Shown piece by piece: positions 1 through 48,548 of a stretch of 48,548 nucleotides of DNA. Location: assembly GCA_043764595.1 (NCBI GenBank), contig JAYUKI010000687.1:1-48548 (forward strand). The letters are read 5' to 3'. The notes below the pieces were generated by a model. That model had not been told where the DNA came from. It saw only the letters and a program-made list of their open reading frames with translations, and did not search any database. A program made the translations under genes and the position numbers. Each line of letters begins with the position of its first letter. The first letter of the stretch is position 1. The DNA is from Myxococcales bacterium. GTDB lineage: Bacteria; Myxococcota_A; Polyangia; Polyangiales; Polyangiaceae.

Positions 1-2102
1 CGGCCCTGCTCGATGGACCCCACGATCGTCGAGAAGTCGTCGTCGGTAATCACCATGTCCGAGGCCTCTTTGGCGACCTCGGTGCCGCGAATGCCCATGG
101 CAATGCCAATGTCCGCTTTGCGGAGCGCGGGCGCGTCGTTCACGCCGTCGCCCGTCATGGCGACCACTTGCCCGTTTCGCTGGAGCGCATCCACGATCAA
201 GAGCTTGTGCTCGGGAGATACTCGAGCAAAAACCGAAGTCTTTTTGACGACCTCGCTCCACGCTTCTGGGCTGAGCCCCTCGAGTGCGCGTGCGTGCACC
301 GTCCGTAGGGGGTTTCCGTCGGAGTCCTTGTCGAGCCCGAGCTGCCGCGCAATCTCCGCGGCGGTGGCTTCCTGATCTCCCGTGATCATGATGGCCCGAA
401 GTCCCGCCCCTTGGCACGTGGCGATGGTGTCCCGCGTTCCGTCGCGGAGCGGATCGATCATTCCCACGAGCCCGACGAACACGAGCTCGCGCTTTCGATC
501 GTCGTCTCCGTAGCCCGAAGGCAGCTCGCGGTAGGCGAGTCCGAGGACTCGGAGCGCGCCCGCCGCCAGCGCGTCGTTCGCGTCATGTGCGGCCTTCTTC
601 GACGCTTTGGAAGTGGGCTCGGGACCCTCCTTTCCGAGCACGAAGGTGCTCGCGGCGAGCACCGAAGCGGGCGCCCCCTTCACGTAGGCCACGGCCTTGC
701 CGTCGGGCGTCGTGTGCACGGTCACCATGAGCTTGTCTTCGCTGCCGAAGGGGACCTCCGCGATGCGCGGGTAGTCGCGCTCGAGCGTCGCCTGTTCGAG
801 CCCCGCCTTCTCGCTCGCGACGATGAGCGCGGCCTCGGTAGGATCGCCGAGAACCTTCGTTCCGTCCCCCGAGCGATCGATTTTGGCATCGTTGCACAGT
901 GCGCCAATGCGGATGGCGAGACGCAAACGCTCTTCGTTCGGCGACGCGCCATTCGTCTCGATGGGGTTGCCGTCGGACTCGAAGCGTCCTTCGGGCGAAT
1001 ATCCGGTCCCCGTGACCTCGATGCGCTGGCCGCCGAAGTCGTAGGCGCGCACGGTCATTTCGTTCCGCGTCAAGGTTCCGGTTTTGTCGGTGCAAATGAC
1101 GGTGGTCGAGCCAAGTGCTTCCACTGCGGGGAGGCGTCGAACGAGCGCGTGCATGCGCGCCATTCGCTGCATTCCTACGGCCAAGGTCATCGTCGTGACG
1201 GCCAATAGCCCCTCGGGAACGGCGGCGATCGAGAGTGAAACCCCGACCTCGACCATGTGGAGCAGCTTTTGTCCGCGAAGCCACCCGACGACCACGATGA
1301 CGGCACAGAGCACGAGCACGACGACCACGAGCGCCCGGCTCAGTTGGCCTAGCTTGGCTTCGAGGGGGGTGCCACGGTCGACCGCGCCCTCCACCAGAGC
1401 GCCGACCTTGCCCATTTCGGTCGTTTTGCCCGTCGCCGTAACCACGAATCCGCCGCGCCCGTCGGTGACGGCCGTACCCATGTGCACCATGCCGACGCGG
1501 TCCCCCAACGCGACCGACGATTCTGCGACCGAGTCCGGCGACTTCGCCACTGCGGCCGACTCGCCCGTCAGGGCCGACTCGTCCACTTGCAGGCGCGCCC
1601 CGTCGAACACACGACCGTCCGCCGGAACCCGATCGCCCGCGCCGAGCAATACGACGTCCCCAGGAACGAGCTCCTCCGCGGGGACCTCACGCTCTTCCCC
1701 GTCACGAAGCACTCGCGCCACAAAAGTGGTCTCTCGTCTCAAGCCCTCCAACGCACGCGCTGCTTTCCACTCCGTGATCGAGCCAATCGCAGCGTTCAGT
1801 AGGATCACGACGACGATGGCAGAAGCTTCCAGCCATTCTCCGAGCACGCCGGCGACAATGGTGGCCACGACCAGCAGGCTGACCATGAGGCTCTTGAACT
1901 GATGAAGGACAATGGACGTCAGCGACTTTGTTTTGGCTTCGCCGAGCGCGTTCGGGCCATAACGGCCGAGCCGGGTCTGCGCCTCCGCGTCCGATAGGCC
2001 GCGGGCCAGGTCGGTACCGAGCGAAGTAGCGGCTTCTTCTGCCGGACGGGTGTGCCAATCGGTCTTCGGAACGGCGCCTTCTGCCGTGTGTTTCGCGGTC
2101 AA
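1..2102 (-). CDS. P2-type cation-transporting P-type ATPase (Ca2+-ATPase-like). The C-terminal part runs off the left edge of the window.
   Basis: Absent from the ORF track because it has no stop in the window. My minus-strand translation gives [14 protein letters not shown] (PEGL type), [10 protein letters not shown] (about 1060-1100) and [22 protein letters not shown] (about 95-165). The N-terminal cation-ATPase domain ([37 protein letters not shown]) begins just after a TTG at 2102-2100. No ATG or GTG lies in frame nearby. Confidence 0.9.
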
Positions 2103-2290
2103 TGCGCGCCGTGAGCCTGGTGGATGGCGTCGCGTAGCGATGCGACGGCGATCTGGACGGTGGCCCCTTCGGCGCCAAAGCGCATCTCCGGAGAGTAGGC
2201 CGAGAATCCAAGGGCCGTTTTCATCACCCGGTAGGCGAACGTCGTCGCAGGCCGGGGAATCGTAGACTGGGTGTCCCCGCAACGCTTCAT
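2099..2290 (-). CDS. Candidate small ORF, 63 aa from ATG 2290 or 41 aa from ATG 2224. Its stop overlaps the ATPase start.
   Basis: This is the tail of shadow ORF 2099..3769. It lies in the 334-nt gap between the protease stop and the ATPase start. Peptide: [63 protein letters not shown]. My hand count of GC1/GC2/GC3 is about 62/56/78 percent, which is coding-like. Its TGA (2101-2099) overlaps the ATPase TTG (2102-2100) as TTGA. I recognise no family. Confidence 0.3.
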   Translation of the reverse strand: MKRCGDTQSTIPRPATTFAYRVMKTALGFSAYSPEMRFGAEGATVQIAVASLRDAIHQAHGAH

Positions 2291-2436
2291 GCCGAGGTCC
2301 CTGCACGAGCCGTGCCTAGGATTCGGGGCTGTTCGTAGATCGCTTCGGCTTGCGGCCCCTTCAAAACGATGGAGACCCCATCGAACCGAAGGTCTGCCTG
2401 CCGGCTCTGGTTGGTGCGGCTGCCGTTCCGTCCCAC

Positions 2437-4167
2437 TCAGGGGCAGGTTTTCGTCGTTCCGTTGCACGTCCGGTTCACCGCGCAGGCTCTTCCTTTGGCG
2501 AGCAATTGGTCGCGTGGACACGTGGTGGATGCGCCCGTGCAGGCTTCCGCCACGTCGCAGGGGCCCGTGGCCGCACGGCACGACGTGCCCGCCCGCGCGG
2601 TCGTATGGAGGCACTTCGTGCCATCCCACAGGTCCACAGTGCACGCATTTTTGTCGTCGCAGTCGAGAATCGTGCGCACGAAGGTCTTGATGGGAGTGTT
2701 CGCCCGCCAAACCACGGCAGCGTCCGTCCAGCTCGATCCGTTGCTGCTCACGAAGCTCGTTCCGGGGACCGCCACGACTTTCGACGAGTATCCCGAGAAG
2801 GGGTATTCGAGTGGCACATACGAGGGGGCTTGGGGATAGGTCACCCCGATGACGATCCCGTACTTTCGGCCCTTGACGAGGGGAGCACTGATTCCAGCGA
2901 GCGTAGCCGTGTGGTAGCCGGCCCACGGCTCGTCCACTTGCCGAGTGCCCAGCTTCGTGCCCGTGGTGGGCCCCGTCGTCGTGCCCTCGTACACCGAGAT
3001 GGTGACCGTCGCCGATCGGGCGGCCGTGTAAAATCCGACCGATTGCAGGAGGCCTGGTCCAGCCGCCGTGATTACGCTTGCACCGAAGGACTGGCGGGTG
3101 CCGTAAGAAAGGGCGGTGGTCTGCCCGAGCTTGTCGTAGCCGTAGATCCTGTCGTATTCGGTTGGAGCGCCGAACGACGCAAACGCCACGTTCGAACGTC
3201 CGATGTAGGCGTCGTGGTACGAGACCCAGAAGTAGCCTTGCTGGCCGAAGCCGGTGCCCCAGCTGTTGCGCACGAGGAACGCGCCATTCTGGGGAGCCCC
3301 TGGAACGAAGCTTTGCGCCGGAAAGGCATCGTCCCAGCCCACGAGGTCGACGGCGTGGTTCGCGGTTTGGCGCGGGCCGGCGTCGTAGAAGGCATGGGTT
3401 TGGGTGCGGAATGCCGCGCTGGTCCAGCGCATCGTGGTGTACAGCGCGCCATACGTCATGATCGCAGACTTGAGTGTGTCGTTGTCCGTAGCGCTCGTGC
3501 GGTCCGGGAGCACGAGTCCTTCTTTCAAGTACTTCTTCGGAGAAGGCGAGCTTCCGAGCGGCCTCACCGTACCCGTGTACGGTATGTCGCTTTCGGCGAC
3601 CGGGCCGCTGCCGCGCGTCATATAGGCCATGCTCATGAACGCGTTGCCCCCGTCGCACGGGGCTACGTCGAATCCGTGCGAGAGGTTCACGTGCTCTTCG
3701 GAAAAATTCCACGTCTCGCCGGGCAGCAAGCCAGACTCCCCAGAAGCCAGCGAGGCGAATGCCCAGCACGAGCCACAGCTCCCCTGGTTTCGCACGGCGT
3801 TCAGTTTTCGCGCCGTGCGTAGATCGAACCTCGCCGGGAGGATGGGCGCCATCACCACGGGCACCCGGTCTTGGGCCAAATCGGGAATGGTCACGGGAGC
3901 GGGAAAGTAGCCGAGAGAAAGCTCGGTCGGCCCATCGGACGAACGCTCTACCGCCTTCGCTCTGGGATCGAACGAAGGCAAGAGAAGGCTAGGCTCGGCC
4001 TCCGGAGTGCCTTCCGCCGGTTCTGCGGTCTCCTTTGGCTCATCGCTCGGAGCGGCCGCGTTTTGCGAGGGCATGTCGCTGCAGGCAAGAAAGGCGCTGC
4101 TGCCAAGGACGAAGAGCGTGCCCAGCATCGAATCGCGAGCGGGGCGTAAGTGGCGTGTCCTGGGCAT
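2437..4167 (-). CDS. Secreted papain-family (C1) cysteine peptidase lipoprotein with a beta-rich middle region and a Cys-rich C-terminal tail.
   Basis: QGSCGSCWAF catalytic-Cys motif, a downstream NHAV (His) and NSWG. Signal peptide plus lipobox: MPRTRHL...LGSSAFLAC|SD. The C-terminal tail is CDDKNACTVDLWDGTKC...CDVAEACTG. The ORF-track start at 4188 is TTG. ATG 4167 gives a normal signal peptide. Confidence 0.88.
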   Translation of the reverse strand: MPRTRHLRPARDSMLGTLFVLGSSAFLACSDMPSQNAAAPSDEPKETAEPAEGTPEAEPSLLLPSFDPRAKAVERSSDGPTELSLGYFPAPVTIPDLAQDRVPVVMAPILPARFDLRTARKLNAVRNQGSCGSCWAFASLASGESGLLPGETWNFSEEHVNLSHGFDVAPCDGGNAFMSMAYMTRGSGPVAESDIPYTGTVRPLGSSPSPKKYLKEGLVLPDRTSATDNDTLKSAIMTYGALYTTMRWTSAAFRTQTHAFYDAGPRQTANHAVDLVGWDDAFPAQSFVPGAPQNGAFLVRNSWGTGFGQQGYFWVSYHDAYIGRSNVAFASFGAPTEYDRIYGYDKLGQTTALSYGTRQSFGASVITAAGPGLLQSVGFYTAARSATVTISVYEGTTTGPTTGTKLGTRQVDEPWAGYHTATLAGISAPLVKGRKYGIVIGVTYPQAPSYVPLEYPFSGYSSKVVAVPGTSFVSSNGSSWTDAAVVWRANTPIKTFVRTILDCDDKNACTVDLWDGTKCLHTTARAGTSCRAATGPCDVAEACTGASTTCPRDQLLAKGRACAVNRTCNGTTKTCP

Positions 4168-4540
4168 CGGGTTCTCCGTCGTGGCCAAACGGTTTCGTTC
4201 TTGTGGCTCGCAGCGCAGCGAGCGGCTCGGCCTGGATATCGTTCTGCCGCCGGTGGATCACGGCGAAATCCAGGTTGAAAGGGGCTGCCAGCGTGAACGG
4301 TCGGTCCGGCCTTCCCTTGAGCCCAAACGGATCCGAACGCCCAACGGCACGGGGCAGCGAACAGGCTCCCCAAGCGGTTCGAAGTGTTTGAAATTCTTGG
4401 GATCCCAAAGCCTCGCTCCATCCTTCCTCTACCCCTCGTTCGCCTCGGCGTTGCGTACACGCGCACGCACCCACGCACCCTCGTCGTGTGGGAGCGGCCT
4501 CTCCATGACAGGATTCTGACAGGGGAGGCGCGGCGTCCGC

Positions 4541-5374
4541 GTGGCAGATCGCGTAGGCTGCGCGCCCATGATGTCGTCCGAGCTCCCGCTTTCCGCGATC
4601 GACGCGCTGCCCAGCGCACGGCCCCTCAAGTCCTCGGTGGCGCGCTATGCGGCCGGCTTCGGGCTCATCGCGGCGGTCTCCACCGTGGGCATGCCGCTCG
4701 CCATCTCGCTTTTGCCTTCGCGGGTCTTGCGCATCAAGCTCACGAACCTGCTCGGGCACATCACCGGCAAGGCCATCACGCACATTGCCGGAGCGGTTCC
4801 GGAGTTCAAGAACCGGGAGCGCATCGAGCAGACGTTTCCGGCGATCTACGTGATGAACCACACGTCCACGTTGGACCTCTTCTTGGCCATTTGGCTCTGC
4901 CCAGTCGGCGGTTGTGGAGTGACCAAAAAGGAAGTCGAAAAGATTCCCTTCTTGGGTCAGCTCTACAAGCTCTCCGGGCACCTCATGCTCGACCGCGGCG
5001 ACCGCGCGCAGTCCGTCGGCGCCCTCACCGAGGTGGCCGAGCTCATGAAGAAGCACAACCTCGGACTATGGATTCTTCCGGAGGGAACGCGTAGCCACGA
5101 CGGCATGCTGAAGCCCTTCAAGTCCGGCTTCGTTCACCTCGCGATTGCCACCAAGCTTCCCATCGTACCTGTCGTCGTGCACGGCGCGAACCGCATTTGG
5201 CCGAAGAAGGGTGGGCTCCATGCCGGCACTCTTCCGATCGAAATCCTCGAGCCCATCGACACCAAATCGTGGACGGCCGAGACGTCCCGCGATCATGCGC
5301 AAGCGGTCCACGAGATCATGGCGCGCGCCCTCGGCCAGATGCCCCCCGTGGGCGAGGTCGTCGCCCAGGCGTAG
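4541..5374 (+). CDS. plsC: 1-acyl-sn-glycerol-3-phosphate acyltransferase (PlsC family).
   Basis: NHTSTLD (HX4D motif I), FLGQLYK and PEGTRS (motif III), with an N-terminal TM segment. The start is uncertain. GTG 4541 has GGGGAGG 12 nt upstream. ATG 4568 is the alternative. Confidence 0.85.
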   Translation: MADRVGCAPMMSSELPLSAIDALPSARPLKSSVARYAAGFGLIAAVSTVGMPLAISLLPSRVLRIKLTNLLGHITGKAITHIAGAVPEFKNRERIEQTFPAIYVMNHTSTLDLFLAIWLCPVGGCGVTKKEVEKIPFLGQLYKLSGHLMLDRGDRAQSVGALTEVAELMKKHNLGLWILPEGTRSHDGMLKPFKSGFVHLAIATKLPIVPVVVHGANRIWPKKGGLHAGTLPIEILEPIDTKSWTAETSRDHAQAVHEIMARALGQMPPVGEVVAQA

Positions 5375-5407
5375 CCGCTGCCGGCACTCCACGTTCGAGG
5401 AATTGCG

Positions 5408-5701
5408 ATGAACCTGGAAGAGGCCGCGGACGCCGTCTTGCGCCACCTTGGACAACGAGGTGTAGGCGAGCCCGGCGGAATCGCACTCATTCCTTCGTGC
5501 ACGATCGAGAAGCCCTATGGATGGGTCTTTTCGTACAACTCTCGGGAGTATGTCGAGACGGGGAACATCCTGAGCGCACTGTGCGGTCAGGGCCCGGTCC
5601 TCGTGCTGGCCACAGGCGAGATCGTGGAGTTTGGGTCGGCGTTGCCGGGCAACGAGCAGATTCGGCTTTTCGAGAAGGAACGCGGGCTTTCCACCCGCTA
5701 A
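5408..5701 (+). CDS. YrhB-like small protein (Imm35-type predicted immunity protein fold).
   Basis: 97 aa. KPYGWVFSYNSREYVETGN...LCGQGPVLVLATGEIVEFGS matches my memory of the YrhB/Imm35 pattern (GWvF.y.s..y..tg, G.gP..V....Ge). GAGGA lies 8 nt upstream of the ATG. Confidence 0.55.
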   Translation: MNLEEAADAVLRHLGQRGVGEPGGIALIPSCTIEKPYGWVFSYNSREYVETGNILSALCGQGPVLVLATGEIVEFGSALPGNEQIRLFEKERGLSTR

Positions 5702-5872
5702 AAGCATCGAGGACCCTGAGTCGAGCTCGTCTCGGACACGGGACTGTCATGGTCCCTCACCGTTGCCAGAAGCGAGCGATCCTTGGGAAACCACCGGGTC
5801 ACCGTGCCGGGCGAGCTTCGCGAGGCCACGAACGCGCTCCCGTGCCGGCGCATTTTCGGGCAGGATTCTCCG

Positions 5873-7018
5873 ATGACTGCGCTCCCGGTTCCCCCTGGCG
5901 AGACGGCCGAGCCCAAGCTCGGGCCGAGCCTCGGAGCGCGCGTAGGCGAGTTTTTGCTCACGGGAGGGATCACTCCGATTCTTTTTCTCGTCTCGTGGCT
6001 CATGCGGAAGTCCCTCGGGCTCGATGCGGCCGAATACGCCGTGGGCTTCACGATGTTCCACGCGGCGCACGTGATCAACGATCCGCACTTCACCGTCACG
6101 TATTGCCTTTTCTACGAGGACGCCAAAGACCGTGCTTTCGGAGATGCCTTTCCCAAAGGGCAGAGACTTCGCTACGTGCTGGTTGCGTTCGTCGTGCCCC
6201 TCGTGCTCGTGGGCTGGGCGGTCGCCGCCTTGGCGATGAAATCGGCCGTCGTGCTCGGCGCGCTCGTTCAGGTCATGTTCCTTTTGGTGGGTTGGCACTA
6301 CGTCAAACAAGGATTTGGCGTGATGACCGTGCTTTCGGCGCGAAGAGGCGTCTTCTATTCGCCGCGCGAGCGGTTCGCCCTCTTGGCGCATTGTTTTGCG
6401 GGATGGGCGTATGCGTGGGCAAGTCCAGCCGATCCGGGCACGGAGGTCGAAGAGAAGGGGGTCGTGTTCAAGACGTGGGCAAGATCCCTCGCGCTCGAGC
6501 GCTTCACATTCGCCGTGTTCCTAGCCACGATTCCGCCGCTCGCCTTTTTGCTTTTTCTGAAGTGGAGACGGGAAGGGCGACTTCCCATCGCGACTCCCCT
6601 CATGGCCCTCTTGTGCAGCGTCTGGGCGTGGTCCATCTATTCGGGAATCGACCCTCTCGTGCGGTACGTGAACCCCGCGCTCCATTCGCTTCAATACCTT
6701 TTCATGGTGAGGCTCTTGAAAGGAAACGAAGCGAAAGAAATGGAAGGGCCTCCGCACTTCGAGATGTCGAAAAAGGCACGTCTCGGGGTTTTGGCCGCCA
6801 CGGCGCTCGGTCTCGGGCTCGTGGTGTTCCATGGGGCACCACAAGCCCTCGATGCCATCCTCGTCGCGAAGAAGGACCGCTTCACGGACCTCGGGCCTAC
6901 GCCCTATTTTGCTGCCATCTACGTGGTCGTGAACCTCCACCACTACTTCATGGACACGGTCCTGTGGCGCAAAGAGAACCCCAAAACGCGGTATCTGCGC
7001 GATGCGCGCGATGCCTGA
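5873..7018 (+). CDS. Polytopic membrane protein (about 9 TM) with several conserved-looking His motifs. Function unknown.
   Basis: Hydrophobic segments run throughout. Motifs: FHAAHVINDPHF, GWHYVKQGFG, ALHSLQYL, NLHHYFMDTVLW. The ORF-track start at 5783 is TTG. The first ATG is 5873 (MTALPVPP). Confidence 0.6.
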   Translation: MTALPVPPGETAEPKLGPSLGARVGEFLLTGGITPILFLVSWLMRKSLGLDAAEYAVGFTMFHAAHVINDPHFTVTYCLFYEDAKDRAFGDAFPKGQRLRYVLVAFVVPLVLVGWAVAALAMKSAVVLGALVQVMFLLVGWHYVKQGFGVMTVLSARRGVFYSPRERFALLAHCFAGWAYAWASPADPGTEVEEKGVVFKTWARSLALERFTFAVFLATIPPLAFLLFLKWRREGRLPIATPLMALLCSVWAWSIYSGIDPLVRYVNPALHSLQYLFMVRLLKGNEAKEMEGPPHFEMSKKARLGVLAATALGLGLVVFHGAPQALDAILVAKKDRFTDLGPTPYFAAIYVVVNLHHYFMDTVLWRKENPKTRYLRDARDA

Positions 7019-7067
7019 GCGACGCCCGCTTGCGTGCCAAGGAGAGGGGGGGCATCCTTCGAGGCCG

Positions 7068-7784
7068 ATGAAGCGGTCCAGGACGTTCATGCCATTCGCC
7101 AGCTCACGTGCATGTTCCTTTGGGGCCACGGTGGCCACAGTGCTCTTTTCTTCGGCCTGCTCGCGGGAGCACGTTCCCGTTCCCGTTCCCGTTCCCGTTC
7201 CCGTTCCCGTTCCCGTTCCCGCTCCCGCTCCCCAGGCCGCGCCTGCATCGTCGAGCTGGCCTATGTTGCCCGCCTCGGGCGCACTCCCCGCGTACCTCGT
7301 GCGGCTCGAGGCCTCGGGGGATCTCTATGCCCGTGTGGGCGCTTCAATCGTGCCCGCGCCCGAAGTCGACCACGCCGTTCTTCGGGGCTATCCGCGTTGG
7401 GTCGACAAGGGCGTCGTGGATCTCCCCTCCGGCGAGCGCTTGACGATTCTCACGTCGAAGAGAGTCTATTCGGCCGGGGAGGACGTTCGAATCGTTCACG
7501 TCCACGAAGCCACCAAACCGGGAGTGGAGCTCTACGTCATGGGACCGAAGGCCATCTACGGGGAGTACGTCGACGGAAAGCTCGCGAGCCCCGCCGCCGT
7601 AGCCCCGCCGGGGCCCTACGACGGCGCGGTCGTGCAGAGCCCTGGGGTGGACCACAACTACGAAGTCAGCGTGCACCGGCTTCCTGCCGGCAGGCACACG
7701 ATCGAATGGCGCTTTGCGACGTCCCCCTGGGGCCCGCGGCCGACGGCGCTCCGCTCGAACGTGCTCACAATCGAGGTTCGCTGA
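7068..7784 (+). CDS. Lipoprotein of unknown function with a (VP)8(AP)2 linker.
   Basis: MKRSRTFMPF...TVLFSSAC|S carries a signal peptide and lipobox, followed by the repeat linker and then a beta-rich domain. ATG 7068 is preferred over 7002 because it gives a proper signal peptide. Confidence 0.65.
   Translation: MKRSRTFMPFASSRACSFGATVATVLFSSACSREHVPVPVPVPVPVPVPVPAPAPQAAPASSSWPMLPASGALPAYLVRLEASGDLYARVGASIVPAPEVDHAVLRGYPRWVDKGVVDLPSGERLTILTSKRVYSAGEDVRIVHVHEATKPGVELYVMGPKAIYGEYVDGKLASPAAVAPPGPYDGAVVQSPGVDHNYEVSVHRLPAGRHTIEWRFATSPWGPRPTALRSNVLTIEVR
7173..7232 (+). repeat. Perfect hexanucleotide microsatellite (GTTCCC)x8 followed by (GCTCCC)x2, inside the lipoprotein CDS.
   Basis: Read directly from the sequence. 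7173-7220 is eight perfect GTTCCC units and 7221-7232 is two GCTCCC units. In frame they encode VPVPVPVPVPVPVPVPAPAP. Confidence 0.97.
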
Positions 7785-7881
7785 CGCAGGAAGGTGCTCG
7801 ATGGAGCGTGATTTGGCGGCGCGCGGACGGTTTCGGACCCTCGGTTCTGCGACGTGCGGACGGTCTGCTACGCTTCGACGG

Positions 7882-8481
7882 ATGCGAAGCTTTCCAATCG
7901 AGCTACGTGTGCGCACCCCGTGCGACGTGCCCTCGGACGTGCTGATGGACTCCGAAGAAGGCTACTACTGCCAATCGTGCGAGAAGGTCGTGCACGATCT
8001 CTCGCGGCTCACGTTCGACGAGGCCGAAGCCCTCTTTCGTTCGGCGCGTCGTCATGGGGCGCGTGTGTGCGCACAAATGCTCGTACGCAAAGCCGATGGC
8101 GCGATCTTACTCGCCGATGGATATGCCTCTCCGCCTTCGGCAAAACGGAGACTTCCGCTTGCGGCCCATTCGATGGCCGCGGCCGGCGCGGTGATGCTTG
8201 CGGCCTGCGCCAATACGCCTCAGCCCATTCCCGAGCTCCCGATGGCCTCCAGCGCGGCTCCCGTATCCCAGCCGAGCCCATCCCCGATCGAGCCGATTCC
8301 AGCCCCCGTAGCGGCAGCACCGCCGCCCGTCGAGCCCATGGGTGGCGTTGAAACCGAGCCCGAATTTCCCGCGCCACAGGTCGTCCCACAGGCCGTCTCG
8401 AAGGGGCCCGCCCACCCGCCGCAAAAGCCCAAAGGCAAAAAGCCCAATCATCAAATGATGCGTGGCGACGTCGCTCTTTGA
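7882..8481 (+). CDS. Hypothetical protein with an N-terminal Cys motif domain, a TM/lipobox-like segment and a Pro-rich tail.
   Basis: MRSFPIELRVRTPCDV...YYCQSCEKVVHDLSRLT, then AAAGAVMLAAC, then a Pro/Ala-rich low-complexity region. The start is uncertain (7801 or 7882). Confidence 0.5.
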   Translation: MRSFPIELRVRTPCDVPSDVLMDSEEGYYCQSCEKVVHDLSRLTFDEAEALFRSARRHGARVCAQMLVRKADGAILLADGYASPPSAKRRLPLAAHSMAAAGAVMLAACANTPQPIPELPMASSAAPVSQPSPSPIEPIPAPVAAAPPPVEPMGGVETEPEFPAPQVVPQAVSKGPAHPPQKPKGKKPNHQMMRGDVAL

Positions 8482-8499
8482 CGTCGTATCCCTCGAGGC

Positions 8500-9984
8500 T
8501 CAGCCCTCGTCGCAGCGCAAAAAGTCGGCTCCGAAGACGTCGAGCTTGTGCATCGACCGACCGAGCAAGAGACGGGCGCACTCTTGCACGCCTTCGGTGA
8601 TGGCGGGGTGGGGGTGCACGCAATGGTCGATGTCGTCCACCGTGCCGTCTTTGTCGATGAGGAACGCTATCCCTTGGATGGTGCTCGACGCGTGGGGGCC
8701 CACGACGCGAAGGCCGAGCACACGCTGCGGATCGTCGGGCGAGCAGAGGAGCTTGATGAAGCCCTCGGTGCTGCGCATGGCGATGTTCCGGCTGATGAGC
8801 CGATTGTGCAGTACGCCCACGCGGTAGGGAATTTTGCGCTGCTTGGCTTGGGTCTCGTTGAGGCCAACGGCCGCGACCTCGGGCTTCAAAAAGTAGATCG
8901 CCGAGAGTGCCTCGTACCGAATGGGTCTCGGGTTTTGGCCGAACATGCGCTCCGCCGCGTGGCGCCCTTCGAGCTCGGCCACGTTCACGAGGGCGACGTC
9001 CATCGTCGTGTCGCCGGCGGCATAGACGTGAGGAACGGTCGTGGATCGCGTGCCTTCGACGTCGATTCCGCCGCCCTTCGTGAGCTTGACGCCAATGGCC
9101 TCGAGCCCGAGCGAGCCCGTGTTCGGGGCCCGACCGACGGAGATGAGGGCTCGTTCGACTTTGAGCGTTTCCTGGTTTCCTGCGGGGTCGGCGATCACGT
9201 ATTCGACGTGGTCGCCCACGGCACGCAGGGAAACGAGACTCGACTCCTTGTGGATGCGAATGCCTATCTTGCCGAACGAGCGTGCGACGACGTCGGCGAC
9301 GTCTTCGTCCTCGAAGGGAAGAATGCGCGGCTGCCGGTCGATGACGTTGATCTTGGTGTGTCCGAAGTTGCCGAAGACCGCGGCATACTCGCAACCGACG
9401 ACGCCGGCGCCTACGACGACCATGCTCTTCGGGAAGTCGGGGAAGTCCTCGATTTGGTCGCTCGTGACGATTCGCTCGCCGTCCACCTCGATTCCGGCCG
9501 GCACGCGCGGCGAAGAGCCCGTGGCCACGAGGAAGAAGTCGGCCTCGAAGCGCCTCGCCGTCCCCGCCTGGTCCACGACCTCGATGGCGTGGGGCGTGAC
9601 GAACTTGGCCGTGCCCTTCGCAAGATCCACCTCCCCGCCTTTGCCGTTCGGCTCACAGAGTGCATGAAGCTGGCGGGTGAGGATGTCCCGGCGCTCGCTC
9701 ACCGCGGTGTGCACTTGCTCCATCACCGAGGCGTACGAGACTGTTATGTTCTCGGCTGAAAACCCGCGGTCTTTGCGGCAAGCGAGGGCGTAGTCGTTCG
9801 ACAAGTGCCACATGGTCTTCGACGACAACGCGCCCGCATGGAGGCCTGCACCCCCGAGCTTGTCTTTCTCGACGAGCAGGACGCGCTTGCCGAGATCGTG
9901 GGCGCGCATGGCTGCGGCAAACCCAGCGGGTCCGGCGCCGATGACACAGAGATCGTAGTGGGTCTTGTCGGGAGCGGACGCCAT
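8500..9984 (-). CDS. Class-I pyridine nucleotide-disulfide oxidoreductase family flavoprotein (dihydrolipoyl dehydrogenase-like fold) lacking the redox-active cysteine pair.
   Basis: YDLCVIGAGPAGFAAA (FAD GxGxxG), VVVGAGVVGCEYA (NAD GxGxxG), YAAGD, and C-terminal HPHPAITEG (His-Glu dyad region). At the CxxxxC position it reads LGGAGLHAGALSSK. Start taken at ATG 9984 (MASAPDKTHYD). Confidence 0.85.
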   Translation of the reverse strand: MASAPDKTHYDLCVIGAGPAGFAAAMRAHDLGKRVLLVEKDKLGGAGLHAGALSSKTMWHLSNDYALACRKDRGFSAENITVSYASVMEQVHTAVSERRDILTRQLHALCEPNGKGGEVDLAKGTAKFVTPHAIEVVDQAGTARRFEADFFLVATGSSPRVPAGIEVDGERIVTSDQIEDFPDFPKSMVVVGAGVVGCEYAAVFGNFGHTKINVIDRQPRILPFEDEDVADVVARSFGKIGIRIHKESSLVSLRAVGDHVEYVIADPAGNQETLKVERALISVGRAPNTGSLGLEAIGVKLTKGGGIDVEGTRSTTVPHVYAAGDTTMDVALVNVAELEGRHAAERMFGQNPRPIRYEALSAIYFLKPEVAAVGLNETQAKQRKIPYRVGVLHNRLISRNIAMRSTEGFIKLLCSPDDPQRVLGLRVVGPHASSTIQGIAFLIDKDGTVDDIDHCVHPHPAITEGVQECARLLLGRSMHKLDVFGADFLRCDEG

Positions 9985-10066
9985 GGTCGGCAGCATACGC
10001 GAAGCAAGGTCCCCTTTGCCGACCAGGATCGCTTGCGCGACGCCTTGGTTCGGGCATGCTCGCGTC

Positions 10067-10360
10067 ATGAGCTCGATGTGTGCACGCTGCAACCAGCGAC
10101 CCGCCGAAATGTTCGCGACCGACGGCTCGAACGTCTGCAAAGGCTGCTTTTACACGGCCGACGCGAACGCGCGCACGTCGAGCGGTGCGACGCAGCTCAT
10201 CTGGGGCGGCGTGTCCGGAATCGTCCTCGGGGTCCTCGTCTTTCCGCTCGCCTTCGTCTCGGCACGCCTCGCCGGCATCGTGATGGCCGCGTGCATTGGC
10301 GGGGGCATCACGGCGCTTCGGCAAGGCCTCGCCGTTCGCGCCCGTCAAAGGCTAGGCTGA
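10067..10360 (+). CDS. Small zinc-ribbon membrane protein, hypothetical.
   Basis: MSSMCARCNQRP...NVCKGCFY (CxxC...CxxC) followed by two hydrophobic helices. It is divergent from the flavoprotein gene. Confidence 0.5.
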   Translation: MSSMCARCNQRPAEMFATDGSNVCKGCFYTADANARTSSGATQLIWGGVSGIVLGVLVFPLAFVSARLAGIVMAACIGGGITALRQGLAVRARQRLG

Positions 10361-10414
10361 ACCTCGAACGGTATAACCGCTGCGTTCGATTCGTTTCGAC
10401 AAGGAGGAATGACG

Positions 10415-10975
10415 ATGTCCGATGAAGCCCGCGCGCAGAAGATCGTGAACGAGCATGTGCTCTGGGCCGTCGGCGCAGGCCTCGTGCCCATACCGCTCGT
10501 GGACATCGCCGCGGTCACGGCCATTCAGCTCGACATGCTGAAGCAGCTCTCCACCCACTACGGAATGCCGTACTCGGAATCGGAAGGCAAAGCTTGGGTC
10601 TCCGCGCTCGCCGGTGGAATCGCCGCGCGTCTCGGCGCGAATGCCCTGAAGCTCATTCCTGGAATTGGATCCATCCTCGGTGGTGCCGCCATGTCCGCCA
10701 TGTCGGGTGCGGCCACGTACTCCATCGGCCAAGTGGCTATTTCGCAGTTTGCGTCGGGACATAGCTTCTCGTCGATGGACCTCGATGCGGCAAAGCGCGC
10801 CTACGAGCGCCACTTCGAAAAAGGCAAAGAGGTGGCCGAGAAGCTCGCCAAAGAGAAGGGCAAATCGGGCGACGTCTTCGAGAAGCTCGAGAAGCTGAAG
10901 AAGCTACGCGATCAGGGCGTGATTACTGCCGACGACTTCGAGGCTCAAAAGCAGAGGCTGCTCTCCGAGGTGTGA
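10415..10975 (+). CDS. DUF697-family protein with a C-terminal SHOCT domain.
   Basis: WAVGAGLVPIPLVDIAAVTAIQLDMLKQLSTHYG...IPGIGSILGG...TYSIGQ is DUF697-like. KLEKLKKLRDQGVITADDFEAQKQRLL is SHOCT. AAGGAGG at 10401-10407 is spaced 7 nt from ATG 10415, so I prefer 10415 over 10409. Confidence 0.75.
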   Translation: MSDEARAQKIVNEHVLWAVGAGLVPIPLVDIAAVTAIQLDMLKQLSTHYGMPYSESEGKAWVSALAGGIAARLGANALKLIPGIGSILGGAAMSAMSGAATYSIGQVAISQFASGHSFSSMDLDAAKRAYERHFEKGKEVAEKLAKEKGKSGDVFEKLEKLKKLRDQGVITADDFEAQKQRLLSEV

Positions 10976-10995
10976 AGCGCTGACGCGATGGCAGA

Positions 10996-12366
10996 TTAGT
11001 GCTTCGGAATCCCGCCGCGTGGGGGGACGTCTTCGAAGCGCTTCGACATGGCCCGGTAGCGATCGAGCATGGCGTCGGCCGCGGCTTTGTTCGTCTTGTA
11101 GAGGTCGACGAGCTCTCCCGGATCGGCGTCGAGGTCGTAGAGCGAGAACCTTGCGTCGTTGGCGAAGGCCACGAGCTTGTAGTTTTCGTGCACGAGGGCC
11201 CTGCGTCGCTCGTTGTATTCGTCCTCCGGGAGGTCGATGACCACGTCGCGGCTCGGGGTCGGGCCGCCACGCAGCTCGGGAACGAGGCTCGTTCCGGGGA
11301 GCGTGGCGTCTTGCGGCATGCCCAGGAGCTCGAGAAAGGTGGGGACCAGATCGGCGTGGCCACGAGGGACGTCGATGGTGCGGGCCGTGCCGCCGGGCAG
11401 GAGCACGAAGAGGGGGACGCGGCAAAGCGGCTCCCAAAGCTCGTGGGCATGGCGGTAGAAGCCGTGCTCGCCGAAGCCCTCGCCGTGATCCGCCGTGATC
11501 ACGATGGCGGTCTTGTCGGCCCAAGGTTGCGCTTTGACGTAGTCGAGGAGCTTCCCAATCCAAAGATCGGTGTAAAAGACTTCTTCGTCGTAGAGGTCTC
11601 GCGCACGGTTCCCGAAATGTGGAGCTTCCGCGTGGGTTTTGTACTCGTCGTGCGGGTCCATGTAGTGAAACCACGCGAAAAATGGAGCATTCCCCTTCTG
11701 AACGGTTCCCAGCATCTCGATCGCCAATGGCGTGAGGGCCTGACTCGTGACGTAGGGATCTTTGTTGTAGTCGAACGGAATGTTCGGAACGAGACGCCAG
11801 TCGGAAAAGCCCTGCTCGAAGCCGGATAGGCCCTTTCCCATGTAGGCGTGCGCGTGTCCGCCCACGCACGGAATGCCCTTCTCGGAGAGCCGCTCGCACA
11901 TGAAAACGTTCTCGTCCGAGTACTTCGTGAAAAACTTCCCCGTTCGGGCGAGCTGCGAGGGATACCGGCCGGACAAAAATCCGGCCACGCTCTTCGACGT
12001 GAACGAGGAGGTCGAATAGGCATGGGTGTAGGATACACTCTTTGCCTGGAGGGCCGTGAGGTTCGGGGCGATGGGGCGTGGGTAGCCGGCCCATGGCATG
12101 TCCGCGCGGAGGCTGTCGATCGTCACGAACAGGACGTTGAGCGGACCGCGCTTCGGGGCCTCTGCCGGGACAGCGGGCGCTCTCGCGCTGGCGAGGGCCG
12201 GAGCACTGGAGGCAGGAGAGGGCGCCGCCCCGAGGCTCGGGGCGGCCTGGACCGGCGCCGGCGTGCCAGGCGGGCCAGGCGGGCCAGGCGTGGCCGTGGG
12301 CGGAGAGCATGCGCCCGTTGAGGACAGGAGCACGAAGACGGCGAGCAAGGACCAAGTGCGCGGCAT
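10996..12366 (-). CDS. Sulfatase-fold (alkaline phosphatase superfamily) lipoprotein hydrolase/transferase, non-FGly type.
   Basis: Lipobox LLSSTGAC|S and a Pro-rich linker. NVLFVTIDSLRAD, FHYMDPHDEY and ITADHGEGFGEHG match the sulfatase fold. The CxPxR position reads TSKSV. The 835-aa track ORF is an artefactual 5' extension. ATG at 12366. Confidence 0.85.
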   Translation of the reverse strand: MPRTWSLLAVFVLLSSTGACSPPTATPGPPGPPGTPAPVQAAPSLGAAPSPASSAPALASARAPAVPAEAPKRGPLNVLFVTIDSLRADMPWAGYPRPIAPNLTALQAKSVSYTHAYSTSSFTSKSVAGFLSGRYPSQLARTGKFFTKYSDENVFMCERLSEKGIPCVGGHAHAYMGKGLSGFEQGFSDWRLVPNIPFDYNKDPYVTSQALTPLAIEMLGTVQKGNAPFFAWFHYMDPHDEYKTHAEAPHFGNRARDLYDEEVFYTDLWIGKLLDYVKAQPWADKTAIVITADHGEGFGEHGFYRHAHELWEPLCRVPLFVLLPGGTARTIDVPRGHADLVPTFLELLGMPQDATLPGTSLVPELRGGPTPSRDVVIDLPEDEYNERRRALVHENYKLVAFANDARFSLYDLDADPGELVDLYKTNKAAADAMLDRYRAMSKRFEDVPPRGGIPKH

Positions 12367-12501
12367 GGGACGCGGTTCGTATAGCAGCCTTGACCGAGGA
12401 ACGAAGCCTGCTCGTCGACTCTGCCCCGAGCTCGATCCTCGATCTCGAGCCGGGACGTAGGTCGTGCACGCGAATCGAGCAGGCTCTGGTATCTGTCGAA
12501 C

Positions 12502-14037
12502 GTGGGCGGCTTCATCGGCGGCATCGAGCGGTGGTTCGGAGTTACCTCCTTCTTCGGGCTCGGGCTCCTGGCGGCCCTCATCTTGCTCGTGGCGCTTTGG
12601 GTCGTTTTGCCGGCCCATGGGCGCTCGAAAATCCTCCCTCCGTCCGTCTTCGTCGCCGTTCACATTGCGCTCGAGATCGTCGGCTTCTTCGTCGCGAAGA
12701 CTTCGGCGCTCTGGCACCCCATCCAGATCTTGGCGTCCCTTTCGCTCCTCCTCGCGATCGGTCGGGGCTCGTTCGTGCTGGTGGCCGATGGGATTTTCGC
12801 CGCGCGGCTCGGTCGGCCGCTCCCGCGCATCGTCCGCGACATCTTCCAGAGCGTCGTCTATTCGGGCGTGCTCTTGGTCACCCTCAGGTTCGCCGGCGTC
12901 GAGGTAAGCTCGCTGCTCGCCACGTCGGCCTTGCTCACGGCCGTCGTGGGCTTGTCTCTGCAAGATACCCTCGGGAACCTCTTCGCGGGCATTTCGATCC
13001 AGATGCAGCGGCCCTTCGAGGTGGGCGATTTCATCCAGTTCGATCCGGATGCGAAGCTCATCGGACGGGTCATCGAGATCAACTGGCGCGCCACCACCGT
13101 CCTCACGAACGACGAGATGGAGGTCATCGTCCCGAACGGCACGCTCGCGAAAGCGCCCATTCGCAACTACACGAAACCGAGTCTTCTCGCGCGTCGCTCG
13201 GTCGAGGTGTCGTGTGCTTACGACGTGGCTCCCGAGCGCGTGAGGGCGACCATTCTTGGAGCGCTGTCGGGTTTGCCCGAGGTTTTGACCGAGCCGCCTC
13301 CCGCAGTATTGACGTGGCATTTCGGTCAGAGCGGAGTCGACTACGTCGTTCGCTATTTTACCGATTCGTTCGCCGTCCGGGACGTGACCGACTCGGCCGT
13401 GCGCGAACGTATTTGGTATGCCTTGCGGCGCGCCGACATTTCCATTCCATACCCTCGCCGCGAAGTGCACCTCCACGAGCCCGTCAAAGACGAAGCGGCG
13501 CACTCGCGAGCCGCCCGCGCCAGCGAGGTGGAAAAGAGGCTTCGTGACGTTGACTTCCTAGCCGTCTTGCCAGCCGAGACCATTGCCCGTCTCGCGACCA
13601 TGGTTCCGACCAAAGTGTACGCTCCCCGCGAGCTCGTGATTCGTCAGGGCGAGCCGGGCGAGGCCATGTTCCTCATTTCGAGTGGCGAAGTGAGCGTGGT
13701 CGTCGGACGCGACGGAAGCAGCACGGCGGAGGTCGCGCGGCTACGAAAGGGCAGCCTGTTCGGCGAAATGTCGCTCATGACGGGCGAACCGCGCGCCGCT
13801 ACCGTGCAAGCGGTCACCGAGACCGAGCTCGTCGTGGTCGGCAAAGAGGCCTTCAAAGCGATCTTTGCCGAAGCGCCCGAGCTCCTGGCCGAGATGACGC
13901 GCGTGCTCGTGGAGCGCCAAGAGGAGCTCGAAAATCACCTCGCCGCGCGTGCCGCCCGTCCGAAGCGGGAGGTCCTCGAAGAGCGCACGACAGCGCTCCT
14001 CTCACGTGTTCGCAGCTTCTTCCAGCAAAAGGGCTGA
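12502..14037 (+). CDS. MscS-family mechanosensitive channel fused to a C-terminal cyclic-nucleotide-binding domain (bCNG-type architecture).
   Basis: GLSLQDTLGNLFAGISIQMQRPFEVGDFI is the MscS pore/beta domain. RQGEPGEAMFLISSGEV...GSLFGEMSLMTGEPRAATV is the cNMP-binding signature. GTG start. Confidence 0.88.
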   Translation: MGGFIGGIERWFGVTSFFGLGLLAALILLVALWVVLPAHGRSKILPPSVFVAVHIALEIVGFFVAKTSALWHPIQILASLSLLLAIGRGSFVLVADGIFAARLGRPLPRIVRDIFQSVVYSGVLLVTLRFAGVEVSSLLATSALLTAVVGLSLQDTLGNLFAGISIQMQRPFEVGDFIQFDPDAKLIGRVIEINWRATTVLTNDEMEVIVPNGTLAKAPIRNYTKPSLLARRSVEVSCAYDVAPERVRATILGALSGLPEVLTEPPPAVLTWHFGQSGVDYVVRYFTDSFAVRDVTDSAVRERIWYALRRADISIPYPRREVHLHEPVKDEAAHSRAARASEVEKRLRDVDFLAVLPAETIARLATMVPTKVYAPRELVIRQGEPGEAMFLISSGEVSVVVGRDGSSTAEVARLRKGSLFGEMSLMTGEPRAATVQAVTETELVVVGKEAFKAIFAEAPELLAEMTRVLVERQEELENHLAARAARPKREVLEERTTALLSRVRSFFQQKG

Positions 14038-14072
14038 GCCCTGCTCGACCGAGTCGACGGCTCCGCTCGAAA

Positions 14073-15425
14073 TCACTTCGGAATGGCCGGCGGCTTCTGG
14101 TCGCTTTGGACACACGACGTGAGATCGAAGAGCATGAACTCGAGCACGCGCTCTTGCGGAGTGAGCGGAGTGGTGCGACACGCCGCCGGGAACGTACCCG
14201 TGGTGCTGCGCCCGCTCCCGATGTGGAAGCTCGAGTAGTAGACGCGCCCGCACTGATCCTTTTCGGCGGCTTCGGTCGGGGTGTTGAAGGTGTAGGCCTG
14301 CGTATTCTGACCCGAGTAGAGCCAACGTTGGGCAGGAGCCGCAATGGCGCCGACGCGGCTGTAGGTGTCGGTCAGGTTGATTTGCGGTCCGGTCGTGGCG
14401 CCCACGGCCTGGAGCCAATCCGCGAGCGCTTTGCCTTTTGGAAAGGTGGTGTCGATTTGGGCGGGGTTCGTGAAAGAACCAGGGCTCGAGAAGTTGCCCG
14501 TGCTCGGCCAGGTGCCGCGCCCTTGCGAAACGACTGGATACGACAAATCCGTGATGAACATGCGGCCGCCGACGTTCGCGTAGTCGAAGAGGTTCTGCAC
14601 GCTCGGCTGGTCGGACGGATACGACGAGCAAGGCAGCGCCACGAGCTGGTATTTCTTCAGGTTGGTGGCGTTGCCCCAAAGCTCCGCGCCCGCAGGAGCT
14701 CCGGCGACATTGTTGCCGTTTCCGCGGTAGACGTGCACACGGCCCGGTCCGGAAGGCGCCGTGAACTCCGAAGCGTCGATGCCAATCTGATTGAGAATGC
14801 ACTCGGTCGGATCGTACGTGGACGTCACGATGGCGATGCGTGGAATGTCGCCTTCGGTGGCATTCTTCGGAAGCCGCAGATCTCCGTCGGTGGCTTTGGT
14901 CTCGACGCATTCGGTGACTGCCGGGAGGACCATCTTGCGTCGGAATCGGCCAATCTGAACGACGACGGGAATGTCCTTTCCCGCTGGCATGTCTTTCAGC
15001 TCGAATCGCCCTTGGGTGTCGGTCAGGGTGGTCGCAATGGGGTCACCCGATACGGACTTTTCGCACGTCTCGCACGTGACGCCTTCGTCGAAGGGCTTGA
15101 GGTCCCCGTTGGGGACGAACACGAGCACGTTGTAGAGAGGGTCTTTGCCGTTCGGCGCGAAAACCTTTCCGGTGAGGGTGGTCGTGTTCGTTCCGTTGCA
15201 CTTTGGTTTGGCACAGGCGAGGCCGATGCAGCCCGCAGGTCCGCCGCCGCTTTCGTTCCCGAGCAGCGAGCCATCAGGCCCACCGCCGCCCGAGCCATCG
15301 ACCACCGTCGTTCCCGAGCTGCCGTCCGCTTCGTCGAAGACGTTCGGCCGATCCTGACTCGAGCACGCGACGAAAGCCCCTCCGACGGTGACCGAGATAC
15401 AGAGCGCAAAAGCGAAGGTTTTCAT
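14073..15425 (-). CDS. Lipoprotein with a carboxypeptidase-regulatory-like (CarboxypepD_reg) beta-sandwich domain. Function unknown.
   Basis: MKTFAFALCISVTVGGAFVAC|S carries the lipobox. LTGKVFAPNGKDPLYNVLVFV...TDTQGRFELKDMPAG is typical of CarboxypepD_reg. The C-terminal domain is large and Cys-containing. Confidence 0.7.
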   Translation of the reverse strand: MKTFAFALCISVTVGGAFVACSSQDRPNVFDEADGSSGTTVVDGSGGGGPDGSLLGNESGGGPAGCIGLACAKPKCNGTNTTTLTGKVFAPNGKDPLYNVLVFVPNGDLKPFDEGVTCETCEKSVSGDPIATTLTDTQGRFELKDMPAGKDIPVVVQIGRFRRKMVLPAVTECVETKATDGDLRLPKNATEGDIPRIAIVTSTYDPTECILNQIGIDASEFTAPSGPGRVHVYRGNGNNVAGAPAGAELWGNATNLKKYQLVALPCSSYPSDQPSVQNLFDYANVGGRMFITDLSYPVVSQGRGTWPSTGNFSSPGSFTNPAQIDTTFPKGKALADWLQAVGATTGPQINLTDTYSRVGAIAAPAQRWLYSGQNTQAYTFNTPTEAAEKDQCGRVYYSSFHIGSGRSTTGTFPAACRTTPLTPQERVLEFMLFDLTSCVQSDQKPPAIPK

Positions 15426-15555
15426 GCGGGGCACCTTTTCTGAGCAGAGAACGCGGACAGCTCATCTTTGCGCGCCGAGCCGAATTCGGCCACGGCAATC
15501 GTCGCTCGATGTGCCAGCCCACATTCTCCTACGCCAGTGACCGCAGAACCTTCCC

Positions 15556-16188
15556 TCAAGGCTTCATGTAGCCCACGACCAAGGCGCACCCTTGGCCGGT
15601 CATTTTCACCTTCAAAGGCTGTCCCTTTTCGAGCTCGAGCTGGCGGCTATCGCTCTCGAGCACGATTTTGCCGGCCTTCGCGAGCTCGATGCCAACGGGC
15701 TTCGGCAGTACCGTGCGCTGGAACGGCGAGCGCATCGTGGTGGCGGCGGTGGTGCCAACCAGCACGTCGATGGAAATGTCTTTGGCCGAATAGGCAAGAA
15801 CGTGGGCCTGAGTGAGGCTTCCTTGGAGCGAGATCTCGAGCGCTTTTGCGTTCGGTCCGAGCGCCACCACGCGGTTGAAGATGGGCTTCAACGGGAGGGG
15901 CTTTCCGTCGTCGCCGGCCTTCGTCTGCATGGCGGCGTCGATTTCGGCGCGGAGCTTCTCGAGTGCGGCTTGATGCTCCGGATCGCACGCCCCTTTGCTC
16001 GACTCCTCCTGCGTGAGGGTCTCGAGGGCGAGAGCCTTCGCCGGCTGGTCGTCCGTAGGTTTTGCCGCGGCGCCTTTGGGCCGCACTTCGGCGGCCGTTC
16101 CCGCAGTGGGCGGCACCTCCGCGGGCTTGGGCTCTCCGCAGGCCGCCGTGAAAAGAAGAGTGCCCGTAACAATGAGGGAATTTCGCAT
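15556..16188 (-). CDS. Lipoprotein, hypothetical.
   Basis: MRNSLIVTGTLLFTAAC|GE carries the lipobox. ATG 16188 was chosen because the upstream extension is Arg-rich and not signal-like. Confidence 0.6.
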   Translation of the reverse strand: MRNSLIVTGTLLFTAACGEPKPAEVPPTAGTAAEVRPKGAAAKPTDDQPAKALALETLTQEESSKGACDPEHQAALEKLRAEIDAAMQTKAGDDGKPLPLKPIFNRVVALGPNAKALEISLQGSLTQAHVLAYSAKDISIDVLVGTTAATTMRSPFQRTVLPKPVGIELAKAGKIVLESDSRQLELEKGQPLKVKMTGQGCALVVGYMKP

Positions 16189-16358
16189 GACGGAGTCGAT
16201 TTCGCGCAACCGGCCGAAAGACGCAAGGCCGAAAGACGCAACGGCACGACGCAATGACCTTGCCTCATGCCGCAAAGCGTTGTCCCGCTCGAGAGCTCTT
16301 TCTTGCCTTTTGCTGGGTTGGCTTCGCACTCGAGAATAATCCGAGCTAGGCTTTCGCC

Positions 16359-17057
16359 ATGCGTTTCCGCCCTCTCTTCGTTGCCATCGCGCTCACGACC
16401 CTCCCGCTTTTGTCGTTCTCTTCGAGCGGCGCCGCCGAAGAGACCAGGGTGGCCCCGCCCACGTGGGAACGCGTGACCGAGGACGCGGGCATCGTCGTTT
16501 TTCGCCAAGAGATAGCCGGCAGTCCGGTCATTGCGTTCAAAGGTGTCGGCGCCGTGGACGCTCCGATGGGTCAAGTGATCGCAGCCATCACGGACACGTC
16601 GCGGACGACCGAATGGATGGACAGCACCGTCGAAGCTCGCGTGCTCCGAAAGGTCGGTCCCCTCGAGCAAATCGTCTATACGCACATCAAGACCCCGCCC
16701 GGGCTCACCGATCGAGACTTCGTGACGAGCGCACGTGGCGAGTTCGATCCTGCCGTGAAGCGCTTCACAGTGCACATTCGCTCGGTGTCCGAGCCTTCGG
16801 CCCCGCAAACGTCTTACGTTCGCGGCGAGATTCATCACAGCTCGTTCGTGCTGACGGCGATCGAAGGCGGAAAGAAGACCTTGGTCGTCACCGAGGTTCA
16901 CGCCGATCCGAAGGGCTCGGTGCCCACGTTCATCGCCAATGCCTTCCAAAAGAATTGGCCCCTGAACACCATCAAAAACCTTCGCAAGCAGTCGGCGAAG
17001 GGAGACGTGAGGCCCTCCGGGGAGCTCGCCGCGGCGATTGCAAAAGCCGGAATGTAG
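16359..17057 (+). CDS. Secreted START-domain (lipid-binding, Bet v1-like) protein.
   Basis: Signal peptide MRFRPLFVAIALTTLPLLSFSSSGAA. FKGVGAVDAP...DTSRTTEWMD...RDFV...SYVRGE...HADPKGSVPTFIANA matches the START pattern. Confidence 0.75.
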   Translation: MRFRPLFVAIALTTLPLLSFSSSGAAEETRVAPPTWERVTEDAGIVVFRQEIAGSPVIAFKGVGAVDAPMGQVIAAITDTSRTTEWMDSTVEARVLRKVGPLEQIVYTHIKTPPGLTDRDFVTSARGEFDPAVKRFTVHIRSVSEPSAPQTSYVRGEIHHSSFVLTAIEGGKKTLVVTEVHADPKGSVPTFIANAFQKNWPLNTIKNLRKQSAKGDVRPSGELAAAIAKAGM

Positions 17058-17120
17058 GCGTCCTGGTCGCCAAGGCTTCTGGCTCGGTAGAGCGAGGCTT
17101 CGGCGGCGCGGGATGGGCTG

Positions 17121-18386
17121 CTAGAGCCGTCCGGACGGACGGAGACGCATGAAGGGGCGTTCCACCAGGGTGTAGACCAGGGTGGCTACGGCAAACGTGC
17201 CCGCGAGGTCCACGGCGAAGAGCGAGACCATGGACCACGTCCCTCGCGAAATGCCTTGGGCGAGCGCTCCACGAACCAGAAGCGTCACGATTGGATTCAC
17301 GAGATACGCCGAGTACGAGAGCTGTGCAAAAGGCCACAGGACCTTCGCAGACAGCGCTCGAGCGAGCGCGCGGCCGACGGAATGCTGCGAGAGAACCAGC
17401 ACGAGCAGGTAGGCCACCGCCATCCCGAACGCCGCGCGAAATGTTCCCATGTAGACGAGCCCCACGGCGCGGCTCGATAGGGCAAAAAGGGGCCAGTGCG
17501 TGCTGACGAGCGCGACGCCAAGTGCGACGAAGAGGCCGAGGGTTCCAGCGATTCTGGCTCGTGCGAGCTTGTCCATGGCCCGTGGCATGCGGTGCACGAG
17601 GGCGGCGAGGACTCCGGCCAAGAGCGGACCCGCTCGCATCCATGGCTTCGTATAGAGATCATCGAAGGCGGCCTCCCAGCGCGGGGCGGGACGATTGGGC
17701 ACGATCTCGACGTCGAAAGGGAAATATCCGTGCGAGCTCGCGACGAAGATCCCTAGTCCAGAAAGAGCCGCGACGAGGAGCACGAGCACGACGGGCCGAG
17801 CCATGGGGCGGAGCCTCGCGAGGCCCCACAAGAGCCACGGGCACGTGAGGTAAAACTGCTCTTCGATCGCCAAAGACCAGGTCCATGGCATGCAGGCGCT
17901 TCGTACCGGCACGAAATTCACGACGTAGAGAACGACCGCCCAGGCCGTGCTGCGGTGAATCTCGACGGTGGCAAGGTCGAACGCGAGCGCGACGGAGAGG
18001 GCCGGGAAGAGGCGCATGGCGCGGCGCACGTAGAAGAGGCCGAACCTGACTTTTCCGGTTCGCTCGCGCTCGTCCACCAGCATCCCGCCGATCAAGAACC
18101 CGGAGAGCACGAAGAAGACGTCGACCCCGAAGGCCCCCCGCCACGCGGGCAGCATGGCGGGTGAAACCAAGAGCCTGACGTACTCGAGCGGCGGAAGCAC
18201 GCCGACCGAATAAACCCCGGTATGAAACGCAACGACCCACAGAATGGCCAAGGCGCGGAGCCCGTCGACGGGTCGGAGGCGACCTTCCGGGACACGAAAC
18301 AAGCTCCCGAGGTTCGACCGAAGCGAAAACGCCGCGCGCAGCCTGGCGAAGGCTTCGTGCGGCGTTCCATCGGGCTTCCCGGCCAT
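17121..18386 (-). CDS. Acyltransferase family 3 (OafA/YrhL-like) integral membrane O-acyltransferase.
   Basis: LRALAILWVVAFHTG motif, about 10 TM segments, SLAIEEQFY motif. The track start at 18404 is TTG. ATG at 18386. Confidence 0.85.
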   Translation of the reverse strand: MAGKPDGTPHEAFARLRAAFSLRSNLGSLFRVPEGRLRPVDGLRALAILWVVAFHTGVYSVGVLPPLEYVRLLVSPAMLPAWRGAFGVDVFFVLSGFLIGGMLVDERERTGKVRFGLFYVRRAMRLFPALSVALAFDLATVEIHRSTAWAVVLYVVNFVPVRSACMPWTWSLAIEEQFYLTCPWLLWGLARLRPMARPVVLVLLVAALSGLGIFVASSHGYFPFDVEIVPNRPAPRWEAAFDDLYTKPWMRAGPLLAGVLAALVHRMPRAMDKLARARIAGTLGLFVALGVALVSTHWPLFALSSRAVGLVYMGTFRAAFGMAVAYLLVLVLSQHSVGRALARALSAKVLWPFAQLSYSAYLVNPIVTLLVRGALAQGISRGTWSMVSLFAVDLAGTFAVATLVYTLVERPFMRLRPSGRL

Positions 18387-18442
18387 GCGCCGGAACCCTA
18401 CCAAAGCTCGAGGCGCGAAAGCGCGGTCGTCCGCGCGGCTTT

Positions 18443-19042
18443 CTACTTTGCGACGCGATCGTCGAGCTTGCCGTCGAGCATGTCGATCTGGTTCTTCGTT
18501 TCCTGGAATTTTTCCGGGGTCAGAATGCTCCGCTCGAGCATGACGGTGAGCAGCGTGCGCGAAAAGAGCGCGAGCGACTCGACGTCGTGCCGGAGCTCGA
18601 GCACCTGGGCTTCGAGCGCGGCCACTCTCGGGTCCGCCGCTTGGCCGCCGTACCCTGCGTAGCTCGCGCCCATCGCCGCGCCCGGCGGGGGACCTCCGGG
18701 AGGCCCGCCTGGAGTGCCCATCGGCGAGCCATAACCGGCATTCGAGGCGAACGCGTCGCCGGCTGTGGGATAGCCCCCTTGTCCGCCGTACGGCGACGGA
18801 GAGCCTCCCATCGGAGGTCCGCCCATTCCCGCTTGTCCGCCATAGGGATCGCTGGTTTGCGGGGAATAAGGGGCGCCCATCATTCCCCCGAGCGGATTCC
18901 CAAGTGGATTGCCGAGCGCGCCTGCGGCGGCCTGCGCGAGCCCACCGAGAGGAGATCCCTGCGGTGCCTGTCCAAAGCCGGGTTGCCCGGGAAATTGTGC
19001 CGACGGTCCCATGATGCCCTTGAGCCAGTCCATCGCTGCCAT
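18443..19042 (-). CDS. Gly/Pro/Met-rich low-complexity protein with a C-terminal coiled-coil segment, hypothetical.
   Basis: MAAMDWLKGIMGP, then about 130 aa of GGxPxG-type low complexity, then AALEAQVLELRHDVESLALFSRTLLTVMLE...QIDMLDGKLDDRV. Confidence 0.5.
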   Translation of the reverse strand: MAAMDWLKGIMGPSAQFPGQPGFGQAPQGSPLGGLAQAAAGALGNPLGNPLGGMMGAPYSPQTSDPYGGQAGMGGPPMGGSPSPYGGQGGYPTAGDAFASNAGYGSPMGTPGGPPGGPPPGAAMGASYAGYGGQAADPRVAALEAQVLELRHDVESLALFSRTLLTVMLERSILTPEKFQETKNQIDMLDGKLDDRVAK

Positions 19043-19275
19043 TCGTGACCTCCGCGCGGGAGCATACCGGTCCACGGGACCAAGGAGCCCCTTGATTTCC
19101 TCCCGTCGGCCAGCCGCCGCCGCCGCGCCCGGCCCTTCTGCGTTGCGACCCTCGCGTGTCTACTCTCCAGAAAACGGCGCCGCGACGAGAAAGCGCCGCT
19201 GGAACGATGGAGCACGGGCCCGGGCACGAGCCAAACGAGGCATGGAAGGAAGCATCCGCGACGCGTCGCGGGAGG

Positions 19276-20106
19276 TCAACGCGGTCGAACGGGGCGATCG
19301 TCCCGAGGGTCGTCCGGAAAGATGTGCCGTGTGTGGTAGCTCGGCATGAAGAAGCGAAAAATCGCCTTCGGAACGGTCATCCATGCAAGCCGTACGTCGG
19401 TCTTTTGGTTCGCCAAAACCTCGTCGCAAAGCCAAGGACCGACGACGTCGGCACGGTCGGCGATGAACTGGAAAAGACGACGGGCCTTTCGGTAGTTCTC
19501 GGGGTCACCCTTCTGATAAACGTCGAGGAGGAGGTCGGTCACCACGACTCCTGGGCTCAACGTGCAAACGAGTATCGGCGTCTTCCGAAGCTCTGCCGCG
19601 AGCGAGCGCGTGAAGTAGCGCACCGCCACCTTGGTGCTGCCGTAGGTGCTCATTCCGGACTGCCTACTTCCGTCGCTTCCGAAACCCTCCATGTTGTAGA
19701 GCGCACCGAAGCCTTGCTTGCGCATTCCCTCGATGGCGACGTGCGAGCCCAACATCGTGCCGAGCAAGTTCGTTTGGACGGTTGCGGCGACCACCTCGGG
19801 GGCTTGCTCGATGAAGTCCACTTGGGGGCTGCTCGTTCCGGCGTTGTTGATCCACACGTCGACCCGGGAAAACGAGGTCTTCGTGAGCTCGAAGAGTGCA
19901 CGGAGATCGGCCGACTTCGTCACGTCGCAGGCGGTTCCGACGATTCGGCCAGGCCCATGCTTTTCCGAGAGCGAATCCACCGTGGCCCTCACGGCTGCGG
20001 CGTCCCGTCCACACACCGCGACCCTCGCGCCACGCGCGAGAAAACCTTCGGCCATGGCGAGCCCGATTCCCTTGGTGGCCCCGGTGATCACGACGACCCG
20101 GCTCAT
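19276..20106 (-). CDS. Short-chain dehydrogenase/reductase (classical SDR) with a C-terminal extension.
   Basis: VVVITGATKGIGLAMA (TGxxxGxG), NNAG, YGSTKVAV (YxxxK). The ATG overlaps the upstream stop as ATGA (20103-20106). Confidence 0.85.
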   Translation of the reverse strand: MSRVVVITGATKGIGLAMAEGFLARGARVAVCGRDAAAVRATVDSLSEKHGPGRIVGTACDVTKSADLRALFELTKTSFSRVDVWINNAGTSSPQVDFIEQAPEVVAATVQTNLLGTMLGSHVAIEGMRKQGFGALYNMEGFGSDGSRQSGMSTYGSTKVAVRYFTRSLAAELRKTPILVCTLSPGVVVTDLLLDVYQKGDPENYRKARRLFQFIADRADVVGPWLCDEVLANQKTDVRLAWMTVPKAIFRFFMPSYHTRHIFPDDPRDDRPVRPR

Positions 20107-21137
20107 CGGACGAGGCGCTCGCGGCGCAACGGCCGCCACTTGTAGCGGCATGGCATCGGAATGTGCAATGCGGAGTCGAGGATTGCGCCGGCGAGCGGGC
20201 CGCGGTCCATCCACTCGACGTCCGCCGCCAGCGGTGTGGCGAATGTCTCGCGCCAAGGCTCGCGGTCGATGGTGAGAACGTAGACGAAGCCTAGGGGGTC
20301 GACCCCGAAGGCGTCGTAGCACTCGACGAGGGCCTCCCGAAGCTCGCTTCGAGACTGCCACACGCTCGACCTCGGTGGGCTCTGCCCCGCTCGCGCATCG
20401 AGCACGACCCTCGCTTTTCCTTGCGCGTTCGTGCCTTTTGGCGTGACAGAAAAGGTGATTTGTTCCGAGCTCTTGCGAAGGTCGATGGTGGCGGCCTCGA
20501 AGTCGTGGAATCGGAACTCGACGAGGGCATTCCCGACGGCGCGCATCACGGCATGATCGGTCTCGCTTCGAACGAAATAGCCGCCGCGGCGTACGCCATG
20601 CGCACCGGTGTAGCGCACGGCGGCGCGGTAGCTCACTTGGTGGAAATCGACGCCGAAGAGCGCCGGGACGCCTTGCGGACGCATCTCGCGAAGGCGGGAC
20701 GCGAGCACCTGCACCCACGCGCGTCCATGGAAGATCTCCGGCTCGAGTGGGGGAGGCAAGAGCGAGCGCAGGGCCTCCGGATCGACCGAATAGTTGAGTG
20801 AGATGGCGTCGAGCCAGGCCGTCTCGACGGTCGTGAGCCAAGGAAGCGAGGGGCACTCTTCCATGCCCGGCGTCGACGGTGAGGGATCGAGGGCGCGCTC
20901 GATGGCCGCGTGCACGGCGAGCAGCGCCGTTCCCCCACGCGGAGAAAGCTCGAGCGAAGGTCCACGAGAGATCACCTCGCCTCGCGAAACGAGGATCTCA
21001 CAGGCGGCGACGGCTTCGTCCAGCTGGACTCCGACCTCCCCGAGCCGTTCGACGAGCTCGTTCGGACGAAGGCCCGCGGGGGATGCGGCGAGTGCGCCGA
21101 GGACCGCAATTTCCGAAAGGGGGCGTGCGGCGCTCAC
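20103..21137 (-). CDS. Winged-helix (MarR/PadR-like) N-terminal domain fused to a DUF2071 (acetoacetate-decarboxylase-like fold) domain.
   Basis: LSEIAVLGALAASPAGLRPNELVERLGE...ILVSRGEVIS looks like a wHTH. WLDAISLNYSVDPEALRSLLPPPLEPEIFHGRAWVQVLASRLREMRP...VSYRAAVRY...GGYFVRSETD matches the DUF2071 pattern. The GTG start overlaps the upstream stop as GTGA (21134-21137). Confidence 0.6.
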   Translation of the reverse strand: MSAARPLSEIAVLGALAASPAGLRPNELVERLGEVGVQLDEAVAACEILVSRGEVISRGPSLELSPRGGTALLAVHAAIERALDPSPSTPGMEECPSLPWLTTVETAWLDAISLNYSVDPEALRSLLPPPLEPEIFHGRAWVQVLASRLREMRPQGVPALFGVDFHQVSYRAAVRYTGAHGVRRGGYFVRSETDHAVMRAVGNALVEFRFHDFEAATIDLRKSSEQITFSVTPKGTNAQGKARVVLDARAGQSPPRSSVWQSRSELREALVECYDAFGVDPLGFVYVLTIDREPWRETFATPLAADVEWMDRGPLAGAILDSALHIPMPCRYKWRPLRRERLVR

Positions 21138-21742
21138 GTGCGGACCTCTGCGCGAAGCCGAAGCTTGGCGCGGTGAAGCAGCGCGCCTCCGGTGCCTTGT
21201 GTGAGCACCCAGAGCACCGCGAAGATGGCAAACTGCTCTTTTGGTCGCATCGCGAGGACGATCGCCATGGCCGCCCAAATCGCAGCGGGCACGTACCACC
21301 CTCGCCCCATGATCGAGCCCATGGCGGAGAAGGTCATCGCAGCGACGATGCACGCCACGGCAGGCATGAAGAGCATCACGCGAATTCCGAGCAGGTAGTT
21401 CACCACCGCCGTGAGCGCCATCGCGGCCACGAAGGTGTTCCAGAGGGCGAACGTTTGGCGGTCGATGTAGGAGCGTGGCCCTTCGCTCTTGCCCTTGAGA
21501 AACACGATGAACGCGCCATTCAGGACGAACACGACCGTCCAAAGGAGAACGTAGGGCAGGGGCTCGTAGCGCTCGCGCGCGAGCAAAAGGTGCGTTCCGA
21601 AGAAACCGGCACCGTTCGAGATCGACGAGCACATCCAGATGAGCCCGAAGTTCTGAAGAGCGGTGTCGTCGCGTGTCTTCGCCGCCAGTTTGCGAAGCAC
21701 GAGGAGCGCGTCCGTCGCTTGCTCTCGATCCATCCCGGTCAC
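21134..21742 (-). CDS. Membrane protein (5-6 TM), hypothetical.
   Basis: Hydrophobic segments throughout (GLIWMCSSISNGAGFFG, VLLWTVVFVLNGAFIVFL, and others). GTG 21742 or ATG 21733. Confidence 0.6.
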   Translation of the reverse strand: MTGMDREQATDALLVLRKLAAKTRDDTALQNFGLIWMCSSISNGAGFFGTHLLLARERYEPLPYVLLWTVVFVLNGAFIVFLKGKSEGPRSYIDRQTFALWNTFVAAMALTAVVNYLLGIRVMLFMPAVACIVAAMTFSAMGSIMGRGWYVPAAIWAAMAIVLAMRPKEQFAIFAVLWVLTQGTGGALLHRAKLRLRAEVRT

Positions 21743-21764
21743 GATACCCCGATAGTCGGGCTAC

Positions 21765-22505
21765 TCACCTCGGGATCGAACTTTTGACGGCACGAACGAA
21801 CGCGTCCGCGCGGTGCTCGTTCGGGGGGACGCGGGCGAGAATGCTGCCATTCGCGTCGAAAATGGCCGAGTCGCCTTGGCCGGGGATCGCGACGACCCCC
21901 GGTCCCCAATTGGCGTTCGCGATCGCGACACGAAACCGCGTGGCCAGTGTGGCGAGCTGCGGCAGTCGTGTGGCTTCGTCGTCGACCCATGCGCTCGTGA
22001 AGGCCAGCAGATCGGCCTGTTCGAGCTCGTGGGACGCGTCTTCCGGCAGGAAATGGAGGTCGTAGCAGACGCCGAAGGTCAGCGTGATTCCTGCGATTCG
22101 CACGAGCGGTGGGGGCGAGCGGCCTGGTGTGGCCCAGCGCTCCGGGATCCACGGGTGGCGCTTCCGGTAGGCGGTGACCTCTCCCGTAGGTTCGACGAGC
22201 ACGGCGGCGTTCGAGATCGTGTCGCCTTCACGAAGTACGAGCGGCACGACGAGGTTCGCATGCCGCCGCTTCGCGATGCGCTTTGCCTCCGTCACCGTTG
22301 TTCCGTCGAGGGGCTCGGCAAAACGCGAGAGATCGATGTCGCCCCGGGGTGACAAATACCCAGTGAAAGCAAGCTCGGGCACGACGAGCAGATCGGCATG
22401 CGTGTGCGCGAGCTCTTGGTCGATGTCGTCGAGCGCTTCGTCACGGGCGTCCCACCGCGCAGGCATCTCGAGCACGGCCACGCGAATCCCGGCATCGTCC
22501 GTCAC
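21765..22505 (-). CDS. Carbon-nitrogen hydrolase (nitrilase superfamily) protein.
   Basis: Glu-Lys-Cys triad context: LLVVPELAFTGY, YRKRHPW, TFGVCYDLHF. GTG start 5 nt after the PAS-gene stop. Confidence 0.8.
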   Translation of the reverse strand: MTDDAGIRVAVLEMPARWDARDEALDDIDQELAHTHADLLVVPELAFTGYLSPRGDIDLSRFAEPLDGTTVTEAKRIAKRRHANLVVPLVLREGDTISNAAVLVEPTGEVTAYRKRHPWIPERWATPGRSPPPLVRIAGITLTFGVCYDLHFLPEDASHELEQADLLAFTSAWVDDEATRLPQLATLATRFRVAIANANWGPGVVAIPGQGDSAIFDANGSILARVPPNEHRADAFVRAVKSSIPR

Positions 22506-22510
22506 GGGGC

Positions 22511-23602
22511 TCAGCCTACCGACATCAGGAGGTCCCGGGCGAGAGCGAGCGCCTCGGCGACCTTCGGGTCGGTCGAGCTCGATTGTTCGAGGAGCGCGAC
22601 GATGCGGGTGGCCGCTTCGGCCGCCCGGCCACCTGCTTCGGCGAGGGGCTCGAGCGCCATGACGTGCTCCAAGGCCTCGCGAGCCCGAGTGTTCACGAGC
22701 GTAAGCTCGTCCTCCATGGCTTTGCGGTCGGTGATGTCGAGCGATACCCCGAGAAGGTATTTGGGGTGGCCGTCCGGATCGAGAATGGGGATCTTCTTCG
22801 TATAGAGGTAGCGTCTACCTTCTTTGGTATCGATTGGCTCTTCTACGGAGACGACCTTCTTCTGCGCGAGGGTTTCGCGGTCGCGAGCATGGAAGAAGTC
22901 GGCCTGCTCTTTCGGGAAAAAGTCTTCGTCCGATTTGCCAATGAGCCCTTCGCGATCGAGGCCCAAGAGGTCGCGCCCGGAGCGATTGAAGAGCACGAAT
23001 TTGAGGCTCTCGTCCTTCACGAACACCATCGTCGGAATATGCTCGACGACCTCCGAATAGAACCACGGCTCACGCTCTTCAGCCTCTTTGCGCATCCCTC
23101 GAGGGTAGAGCGCTTCCTCGGCGCGAGGGCGAAAACCTTCGCTCCAAAACCTAGTGCTTCTTCGGCCCTGGATTGGATGGAGGTGAGCCATGCGGGGATT
23201 GGGGGCCGGGCCAAGGTAGTCGGGGTCTGGACCCGGCGGTGCACCGTAGGGCTTCGCGACCGCCGACGTTCGACCCGCATCGCGCGGAGGAGCGACGGAC
23301 ACGACGGGCGCGACGCCAGCGTCGACGGCGTCGGGCTCACGAGCGATGGGCATCGTGGGCGACTGAGCGTCCGAGGGCGGAGGTGCTGCGCCGTAGGCGG
23401 CCGCGACCGTGGGTGTTTCTTTGGAGCACGCGGCTGCGCCAACCGAGACCGCCATCGCACCGAAGACCATGGCGGCGCGGCTCATCCGCCCGCGCGGCGC
23501 GGGGAGTGGGGACATTGCGGGGAGGCAGGCCCCGCAGAACGGACAAAGGTTCGAGCCAAAACGAACGTGGCGCGAGCACGACACGCAGAGGACGAGGGCC
23601 AT
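22511..23602 (-). CDS. Zinc-ribbon / TM / PAS-domain protein with no recognisable output domain.
   Basis: N-terminus: MALVLCVSCSRHVRFGSNLCPFCGA. TM segment: AAMVFGAMAVSVGAAA. Pro/Ala linker. PAS: VVEHIPTMVFVKDESLKFVLFNRSGRDLLG...FFPKEQADFFHARDRETL...YLYTKKIPILDPDGHPKYLLGVSLDITDRK. The tail is a short helix. Confidence 0.75.
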   Translation of the reverse strand: MALVLCVSCSRHVRFGSNLCPFCGACLPAMSPLPAPRGRMSRAAMVFGAMAVSVGAAACSKETPTVAAAYGAAPPPSDAQSPTMPIAREPDAVDAGVAPVVSVAPPRDAGRTSAVAKPYGAPPGPDPDYLGPAPNPRMAHLHPIQGRRSTRFWSEGFRPRAEEALYPRGMRKEAEEREPWFYSEVVEHIPTMVFVKDESLKFVLFNRSGRDLLGLDREGLIGKSDEDFFPKEQADFFHARDRETLAQKKVVSVEEPIDTKEGRRYLYTKKIPILDPDGHPKYLLGVSLDITDRKAMEDELTLVNTRAREALEHVMALEPLAEAGGRAAEAATRIVALLEQSSSTDPKVAEALALARDLLMSVG

Positions 23603-23666
23603 GGGCCGAGAATACCGAAACGCCGGCGGCCGCGCGGCTCGCCAAAAAGACGGAACGGCTTCGGGA

Positions 23667-24428
23667 CTACCCGACTTGAGGTATGTCCTCGATCTTCTTC
23701 AAGAAACGTTTGGCAACCGCGTAGGCGTCGCCCGGCCAACGGGCGGAAACGTAAGCTCCGTCCTCCACGACGAAAGCATGGGCGTCGTCGTCCGCCGTTC
23801 CTCGGGACGTGAGGGTGCGTGGTCCGACCTCGAAGTCGGTCGGTGCGGCCAGGGCCGCGCGAACCTCGTCTTCCACGTAAGCGGGATACGTTCGGTAGTA
23901 CCGACCGAGCTTCCATGCCGTGAGAAAATACGCCGTGCGCTCCATGTATTTCGGGAGGCAAGTCGTGCGCTTTCCGTGGAGGACCGAATGCCCCGTCGTC
24001 GCATCACGGCTCCGCGCAAGGACGAGGACTCCGTGGCATATGGCGCCTACGGGCCGACCCGTTGCCACGAACTCGGCCACCTTTGCTTGAAGTACGGTAC
24101 TTCCCAAGTACTGCCGCATGCCAGGGGCGTGCCCGCCCGGAAGGAAGATGCCTGCATACTTCGCCGGATCGAAGTCGCGCCACCGTGCTGGGGAGCGGAA
24201 AGAGAGGGCCGACTCGAGCTCGCGATAGAACGTCACGGGCCCCTTTTCGGCACCGAGCTGCCCGAACAGCACTCCCGTAAGCAGCAACGGATCGCACGCG
24301 GGAGTGGCGCCGTCTTCGGTGGCAAACACCACGTCGACGGCAGCCTGCGTGAGGATCTTCCAGGGGACGGCGACTTCGGTCACGTCGAAGTCCCGGTCGG
24401 GGAGGGGGATCCACACGGAACGCTTCAT
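23667..24428 (-). CDS. DJ-1/PfpI-family (type 1 glutamine amidotransferase-like) protein.
   Basis: IFLPGGHAP...GRPVGAICHGV nucleophile-elbow motif. ATG 24428 (MKRSVWIPL). Confidence 0.75.
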   Translation of the reverse strand: MKRSVWIPLPDRDFDVTEVAVPWKILTQAAVDVVFATEDGATPACDPLLLTGVLFGQLGAEKGPVTFYRELESALSFRSPARWRDFDPAKYAGIFLPGGHAPGMRQYLGSTVLQAKVAEFVATGRPVGAICHGVLVLARSRDATTGHSVLHGKRTTCLPKYMERTAYFLTAWKLGRYYRTYPAYVEDEVRAALAAPTDFEVGPRTLTSRGTADDDAHAFVVEDGAYVSARWPGDAYAVAKRFLKKIEDIPQVG

Positions 24429-24688
24429 GCGCACAGACTAGCCTGGATTCCTCACGCGGTTCATGCGGCGAGCCGCCGAGACCGCAGCGAAAAGCTCGCA
24501 CTCCCCACCGTAGGACCGAGGCGAACTGGCCACACGTCGCAGCGCCGAGGAGCGCCGGACGAGCTTCGCAACAAGAGGACCGTCTGGCGCGCACGGAAGC
24601 GTCATGAAGAATCTGGTCGAGGCGCAGGGGCGCTTTTGCTCGGCGGTTCGTACGCACTTCGGACGGCGAGGCGGAGTATCCTCCCGCC

Positions 24689-25678
24689 ATGTTCCGAGTC
24701 TTGGATGTTTCCGCCGAAGGCCGAGCGACCGTTCACGAGGGCGACGCGGCCATTCAAGCCGCTCTTGGCCCCCCGGACTCAGGAATCGTGCGGTGGATCG
24801 ACCTCGAAGCCCAAGACGCCGATTCGCTCGAGCTCTTGCGCAGTCGGTTCGACTTTCATCCCCTCGCCATCGAGGACTGTCTCCATCTCGACCAGCGCCC
24901 GAAAGTGGAAGAGTTCGGTGCGGTGGTTTTCGTGGTGACCCATGGCTTTTTATGTCCCGAAGCCAAAGTGAAAAAGCTCGAGCCCCTCGAGCTCCATTCT
25001 TTCCTCGGACCGGGCTACCTGGTCACGGTCCACCAGGAGCCCCTTCCTCAGCTCGACGCGGCGTGGAAACGGGCGCTAGCCAAACCCATTCTCGGCACAC
25101 GAGGGGCGGACTTTTTGCACTACCTCGTCGTCGATCACATGGTGGACAGCAACTTTCCGATTCTCGACAAGTTCTCCGAGGAGCTCGAGACGCTGGAGGA
25201 GGCCGTCCTTTGGACGCCTTCGCGCGCCCATCTGGCGCGCATTTTTGCGCTCAAACACGAGCTCGCGATCATGCGTCGCGTGCTCTCCCCGCAGAGGGAC
25301 GTCGTGCTCATGTTGGCCAAGCTCGACGACGAGCACGTGTCCCCCCGAAACGCGGCCTATTACCGCGACGTGTACGACCACCTCGTGCGCATCTCCGAGT
25401 CGATCGACTCCAATCGAGATTTGCTCGGTAGCACGATGGATGCCTATCTCTCTTCGGTATCGAACCGCACGAACGAGATCATGAAGTATCTCACGCTCAT
25501 GAGTGCGGTATTCTTGCCACTCAGCTTCGTCGTGGGCTTCTTTGGGCAAAACTTCGACGACATGCCTGGAATGCCAGGCTGGACTCACTCGCATCAGCTC
25601 ATGTGGGTGATGCTCGTGGCGTGCCTCGGGATACCGGCCGCGATGCTTGGGTGGTTTCGCTACAAGAAGTGGTTGTGA
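24689..25678 (+). CDS. corA: CorA-family divalent metal ion transporter, with GQN in place of GMN.
   Basis: Typical CorA length and architecture. Two C-terminal TM helices: LTLMSAVFLPLSFVVGFFGQNFDDMPG...WVMLVACLGIPAAMLGWF. The N-terminal domain has FHPLAIEDC. Confidence 0.85.
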   Translation: MFRVLDVSAEGRATVHEGDAAIQAALGPPDSGIVRWIDLEAQDADSLELLRSRFDFHPLAIEDCLHLDQRPKVEEFGAVVFVVTHGFLCPEAKVKKLEPLELHSFLGPGYLVTVHQEPLPQLDAAWKRALAKPILGTRGADFLHYLVVDHMVDSNFPILDKFSEELETLEEAVLWTPSRAHLARIFALKHELAIMRRVLSPQRDVVLMLAKLDDEHVSPRNAAYYRDVYDHLVRISESIDSNRDLLGSTMDAYLSSVSNRTNEIMKYLTLMSAVFLPLSFVVGFFGQNFDDMPGMPGWTHSHQLMWVMLVACLGIPAAMLGWFRYKKWL

Positions 25679-25742
25679 GGGAGCCGATGCTTGGCCGAAA
25701 TCCCGCCCACCGCGACGCCGACAGCCGTTCGTGAACGAGGTC

Positions 25743-26333
25743 TCAGGACGGGAAAACGTGGTGAAAGAGCTCCGCGCGGCTCGTCACGCCGCACTTCGTG
25801 TACACCTGCGACAAATGCTGCCTGACCGTCTTGTCGGAGATGCGCAAGACCTCCGCGACCTCGGCGCTCGGTAATCCTTTCAATACCAGGCGTGCGACTT
25901 CCGCCTCCTTTTCGGTGAGCTTCGCGCGGCGGAGGCAGCGCTCGACGAGGTGCGACGTGTCGTCTCGCTCGGCGAGCACCCTCCCGAGAACGGCCAAGAG
26001 ATCGGCCGAAGCGAAGGGCTTCTCCATCAGGTAGGCCGCGCCGTCGTTTAGTGCCCGTTTTACGGTATCCAGATTCGCGAAGGCGGTAATCACGACCACG
26101 GCAAGCCCCGGGAAGGCCTCGCGAAGTGGCTTTACGAGAAGTACCCCTGCGAGGTCGTCCGCTCCGAGCTTCACGTCGAGCACGGCCGCGTCCAGATCGG
26201 TTTCGGCTTCGGCGACGGCGCGCGCTTCGTCCGCCGAGCCCACGGCGAAACAGGTGTATCCGGCACGTTTGAGGGCGCGAGCGAGCGCTTCGCGGGAATC
26301 GACTTCGTCCTCGACCAGGAGAATCTGCTTCAT
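25743..26333 (-). CDS. Response regulator, NarL/LuxR (FixJ) family.
   Basis: Receiver domain: MKQILLVEDE...AAVLDVKLG...ITAF...KP. LuxR HTH: LTEKEAEVARLVLKGLPSAEVAEVLRISDKTVRQHLSQVYTKCGV. The ATG overlaps the kinase stop as ATGA. Confidence 0.9.
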   Translation of the reverse strand: MKQILLVEDEVDSREALARALKRAGYTCFAVGSADEARAVAEAETDLDAAVLDVKLGADDLAGVLLVKPLREAFPGLAVVVITAFANLDTVKRALNDGAAYLMEKPFASADLLAVLGRVLAERDDTSHLVERCLRRAKLTEKEAEVARLVLKGLPSAEVAEVLRISDKTVRQHLSQVYTKCGVTSRAELFHHVFPS

Positions 26334-27349
26334 GCGGGCAGACGAAGCTCGACGCAGGTGGACCACCCCGGGACGTCCGTAACCCGCACGTCGCCATGCA
26401 TGGCGCGCGCGAGGGCGCGGGATACCGAGAGCCCGAGACCCATGCCTCCGGACTTGCTCGTTGCGAGAGGCTCGAACAGGGAGGTTCGGGCGTGGATGTC
26501 GATGCCCGGGCCGTTGTCGTGGACTCTCACGACGGCGCCTTCCTCGGTGCGAGTGGCCGTCACGAGGACTCGCGGCTCGCGCTCGTCGGCGCTGGCTTCG
26601 AGCCCATTTTGGACCAGGTTTTCGAGAATGATTCGAACGAACGTCCGGTCGGCCCGCGCCGAGAGATCGGGCTCCACGACGAGCTCGAGGGCTCTGCCAG
26701 GAGCGAGGTCGGCCGACGAACGCGTGACGTCGCGCACGACGCCGTCGAGGTCGAGTGGGGCGACGTTGGGCTCGAGCGAAGCCGCGACCTTCCGAAGGGC
26801 TCGGATGCTCGCGTCGATTCGGGCCATCTGCGCGCGCGCCTTGGTGAGAAGGTCGGCTCGCGAAGGACCCGGTCCTTCGGGGGACGTCTCGAGGGCGTCG
26901 ACCTCTTCGAGCAAGAGCCCGAGCGAGTGAAGTGGATTCTTGACCTCGTGGAGCGTGGCCGTCGCGACGAGCCATACGGCCTGATCGCGCTCGACGTGCT
27001 CGAGGCGGCGGCCTAGGGCATCGGCACGGAGCTCGGCTTCGCGGGCGAGGCTGGTTCGAACGCGGAAATAGTGGACCGTGACGCCGAGCAGCGCTCCTGC
27101 AAGGAGCGGAATGCCGCGGTCGACGAACGAATGCACGAGCGCGAGCGTGGCGACCAGCGGAGTCTTTCGGTCGAGGATGTCGAAAGCCGTATTTGCGGCG
27201 GCATATCCGATTCCCAGAACGAGCCCACCCAAGACATAGAGCACGAGGGAGGCCGTGCGGCCTTTTGCCCCACTCGTCTCGCGGAAGGTCGTGGTCGAGC
27301 GGCCCATGGGCGGAGTACACCACAAGGTTGCCGGGCCTCCCTCCGGCAT
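26330..27349 (-). CDS. Sensor histidine kinase with a short membrane-embedded N-terminus and no evident periplasmic domain.
   Basis: H-box TLHEVKNPLHSL, N-box ILENLVQNGLEA, G1 VHDNGPGI, G2 GGMGLGLSVS. Two or three TM helices lie in the first 85 aa. Start at ATG 27349 or 27307. Confidence 0.88.
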   Translation of the reverse strand: MPEGGPATLWCTPPMGRSTTTFRETSGAKGRTASLVLYVLGGLVLGIGYAAANTAFDILDRKTPLVATLALVHSFVDRGIPLLAGALLGVTVHYFRVRTSLAREAELRADALGRRLEHVERDQAVWLVATATLHEVKNPLHSLGLLLEEVDALETSPEGPGPSRADLLTKARAQMARIDASIRALRKVAASLEPNVAPLDLDGVVRDVTRSSADLAPGRALELVVEPDLSARADRTFVRIILENLVQNGLEASADEREPRVLVTATRTEEGAVVRVHDNGPGIDIHARTSLFEPLATSKSGGMGLGLSVSRALARAMHGDVRVTDVPGWSTCVELRLPA

Positions 27350-27394
27350 TTGTCGGATGGCCGACCTGGCTCGACAGGGACTAACCGTTCGAGG

Positions 27395-28654
27395 GTGCAA
27401 AGGCTCGGGATACTCCGCGCGGTCGTGCTGGGGCTTTGGCTCATGCCGAGCTTCGCCCAGGCCGACGAGGCGCGGGTCGTGCGACTCGCCGATGCGCTCG
27501 AGCGCGCTTCGGCGGTCGGACCCGGAGTCGCCGTGGCCGGCGCTGCGACCGCGACGTTTTCTGCCGCCCGAGATGCCGCAGGTCAGAGGCTTCCTTCGCC
27601 GCCCAACGTGACACTCGCCGCTGGGCCGCGTATCGGCGCAAGCGGAACCTCGCTCGACCTTCAAGTGGGCGTATACGTTCCGTTTTCCATTCGGGATCTC
27701 CGTGGCGCCCGAACGCGGTCCGTGGATGCCATGCGCCAAGGGACCCACGCCGACGTCGAGCGGGCCAGGAGCGACGCCGGGCTTCGCGCAGCCCTCGCTT
27801 GGGCCCATGCCCTCGAGGCCCGTGAGATTCTCGCCGTGCGGCAGGCGACCCTCGAGCGCGCCGAAGAGCTCGTGACGCTCGCCAAACGAAGGGTATCTTC
27901 CGGGGTCGCGCGACCCTCCGAGCTCGCGATGGCCTCGGGCGATCGCGCGTTCGCTTCGGCGTCCGAGCTCGATGCCGAGGGGGCCGAGGTGGATGCTCTG
28001 GTGGAGCTTCGCGTCGCGATTGGAGCGGCTCCGGGCGAGAAGCTCAGGCTCGATGGCGATCTGTCCCTCGAGCTTCCCGAAGCGCACGCTCGAGCCCGCG
28101 CGTGGGCTGCCGAGAACCTAGGCCACAACCCGGCGCTGAAGGCCGCTCAGGCGAGGGCCAGAACGGCGCGTGCCGAGGTCGTGTTGGCGCATGCCTCGAG
28201 CGGCCCGACGCTCTCGGTCGGCGCCATGTTCGCGCGTGAGGGGGACGGCTCGTCGATCGTGCTCGGAGCCCTCTCGCTTCCCGTGCCCATCCTCGACGCT
28301 GCGGCGTTCGACCGAGCCCGCGCAGACGCCATCGCGAGGACGATCGAAGCCGACGGAGCCCGACTGAAAGCGGAGCTCGCGTCGCGGCTCTCGCTCACGG
28401 TGCACGACATGGAGCACACGCGAGAAGTGCGCGAACGACTGGAAAAGGAAGCGGTTCCGATGCTTCGGGAGGCTCTTCGCCTTTCTCTCGCCGAGGTCTC
28501 GGCGGGGACCTCGGACGTGGGGCCAGCTCTTCTCGCGAGGCAGCGGCTCCTCGCTGCGGAAGAGGGCGTCACACACGCGCGCGGCGAGGTGCTGCGCGCC
28601 GACCTCCGGTTTTTGCACGTGACAGGGAGGCTCCTTCCGGAGGCCCGCCGATGA
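27395..28654 (+). CDS. Outer membrane efflux protein (TolC/CzcC-like OMF).
   Basis: A GTG start gives the signal peptide VQRLGILRAVVLGLWLMPSFAQA. Two helical repeat halves typical of OEP family proteins follow. It is first in an operon with an MFP and an RND pump. Confidence 0.75.
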   Translation: MQRLGILRAVVLGLWLMPSFAQADEARVVRLADALERASAVGPGVAVAGAATATFSAARDAAGQRLPSPPNVTLAAGPRIGASGTSLDLQVGVYVPFSIRDLRGARTRSVDAMRQGTHADVERARSDAGLRAALAWAHALEAREILAVRQATLERAEELVTLAKRRVSSGVARPSELAMASGDRAFASASELDAEGAEVDALVELRVAIGAAPGEKLRLDGDLSLELPEAHARARAWAAENLGHNPALKAAQARARTARAEVVLAHASSGPTLSVGAMFAREGDGSSIVLGALSLPVPILDAAAFDRARADAIARTIEADGARLKAELASRLSLTVHDMEHTREVRERLEKEAVPMLREALRLSLAEVSAGTSDVGPALLARQRLLAAEEGVTHARGEVLRADLRFLHVTGRLLPEARR

Positions 28655-29796
28655 ACCGCTATTCGATCTTCGCCGCCTTCGTCCTCGTGGCGTGCGGCCA
28701 CAAACAGGAACCCGCTCCGCCTCCCGTGCCTTTGGTCGCTTCGAGTGCGGCGCTCTCGGTGGAAATCGATCCGTCGCTCTTCGCGCGGGGGCGGGTCCGG
28801 CTCGGTCCCGTGACGCGTGGCGAAGGCATCGACACGCGCTCGCTCGCGGGCGAGGTCATTTCGGACGAGCGTGGTCGCGCCGAGTCGGGCGTCCTCACGG
28901 CAGGCCGAGTCGTCTCTCTCGAAGTCGACGTGGGGAGCCGCGTTCGTCGCGGTGACGTGCTCGCTTGGGTCGACGCCCCGGAGGTCGCCCGTGTGTCCGC
29001 CGAGGTCGTCCGCGCGAAGGCGCGTGCCGAGCTTTCCGCCAAGAAAGAAGCGCGGCAAAAGGCCCTCTCGCTCGAGGGTGCCACGAGCCAAAACGCCGTG
29101 GACGAAGCCTCGGCAGAGTCCGCGATCGCGAAGGCCGATCTCTCTGCGGCGGAGGGGCTGTTGCGGTCGCTCGGAGGCTCCGGCGGTGGTGGACGCGTGG
29201 CCGTTCGGAGCCCCATCGACGGAACCGTCTCGAAGCGCCACGGCGTGCTCGGTGCGGCCATTTCCCCCGACACGGCGCTATTCGAAATCGTGAAACAAGG
29301 GCCGCGCATGGTCGTGGCAAAGGTGCCCGAAGGCGCCGCGTTCTTTCCCGAGGTCGGAGGTCGCGCACGCGTGCGTCCCCGCGGCGCCACGGACGAAAAC
29401 GGTCAAGGGTGCGGCGCGATCGTGCGGGGCGATCTCGGCGCCGTCGAACCCGAGACCCGTACGCGCGGATTCCGGGTGGAGGTCGACGAAGCCTGCCCAT
29501 GGCTGGTCGTCGGCGCCTTCGTCCGCGTCGATCTCGGCGCGAAGGGCGATGCTCCGCGCACAGCGAAGCCGACGATTCCGCGGGATGCGTTGATCGAGCT
29601 GAAGGGCGGAATGGGCGTGTTCGTGCGCGCCTCGGCCGAAGGGGCGGGGCCGCTCTTGTTTCGCCCAGTGCGCACCGAGCCCGGAAGCGGCGAGAGCGTC
29701 GCGATCGCCGAGGGGCTCCGCGAAGGCGAGAACGTGGTCGTCGTCGGGGCGCCTCTCGTGAAGAGCGAGCTTTTGCGCGCGGAGCTTCACGAATGA
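28651..29796 (+). CDS. Efflux RND periplasmic adaptor (membrane fusion protein) lipoprotein.
   Basis: Lipobox AAFVLVAC|G. Lipoyl-like VRRGDVLAWVD and SPIDGTVS motifs, with a coiled-coil hairpin between them. ATGA overlaps at both ends. Confidence 0.82.
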   Translation: MNRYSIFAAFVLVACGHKQEPAPPPVPLVASSAALSVEIDPSLFARGRVRLGPVTRGEGIDTRSLAGEVISDERGRAESGVLTAGRVVSLEVDVGSRVRRGDVLAWVDAPEVARVSAEVVRAKARAELSAKKEARQKALSLEGATSQNAVDEASAESAIAKADLSAAEGLLRSLGGSGGGGRVAVRSPIDGTVSKRHGVLGAAISPDTALFEIVKQGPRMVVAKVPEGAAFFPEVGGRARVRPRGATDENGQGCGAIVRGDLGAVEPETRTRGFRVEVDEACPWLVVGAFVRVDLGAKGDAPRTAKPTIPRDALIELKGGMGVFVRASAEGAGPLLFRPVRTEPGSGESVAIAEGLREGENVVVVGAPLVKSELLRAELHE

Positions 29797-32700
29797 TCGA
29801 AAAGCTCGTTTCGTTTTCTCTCGCTCACCGGCTCTTCGTCGTCCTTGGCGTGCTCGCGCTCATCGGTCTCGGTGCCCGCGCATACATGGCACTTCCACTC
29901 GATGCCGTTCCGGACATCACGAACGTGCAAGTGCAGGTCCTCACCAATGCCCCCGGCCTGTCTCCGCTCGAGGTGGAGCAGCTCGTCACGCGTCCGGTGG
30001 AGCTCGCGATGGCAGGAATCCCTGGCATCGAAACGGTGCGCTCGACGTCGCGCACGGCCGTTTCTGCGGTGACCATCGTCTTCCGCGACGACGTCGAGCT
30101 CGCCTACGCGCGATCCCTCGTCTCGCAGCGTCTCGCTTCGGCACGCGAGGCCATTCCGCCTTCCGCAAAGCGTCCCGAGCTTGGTCCGCTCACGACGGGC
30201 CTCGGGGAGATCTACCACTTCACGATGGCGTGGCCGGGGCACACCGGGCAAGAGCTTCGCACCGTGTTCGACTGGGAGGTCGCCCAGGCCCTTCGGTCGG
30301 TTCAAGGGGTCGTCGAAGTGAACGCCTGGGGGGCGGGCGCGCGGCAGATCGAAGTGAGGCTATCGCCGCTGGACATGCAAGCCGCCGGCGTCTCACAGCG
30401 CGACGTCGAGGAGGCGCTCGGGGCCGCAGGACAGAGCGGTGGAGGTGGTGCCCTCGAGCGCGCGGGAGACCAAGTCCTCATTCGCTTCGACGGTCAATTT
30501 CGCTCGCTCGACGATGTTTCACGGCAGGTCGTGCGCGCCCGACCGGGCGGCGTGTCGGTGCTGGTGCGAGATGTTGCAACTGTTCGAAATGGTGACGGTT
30601 TTCGCGCGTCTGCGGCCACGGCCGACGGCGAGGGCGAGACGCTCTACGCGATGGTTCAGATGGTCGCGGGTGGCAACGCCCACTCGATCGTGCCGCGGGT
30701 CGAGGCGCGGGTGCACGAGCTCGAAGCTCGGTTGCCCGCGGGCGTGGTCGTGAGGCCCTTCTACGTGCGCACGCGCCTCGTGGACAGGGTGCTGGGCACG
30801 GTCCAACGCTCTCTCGTGGAGGGAGGCGTGGTCGTCGTCCTCGTGTTGCTCGCGTTCCTCGGCGATCTGCGCGCGTCGGCAGTCGTGGCCACCACCATTC
30901 CGCTCGCCATGCTCGGTGCGTTCGTCGGGATGCAAGCGATTGGCGCGAGTGGAAATCTCATGAGCCTCGGTGCCGTGGACTTCGGTCTCGTGGTCGACGG
31001 TGCGGTCGTCGTCGTCGAGGGCATGCTCACCACGATGGTCCTACGGAAGCTCACCGCGCGAGACGCGCTCGTTCACGAAGGCAAAGAGGTCGGAGCGGCC
31101 ATCGCCTTCGGGGTCGTCATCATCGGAGTGGTCTACCTTCCCGTGCTCCTTCTCGAAGGCGTCGAGGGCAAGATGTTCCGGCCGATGGCGCTCACGGTGC
31201 TCTTTGCGCTCGCCACCGCGTTCGTTCTCACGTTCACCTGGGTCCCGGTCGCCGCGTCGTTCTTGGTGAAGCACGCGCACCCCGAAGAAGGGCGTCTCCT
31301 TCGCACGATCCGGTCGGGGTTCGAGCCCGTTTCCCGCGCGCTCGTGTCGCGTCCGCGCCTCGCTGGCCTCGTCTTTGCCGTCCTGGTGACCTGCGGTGCT
31401 TTGGCGAGCTTCGGCCGCGGTGCGGAGTTCGTCCCGCGCCTCGAAGAGGGGGACCTCGTCGTTCAGCTCACCCGCCCTCCGAGCGTGTCGTTGGGCGAGT
31501 CGGTTGCGGGGACGACCGCCGTAGAAACGGCCCTCAAGGGTTTTCCCGAAGTCGTGCGCGTGGTGTCACGAAGCGGAAGCCCGGACGTCGCGACGGACAT
31601 CATGGGCATCGAGCAAAGCGACGTGTTCGTCATGCTCGCACCACGTGCCACGTGGACCACCGCGAAGACCCGCGAGGGGCTCGTGGCTGCCATGGAGACG
31701 GCGCTTCGTAAGAGCCAACCTGGAACGCTCTTCGCTTTCACTCAGCCTATCGAGATGCGCTCCCAAGAGCTTCTCGGAGGCATCAAGTCGGACGTCGGCA
31801 TCAAGATTTTCGGCGAAGATCTCGAGGTCTTGACCCATCTCGCGCACGACGTGGAGCACGAAGCTTCGCTCGTGCGCGGCGCGGCCGACATGCGCGTGGA
31901 GGCCACCACGGGTCTCGAGATGCTCACGGCCCGACCCGACGGCGCCGGCCTCGCTCGTCATGGCGTACGCGCGGACGAAGCGCGCGGCATCGTGGAAGCG
32001 ATGCGCGCGGGAAGGCCCGTGGGCGTGCTCGTCGAGGGCGAAAAGCGCTTCGACGTGATGGTTCGTCTCGACGTGCCGCCTCGGCCGAGCGTGCTCGCGC
32101 TCTCCGACTTCATGGTTCCTCTGGGCGAAAAACGGGTCGTTCCGCTCGGCGAGCTCGTGAAGATTCGTGCCGAAGAGGGTCCAGCCCAGGTGAGCCGCGA
32201 AGGCGCGCGTCGGCGCGTCCTCGTGGAGGTCAACGTGCGAGGTCGGGATCTGGCCTCGTTCGTCTCCGAGCTCGAAGGAAGGCTCGCCAAAGTCGAGAAG
32301 CCTGCGGGCTACTATTTCGTGCTCGCCGGCCAATACGAGAACCTCCAGCGGGCCTCGCGTCGTCTCGCCGTCGTCGTGCCGCTCACCTTGCTCGGCATCG
32401 TGGTCCTCCTTTGGTTCGCGTTTCGCCGCGTGCTCCCGGCGGCGCTGGTATTCGCCAACGTGCCGGCGGCAGCGAGCGGCGGAATCGTGGCTCTTGCCCT
32501 CCGAGGAATGCCCTTTTCCATCTCGGCCGCCGTGGGCTTCATTGCTCTCTTTGGAGTGGCCACGATGAATGGCGTGGTCCTGCTCACGGCCGTTCGACGC
32601 ATCGAGGAAGATGGCCTTTCTCCCGTGGAGGCCGCACGGCGCGCTGCCGAAGAGCGCTTGCGACCCGTTCTCACGACGGCGGTCGTGGCTTCCCTCGGGT

Positions 32701-32882
32701 TCTTGCCCATGGCCCTCGCTTCGGGGACGGGGGCCGAGGTCCAGAGGCCACTCGCGACCGTCGTCATTGGCGGTCTCGTGACGGCCACGTGTGTCACCTT
32801 GGGCGTGCTTCCGGCACTCTATGCGCTGCTCGCCACGCGATTCGCGAAAGCCTCCGTGAGTCCAAAAGTGCTGGAAAGATAG
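29793..32882 (+). CDS. CusA/CzcA-family heavy-metal-efflux (HME) RND transporter, 1029 aa.
   Basis: MIEKLVSFSLAHRLFVVLGVLALIGLG...LDAVPDITNVQVQV N-terminus. AVDFGLVVDGAVVVVEG is the HME-type DFG..DGA..VE motif in TM4. 12-TM organisation. The track ORF 28965.. is an artefactual 5' extension. Confidence 0.92.
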   Translation: MIEKLVSFSLAHRLFVVLGVLALIGLGARAYMALPLDAVPDITNVQVQVLTNAPGLSPLEVEQLVTRPVELAMAGIPGIETVRSTSRTAVSAVTIVFRDDVELAYARSLVSQRLASAREAIPPSAKRPELGPLTTGLGEIYHFTMAWPGHTGQELRTVFDWEVAQALRSVQGVVEVNAWGAGARQIEVRLSPLDMQAAGVSQRDVEEALGAAGQSGGGGALERAGDQVLIRFDGQFRSLDDVSRQVVRARPGGVSVLVRDVATVRNGDGFRASAATADGEGETLYAMVQMVAGGNAHSIVPRVEARVHELEARLPAGVVVRPFYVRTRLVDRVLGTVQRSLVEGGVVVVLVLLAFLGDLRASAVVATTIPLAMLGAFVGMQAIGASGNLMSLGAVDFGLVVDGAVVVVEGMLTTMVLRKLTARDALVHEGKEVGAAIAFGVVIIGVVYLPVLLLEGVEGKMFRPMALTVLFALATAFVLTFTWVPVAASFLVKHAHPEEGRLLRTIRSGFEPVSRALVSRPRLAGLVFAVLVTCGALASFGRGAEFVPRLEEGDLVVQLTRPPSVSLGESVAGTTAVETALKGFPEVVRVVSRSGSPDVATDIMGIEQSDVFVMLAPRATWTTAKTREGLVAAMETALRKSQPGTLFAFTQPIEMRSQELLGGIKSDVGIKIFGEDLEVLTHLAHDVEHEASLVRGAADMRVEATTGLEMLTARPDGAGLARHGVRADEARGIVEAMRAGRPVGVLVEGEKRFDVMVRLDVPPRPSVLALSDFMVPLGEKRVVPLGELVKIRAEEGPAQVSREGARRRVLVEVNVRGRDLASFVSELEGRLAKVEKPAGYYFVLAGQYENLQRASRRLAVVVPLTLLGIVVLLWFAFRRVLPAALVFANVPAAASGGIVALALRGMPFSISAAVGFIALFGVATMNGVVLLTAVRRIEEDGLSPVEAARRAAEERLRPVLTTAVVASLGFLPMALASGTGAEVQRPLATVVIGGLVTATCVTLGVLPALYALLATRFAKASVSPKVLER

Positions 32883-32915
32883 ACCAGAACGAGTCTCGCT
32901 CGACGCGAATCGGCG

Positions 32916-33674
32916 TCAGAGATTCTTCACCGTGAGCCCAAGGCCCATTCCCGATCCCATTTGGACCGGCTCCACGCGCCAAGACGCGTCTCGGTACATG
33001 ACCACGACCTTTTTCGGGGCCAAAAAGCCCGCCACGAAGAGGGCGACGCCGACGGTCTGCAGGGCGCCGTCGAAGATCGCGAGGGCTCGCCCTCCCGAGG
33101 TCGGTGCTTGTCCTGCCGTCATGAACGGGCCAATCAAGGGGGCATAAAGCCACGCGCTGCCATTTCGGCACTCCATCTGCGCACCGCACGTGCCAATCGC
33201 GTAAAAGAGGGACAGGGCATAAGCGCCCCCCGCCATGCTGAGCCCGGTCGCAATGTAGGCCGTGCGGGGACGCTCTTCGATCGTGGAATCTTTGGGAATC
33301 CGTCCGCCTTGGTAGTCCACGATCTTCGGCGGCACGTAGGTGCTTTGCTCGTAGGCGCTCTCGGGCGCGGGCGTGTTCGGGACCCTGTAGTCGGGGGCGC
33401 TTCTCGTGGTGGGACTGTCCGTGCGGGCCGCAGGCAAAGGTGCAGGCGGAGTGGCGGGTGCGACGGCTTGGACCACAGGCGTTCCCAAGGGAGTCGCCGT
33501 TCCCGTGGAAGGGGGCGTTCCGGTGGAAGGCACCGCTTGGGCTTTGCTGGTCGGAGTCGTGGCTGGAGGAGCCATGGTTGGAGCCATGGGCCCCAGCGCT
33601 GGAGGCTCGGCGTGCGCCGTGGCGCTACCGAGGAGAATGGCGAAGACAGAAGAAAACGTCGTGAGGGCTCGCAT
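32916..33674 (-). CDS. Secreted Pro/Thr-rich protein with C-terminal hydrophobic helices, hypothetical.
   Basis: MRALTTFSSVFAILLGSATAHA signal peptide, then about 110 aa of P/T/A-rich sequence, then the hydrophobic segments AYIATGLSMAGGAYALSLFYAI and ALQTVGVALFVAGFLA. Confidence 0.55.
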   Translation of the reverse strand: MRALTTFSSVFAILLGSATAHAEPPALGPMAPTMAPPATTPTSKAQAVPSTGTPPSTGTATPLGTPVVQAVAPATPPAPLPAARTDSPTTRSAPDYRVPNTPAPESAYEQSTYVPPKIVDYQGGRIPKDSTIEERPRTAYIATGLSMAGGAYALSLFYAIGTCGAQMECRNGSAWLYAPLIGPFMTAGQAPTSGGRALAIFDGALQTVGVALFVAGFLAPKKVVVMYRDASWRVEPVQMGSGMGLGLTVKNL

Positions 33675-33829
33675 GTTGAAGGCTCCTTTGCGAGGAGCCT
33701 TTTGCATCGCTTGTGCCGTTTCGAATTCCCCAGGATCTTCGAGGGATGACGCCGTGCCCTACACGAGGTGAGCGAGCCCTTGCACACATGCGCCGGAGCC
33801 TTTGCACACTCCTCGACGCGCGGCTAGCG

Positions 33830-35329
33830 TCACGGCGTGCACCTCGAGCGTCGCGTCTCGTCGCGATCGAAGTCGAGCTCGGCGTCCTTTCGGTTCCGCT
33901 CGGTTGCCTTCGGGTCCTTGCGGAAGGCGACTTCGGCGACCTTCCAGCGCACGAAAATCGGCTTCAGCTCCGAACAGCGCGGCGTGTTGGCCGAGATGCA
34001 GCGGTAGCCGGACTCGAGGGCGCTTCGTCCGTCGCTCGCGCCGCCGCCGCGGTCGTTCGTGACGTTCGCCATGCGTTTTTCGGCCGCATCGAAGAGCTCC
34101 TTGCAGCGGGCCGTGTTCTTCGCTTGGCTGGCGACCCCAATGTCACGACGAATGCGAATGAGCGCGTCGGCTTCGCTCTTCGTTTGATCGTACGGGCAGC
34201 GACGATTGGCGTCTTGGCGGACTTCTTCATCGAGCTTGTCGTCTCGTTTGGTGTGGTTCGTGTCCTCCGACGCGAGGTATTGCCGAAGCTCCCGTGAGCC
34301 GTCGTCGCACTTGCCGGCCATCATCATGCACCATGCACGAGTCTTGAGCGTGGGCCCGTACTTGCCACCCGCGCGCGCCCACTCGTCGTAGGCCTGGACG
34401 CACCCGGCGCCGTCCCCGCGGTTGAAGCGATCGTTGACCTGCTGGGAGAGCCGGACGATCTCCTCCGTGGACGCCTCGGTTCCCTTCGCTTGAGCGAGCA
34501 CGGCCGCGGTCACGGCGCTGACGGGCTTGCCGTCGGGGCCGAGCTGGGCGGACGCCGCGGAGGTGCCTTCGCTCAACGAGCGCAGGACGAGGCGAATGGG
34601 AACACGGCACGACCGGTTGTCGGTCTCGCGGCACTTCGCCACGTCACCACCACGCGCGACGCTGCTCTGCTCGTGGCTGCGCTTGCCACCTGCCGACGCG
34701 CCCATCACGCTGCTTCCCTCGGCCTCGACCGAGTTTTTCTCGGCGACGTCGAGCTCGAAGGCTCCAAGGTTGTACGACGACACGAAGTGGGTGGCGCTCG
34801 CGCAGCCCTTGGCCCTGGCGAGGTCGCCTTTGAACACTTCCGTGCTGTGCGACGACACGACGCCCGCGACGAAGTACTTGAGATGAAGGTTCTCCCCGGC
34901 GGTCACGCGGCCCGAAAAGCTGGCGGCGCCGAGCGGCAGCTTCGCGTAGAGCTCTCCCTGGTTCTTGACGTCGAGGCCTTGTTCGCCGCCGGTCGTGAAC
35001 TCGGGATTGGCGTATTCGCCAAGCACACCGCCAGCTTCGTTGCGGGTGCACGTCTCGAGCACCTCGAGCTTGCAGCCCTCGTAACGGACTACAACCGTCC
35101 CCTTCTTTGCTCTGGCCTCGAAGCTCGCAAGGTCCGTGGCGTCCCACTGGATGACGAAGGGCTTTTCATGGCCCTTCGCGGCCTCTCCGCACTTCTGAGC
35201 GATGGCGGACTCGGACAGCATCCCTTCCTTGCCGGCCATCGTGGGGGGCGGAGTAGCGCCACCGCACGCCGCGGCCGCAGTGGAAAACAGGGAGACGAGC
35301 AAGAGCGAGCTGCGGATCGATGGGCGCAT
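33830..35329 (-). CDS. Large lipoprotein, hypothetical, with a beta-rich N-terminal half and a Cys-containing helical C-terminal half.
   Basis: MRPSIRSSLLLVSLFSTAAAAC|GG carries the lipobox. I recognise no catalytic motif. Confidence 0.6.
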   Translation of the reverse strand: MRPSIRSSLLLVSLFSTAAAACGGATPPPTMAGKEGMLSESAIAQKCGEAAKGHEKPFVIQWDATDLASFEARAKKGTVVVRYEGCKLEVLETCTRNEAGGVLGEYANPEFTTGGEQGLDVKNQGELYAKLPLGAASFSGRVTAGENLHLKYFVAGVVSSHSTEVFKGDLARAKGCASATHFVSSYNLGAFELDVAEKNSVEAEGSSVMGASAGGKRSHEQSSVARGGDVAKCRETDNRSCRVPIRLVLRSLSEGTSAASAQLGPDGKPVSAVTAAVLAQAKGTEASTEEIVRLSQQVNDRFNRGDGAGCVQAYDEWARAGGKYGPTLKTRAWCMMMAGKCDDGSRELRQYLASEDTNHTKRDDKLDEEVRQDANRRCPYDQTKSEADALIRIRRDIGVASQAKNTARCKELFDAAEKRMANVTNDRGGGASDGRSALESGYRCISANTPRCSELKPIFVRWKVAEVAFRKDPKATERNRKDAELDFDRDETRRSRCTP

Positions 35330-35430
35330 GATGATTCTCCGCCCGGCAGCATAATGGAAGCCGTGGTCGCGCGACCCCAAAGAGTGACTTCCTTCCCGCA
35401 GCCCGGGCGGCTCGTGGACCGTGATTTTCG

Positions 35431-36453
35431 ATGGGCGAGCTTGTTTTTCCCACGCACGGTCCGCTCGGGAGTAAGTCCGTTCACCGAATGAGCACGGTAG
35501 GCGACGAAGGCCCCACGAACGTGACCTGGACGAGCCTTCTCGTTTGTCCCAAAGACGGCGGTCGCCTTCGCGCTTCGGGGACCGAGGCTCCGTCGAGCGG
35601 CCGTTGGTCGGGAACCCTCACGTGTGGAACGTGCCAGCTCGCCTTCGATGTGGAGGACGGCATCGCTCGATTCCTCGGGCAAGGTGCCGAAGCGCTCGCG
35701 GGCCATCCGGACAAGCTTCATGAGGCCGTGGCGCGCGACGTCGGTGCTTCGACCTACGACGAACGCATGCCGACTTACCGAAACCGTCTCGAGATACCGC
35801 CCACCCTCGACGCTCTCGACGCCCAAGCCAACGACGTCGTAGCCGAGCTCGGGTGCGGCACCGGGCGCATGACGATCCTCTTTCTCGAGACGGTGCGACA
35901 CGTGGTCGCCGTCGACTTTTCGGTCGCGTCGCTCGTGCGGCTTCGGGAGCGGGTCTCTCCGAAGCTTCGTGAGAGACTCTATTTGGTTCACGCAGACGTG
36001 GCCCGTCCGCCCCTCGCCAAGGGGGCCTTTTCGAAGGTCGCATCGTTTCAAGTCCTCGAGCACCTTCCCTCGGCGGACGAACGCCAGAAATGCATCGTGG
36101 CGGCTCGCGAGCTTCTCCGGGAAGGCACGGGGACTCTGACGTTGAGTGTCTACAATTGGTCTACGTGGAAACAGTACGACGCCAAACGCGGCCGAGGGGA
36201 CAACTCGAAGAAAGAGGGGCACCACTCCACCACACCGCCCATTTACTACTACAACTTCGAGGATGGTGAGCTTCGGGAGCTGCTCGAGGGATCGGGGTTT
36301 GCCGTCCAAAAGCTGCGTGGCCTCATTCTGCAAGTGCCCGGGCTTCTGGCACTGGGGCGGTTCGGGGCTCCCATCCATCATGCTCTCGCCGAGACGCGCT
36401 TCGGACTACGAAATGGGCACTTGTTGCTCGCCCACGCGAGGGTCAAAACCTAG
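35431..36453 (+). CDS. Class I SAM-dependent methyltransferase with an N-terminal Trm112-like zinc-ribbon segment.
   Basis: LLVCPKDGGRL...LTCGTCQLAFDVEDGIARFL is Trm112p-like. VVAELGCGTGRMT is SAM motif I, followed by FSKVASFQVLEHL. The start is uncertain (35431 or ATG 35488). Confidence 0.78.
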   Translation: MGELVFPTHGPLGSKSVHRMSTVGDEGPTNVTWTSLLVCPKDGGRLRASGTEAPSSGRWSGTLTCGTCQLAFDVEDGIARFLGQGAEALAGHPDKLHEAVARDVGASTYDERMPTYRNRLEIPPTLDALDAQANDVVAELGCGTGRMTILFLETVRHVVAVDFSVASLVRLRERVSPKLRERLYLVHADVARPPLAKGAFSKVASFQVLEHLPSADERQKCIVAARELLREGTGTLTLSVYNWSTWKQYDAKRGRGDNSKKEGHHSTTPPIYYYNFEDGELRELLEGSGFAVQKLRGLILQVPGLLALGRFGAPIHHALAETRFGLRNGHLLLAHARVKT

Positions 36454-36571
36454 TGGCCACTCCGTTCGTAAGCGGAAGTAGCGAATTCCGGGTCGGGTGG
36501 AGCCCACCCGCTCGGCCAGCGCATCGTGAACCGCTTGTTGATTCCGTATCAAGGGCGCTAGAGTCGGCGCC

Positions 36572-37558
36572 ATGAGCCTCGGTCGCAGTCTTTGGGCTGC
36601 CAGCACGGTCGGGTACAACGTCGCGTACAACACTCTTGCCCGAAATGCTCCCCGTGCGGCGCAAGCCCTCCAGCGCCTCACTGGGGATACGGGGCGCGGA
36701 AAACGTTGCGTCGCGGAAGCTGCTGGTGAGTATTTCGTCGCGGTCGCGGCCGACTTTCAAGCCATTGCCGAGCACGCCGGTGTCGTCCCACAAGGCGAGG
36801 ATCTCTATCGCGGTCGTACGGTGCTCGAGCTCGGCCCAGGCGATACGCTCTCCGTGCCCATTCTCGCGCAGCTCCGGGGGGCCAGGAAGACCGAAGCCTT
36901 CGATGCCTTCGACATCCAGTCGCGTGATCGGGCTTACCTCGACGCGATCTATCGGCCCATGCTCGGGCTCGCGGGCTACGAAAATCGTCGCGCCGAAGGG
37001 CTCTCTCTCCATGACGCATGTACGATGCATACGTCATTGGAGGGCCTCGAGCGCGGGGGTCGGCGCTTCGACCTCGTGCTCTCGCGTGCGGTCCTCGAGC
37101 ACGTTCGCGACCTCGATGGGCTCTTTGCTTCGCTCTCCCACGTGGTCAAATCCGACGCCGTGATGATTCACGAGATCGATTTGCGCAGCCATGGAATCGA
37201 GCGAACCCACCCGCTCGACTTTTTGTCGTTTTCGGAGTCGATATGGCACAGGATGAGCTCCCACATCGATTTGCCGAATCGGGTGCGCGCGGGAGAGGTC
37301 TTGCGCGTCGCCAGCCGCCATGGCGCTCGAGTGGTCTACGCAGGTGTCTCCCATCGCATCGAGCCAAACCGCGTAGCAGAGGCTCGTCCCCGCTTCGCTC
37401 CTCGCTTTCGCGAATTGGGCGACGAAGAGCTTTCCATTCTCGGCATGTGGTTCGTGCAAGTCGGGCCGAGCCATCCGGCAGCCCGTGACGCGAATGAGGT
37501 CGAGCCGCACGCACTCCCTCGCGCTCCCCGCGAGAAGCTCTCCCGCTACGCGCAATAG
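36572..37558 (+). CDS. Class I SAM-dependent methyltransferase-like protein.
   Basis: RTVLELGPGDTL (motif I variant) and FDLVLSRAVLEHVRDLDGLF (motif II/III region). Confidence 0.65.
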   Translation: MSLGRSLWAASTVGYNVAYNTLARNAPRAAQALQRLTGDTGRGKRCVAEAAGEYFVAVAADFQAIAEHAGVVPQGEDLYRGRTVLELGPGDTLSVPILAQLRGARKTEAFDAFDIQSRDRAYLDAIYRPMLGLAGYENRRAEGLSLHDACTMHTSLEGLERGGRRFDLVLSRAVLEHVRDLDGLFASLSHVVKSDAVMIHEIDLRSHGIERTHPLDFLSFSESIWHRMSSHIDLPNRVRAGEVLRVASRHGARVVYAGVSHRIEPNRVAEARPRFAPRFRELGDEELSILGMWFVQVGPSHPAARDANEVEPHALPRAPREKLSRYAQ

Positions 37559-37588
37559 CGACCGCAGCGTTCTCTTCAGCTGCGGTCG
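37559..37588. terminator. Perfect 10-bp-stem hairpin between convergent genes. Candidate bidirectional terminator.
   Basis: CGACCGCAGC (37559-37568), a 10-nt loop, then GCTGCGGTCG (37579-37588). It starts 1 nt after the methyltransferase TAG. A second small hairpin AGCGT-TCG-ACGCT follows at 37589-37601. There is no clear U-tract. Confidence 0.4.
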
Positions 37589-37625
37589 AGCGTTCGACGC
37601 TGGGGCTCTCCTGGCTTCTTTCGTC

Positions 37626-38516
37626 CTATTTCGTGGCGCGCTTGGTCGCGAGCGCACGTTGGGCTTGTCCGAGCGCTTCTTCCCCGTGCACGCCGCGTAG
37701 AAGGTCGAGGTCTTTGGCGGTCGAGAGCAGAAGCTCGATGTTCTTCGCGCTCAGGCTGTCGAACACCTGGGCTCCGTTCTCGTCGGCCACGAGCTCCTTG
37801 TAGAGGCGCGAGAGTGCCTCGAAGTCTTTGATGAAGCACGCCCCACCGGCACCACGGCCCGACTTGTGGAGCGGGTTCAAGTAGGTCGGTCCGCAGTCGG
37901 GATCGGCCGCCATCGCCTGCCGAATGACGTCCCAGTCGGCGCCCACCTTGCTGGCGAGATCGTAGAACAAGTTGATGAAGACGACGCGCACGAACCCGAG
38001 GGCGTTCCGGCCGTACTTGACGAGCTCCGCTTCGCGGGAGCCGCAAATCAACGTGTAGGGGGCGTGGGGCAAGACGGCCATTACGCGCTCGGCTCGGGCC
38101 CGGTTCTCGGGGTTGTCGATGGCGAGGCCGACGATGTTGCGCGTCGGGTTCTCGGCGTCGTGTTGGGCCGTGGCGACCGAGAGAAACTCGGGCGAGTGCA
38201 TCACCGTGACCTTGGGAAACTTGGCTTGGATGGCCTCGGTGGTTCCGGGAAGGAGCGTCGACTTGATGACCGCAGTGTTGCCGTCACCGACGAGGGCCAC
38301 ACACGACTCGACGATGCTCGCGTCGAACCCCTCGGGGGTCGTCGGCGTGGGCACGGCGATGAAGACGATGTCGCAACCGCGAAGCTGCGGGGCGTTGTCT
38401 TGGTACGGCGCTTCCTTGGCGTAGCGCACGACCGAGTAGCCTCGGCGCTCGAAGTCGTCCGAGTAGGTCTTGCCAATCCAGCCCTGTCCGATGAACCCAA
38501 TTCGTACGTCGCTCAT
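37626..38516 (-). CDS. UDP-glucose/GDP-mannose dehydrogenase-family protein lacking the C-terminal UDP-binding domain (296 aa).
   Basis: IGFIGQGWIG (Rossmann fold), VFIAVPTP, KSTLLPGTT, SPEFLSVATAQHD, AELVKYGRNA, and GGACFIKD (catalytic Cys context, compare GGSCFPKD). The protein ends about 70 aa after the Cys. Confidence 0.72.
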   Translation of the reverse strand: MSDVRIGFIGQGWIGKTYSDDFERRGYSVVRYAKEAPYQDNAPQLRGCDIVFIAVPTPTTPEGFDASIVESCVALVGDGNTAVIKSTLLPGTTEAIQAKFPKVTVMHSPEFLSVATAQHDAENPTRNIVGLAIDNPENRARAERVMAVLPHAPYTLICGSREAELVKYGRNALGFVRVVFINLFYDLASKVGADWDVIRQAMAADPDCGPTYLNPLHKSGRGAGGACFIKDFEALSRLYKELVADENGAQVFDSLSAKNIELLLSTAKDLDLLRGVHGEEALGQAQRALATKRATK

Positions 38517-38667
38517 GCTCGCTCCTTGATTGCCAATCGGGCCCGGAAGGGGTCGACGAGCCTCCCTCAAGGATATAGACGGGTTGGCGACGGAGGAGCA
38601 CTCCAAAAGTGAGGCCGCTTTTTCGCTGGTCCCGCGCCTCGTTCGGCGAGCGACACCATTCGCTTTT

Positions 38668-39639
38668 TTACGCGTCGCGAGGTCGGCCCAAGAGAAATCG
38701 TCGCCCGACGGCCATGCGGTCCAGCATCGTCTGCATCGTGGCCTCGACCTCGGCGTAGCAGCGATCGAGCACGGCCGGATCGTCCGCGGCCTCTGGCCCG
38801 AGCTCGGGCCACGAGATGGGAGGTCCGAACTCCTGCGTGACTTGGGTGGGCAGCGGGAGATAGGGCAGAAAGCCGGAGGTGAGCCCCCAAGGGAACGAGA
38901 GCACGATGGGGAACACGTCCGCGCGTGCCCAGGCGTGCATGTGGAAGACCTTGGCAAGCCAATCCCCCCGCGTGAGCACGATGAGCTGTTCGTGGGTGCC
39001 GAGCGTGACCACTGGAACGATGGGCACTCGAGCGCGAAGGGCGAGCTTCAGGAAGCCCTTTCGCCCGGCAAGTACGACCTTGTGCCGATCGCGAAACGGT
39101 CGAAAAACGTCCTGGTCGGAGCCCGGATAAACGAGGACGCAGTGCCCGGCCTCGAGGGCTTTGCGTGCGCTGTCGGGGCTCGCCCGAAGCATGCCGAGGC
39201 GGCCGGCGTACGCGTTGAGGACTGGGTCCTCGAAGATGAAGTCGTGGACGAGCGCGAACATGGCGCGGCCCGCGCCGTACCGATTTCGGATGGCGAGTGC
39301 CGTGAAAAAGCCTTCGGTAGGGACGAGAGCGCCGGAGTGGTTGCCCACGAGAAGCACGGGGCCCGTGCGCGGTACGTGGTCGACTCCCTCGGTGCGGAGG
39401 CGGAAGTAGCTTTTCGCGAGGATGCCAAGTCCGTCCGTGACGAGGTCGACGAGCCCAGGATCCCGCGCGCTCACGTCGTCGGACACGAGCTCGTGATCGC
39501 GGTGCGTGACGCGCCTTGCAGCAAAGCCGATGAACCGAAGGGCGAGGCGCACCGGGTTCAAGAGGACCTTGCGATGCTCCTTCGGGACCGCGGCGCGTGC
39601 GCGTCTCAACCAAGCGATCGATTCGGCGAGCGGAATCAT
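38668..39639 (-). CDS. Divergent PlsC-superfamily (lysophospholipid acyltransferase-like) protein.
   Basis: GPVLLVGNHSGALVPTEG (motif I variant without the Asp), VLVYPGSDQD (motif III variant), VPIVPVVTLG (motif IV). The ATG overlaps the upstream stop as ATGA (39636-39639). Confidence 0.55.
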   Translation of the reverse strand: MIPLAESIAWLRRARAAVPKEHRKVLLNPVRLALRFIGFAARRVTHRDHELVSDDVSARDPGLVDLVTDGLGILAKSYFRLRTEGVDHVPRTGPVLLVGNHSGALVPTEGFFTALAIRNRYGAGRAMFALVHDFIFEDPVLNAYAGRLGMLRASPDSARKALEAGHCVLVYPGSDQDVFRPFRDRHKVVLAGRKGFLKLALRARVPIVPVVTLGTHEQLIVLTRGDWLAKVFHMHAWARADVFPIVLSFPWGLTSGFLPYLPLPTQVTQEFGPPISWPELGPEAADDPAVLDRCYAEVEATMQTMLDRMAVGRRFLLGRPRDA

Positions 39640-40316
39640 GGTTCGGTCCTCTCGATGGCGTCGGAATCCAGTCCGAAACGCTGGGTGAACACCGTGGCGA
39701 AGCTGAAGGCCGCTACTTGCCAGAACCACACGCTGGTAAGGGCGAATCCCACTCCGCCCAGCAAGAGTCCGAAAAAGGAGAGCAACATGGCGGGAACCAC
39801 GATGCCCCAGGCCTTCCAATAGGCAAGCCCGCCTTGGCGGACGCGCCCAAGTGCGCGGAATGGATCGAAGATTTCGCGAGGATCGAGGCGTTTGCAGTAG
39901 TGCGACATGTATCCAGGAATCGCAACGATGGCGACGCCCAGAAGGAACGCTCCGACGGCGACGAGTGGCACGCTTCCGAGCCGCAAACCCATCCCGACGA
40001 GGCCCACTCCGGGCCAGCCGTAAAACGCCATTCCGAGGAAGGTCATCGTGCCGTGTTTCAGGAGGTCAAGAGGATCGCCCCAGGCCGGCCATGGAGTCTC
40101 TCCGCGGTGCATACGATGCACCACTCGGATGCGGTGTCCCATGTTCATGAGCCACCCAATCCCAGGAACCATGAGCCACAAGGCTCCCAAGAGAATGTCG
40201 CGCCGAGACGCCGCAGACTGTAGGGGAAAGCGAAACGAATTCGACAAATTCAGGCGACTTCGGAGGTCGATGTGCGAGCCCCGTTTCGATGTGGCGAAAA
40301 ATTCGGAATACGCCAT
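39636..40316 (-). CDS. DUF4013-like membrane protein.
   Basis: FRFPLQSA...ILLGALWLMVPGIGWLMNMGHRIRVV...GETPWPAWGD...LKHG plus 4-5 TM helices. This resembles my recollection of the DUF4013 pattern. Confidence 0.5.
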   Translation of the reverse strand: MAYSEFFATSKRGSHIDLRSRLNLSNSFRFPLQSAASRRDILLGALWLMVPGIGWLMNMGHRIRVVHRMHRGETPWPAWGDPLDLLKHGTMTFLGMAFYGWPGVGLVGMGLRLGSVPLVAVGAFLLGVAIVAIPGYMSHYCKRLDPREIFDPFRALGRVRQGGLAYWKAWGIVVPAMLLSFFGLLLGGVGFALTSVWFWQVAAFSFATVFTQRFGLDSDAIERTEP

Positions 40317-40537
40317 GATCCAAAGCTACTCGACGAGAACGATGAGCGGCGGGATTCGAGTCGTCGGCCAGCCGCCTGTTGAAAAACGGACCGAGTACGT
40401 GCGTCGTCCGCGCCGCAAGCACGAGGCGCGCCTCTGTTGCGCAGCCTAGTTTTCGAGGTGAGCAGGCACCGGAGGATCGCAACGAAGCGCTTGTGGATGC
40501 GGCGGCGCTCGGACGACGGGAGTTTTTCAACGGGCGG

Positions 40538-40666
40538 CTAGAGCGCCGAACCGCTTGATGACCGAGGATTTTCGCCGAGTTGCGAGCCGTGCGAGGCGCG
40601 ACCTACTGCTGCTAGGCGACGTAAATCGGCGAAAAGCCGACCGAATCAAGCGGTTCGGCGCTCTAG
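40538..40666. mobile_element. MITE-like palindromic repeat element, copy A (129 bp), with 22-bp perfect terminal inverted repeats.
   Basis: 40538-40559 CTAGAGCGCCGAACCGCTTGAT is the exact reverse complement of 40645-40666. The element is near-identical to the reverse complement of 46911-47070. Confidence 0.8.
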
Positions 40667-41481
40667 GGGCAAGCCTTCGCCGAGAAGTCCGTGATGGCAA
40701 ACCCTTGAGGATTCTCCATCGTACACGCGGCCCCGAAAGCAAGGGAGGTGATGGTCCGGTGAATGGACGTTCGTGAGCCCGAAACACCATCGAGCGTCAG
40801 CACGCCCTGCACGAACGAAAATTGCACTTCGAGAGAGAAGGGCGCGGGAGTGAGGGCCTTCCAGGAGGTCGTGGGGCGCGTGTCGCCGAAGTCACCGCCA
40901 GCGATGTAGTCCTTCTGGTTTGCGCTCATTGAGGCCTTCATCGACTCGAAAAAGACCCCGACGCCCGGACCCGTCGGTATCCCGAGGAGGGCGCGCGTGC
41001 CTGGGCCAGGAGCACTCGGGTAGAGGGCCATGGCGGCCCCATCGCCGTGGCCGCTCACCGAGATTTGTCCGACCACAAGTTTGTAGGAGCCCGTCACGCG
41101 CGTCGAAGCGGGAAATGTGAAGACCGCAGTCCCCGATTGGTTGAAGGTCAGCTCGCTCGCCGGCAGAAGCGTGAGCCGAGACGTCGTGAGCGATGCGAGG
41201 CCCGAGACCGACGGAGTCCTTCCATTTCCCGGCTCGAAGGAAAGGGGCGTGCAGGGAGTCGCCGCGTCGCCCGGCGGCGCAGAGTCGGGCGTTGCGTCGA
41301 GCACGAGAGCTGCGTCGTTCGGGACGGCGGAATCCACGGCTGTGGGACCGGACGCGTAGGTCTCTGGGACCGTGCCTCCGTCGCTCGCGAGGTCTGGGGC
41401 GAACGCGCCGCTGCACGCGGCCGAGAACAACGCGGGGAGGCCGAGAACCAAACTCCCGAGGCATAACGAGCGACGAAGCAT
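40663..41481 (-). CDS. Lipoprotein, hypothetical (beta-rich, possibly lectin/jelly-roll-like).
   Basis: MLRRSLCLGSLVLGLPALFSAAC|SG carries the lipobox. The TAG stop (40665-40663) lies inside the terminal CTAG of repeat copy A. Confidence 0.6.
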   Translation of the reverse strand: MLRRSLCLGSLVLGLPALFSAACSGAFAPDLASDGGTVPETYASGPTAVDSAVPNDAALVLDATPDSAPPGDAATPCTPLSFEPGNGRTPSVSGLASLTTSRLTLLPASELTFNQSGTAVFTFPASTRVTGSYKLVVGQISVSGHGDGAAMALYPSAPGPGTRALLGIPTGPGVGVFFESMKASMSANQKDYIAGGDFGDTRPTTSWKALTPAPFSLEVQFSFVQGVLTLDGVSGSRTSIHRTITSLAFGAACTMENPQGFAITDFSAKACP

Positions 41482-41590
41482 CGGGTGTCATTCTACTCCG
41501 CGCTCGACGGCAAAACTGTCGAGCTTCGCGCCTTTCGTGCCGACGGCTGTTCGGAGTGTGCGAATGTGCGTCTCGGAGGCCCGAGCCCAG

Positions 41591-42049
41591 ATGGAAGTCC
41601 CCGAAGTTACTCCGTTTACCGCGGCCCAAATTCGCGATGCGACCAAGGCTGGACGAACGTACGTGTACCGAATCGAGCTCCCCGGAAGCCCGATCGTCCT
41701 CCGCACCATGTGCTTCGGAAAGGTCGACGCCGACGGGGCGGAGCTTACGATCTCGATGAAACGCGAGACCGGTGAGCCGGTGGGCGATCCCGAAACGAAG
41801 CGCGTCACGTGGGAAGACCTACGCAAACACGCCGAGTTCCCGAAGACCTCGGTGACGATTTCGGAGAGCGAGCTCGAGGTGCTCTCCGGCACACGGACGT
41901 GCACGGTCTACACGGTGTGCGAAGGCAAGTCGGTCACCTGCTTCTTCTTCGCGAAGGACCTTCCAGGTGCGCCGGTGCTGTTTCACACCGAGGAGGACGG
42001 AGCCCGCGTGGTTACGAGCTTGCTCGTGTCGCACGACAAAGGAACATGA
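41591..42049 (+). CDS. Small cytoplasmic protein, hypothetical (152 aa).
   Basis: Coding-like composition from ATG 41591 (MEVPEVTPFTAAQIRDATKAGRTYVYRIEL...). Upstream of that the ORF is Arg/Ser-rich and implausible. Confidence 0.5.
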   Translation: MEVPEVTPFTAAQIRDATKAGRTYVYRIELPGSPIVLRTMCFGKVDADGAELTISMKRETGEPVGDPETKRVTWEDLRKHAEFPKTSVTISESELEVLSGTRTCTVYTVCEGKSVTCFFFAKDLPGAPVLFHTEEDGARVVTSLLVSHDKGT

Positions 42050-42379
42050 CGCGGCTCACGAGTACGAAAGACTCGGGGTCCGTAGCCTCGGTAACCACGT
42101 CCGCAGGTTCGAGCCTCGGACCGTAGTGGTCCGGATGGAAATCGGCGGTCGACTGCGCCGGACCAACGGCACCTTTCGATCTCGCGGAACCAAGATATTT
42201 GGCTTTCGTAGTAGGCGACCTCAGGAAGGATTCAACACGCCGCTCCAAAAGCGCCGGATGATTCGCGGTCGTGCTTCTCGAGCCGGGAGGTCCGCGCGAG
42301 CCGTTGCGTGAAGTGGCAAGTAGAGAAACGCCATTCCCTCGTTGCACTCGGAGCTCTCTAAGGACCACGGGCCTATGCG

Positions 42380-43729
42380 TCAGTGCTCGACGCGGCTTTC
42401 GCCCTGGCTTGGCTGTTCGGTGTCCTCGCGCTCTTCTTCGAGGTCGAAGAGCGTTCGTGCCGCCCGCACGAGGTCGCCTGCGTCGGTGGACTTCAGGCGA
42501 GACGTTGGCCCATGGAGGAGCTTGTTTACGGCGGCATCCATCATCTGGGTGAGCGCGGCGCGTTCGTCCGGTCCGAGGTGTCTCAGCTTGCCCGAGAGGC
42601 TTCGCTCGAGCTCGGCGTGAAGCACCGCGCGGGTCTTCGCGCGCATACCGACGATCGTCGGCTGGACATCCAGGCCACGAACCCAGGATTTCCACTCTTC
42701 GAGCTCGGCCGAGACGATGGCTTCGGCGGCGTGGGCCTCGTTTTTTCGGGCGCGGAGGCCCTCGGCGACGGTCTGTTCGAGATCGTCGACGTTGTAGACG
42801 AAGCAGTTGTCGACGTCCTCGTGGGCGGCAGGATCCACGTTGCGCGGGACCGAGATGTCGACGATGAAGAGCGTGCGCCCGCGCCTCCGTTTCATTACGC
42901 GTTTCACGAGGTCTTTGCCGATGACGTACGACCGGCTCGCGGTGCTGACCACCACGATGTCCGAGAGCACCATCTCTTCTTCGAGCTGATCGAGTGGTGC
43001 GGCCGTTCCCCCGAAGGTCTGCGCGAGGAGCGCGGCGCGCTCGAAGCTGCGGTTGCAGACGCGGATCGAGCGAGCCCCCTTGCCGAGGCTCTTTGCGGCC
43101 GCTTCGGCCATTTCTCCGGCGCCGACGAGCAGGACGGTGTGGCCCGAGAGGTCCCCGAAGATGTTCCGTGCGAGGTCCACGGCGACGCTGCTGATGCTCA
43201 CGGTGCCTGCGCCCAAGGCGGTTTCGGTGCGAACCCGTTTGGCCACGGAGAACGCTCGGGTCACGCAGCGACCCAGGAGATTTCCGAGGGCGCCGGACGC
43301 GCTCGCAAGGTCGTAGGCTTCCTTGACCTGGCCGAGAATTTGCGGCTCGCCGAGCACCATGCTGTCGAGGCTCGCGGTCACTCGGAAGATGTGGCGAACC
43401 GCCTCTTCGCCTTCGCGTTCGTAGAGGTACGCGCCGAGCTCCTCGTGGCTCGAGACGGCGGCGTGCTCGCGCAAGACCTCGCGAACGGCGCGCAAGGCCT
43501 CTTCGTGGTGTGGCCCGGACGAACGTGCGAAGACCTCGACGCGATTGCACGTCGATAGAAACAGCGTCTCGGCGATTTCGGTCCTGGCCGAGAGCCGCGC
43601 CAAAAGTGCCGGGAGCGCCCCCTCCGAGACGGCGAATCGCTCGCGCACCTCGACGGGGGCCGTCTTGTGCGAGAGTCCGACGACCACGATCCCTTCGCCG
43701 GGGACAGGAGGCTTTTTGGGGGCCGTCAC
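42380..43729 (-). CDS. hemA: Glutamyl-tRNA reductase.
   Basis: GLSHKTAPVEVRE, LSTCNRVE (catalytic Cys), SLDSMVLGEPQILGQVK, LLVGAGEMAE (NADPH site), and a C-terminal dimerisation helix. The GTG start overlaps the upstream stop as GTGA (43726-43729). Confidence 0.93.
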   Translation of the reverse strand: MTAPKKPPVPGEGIVVVGLSHKTAPVEVRERFAVSEGALPALLARLSARTEIAETLFLSTCNRVEVFARSSGPHHEEALRAVREVLREHAAVSSHEELGAYLYEREGEEAVRHIFRVTASLDSMVLGEPQILGQVKEAYDLASASGALGNLLGRCVTRAFSVAKRVRTETALGAGTVSISSVAVDLARNIFGDLSGHTVLLVGAGEMAEAAAKSLGKGARSIRVCNRSFERAALLAQTFGGTAAPLDQLEEEMVLSDIVVVSTASRSYVIGKDLVKRVMKRRRGRTLFIVDISVPRNVDPAAHEDVDNCFVYNVDDLEQTVAEGLRARKNEAHAAEAIVSAELEEWKSWVRGLDVQPTIVGMRAKTRAVLHAELERSLSGKLRHLGPDERAALTQMMDAAVNKLLHGPTSRLKSTDAGDLVRAARTLFDLEEEREDTEQPSQGESRVEH

Positions 43730-44622
43730 GAAGCGCCCTTCTTCACGGGCGACGACCACGAACGCGATGCCGAGCCGACCTCCGCGTGGGGGCGGGGGTC
43801 TTTCGGGGATGGCTCCCTGAATGTGTAGAGTGCAAGTACAAGGACGGCGAACCCGAAGCCGGCGATGGTTCCGTAGGCCGCGCGCCTGCCGCGCCAACCC
43901 GCCGATGCGCGCAGGAAAAGCACCCCGGCAGCAAAGAGCCAGGTGGCGTAGCCGAAGCCGGTGCGCACCAAGTCGGCGATGGTCACGGCGTCCACGCGCC
44001 TCACGAAGAGCGTGCCGGTGACGATGCCGAGCGTCAGCAAAGGAAAGCCCGCCAGGAGAAAGCGGTGCTCGGCGCGGTCGAGGGCGTCGAGCGGAGGGAG
44101 CCTCTTGAAGAGCCCGCCGGTTTTTTTCTGTTTCAAGAGGCGTTCTTGGACGAGAAAAAGCGAGGCCGCGGCAAAAGCGAGGCTGAAGAGGGCGATGCCG
44201 AGCACGTTCATCGTGACATGCACCGGAAGCATCGCAGACCGAAAGCGCGGCGTGGGATCGAGCGGCCCAGAGCCCGTAAAACGTAGGGCCAAGTGCGCCG
44301 TGAGCGCGAGCGGGGCCACGAAGGCTCCGAGCACGTCGAGCTTCCACTTCTTGCGAAAGAGGGCATAGCCGCCGGCCATCAGCATGGTGGCGACGCTCAT
44401 CGGAAAGTGCACGCCAGCGACCGGGCACACGTGCCAAACGAACGAAGCGGCGATGATGTGGCTCGCGTGGAACATCGCGCCGACGCCCACGAGTCGGGCT
44501 GCGAAGACGCCTTGTTTTTCGTCCGGCGTTTTTGCCAAGAGGTGCCGAACGAAGAGCACCGTGGCCACGAGGTAGTCGAGGGCCGCCGCCACGAAGAGCA
44601 CGTCCGCAATGCGCGTGCTCAC
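43726..44622 (-). CDS. Cytochrome c assembly (CcsA/HemX-like) family membrane protein.
   Basis: 8-TM protein. Its position directly upstream of, and overlapping, hemA matches the CcsA-like proteins commonly linked to hemA. GTG start. Confidence 0.7.
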   Translation of the reverse strand: MSTRIADVLFVAAALDYLVATVLFVRHLLAKTPDEKQGVFAARLVGVGAMFHASHIIAASFVWHVCPVAGVHFPMSVATMLMAGGYALFRKKWKLDVLGAFVAPLALTAHLALRFTGSGPLDPTPRFRSAMLPVHVTMNVLGIALFSLAFAAASLFLVQERLLKQKKTGGLFKRLPPLDALDRAEHRFLLAGFPLLTLGIVTGTLFVRRVDAVTIADLVRTGFGYATWLFAAGVLFLRASAGWRGRRAAYGTIAGFGFAVLVLALYTFREPSPKDPRPHAEVGSASRSWSSPVKKGAS

Positions 44623-44626
44623 GAGC

Positions 44627-45013
44627 CTAGCTCCCTGCCGCGAGACGCGAAACGAGGGCCTCGTCGCTGCCGGCCGAGGGCGCGCTGCCGAGGAGCTTCT
44701 GGTGCTCCGCGTAGGAATGCAGCGGAAAGCCTGTAAATCCTGGGACGACGTCGTACGCGTTGTCTCCGATGAGCATCGAGCCCTCGAGGAGCTCGGCGCC
44801 GAGCTCTTGGAGGAAGGCGACCGACTTCACCTTTCCGACGAGCTCGTTCACGTCTTCCGCGCCCGTGACCTCGGCGACCACGCGCACGGCCTCCGCGACG
44901 CGGTAGGTGCGTTTTTCCGAGATGACCGTGAGCTCTCCCGCGGCGAGCTCGATGCGGCCGTCGACGATCCACTCGTCCAAGGATTGCTGGGGGAAAAAGA
45001 TTCGGTTTTGCAT
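44627..45013 (-). CDS. Hypothetical protein (128 aa), first gene of the hemA cluster.
   Basis: Strong GC3 bias from ATG 45013 (MQNRIFFPQQSLDEWIVDGRIELAAGELTV...), but not upstream of it. The stop lies 4 nt before the next start. Confidence 0.5.
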   Translation of the reverse strand: MQNRIFFPQQSLDEWIVDGRIELAAGELTVISEKRTYRVAEAVRVVAEVTGAEDVNELVGKVKSVAFLQELGAELLEGSMLIGDNAYDVVPGFTGFPLHSYAEHQKLLGSAPSAGSDEALVSRLAAGS

Positions 45014-45284
45014 GATGCGGCGGATCTCCACCCGCGAAGGGCTTCGGAGCTCTGCGTTCGGTTCGCTGAAGAGTAACAAAATACCGGTCGTGTCGCGAGA
45101 TTCCCCGCGGCCTGGGCCGAGATGCTCGACCGCGGCGAAACCGCCTGGCTCGTCGGCCCGCGTCCTCTCCCAGGAAAACTCGCCGACCTCGCTTTCGGGA
45201 GATTTTTCGTGCCAGGTTGGTGTGAGTTTTTCGAAGAAAACCTCCCATTTTCGACCAACATCGGCGAGCCTTCGGTCCGCTTTC

Positions 45285-45917
45285 GTGTCGACTTCCCCGT
45301 TCGCCGTGTACGACGCCCTCGTGTCGCTTGCTGGCCACCCCTCGAACGAGCCGTGGCTGTCGTCGCTTCGCGAGGCCTTTTTTGCCCGCACGGGAGCGTT
45401 TTCGTCGGACGACCCTTGGTTCGAGCGGCGAACGCGTGCGTTCTGGGACGATGCCGTGACACGTGCGCCCGGTGGGCTGGGCGAGCGCTTCGCGCCGGAG
45501 CTCGGCCCGGAAGAAGCGAGGGTGGCGCGGAGCTTCGGTCGCGCGCACCGTGGGCTTTTTGTCCTCGAGCCGGAGGAGAGCCGCGTTCGTTTCGTGGACC
45601 TCGTGTCGGACGCCGTGTTTTGGGTCGAGGCCTTCGATTCGTCCACCAAGGCAGGCATTTTTCACCACGAAGGCGGCCTCTGCGATGCTCGGCTCGTCGC
45701 AAGCGCCGAAGGCGTCGTCGCCATGCTGCCGGGCGCTTTTTTTCATCCGCACGACGCCACGCCATCGGTGCGCAACGTTTTGGAAGAGGCCCGAGCGCGC
45801 GGCATGAGCACCCACGCCACGCTCGATACGCTTCTCGTGATGGAGCATCGCCTGTGCACGCTCTCGCGGGTGAAACCGAGCTTCGCCTATCGGCTCGGCC
45901 CCGAGAAGCCGCGCTGA
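45285..45917 (+). CDS. Hypothetical protein (about 210 aa).
   Basis: GC3 bias switches on at GTG 45285 (VSTSPFAVYDALVSLAGHPSNEPWL...). The overlapping minus-strand ORFs here are Arg/Ser-rich shadows. Confidence 0.5.
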   Translation: MSTSPFAVYDALVSLAGHPSNEPWLSSLREAFFARTGAFSSDDPWFERRTRAFWDDAVTRAPGGLGERFAPELGPEEARVARSFGRAHRGLFVLEPEESRVRFVDLVSDAVFWVEAFDSSTKAGIFHHEGGLCDARLVASAEGVVAMLPGAFFHPHDATPSVRNVLEEARARGMSTHATLDTLLVMEHRLCTLSRVKPSFAYRLGPEKPR

Positions 45918-46025
45918 AGCTCCAAGGGTGCCGGTTCACGCCGGCCGAGCACACTGTCGGGCTTTCGACCGATGGGCTCGACCTCGTAAAGGCTCCTTTG
46001 CCTGCCCGTGGCAGCGGTTTTTGCT

Positions 46026-46763
46026 ATGAGGCATCCCATGGCGCAGCCCATCGAGACCTTCACCGCGACCGTCGTTTCCCATCGCCCGCTCGCCCCCGGA
46101 GTTCGCGAGGTCACGTTCGAACGGGATGACGGCGCGCCGGTGGTCTTCGTCGCGGGGCAGTGGATGAACCTCGAGCTCGCCGAGAAGGTCGGCGAGCTAC
46201 GCCGCGCGTACAGCATTGCGTCTCCGCCGGATGGCACGGGTCGTTTCGAGCTCGCGGTCACGCGGGTCGAAGGCGGGCCGGGCTCGACCAAGCTGCACGC
46301 CATGGACGTGGGCGCCAAGGTGAGCGTCACGGGACCTCAAGGCATTTTCTACCGCAAAGAACGCGGACCGTCGCTCTTCGTGGCTACGGGAACGGGGTTC
46401 ACGCCGCTCCGAAGCATGCTGAAAGATGCTCTCGCGAAGGGGGACGATTCGCCGATGCGCCTCATCTTCGGAGTGCGCACTCCGGAAGATCGCATCTATG
46501 TCGACGAGCTTCGTGCGCTCGAAGAAAAGCACCCGAACTTTCGTGCATTCTTCACGCTTTCGCGCCCGCCGGCCGAAGGTTGGGACGGCCGCACGGGATA
46601 CGTCCAGACCCACGTTCGAGGGCTCTACGAGGAGCTCGCGAAGTCCGGGCGGACGAACGTCTACATCTGCGGGCTCCAAAAAATGGTGAGCGCCGTTCGA
46701 GACCTTCTTCGCAAAGAAATGGAGCTCGAGCGGCAGCAGGTCCACTCCGAGCGCTACGACTGA
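46026..46763 (+). CDS. Ferredoxin-NADP reductase-like FAD/NAD(P)-binding oxidoreductase.
   Basis: RRAYSIAS (RxYS FAD motif), GPGSTKL, FVATGTGFTPLRSM (NAD(P) motif), YICGLQKM. Start at 46008 (GTG), 46026 or 46038. Confidence 0.85.
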   Translation: MRHPMAQPIETFTATVVSHRPLAPGVREVTFERDDGAPVVFVAGQWMNLELAEKVGELRRAYSIASPPDGTGRFELAVTRVEGGPGSTKLHAMDVGAKVSVTGPQGIFYRKERGPSLFVATGTGFTPLRSMLKDALAKGDDSPMRLIFGVRTPEDRIYVDELRALEEKHPNFRAFFTLSRPPAEGWDGRTGYVQTHVRGLYEELAKSGRTNVYICGLQKMVSAVRDLLRKEMELERQQVHSERYD

Positions 46764-46910
46764 CCGGCGCTCGCATCCGAGCCGAGCGCTCGACGACAAG
46801 GGCCGTTTTACCCTGTTCGGGTGCTCTCGAGCCCAGGCCAGTCGCGTGGTCGAAGGCCTATCCCGCGAGCATTCTGCTCGACCTGCAGCCGTCGCCGGCT
46901 CGCCCCAGCT

Positions 46911-47070
46911 CTAGAGCGCCGAACCGCTTGATTCGGTCGGCTTTTCGCCGGTTTACGTCGCCGTCCTTCGTTGCTCCTCCTCGCCTAGCAGCAGTAGGAC
47001 GCGTCGTCGCGCCTCGCACGGCTCGCAACTCGGCGAAAATCCTCGGTCATCAAGCGGTTCGGCGCTCTAG
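46911..47070. mobile_element. MITE-like palindromic repeat element, copy B (160 bp), inverted relative to copy A.
   Basis: It has the same 22-bp TIRs (46911-46932 and 47049-47070). Its reverse complement matches copy A over the first 65 nt. It then carries about 8-nt and about 23-nt insertions and one substitution. Confidence 0.8.
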
Positions 47071-48470
47071 TAGCCCTTCCGCATGAAGACCTTGTCCCCG
47101 ACCTCGATCTCGCGTCGAGAGCTCGTGAAGATGCACATGCTGCTTTGTTTGCCGACCGTGACCACACGGAGCTCGCCAACGACTTCTTCGGGGAGCTTCT
47201 TCTCGTCGGTGGGCTTGGGGACGGCCTCGATGGCGGCGGGGGAGTCGTTCTCGAGGGCGATACGGGGCACGGCTTTTCGGTTCGTGAAGCTGTCGTGCCA
47301 GGCGTCGCCCTTCCGGAGAACGAAGAGCCGATTGCCCGGCTTGATCTTGGCGTCCTCGCCGTGGTCGATGAACACGACCTGCTCTTGGCCGTAGAAGCTA
47401 TGGGTGCGCACGCTGGCGACCACTTGGGCCGCGGCCTCCTCTTCGTTGCGGAGGGGCGGAACCACCTCGAACCGGCGCGTGATGGGACCGATTCGGGCTC
47501 CGCGCTCGATCACGTCGGTGGCTTCGACGATTCGGGCGCGCGCCGTGTGGTCTTTGGCGCGCCAATTGTCGACGCGTACGGTGCCTTGAATGCCGATGAT
47601 GTTCCCGCCGCGCACCGACTTTTGAGGGCGATATACGGTGAGGAGCTGTCCCTCTTTGACTTCACGGTTGTCGGCGAAACGGATGTAGACCTCGTCTCCT
47701 TCGGAGAGAAGCATCTTGTCCTCCGGCGAGCCGTTGATCTCACCCCAGTTCGAGGATTGGTCTTCGACGTACCCTTCGTTTCGAAGGAATATGGTCCCAG
47801 CCGGTACGGTTCGGGTGCGGTCGAGAAGTCCGGCAGACGGCCGGCCTCCACGTGGCTCCTCGGCGCCGAGACGGAGTCTCACCTGGTCGCCCGGGTAGAT
47901 CCAGTGGGGATTCTGGATTTCGGGATTGTACGACCAGATTCGAGGCCACTGATAGGGGTTTTGGAAGTACTCGTCGCAGATGTGCCAGAGCGTATCGCCA
48001 CGACGCACCGTGTGAATCTGGGCATTCGAGTTGCGGCTCATTCGTGTTCCGCCGAGCACGAACGAGCCATCCTCGCGGCCTCGGACCACGCCTCCGCCGG
48101 TGCTCTTCCCGAGGTCGAACCCGTCACGATCGTTGGGACCCGTGATGGGCTTCGAAGATGAGCCGGTAACGTTTCCGCCGCCCAGGTTTCCGCCTTCGGG
48201 AACGGGGGCTACGACGGAGTTCGGATAACCGGGCACGACGAACGTGGTGGACGTTCCTCCGCCCGTGGGAGCCGCGCCTCCTGCGCCTCCTGCGGCCGGG
48301 GCCGCGCCTCCACCGGCTGGGCCTGCCGCCGGAGCTGCGCCGCCGGCCGGACCTGCGCCGCCCGCTTGAGCGAGCGCTTGGTCGTCGAGGGTGACGAGCC
48401 CGAGGCCGACAAGGAGGGCAAAGAGGCGGGATTTCGCCGAGAAACCGGTGATACGGAAGGAGCGGGTCAT
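47067..48470 (-). CDS. LysM-domain protein with an N-terminal signal/TM segment and an Ala/Gly/Pro low-complexity region.
   Basis: LysM: IHTVRRGDTLWHICDEYFQNPYQWPRIWSYNPEIQNPHWIYPGDQVRL. N-terminus: SRLFALLVGLGLVTL. The TAG stop (47069-47067) lies inside the terminal CTAG of repeat copy B. Confidence 0.8.
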   Translation of the reverse strand: MTRSFRITGFSAKSRLFALLVGLGLVTLDDQALAQAGGAGPAGGAAPAAGPAGGGAAPAAGGAGGAAPTGGGTSTTFVVPGYPNSVVAPVPEGGNLGGGNVTGSSSKPITGPNDRDGFDLGKSTGGGVVRGREDGSFVLGGTRMSRNSNAQIHTVRRGDTLWHICDEYFQNPYQWPRIWSYNPEIQNPHWIYPGDQVRLRLGAEEPRGGRPSAGLLDRTRTVPAGTIFLRNEGYVEDQSSNWGEINGSPEDKMLLSEGDEVYIRFADNREVKEGQLLTVYRPQKSVRGGNIIGIQGTVRVDNWRAKDHTARARIVEATDVIERGARIGPITRRFEVVPPLRNEEEAAAQVVASVRTHSFYGQEQVVFIDHGEDAKIKPGNRLFVLRKGDAWHDSFTNRKAVPRIALENDSPAAIEAVPKPTDEKKLPEEVVGELRVVTVGKQSSMCIFTSSRREIEVGDKVFMRKGY

Positions 48471-48548
48471 TGGACGTCCTTGGGCCTGTCGTGCCCACGG
48501 TCAGAGGATTTGCGTGCGCGGCGCTTGGCCGCGTCGCTCTTCGGGAAA

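Follow-up and report, generated by a model that had tools for sequence, protein, structure and literature searches.

Correia elements (CREE/NEMIS) of Neisseria are non-coding repeats of 100–160 bp with ~26-bp terminal inverted repeats (TIRs) and a TA duplication. They are present in many intergenic copies and are often co-transcribed with their neighbours as hairpins. They are not known to have an autonomous partner. The ERIC/IRU and REP/REPIN repeats of proteobacteria are imperfect palindromes of ~100–130 nt that occupy intergenic or 3'-flanking positions and sometimes form mosaic clusters. Among insertion sequences (IS), the IS5 family (IS5, IS427 and IS1031 groups) uses YTAR-type targets including CTAG, makes 2–4-bp duplications, and often has ends that begin with GAG or GG. 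IS630-family elements move by cut and paste and duplicate TA (PMC2170065). IS630 itself is reported to transpose preferentially to TA within 5'-CTAG-3' (Tenzen and Ohtsubo 1991, via PMC2170065).

The window, which is the whole 48,548-nt stretch of DNA analysed, contains two copies of a palindromic repeat that is referred to here as element-1. Like IS630/Tc1-mariner elements, element-1 has a CTAG target (Tenzen and Ohtsubo 1991, via PMC2170065), short TIRs that a transposase would bind and a presumed cut-and-paste mode, and CTAGCTAG doublets by its copies could be excision footprints. However, no IS630-type transposase or IS with matching TIRs was found in the sequences searched, and TA and 4-bp duplications look the same at its junctions; membership in this group is a lead. 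The TIR resembles an IS5 end in starting with GAG if TA is duplicated, whereas with a 4-bp duplication it starts with AGC, which is atypical of IS5, and the searches returned no matching IS. Element-1 is unrelated in sequence to Correia elements, comes from a different host phylum and targets the full CTAG, and no outward promoter or IHF-type motif was detected in it. It differs from ERIC/IRU and REP/REPIN repeats in its sharp TIR ends with a fixed tetranucleotide boundary, its nested insertion and its clean empty sites. Its sequence is also unrelated to theirs, it matches no Rfam family, and no RAYT gene was present in the ORFs scanned.

We conclude with good confidence that the palindrome is a MITE (miniature inverted-repeat transposable element, a non-autonomous class II element), with a 160-nt non-coding unit and TIRs of 19–20 bp (GAGCGCCGAACCGCTTGAT) that extend imperfectly to ~47 nt. 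The family is previously undescribed and of an ordinary, well-known kind. The first reading of this DNA, made from the letters alone, had not recognised it as a described family. In agreement, literature searches on the TIR string and on MITEs of myxobacteria and of relevant taxa returned no description of it.

Results

Structure of the two window copies

The sequence-only reading described a 129-bp unit with perfect 22-bp TIRs that recurs in the opposite orientation at 46911–47070. Both copies were recovered. The 22-nt sequence CTAGAGCGCCGAACCGCTTGAT has four exact occurrences in the window, which form two inverted pairs. Those of copy A (40538..40666, plus strand; 129 nt including both flanking CTAGs) lie at 40538..40559 (+) and 40645..40666 (−), and are exact reverse complements as claimed. 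Those of copy B (46911..47070, minus strand) lie at 46911..46932 (+), on the side of a FAD/NAD oxidoreductase gene, and at 47049..47070 (−), adjoining a LysM-domain gene. No such matches are expected by chance: 100 shuffled versions of the window gave none, even at ≤3 mismatches. In the left TIR of copy A the initial CTA (or CTAG) consists of target-site bases, and the repeat proper is GAGCGCCGAACCGCTTGAT.

In each copy the 22-nt arms are perfectly complementary. They continue into imperfect arms of 47 nt with 81% complementarity, which include the inner stem that had been proposed: TTTTCGCCG (40569..40577, +), 9 nt inside the TIR of copy A, pairs with CGGCGAAAA (40627..40635, +). Folding energies were compared with those of shuffled sequences. 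For copy A the energy is −84.8 kcal/mol (z = −7.0) on the plus strand and −75.7 kcal/mol (z = −6.1) on the minus strand, in line with the long imperfect hairpin suggested for it; for copy B it is −99.6 kcal/mol (z = −8.7). The three CTAG tetranucleotides noticed in copy A begin at 40538, 40612 and 40663. The central one (40612..40615) serves as an insertion target in other copies (contigs L014, L015, L030 and L025).

Apart from its reverse orientation, copy B differs from copy A by one substitution and by 8 + 23 additional central bases. Alignment with eight further copies identified the 160-nt form of copy B as the standard one and copy A as a deletion derivative missing 8 nt and 23 nt centrally. 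The 23-nt deletion, as read from the alignment, lies between two GCGA repeats. The repeat that had been reported is thus real, but the copy taken as the unit is the altered one; judged from these alignments, copy A lost 31 nt after its insertion. At 129 and 160 nt both units are within the size of a bacterial MITE (below ~500 bp). Neither has coding capacity, and six-frame translation gave short open stretches with no start-to-stop gene. A 21-codon ORF begins inside the TIR (MTEDFRRVASRARRDD...).

Dispersal of the family

The 19-mer core of the TIR was searched against 185,579 representative genomes, one per species. One true copy was found, in the Polyangiaceae MAG DAORJJ01, with 97.5% identity over 157 nt. 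It lies between a glycosyltransferase gene and a convergent gene. The other 11 of the 12 matches were rejected as chance, being lone matches that lack a second arm and any other part of the element.

The same 19-mer returned 32 contigs from the JGI metagenome collection, and 27/32 hold full or partial real copies. L017, L018, L027, L028 and L040 were set aside as chance matches, since each has a lone match and the second arm and element sequence are missing. L036 and L037 were also set aside, since they lack a CTAG, carry 3 mismatches in the second arm and have an unrelated interior. Nearly all carrier contigs come from the sample series Ga0073903/4/5 and Ga0209476 and have 67–74% GC, compared with 64.8% for the window. 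Many copies lie within ~100–200 nt of a contig end, which is expected because a repeat breaks short-read assembly.

Counting from unique flanks, there are at least 21 distinct insertion sites outside the window, and the copies there are 90–98% identical to copy B in pairwise comparison. The genes that end at copies are mutually unrelated and include a GNAT acetyltransferase, malic enzyme, a methyltransferase, Hsp33, DUF6209 and DUF2062. The copy in L001 has a weak, sub-threshold DUF1574 match on one side and a glycosyltransferase on the other. Solo TIRs occur in L034 and L019/L022. In L020 (1243–1472), a copy of element-1 without its far TIR directly adjoins a tRNA-Leu(taa) gene. The sequence-only reading had recommended a search for other copies and held that finding none anywhere would speak against mobility. 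The search instead located copies in DAORJJ01 and at no fewer than about 20 metagenome sites, at unrelated loci.

Nine full copies were compared. Their 22-nt arms hold 3 changes, where at least one arm of each copy is exact in the core by construction because the copies were retrieved with the 19-mer; all remaining substitutions and indels are interior. Compensatory changes are absent from all 56 predicted base pairs, and the substitutions disrupt pairs, as in a young DNA repeat and unlike a selected RNA structure.

Empty sites in relatives

Syntenic contigs of relatives were reached through homologues of the LysM and lipoprotein genes that flank the copies. Two of these contigs, L052 and L053, match the window at 92.6% nucleotide identity over 10–14 kb, and both copies A and B are missing from them. 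At site A, L052/L053 read GCCC-CTAG-AGCAGCGGGCTCGAATCCC, while the window reads GCCC-CTAG-(copy A)-CTAG-(174-nt element-3)-CTGG-CCGACGACTCGAATCCC. At site B, L052 reads GGC-TAC-TAG-CGCGCG with the remaining spacer alignable, and in the window this CTAG is followed by the 160-nt unit. Each empty site is a single CTAG, which holds the TAG stop codon of the upstream gene.

Copy B is also absent from L049 (96% LysM identity) and L050 (83%). These are scored as absences rather than clean empty sites, because the gene has a TGA stop and the spacer does not align. No copy of element-1, or of the companion families element-2 and element-3 described below, was present in any examined contig of the relatives. 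The strain of the window is itself represented in two ENA assemblies (ERZ27314334 and ERZ28573637), which are essentially identical to the window and contain both copies.

Empty orthologous sites, which had been proposed as a check, were thus found for both window copies, and the possibility that both loci are conserved in all relatives is contradicted. By this comparison, both copies are recent gains of the window lineage, inserted after the split from a relative at ~93% nucleotide identity. The named relatives of the flanking proteins belong to Polyangiaceae MAGs and Labilithrix. Copies are up to 98% identical across these hosts, and those of 97–98% identity occur in genomes of 65% and of 70–74% GC, yet the relative at 93% identity has none. 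Such a distribution would call for horizontal spread or for a very recent burst, and suggests a recent spread of the family, possibly horizontal.

Boundary and target site

The insertion target of element-1 is the palindromic tetranucleotide CTAG, and after insertion a CTAG stands at each end of the element. In 33 of the 37 distinct ends, GAGCGCC is directly preceded by CTA; these 33 carry the complete end of CTAG plus the 19-mer, the latter being the pattern used for the search. The base at position −4 of the distinct flanks is random (G14, A9, C7, T7). Full copies show no direct repeats beyond the CTAG, so the unit runs from CTAG to CTAG and a duplication, if there is one, is confined to that tetranucleotide.

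Nested insertion in L014 gives the same picture. A younger 160-nt copy, 96% identical to copy B, lies in the central CTAG of an older copy that is 90–94% identical to copy B. The junctions read CGC-CTAG-(copy)-CTAG-CAGCAG, and the central CTAG of the older copy is otherwise single. Target-site duplication is evident in that empty sites and the uninterrupted element have one CTAG, whereas the insert is flanked by CTAG on each side. Because the target and the element ends are both palindromic, duplication of TA (2 bp) and of CTAG (4 bp) predict identical junctions: C-TA-(G...C)-TA-G and CTAG-(A...T)-CTAG are the same sequence. The earlier question of TA versus CTAG is thus answered as to the target, which is CTAG, with junctions that fit duplication of either.

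The remark that CTAG is counter-selected in many bacterial genomes was borne out in the window, where 26 are found and 54 ± 7 are expected from shuffles, a depletion of about two-fold; in the element the tetranucleotide marks the insertion target. Copies A and B account for 6/26 and element-3 for 1. Each inserted copy brings three new CTAGs, which leads to nested copies and to clusters of different CTAG-bounded elements.

Companion elements

A second palindromic element, element-3, is unrelated in sequence to element-1 and occupies 40368..40541 (174 nt), sharing the CTAG at 40538–40541 with copy A. Its ends are CCAG/CTAG, the far tetranucleotide having decayed to CCAG. It folds at −100.6 kcal/mol (z = −6.6). 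A relative with 70% identity lies in L022 (1951–2132) and fragments lie in L042 and L035. Element-3 is missing from L052/L053 together with copy A.

A third CTAG-bounded inverted-repeat family, element-2, is ~320 nt long with ends CTAGTC(C/T)CCTGGAAGCGTGATCCC. It is present in seven contigs (L030 at 6641–7065, and L015, L022, L025, L032, L033 and L043). It sits in the central CTAG of element-1 in L015 and L030 and directly adjoins element-1 in L033 and L043. Elements abut at a common CTAG in the window, L033, L042, L043 and L035.

The doublet CTAGCTAG occurs four times in 241 kb of related sequence (L015 at 92, L033 at 7822, L038 at 6787 and L026 at 4041). Three of the four are at element junctions, against ~0.1 expected by a rough estimate from CTAG frequency. 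The doublets may be excision footprints or repeated hits on one target.

In L025 (~1490–1620) a fragment lies directly after the central CTAG of a truncated element-1. Translated, it gives GRAGYHPAMMVALLVYAHCVGK, which resembles the N-terminal region (DUF772 type) of IS5/IS1182 transposases. The fragment lacks a start codon, is truncated, and has ends that differ from those of element-1.

Stop codons and neighbouring genes

Each window copy coincides at one end with the stop codon of a gene. The TAG stop (40663..40665, −) of a 272-aa lipoprotein gene (40663–41481, −) lies inside the terminal CTAG of copy A, and the empty site in L052 supplies the same CCC-CTAG stop for its lipoprotein gene. 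The TAG stop (47067..47069, −) of a 467-aa LysM-domain gene (47067–48470, −) lies inside the terminal CTAG of copy B. In DAORJJ01 the TAG of the terminal CTAG is likewise the stop codon of the adjacent gene. Over all loci, about 14/31 outer ends terminate a long ORF with high GC3, and 5/9 full copies are at stop codons. The gene is faced by either arm (9 versus 4).

The 20 window CTAGs outside the copies were classified by us against the ORF map. Four are stop codons, ~7–8 are intergenic, 7 are intragenic and one is in element-3. About one third of the tolerable CTAG targets (4 of ~11–12) are already stop codons, so 5/9 needs no special homing. In these GC-rich genomes CTAG is rare, and non-coding CTAGs lie mostly within short intergenic regions or at xxC-TAG stops, so many copies fall exactly on a stop. 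Homing to stop codons as a special property was considered and is unproven, the enrichment being no greater than the share of stop codons among non-coding CTAGs.

Copy A had been placed between the lipoprotein stop and the region upstream of a DUF4013/acyltransferase operon, 222 nt from the ATG at 40316. The stop codon, however, lies in the terminal CTAG itself, and the interval is not plain upstream DNA, as 40368–40541 is element-3. The spacer between the lipoprotein gene and the DUF4013-like gene is ~350 nt in the window versus ~52 nt in the relative, measured to ATG 40316. For this DUF4013-like gene (39636–40316, −), public automatic calls start at 40172 (178 aa), while conservation with L052 reaches ATG 40316 (226 aa). 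Its match to Pfam DUF4013 is a weak one (E 0.0012). Most of a called 59-aa ORF (40270–40449, +) falls inside element-3, and this call is probably spurious.

Two further features of the window were observed away from the copies. A tandem hexamer, (CGTTCC/CGCTCC)n with ~13 units, lies at 7160–7237 inside an ORF without a Pfam match (7002–7784, +). A 97-aa ORF at 5408–5701 (+) matches Pfam Imm35 (E 7e-9) and adjoins two ORFs without a Pfam match. Imm35 is an immunity protein of polymorphic toxin systems.

Search for a mobilising enzyme

The sequence-only reading found no transposase, integrase or IS in the window. Consistent with it, neither a scan of 27 window ORFs nor the gene tables for 34.6–48.5 kb revealed any transposase, Y1 (RAYT-type) enzymes included. 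There was also no transposase or Y1 domain in the ORFs adjoining ten copies at other loci.

The suggested search for a full-length IS bounded by the same TIR was made with the exact 19-mer and was negative: no autonomous IS with this TIR was found among the matches in the 185,579 genomes and the JGI metagenomes. All matches there are accounted for by MITE copies, some of them truncated, or by chance occurrences in coding sequence. A distant blastn search of PLSDB with the 160-nt unit found no full-length IS in plasmids; its one weak match, 58 nt in Caballeronia, is unrelated. An IMG/VR scan with a TIR 17-mer gave ten matches, all single chance matches in coding-like sequence. Rfam gave no match at gathering score over the whole window, and at E ≤ 1 over 40300–47150 no match touches the elements. 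A promoter and terminator consensus scan found nothing in or at the elements.

Discussion

The many insertion sites, the empty sites, the nested insertion and the lack of a transposase in the ORFs scanned support the earlier view of a mobile, non-autonomous element. A transposase encoded elsewhere in the genome would bind the TIRs and would cut and paste the element. The mover is most likely a DDE transposase, either IS630/Tc1-mariner-like, with TA duplicated in CTAG, or IS5-like, with the 4-bp CTAG. Insertion at a stop codon rebuilds the TAG stop of the gene. The lipoprotein and LysM transcripts would form a long hairpin just after the stop codon, and any effect of this predicted hairpin on the transcripts would be a by-product.

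A broader reading treats elements 1–3 as a CTAG-using, self-seeding network with safe landing at gene 3' ends, a non-classical mover and horizontal spread between Polyangiaceae lineages of 65–74% GC. The mover could be a domesticated enzyme or one of RAYT/HUH type, or the elements could be cross-mobilised by an IS whose ends differ. Each insertion makes new CTAG targets and rebuilds TAG stops, so gene 3' ends would be a safe site. We regard this reading as unlikely.

It is also possible that the element is mobile and that the copies which persist are kept for a useful hairpin after the stop codon. The hairpin might stabilise the 3' end, offer a site to RNase III or terminate transcription without a U-tract, roles that have been put forward for Correia, ERIC and REP repeats. 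The frequency of outer ends at the TAG stop of a real, high-GC3 gene (about 14/31, both window copies included) and the great stability of the fold on either strand are in keeping with this. However, 5/9 copies at stops is not beyond target availability (4 of ~11–12 non-coding CTAGs), the gene can be faced by either arm, and compensatory changes (0/56 pairs) and promoter or terminator motifs are absent. Close relatives also do without the element. We consider selection for the hairpin an unlikely explanation.

A REPIN-like origin is likewise unlikely. In this case two inverted REP-type units would be moved as single-stranded DNA by a RAYT (HUH/Y1) enzyme, and the element would insert 3' of CTAG and itself end in CTAG, leaving no true target duplication; an empty CTAG versus a filled CTAG...CTAG fits this as well as it fits duplication. 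The whole element folds as a hairpin with a conserved tetranucleotide at each end, solo TIRs are present (L034, L019/L022), and different elements abut in mosaic clusters that recall BIMEs. There is also a small palindrome inside the TIR, AGCG-CCGAAC-CGCT, but its 4-bp stem is much shorter than the REP stems of E. coli and Pseudomonas. The sequence examined, comprising the 27 window ORFs, the 34.6–48.5 kb gene tables and the ORFs adjoining ten copies, contains no Y1 transposase. Sharp-ended, perfect terminal repeats of 19–22 bp are what DDE substrates typically show, and the CTAG boundary common to three unrelated families is explained more simply by the target choice of a DDE enzyme than by three RAYT/REP pairs.

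Finally, a fixed, non-mobile motif that occurs twice by chance, such as a conserved terminator, an operator palindrome or an integron attC-type site, would account for the strong fold and the position next to stop codons, which attC sites and terminators share, but it is scarcely credible for a sequence that is missing at orthologous sites in four relatives, lies at ≥20 unrelated loci behind unrelated genes, has one copy nested in another, lacks a U-tract, and has no Rfam match even at E ≤ 1. The attC possibility was rejected in particular, as GTTRRRY/RYYYAAC core sites are missing from the ends (CTAGAGCGCC...GGCGCTCTAG) and occupied and empty sites differ by the element alone, with no gene cassette.

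We therefore retain the DDE-mobilised MITE as the preferred reading. It would open a new mechanism only if the mobilising enzyme proves unusual, and otherwise opens none. The practical consequences concern annotation and assembly. These repeats break metagenome assemblies, they yield spurious small ORFs such as the 59-aa call in element-3, and their insertion can triple the length of an intergenic region. No report of MITEs in Polyangiaceae or Labilithrix-related myxobacteria was found in the searchable literature, and the present MITE family, previously undescribed, can now be annotated in these organisms together with at least two companions. The family illustrates cleanly, in a natural setting, that insertions can be driven onto stop codons by the combined action of target specificity, the scarcity of CTAG and purifying selection.
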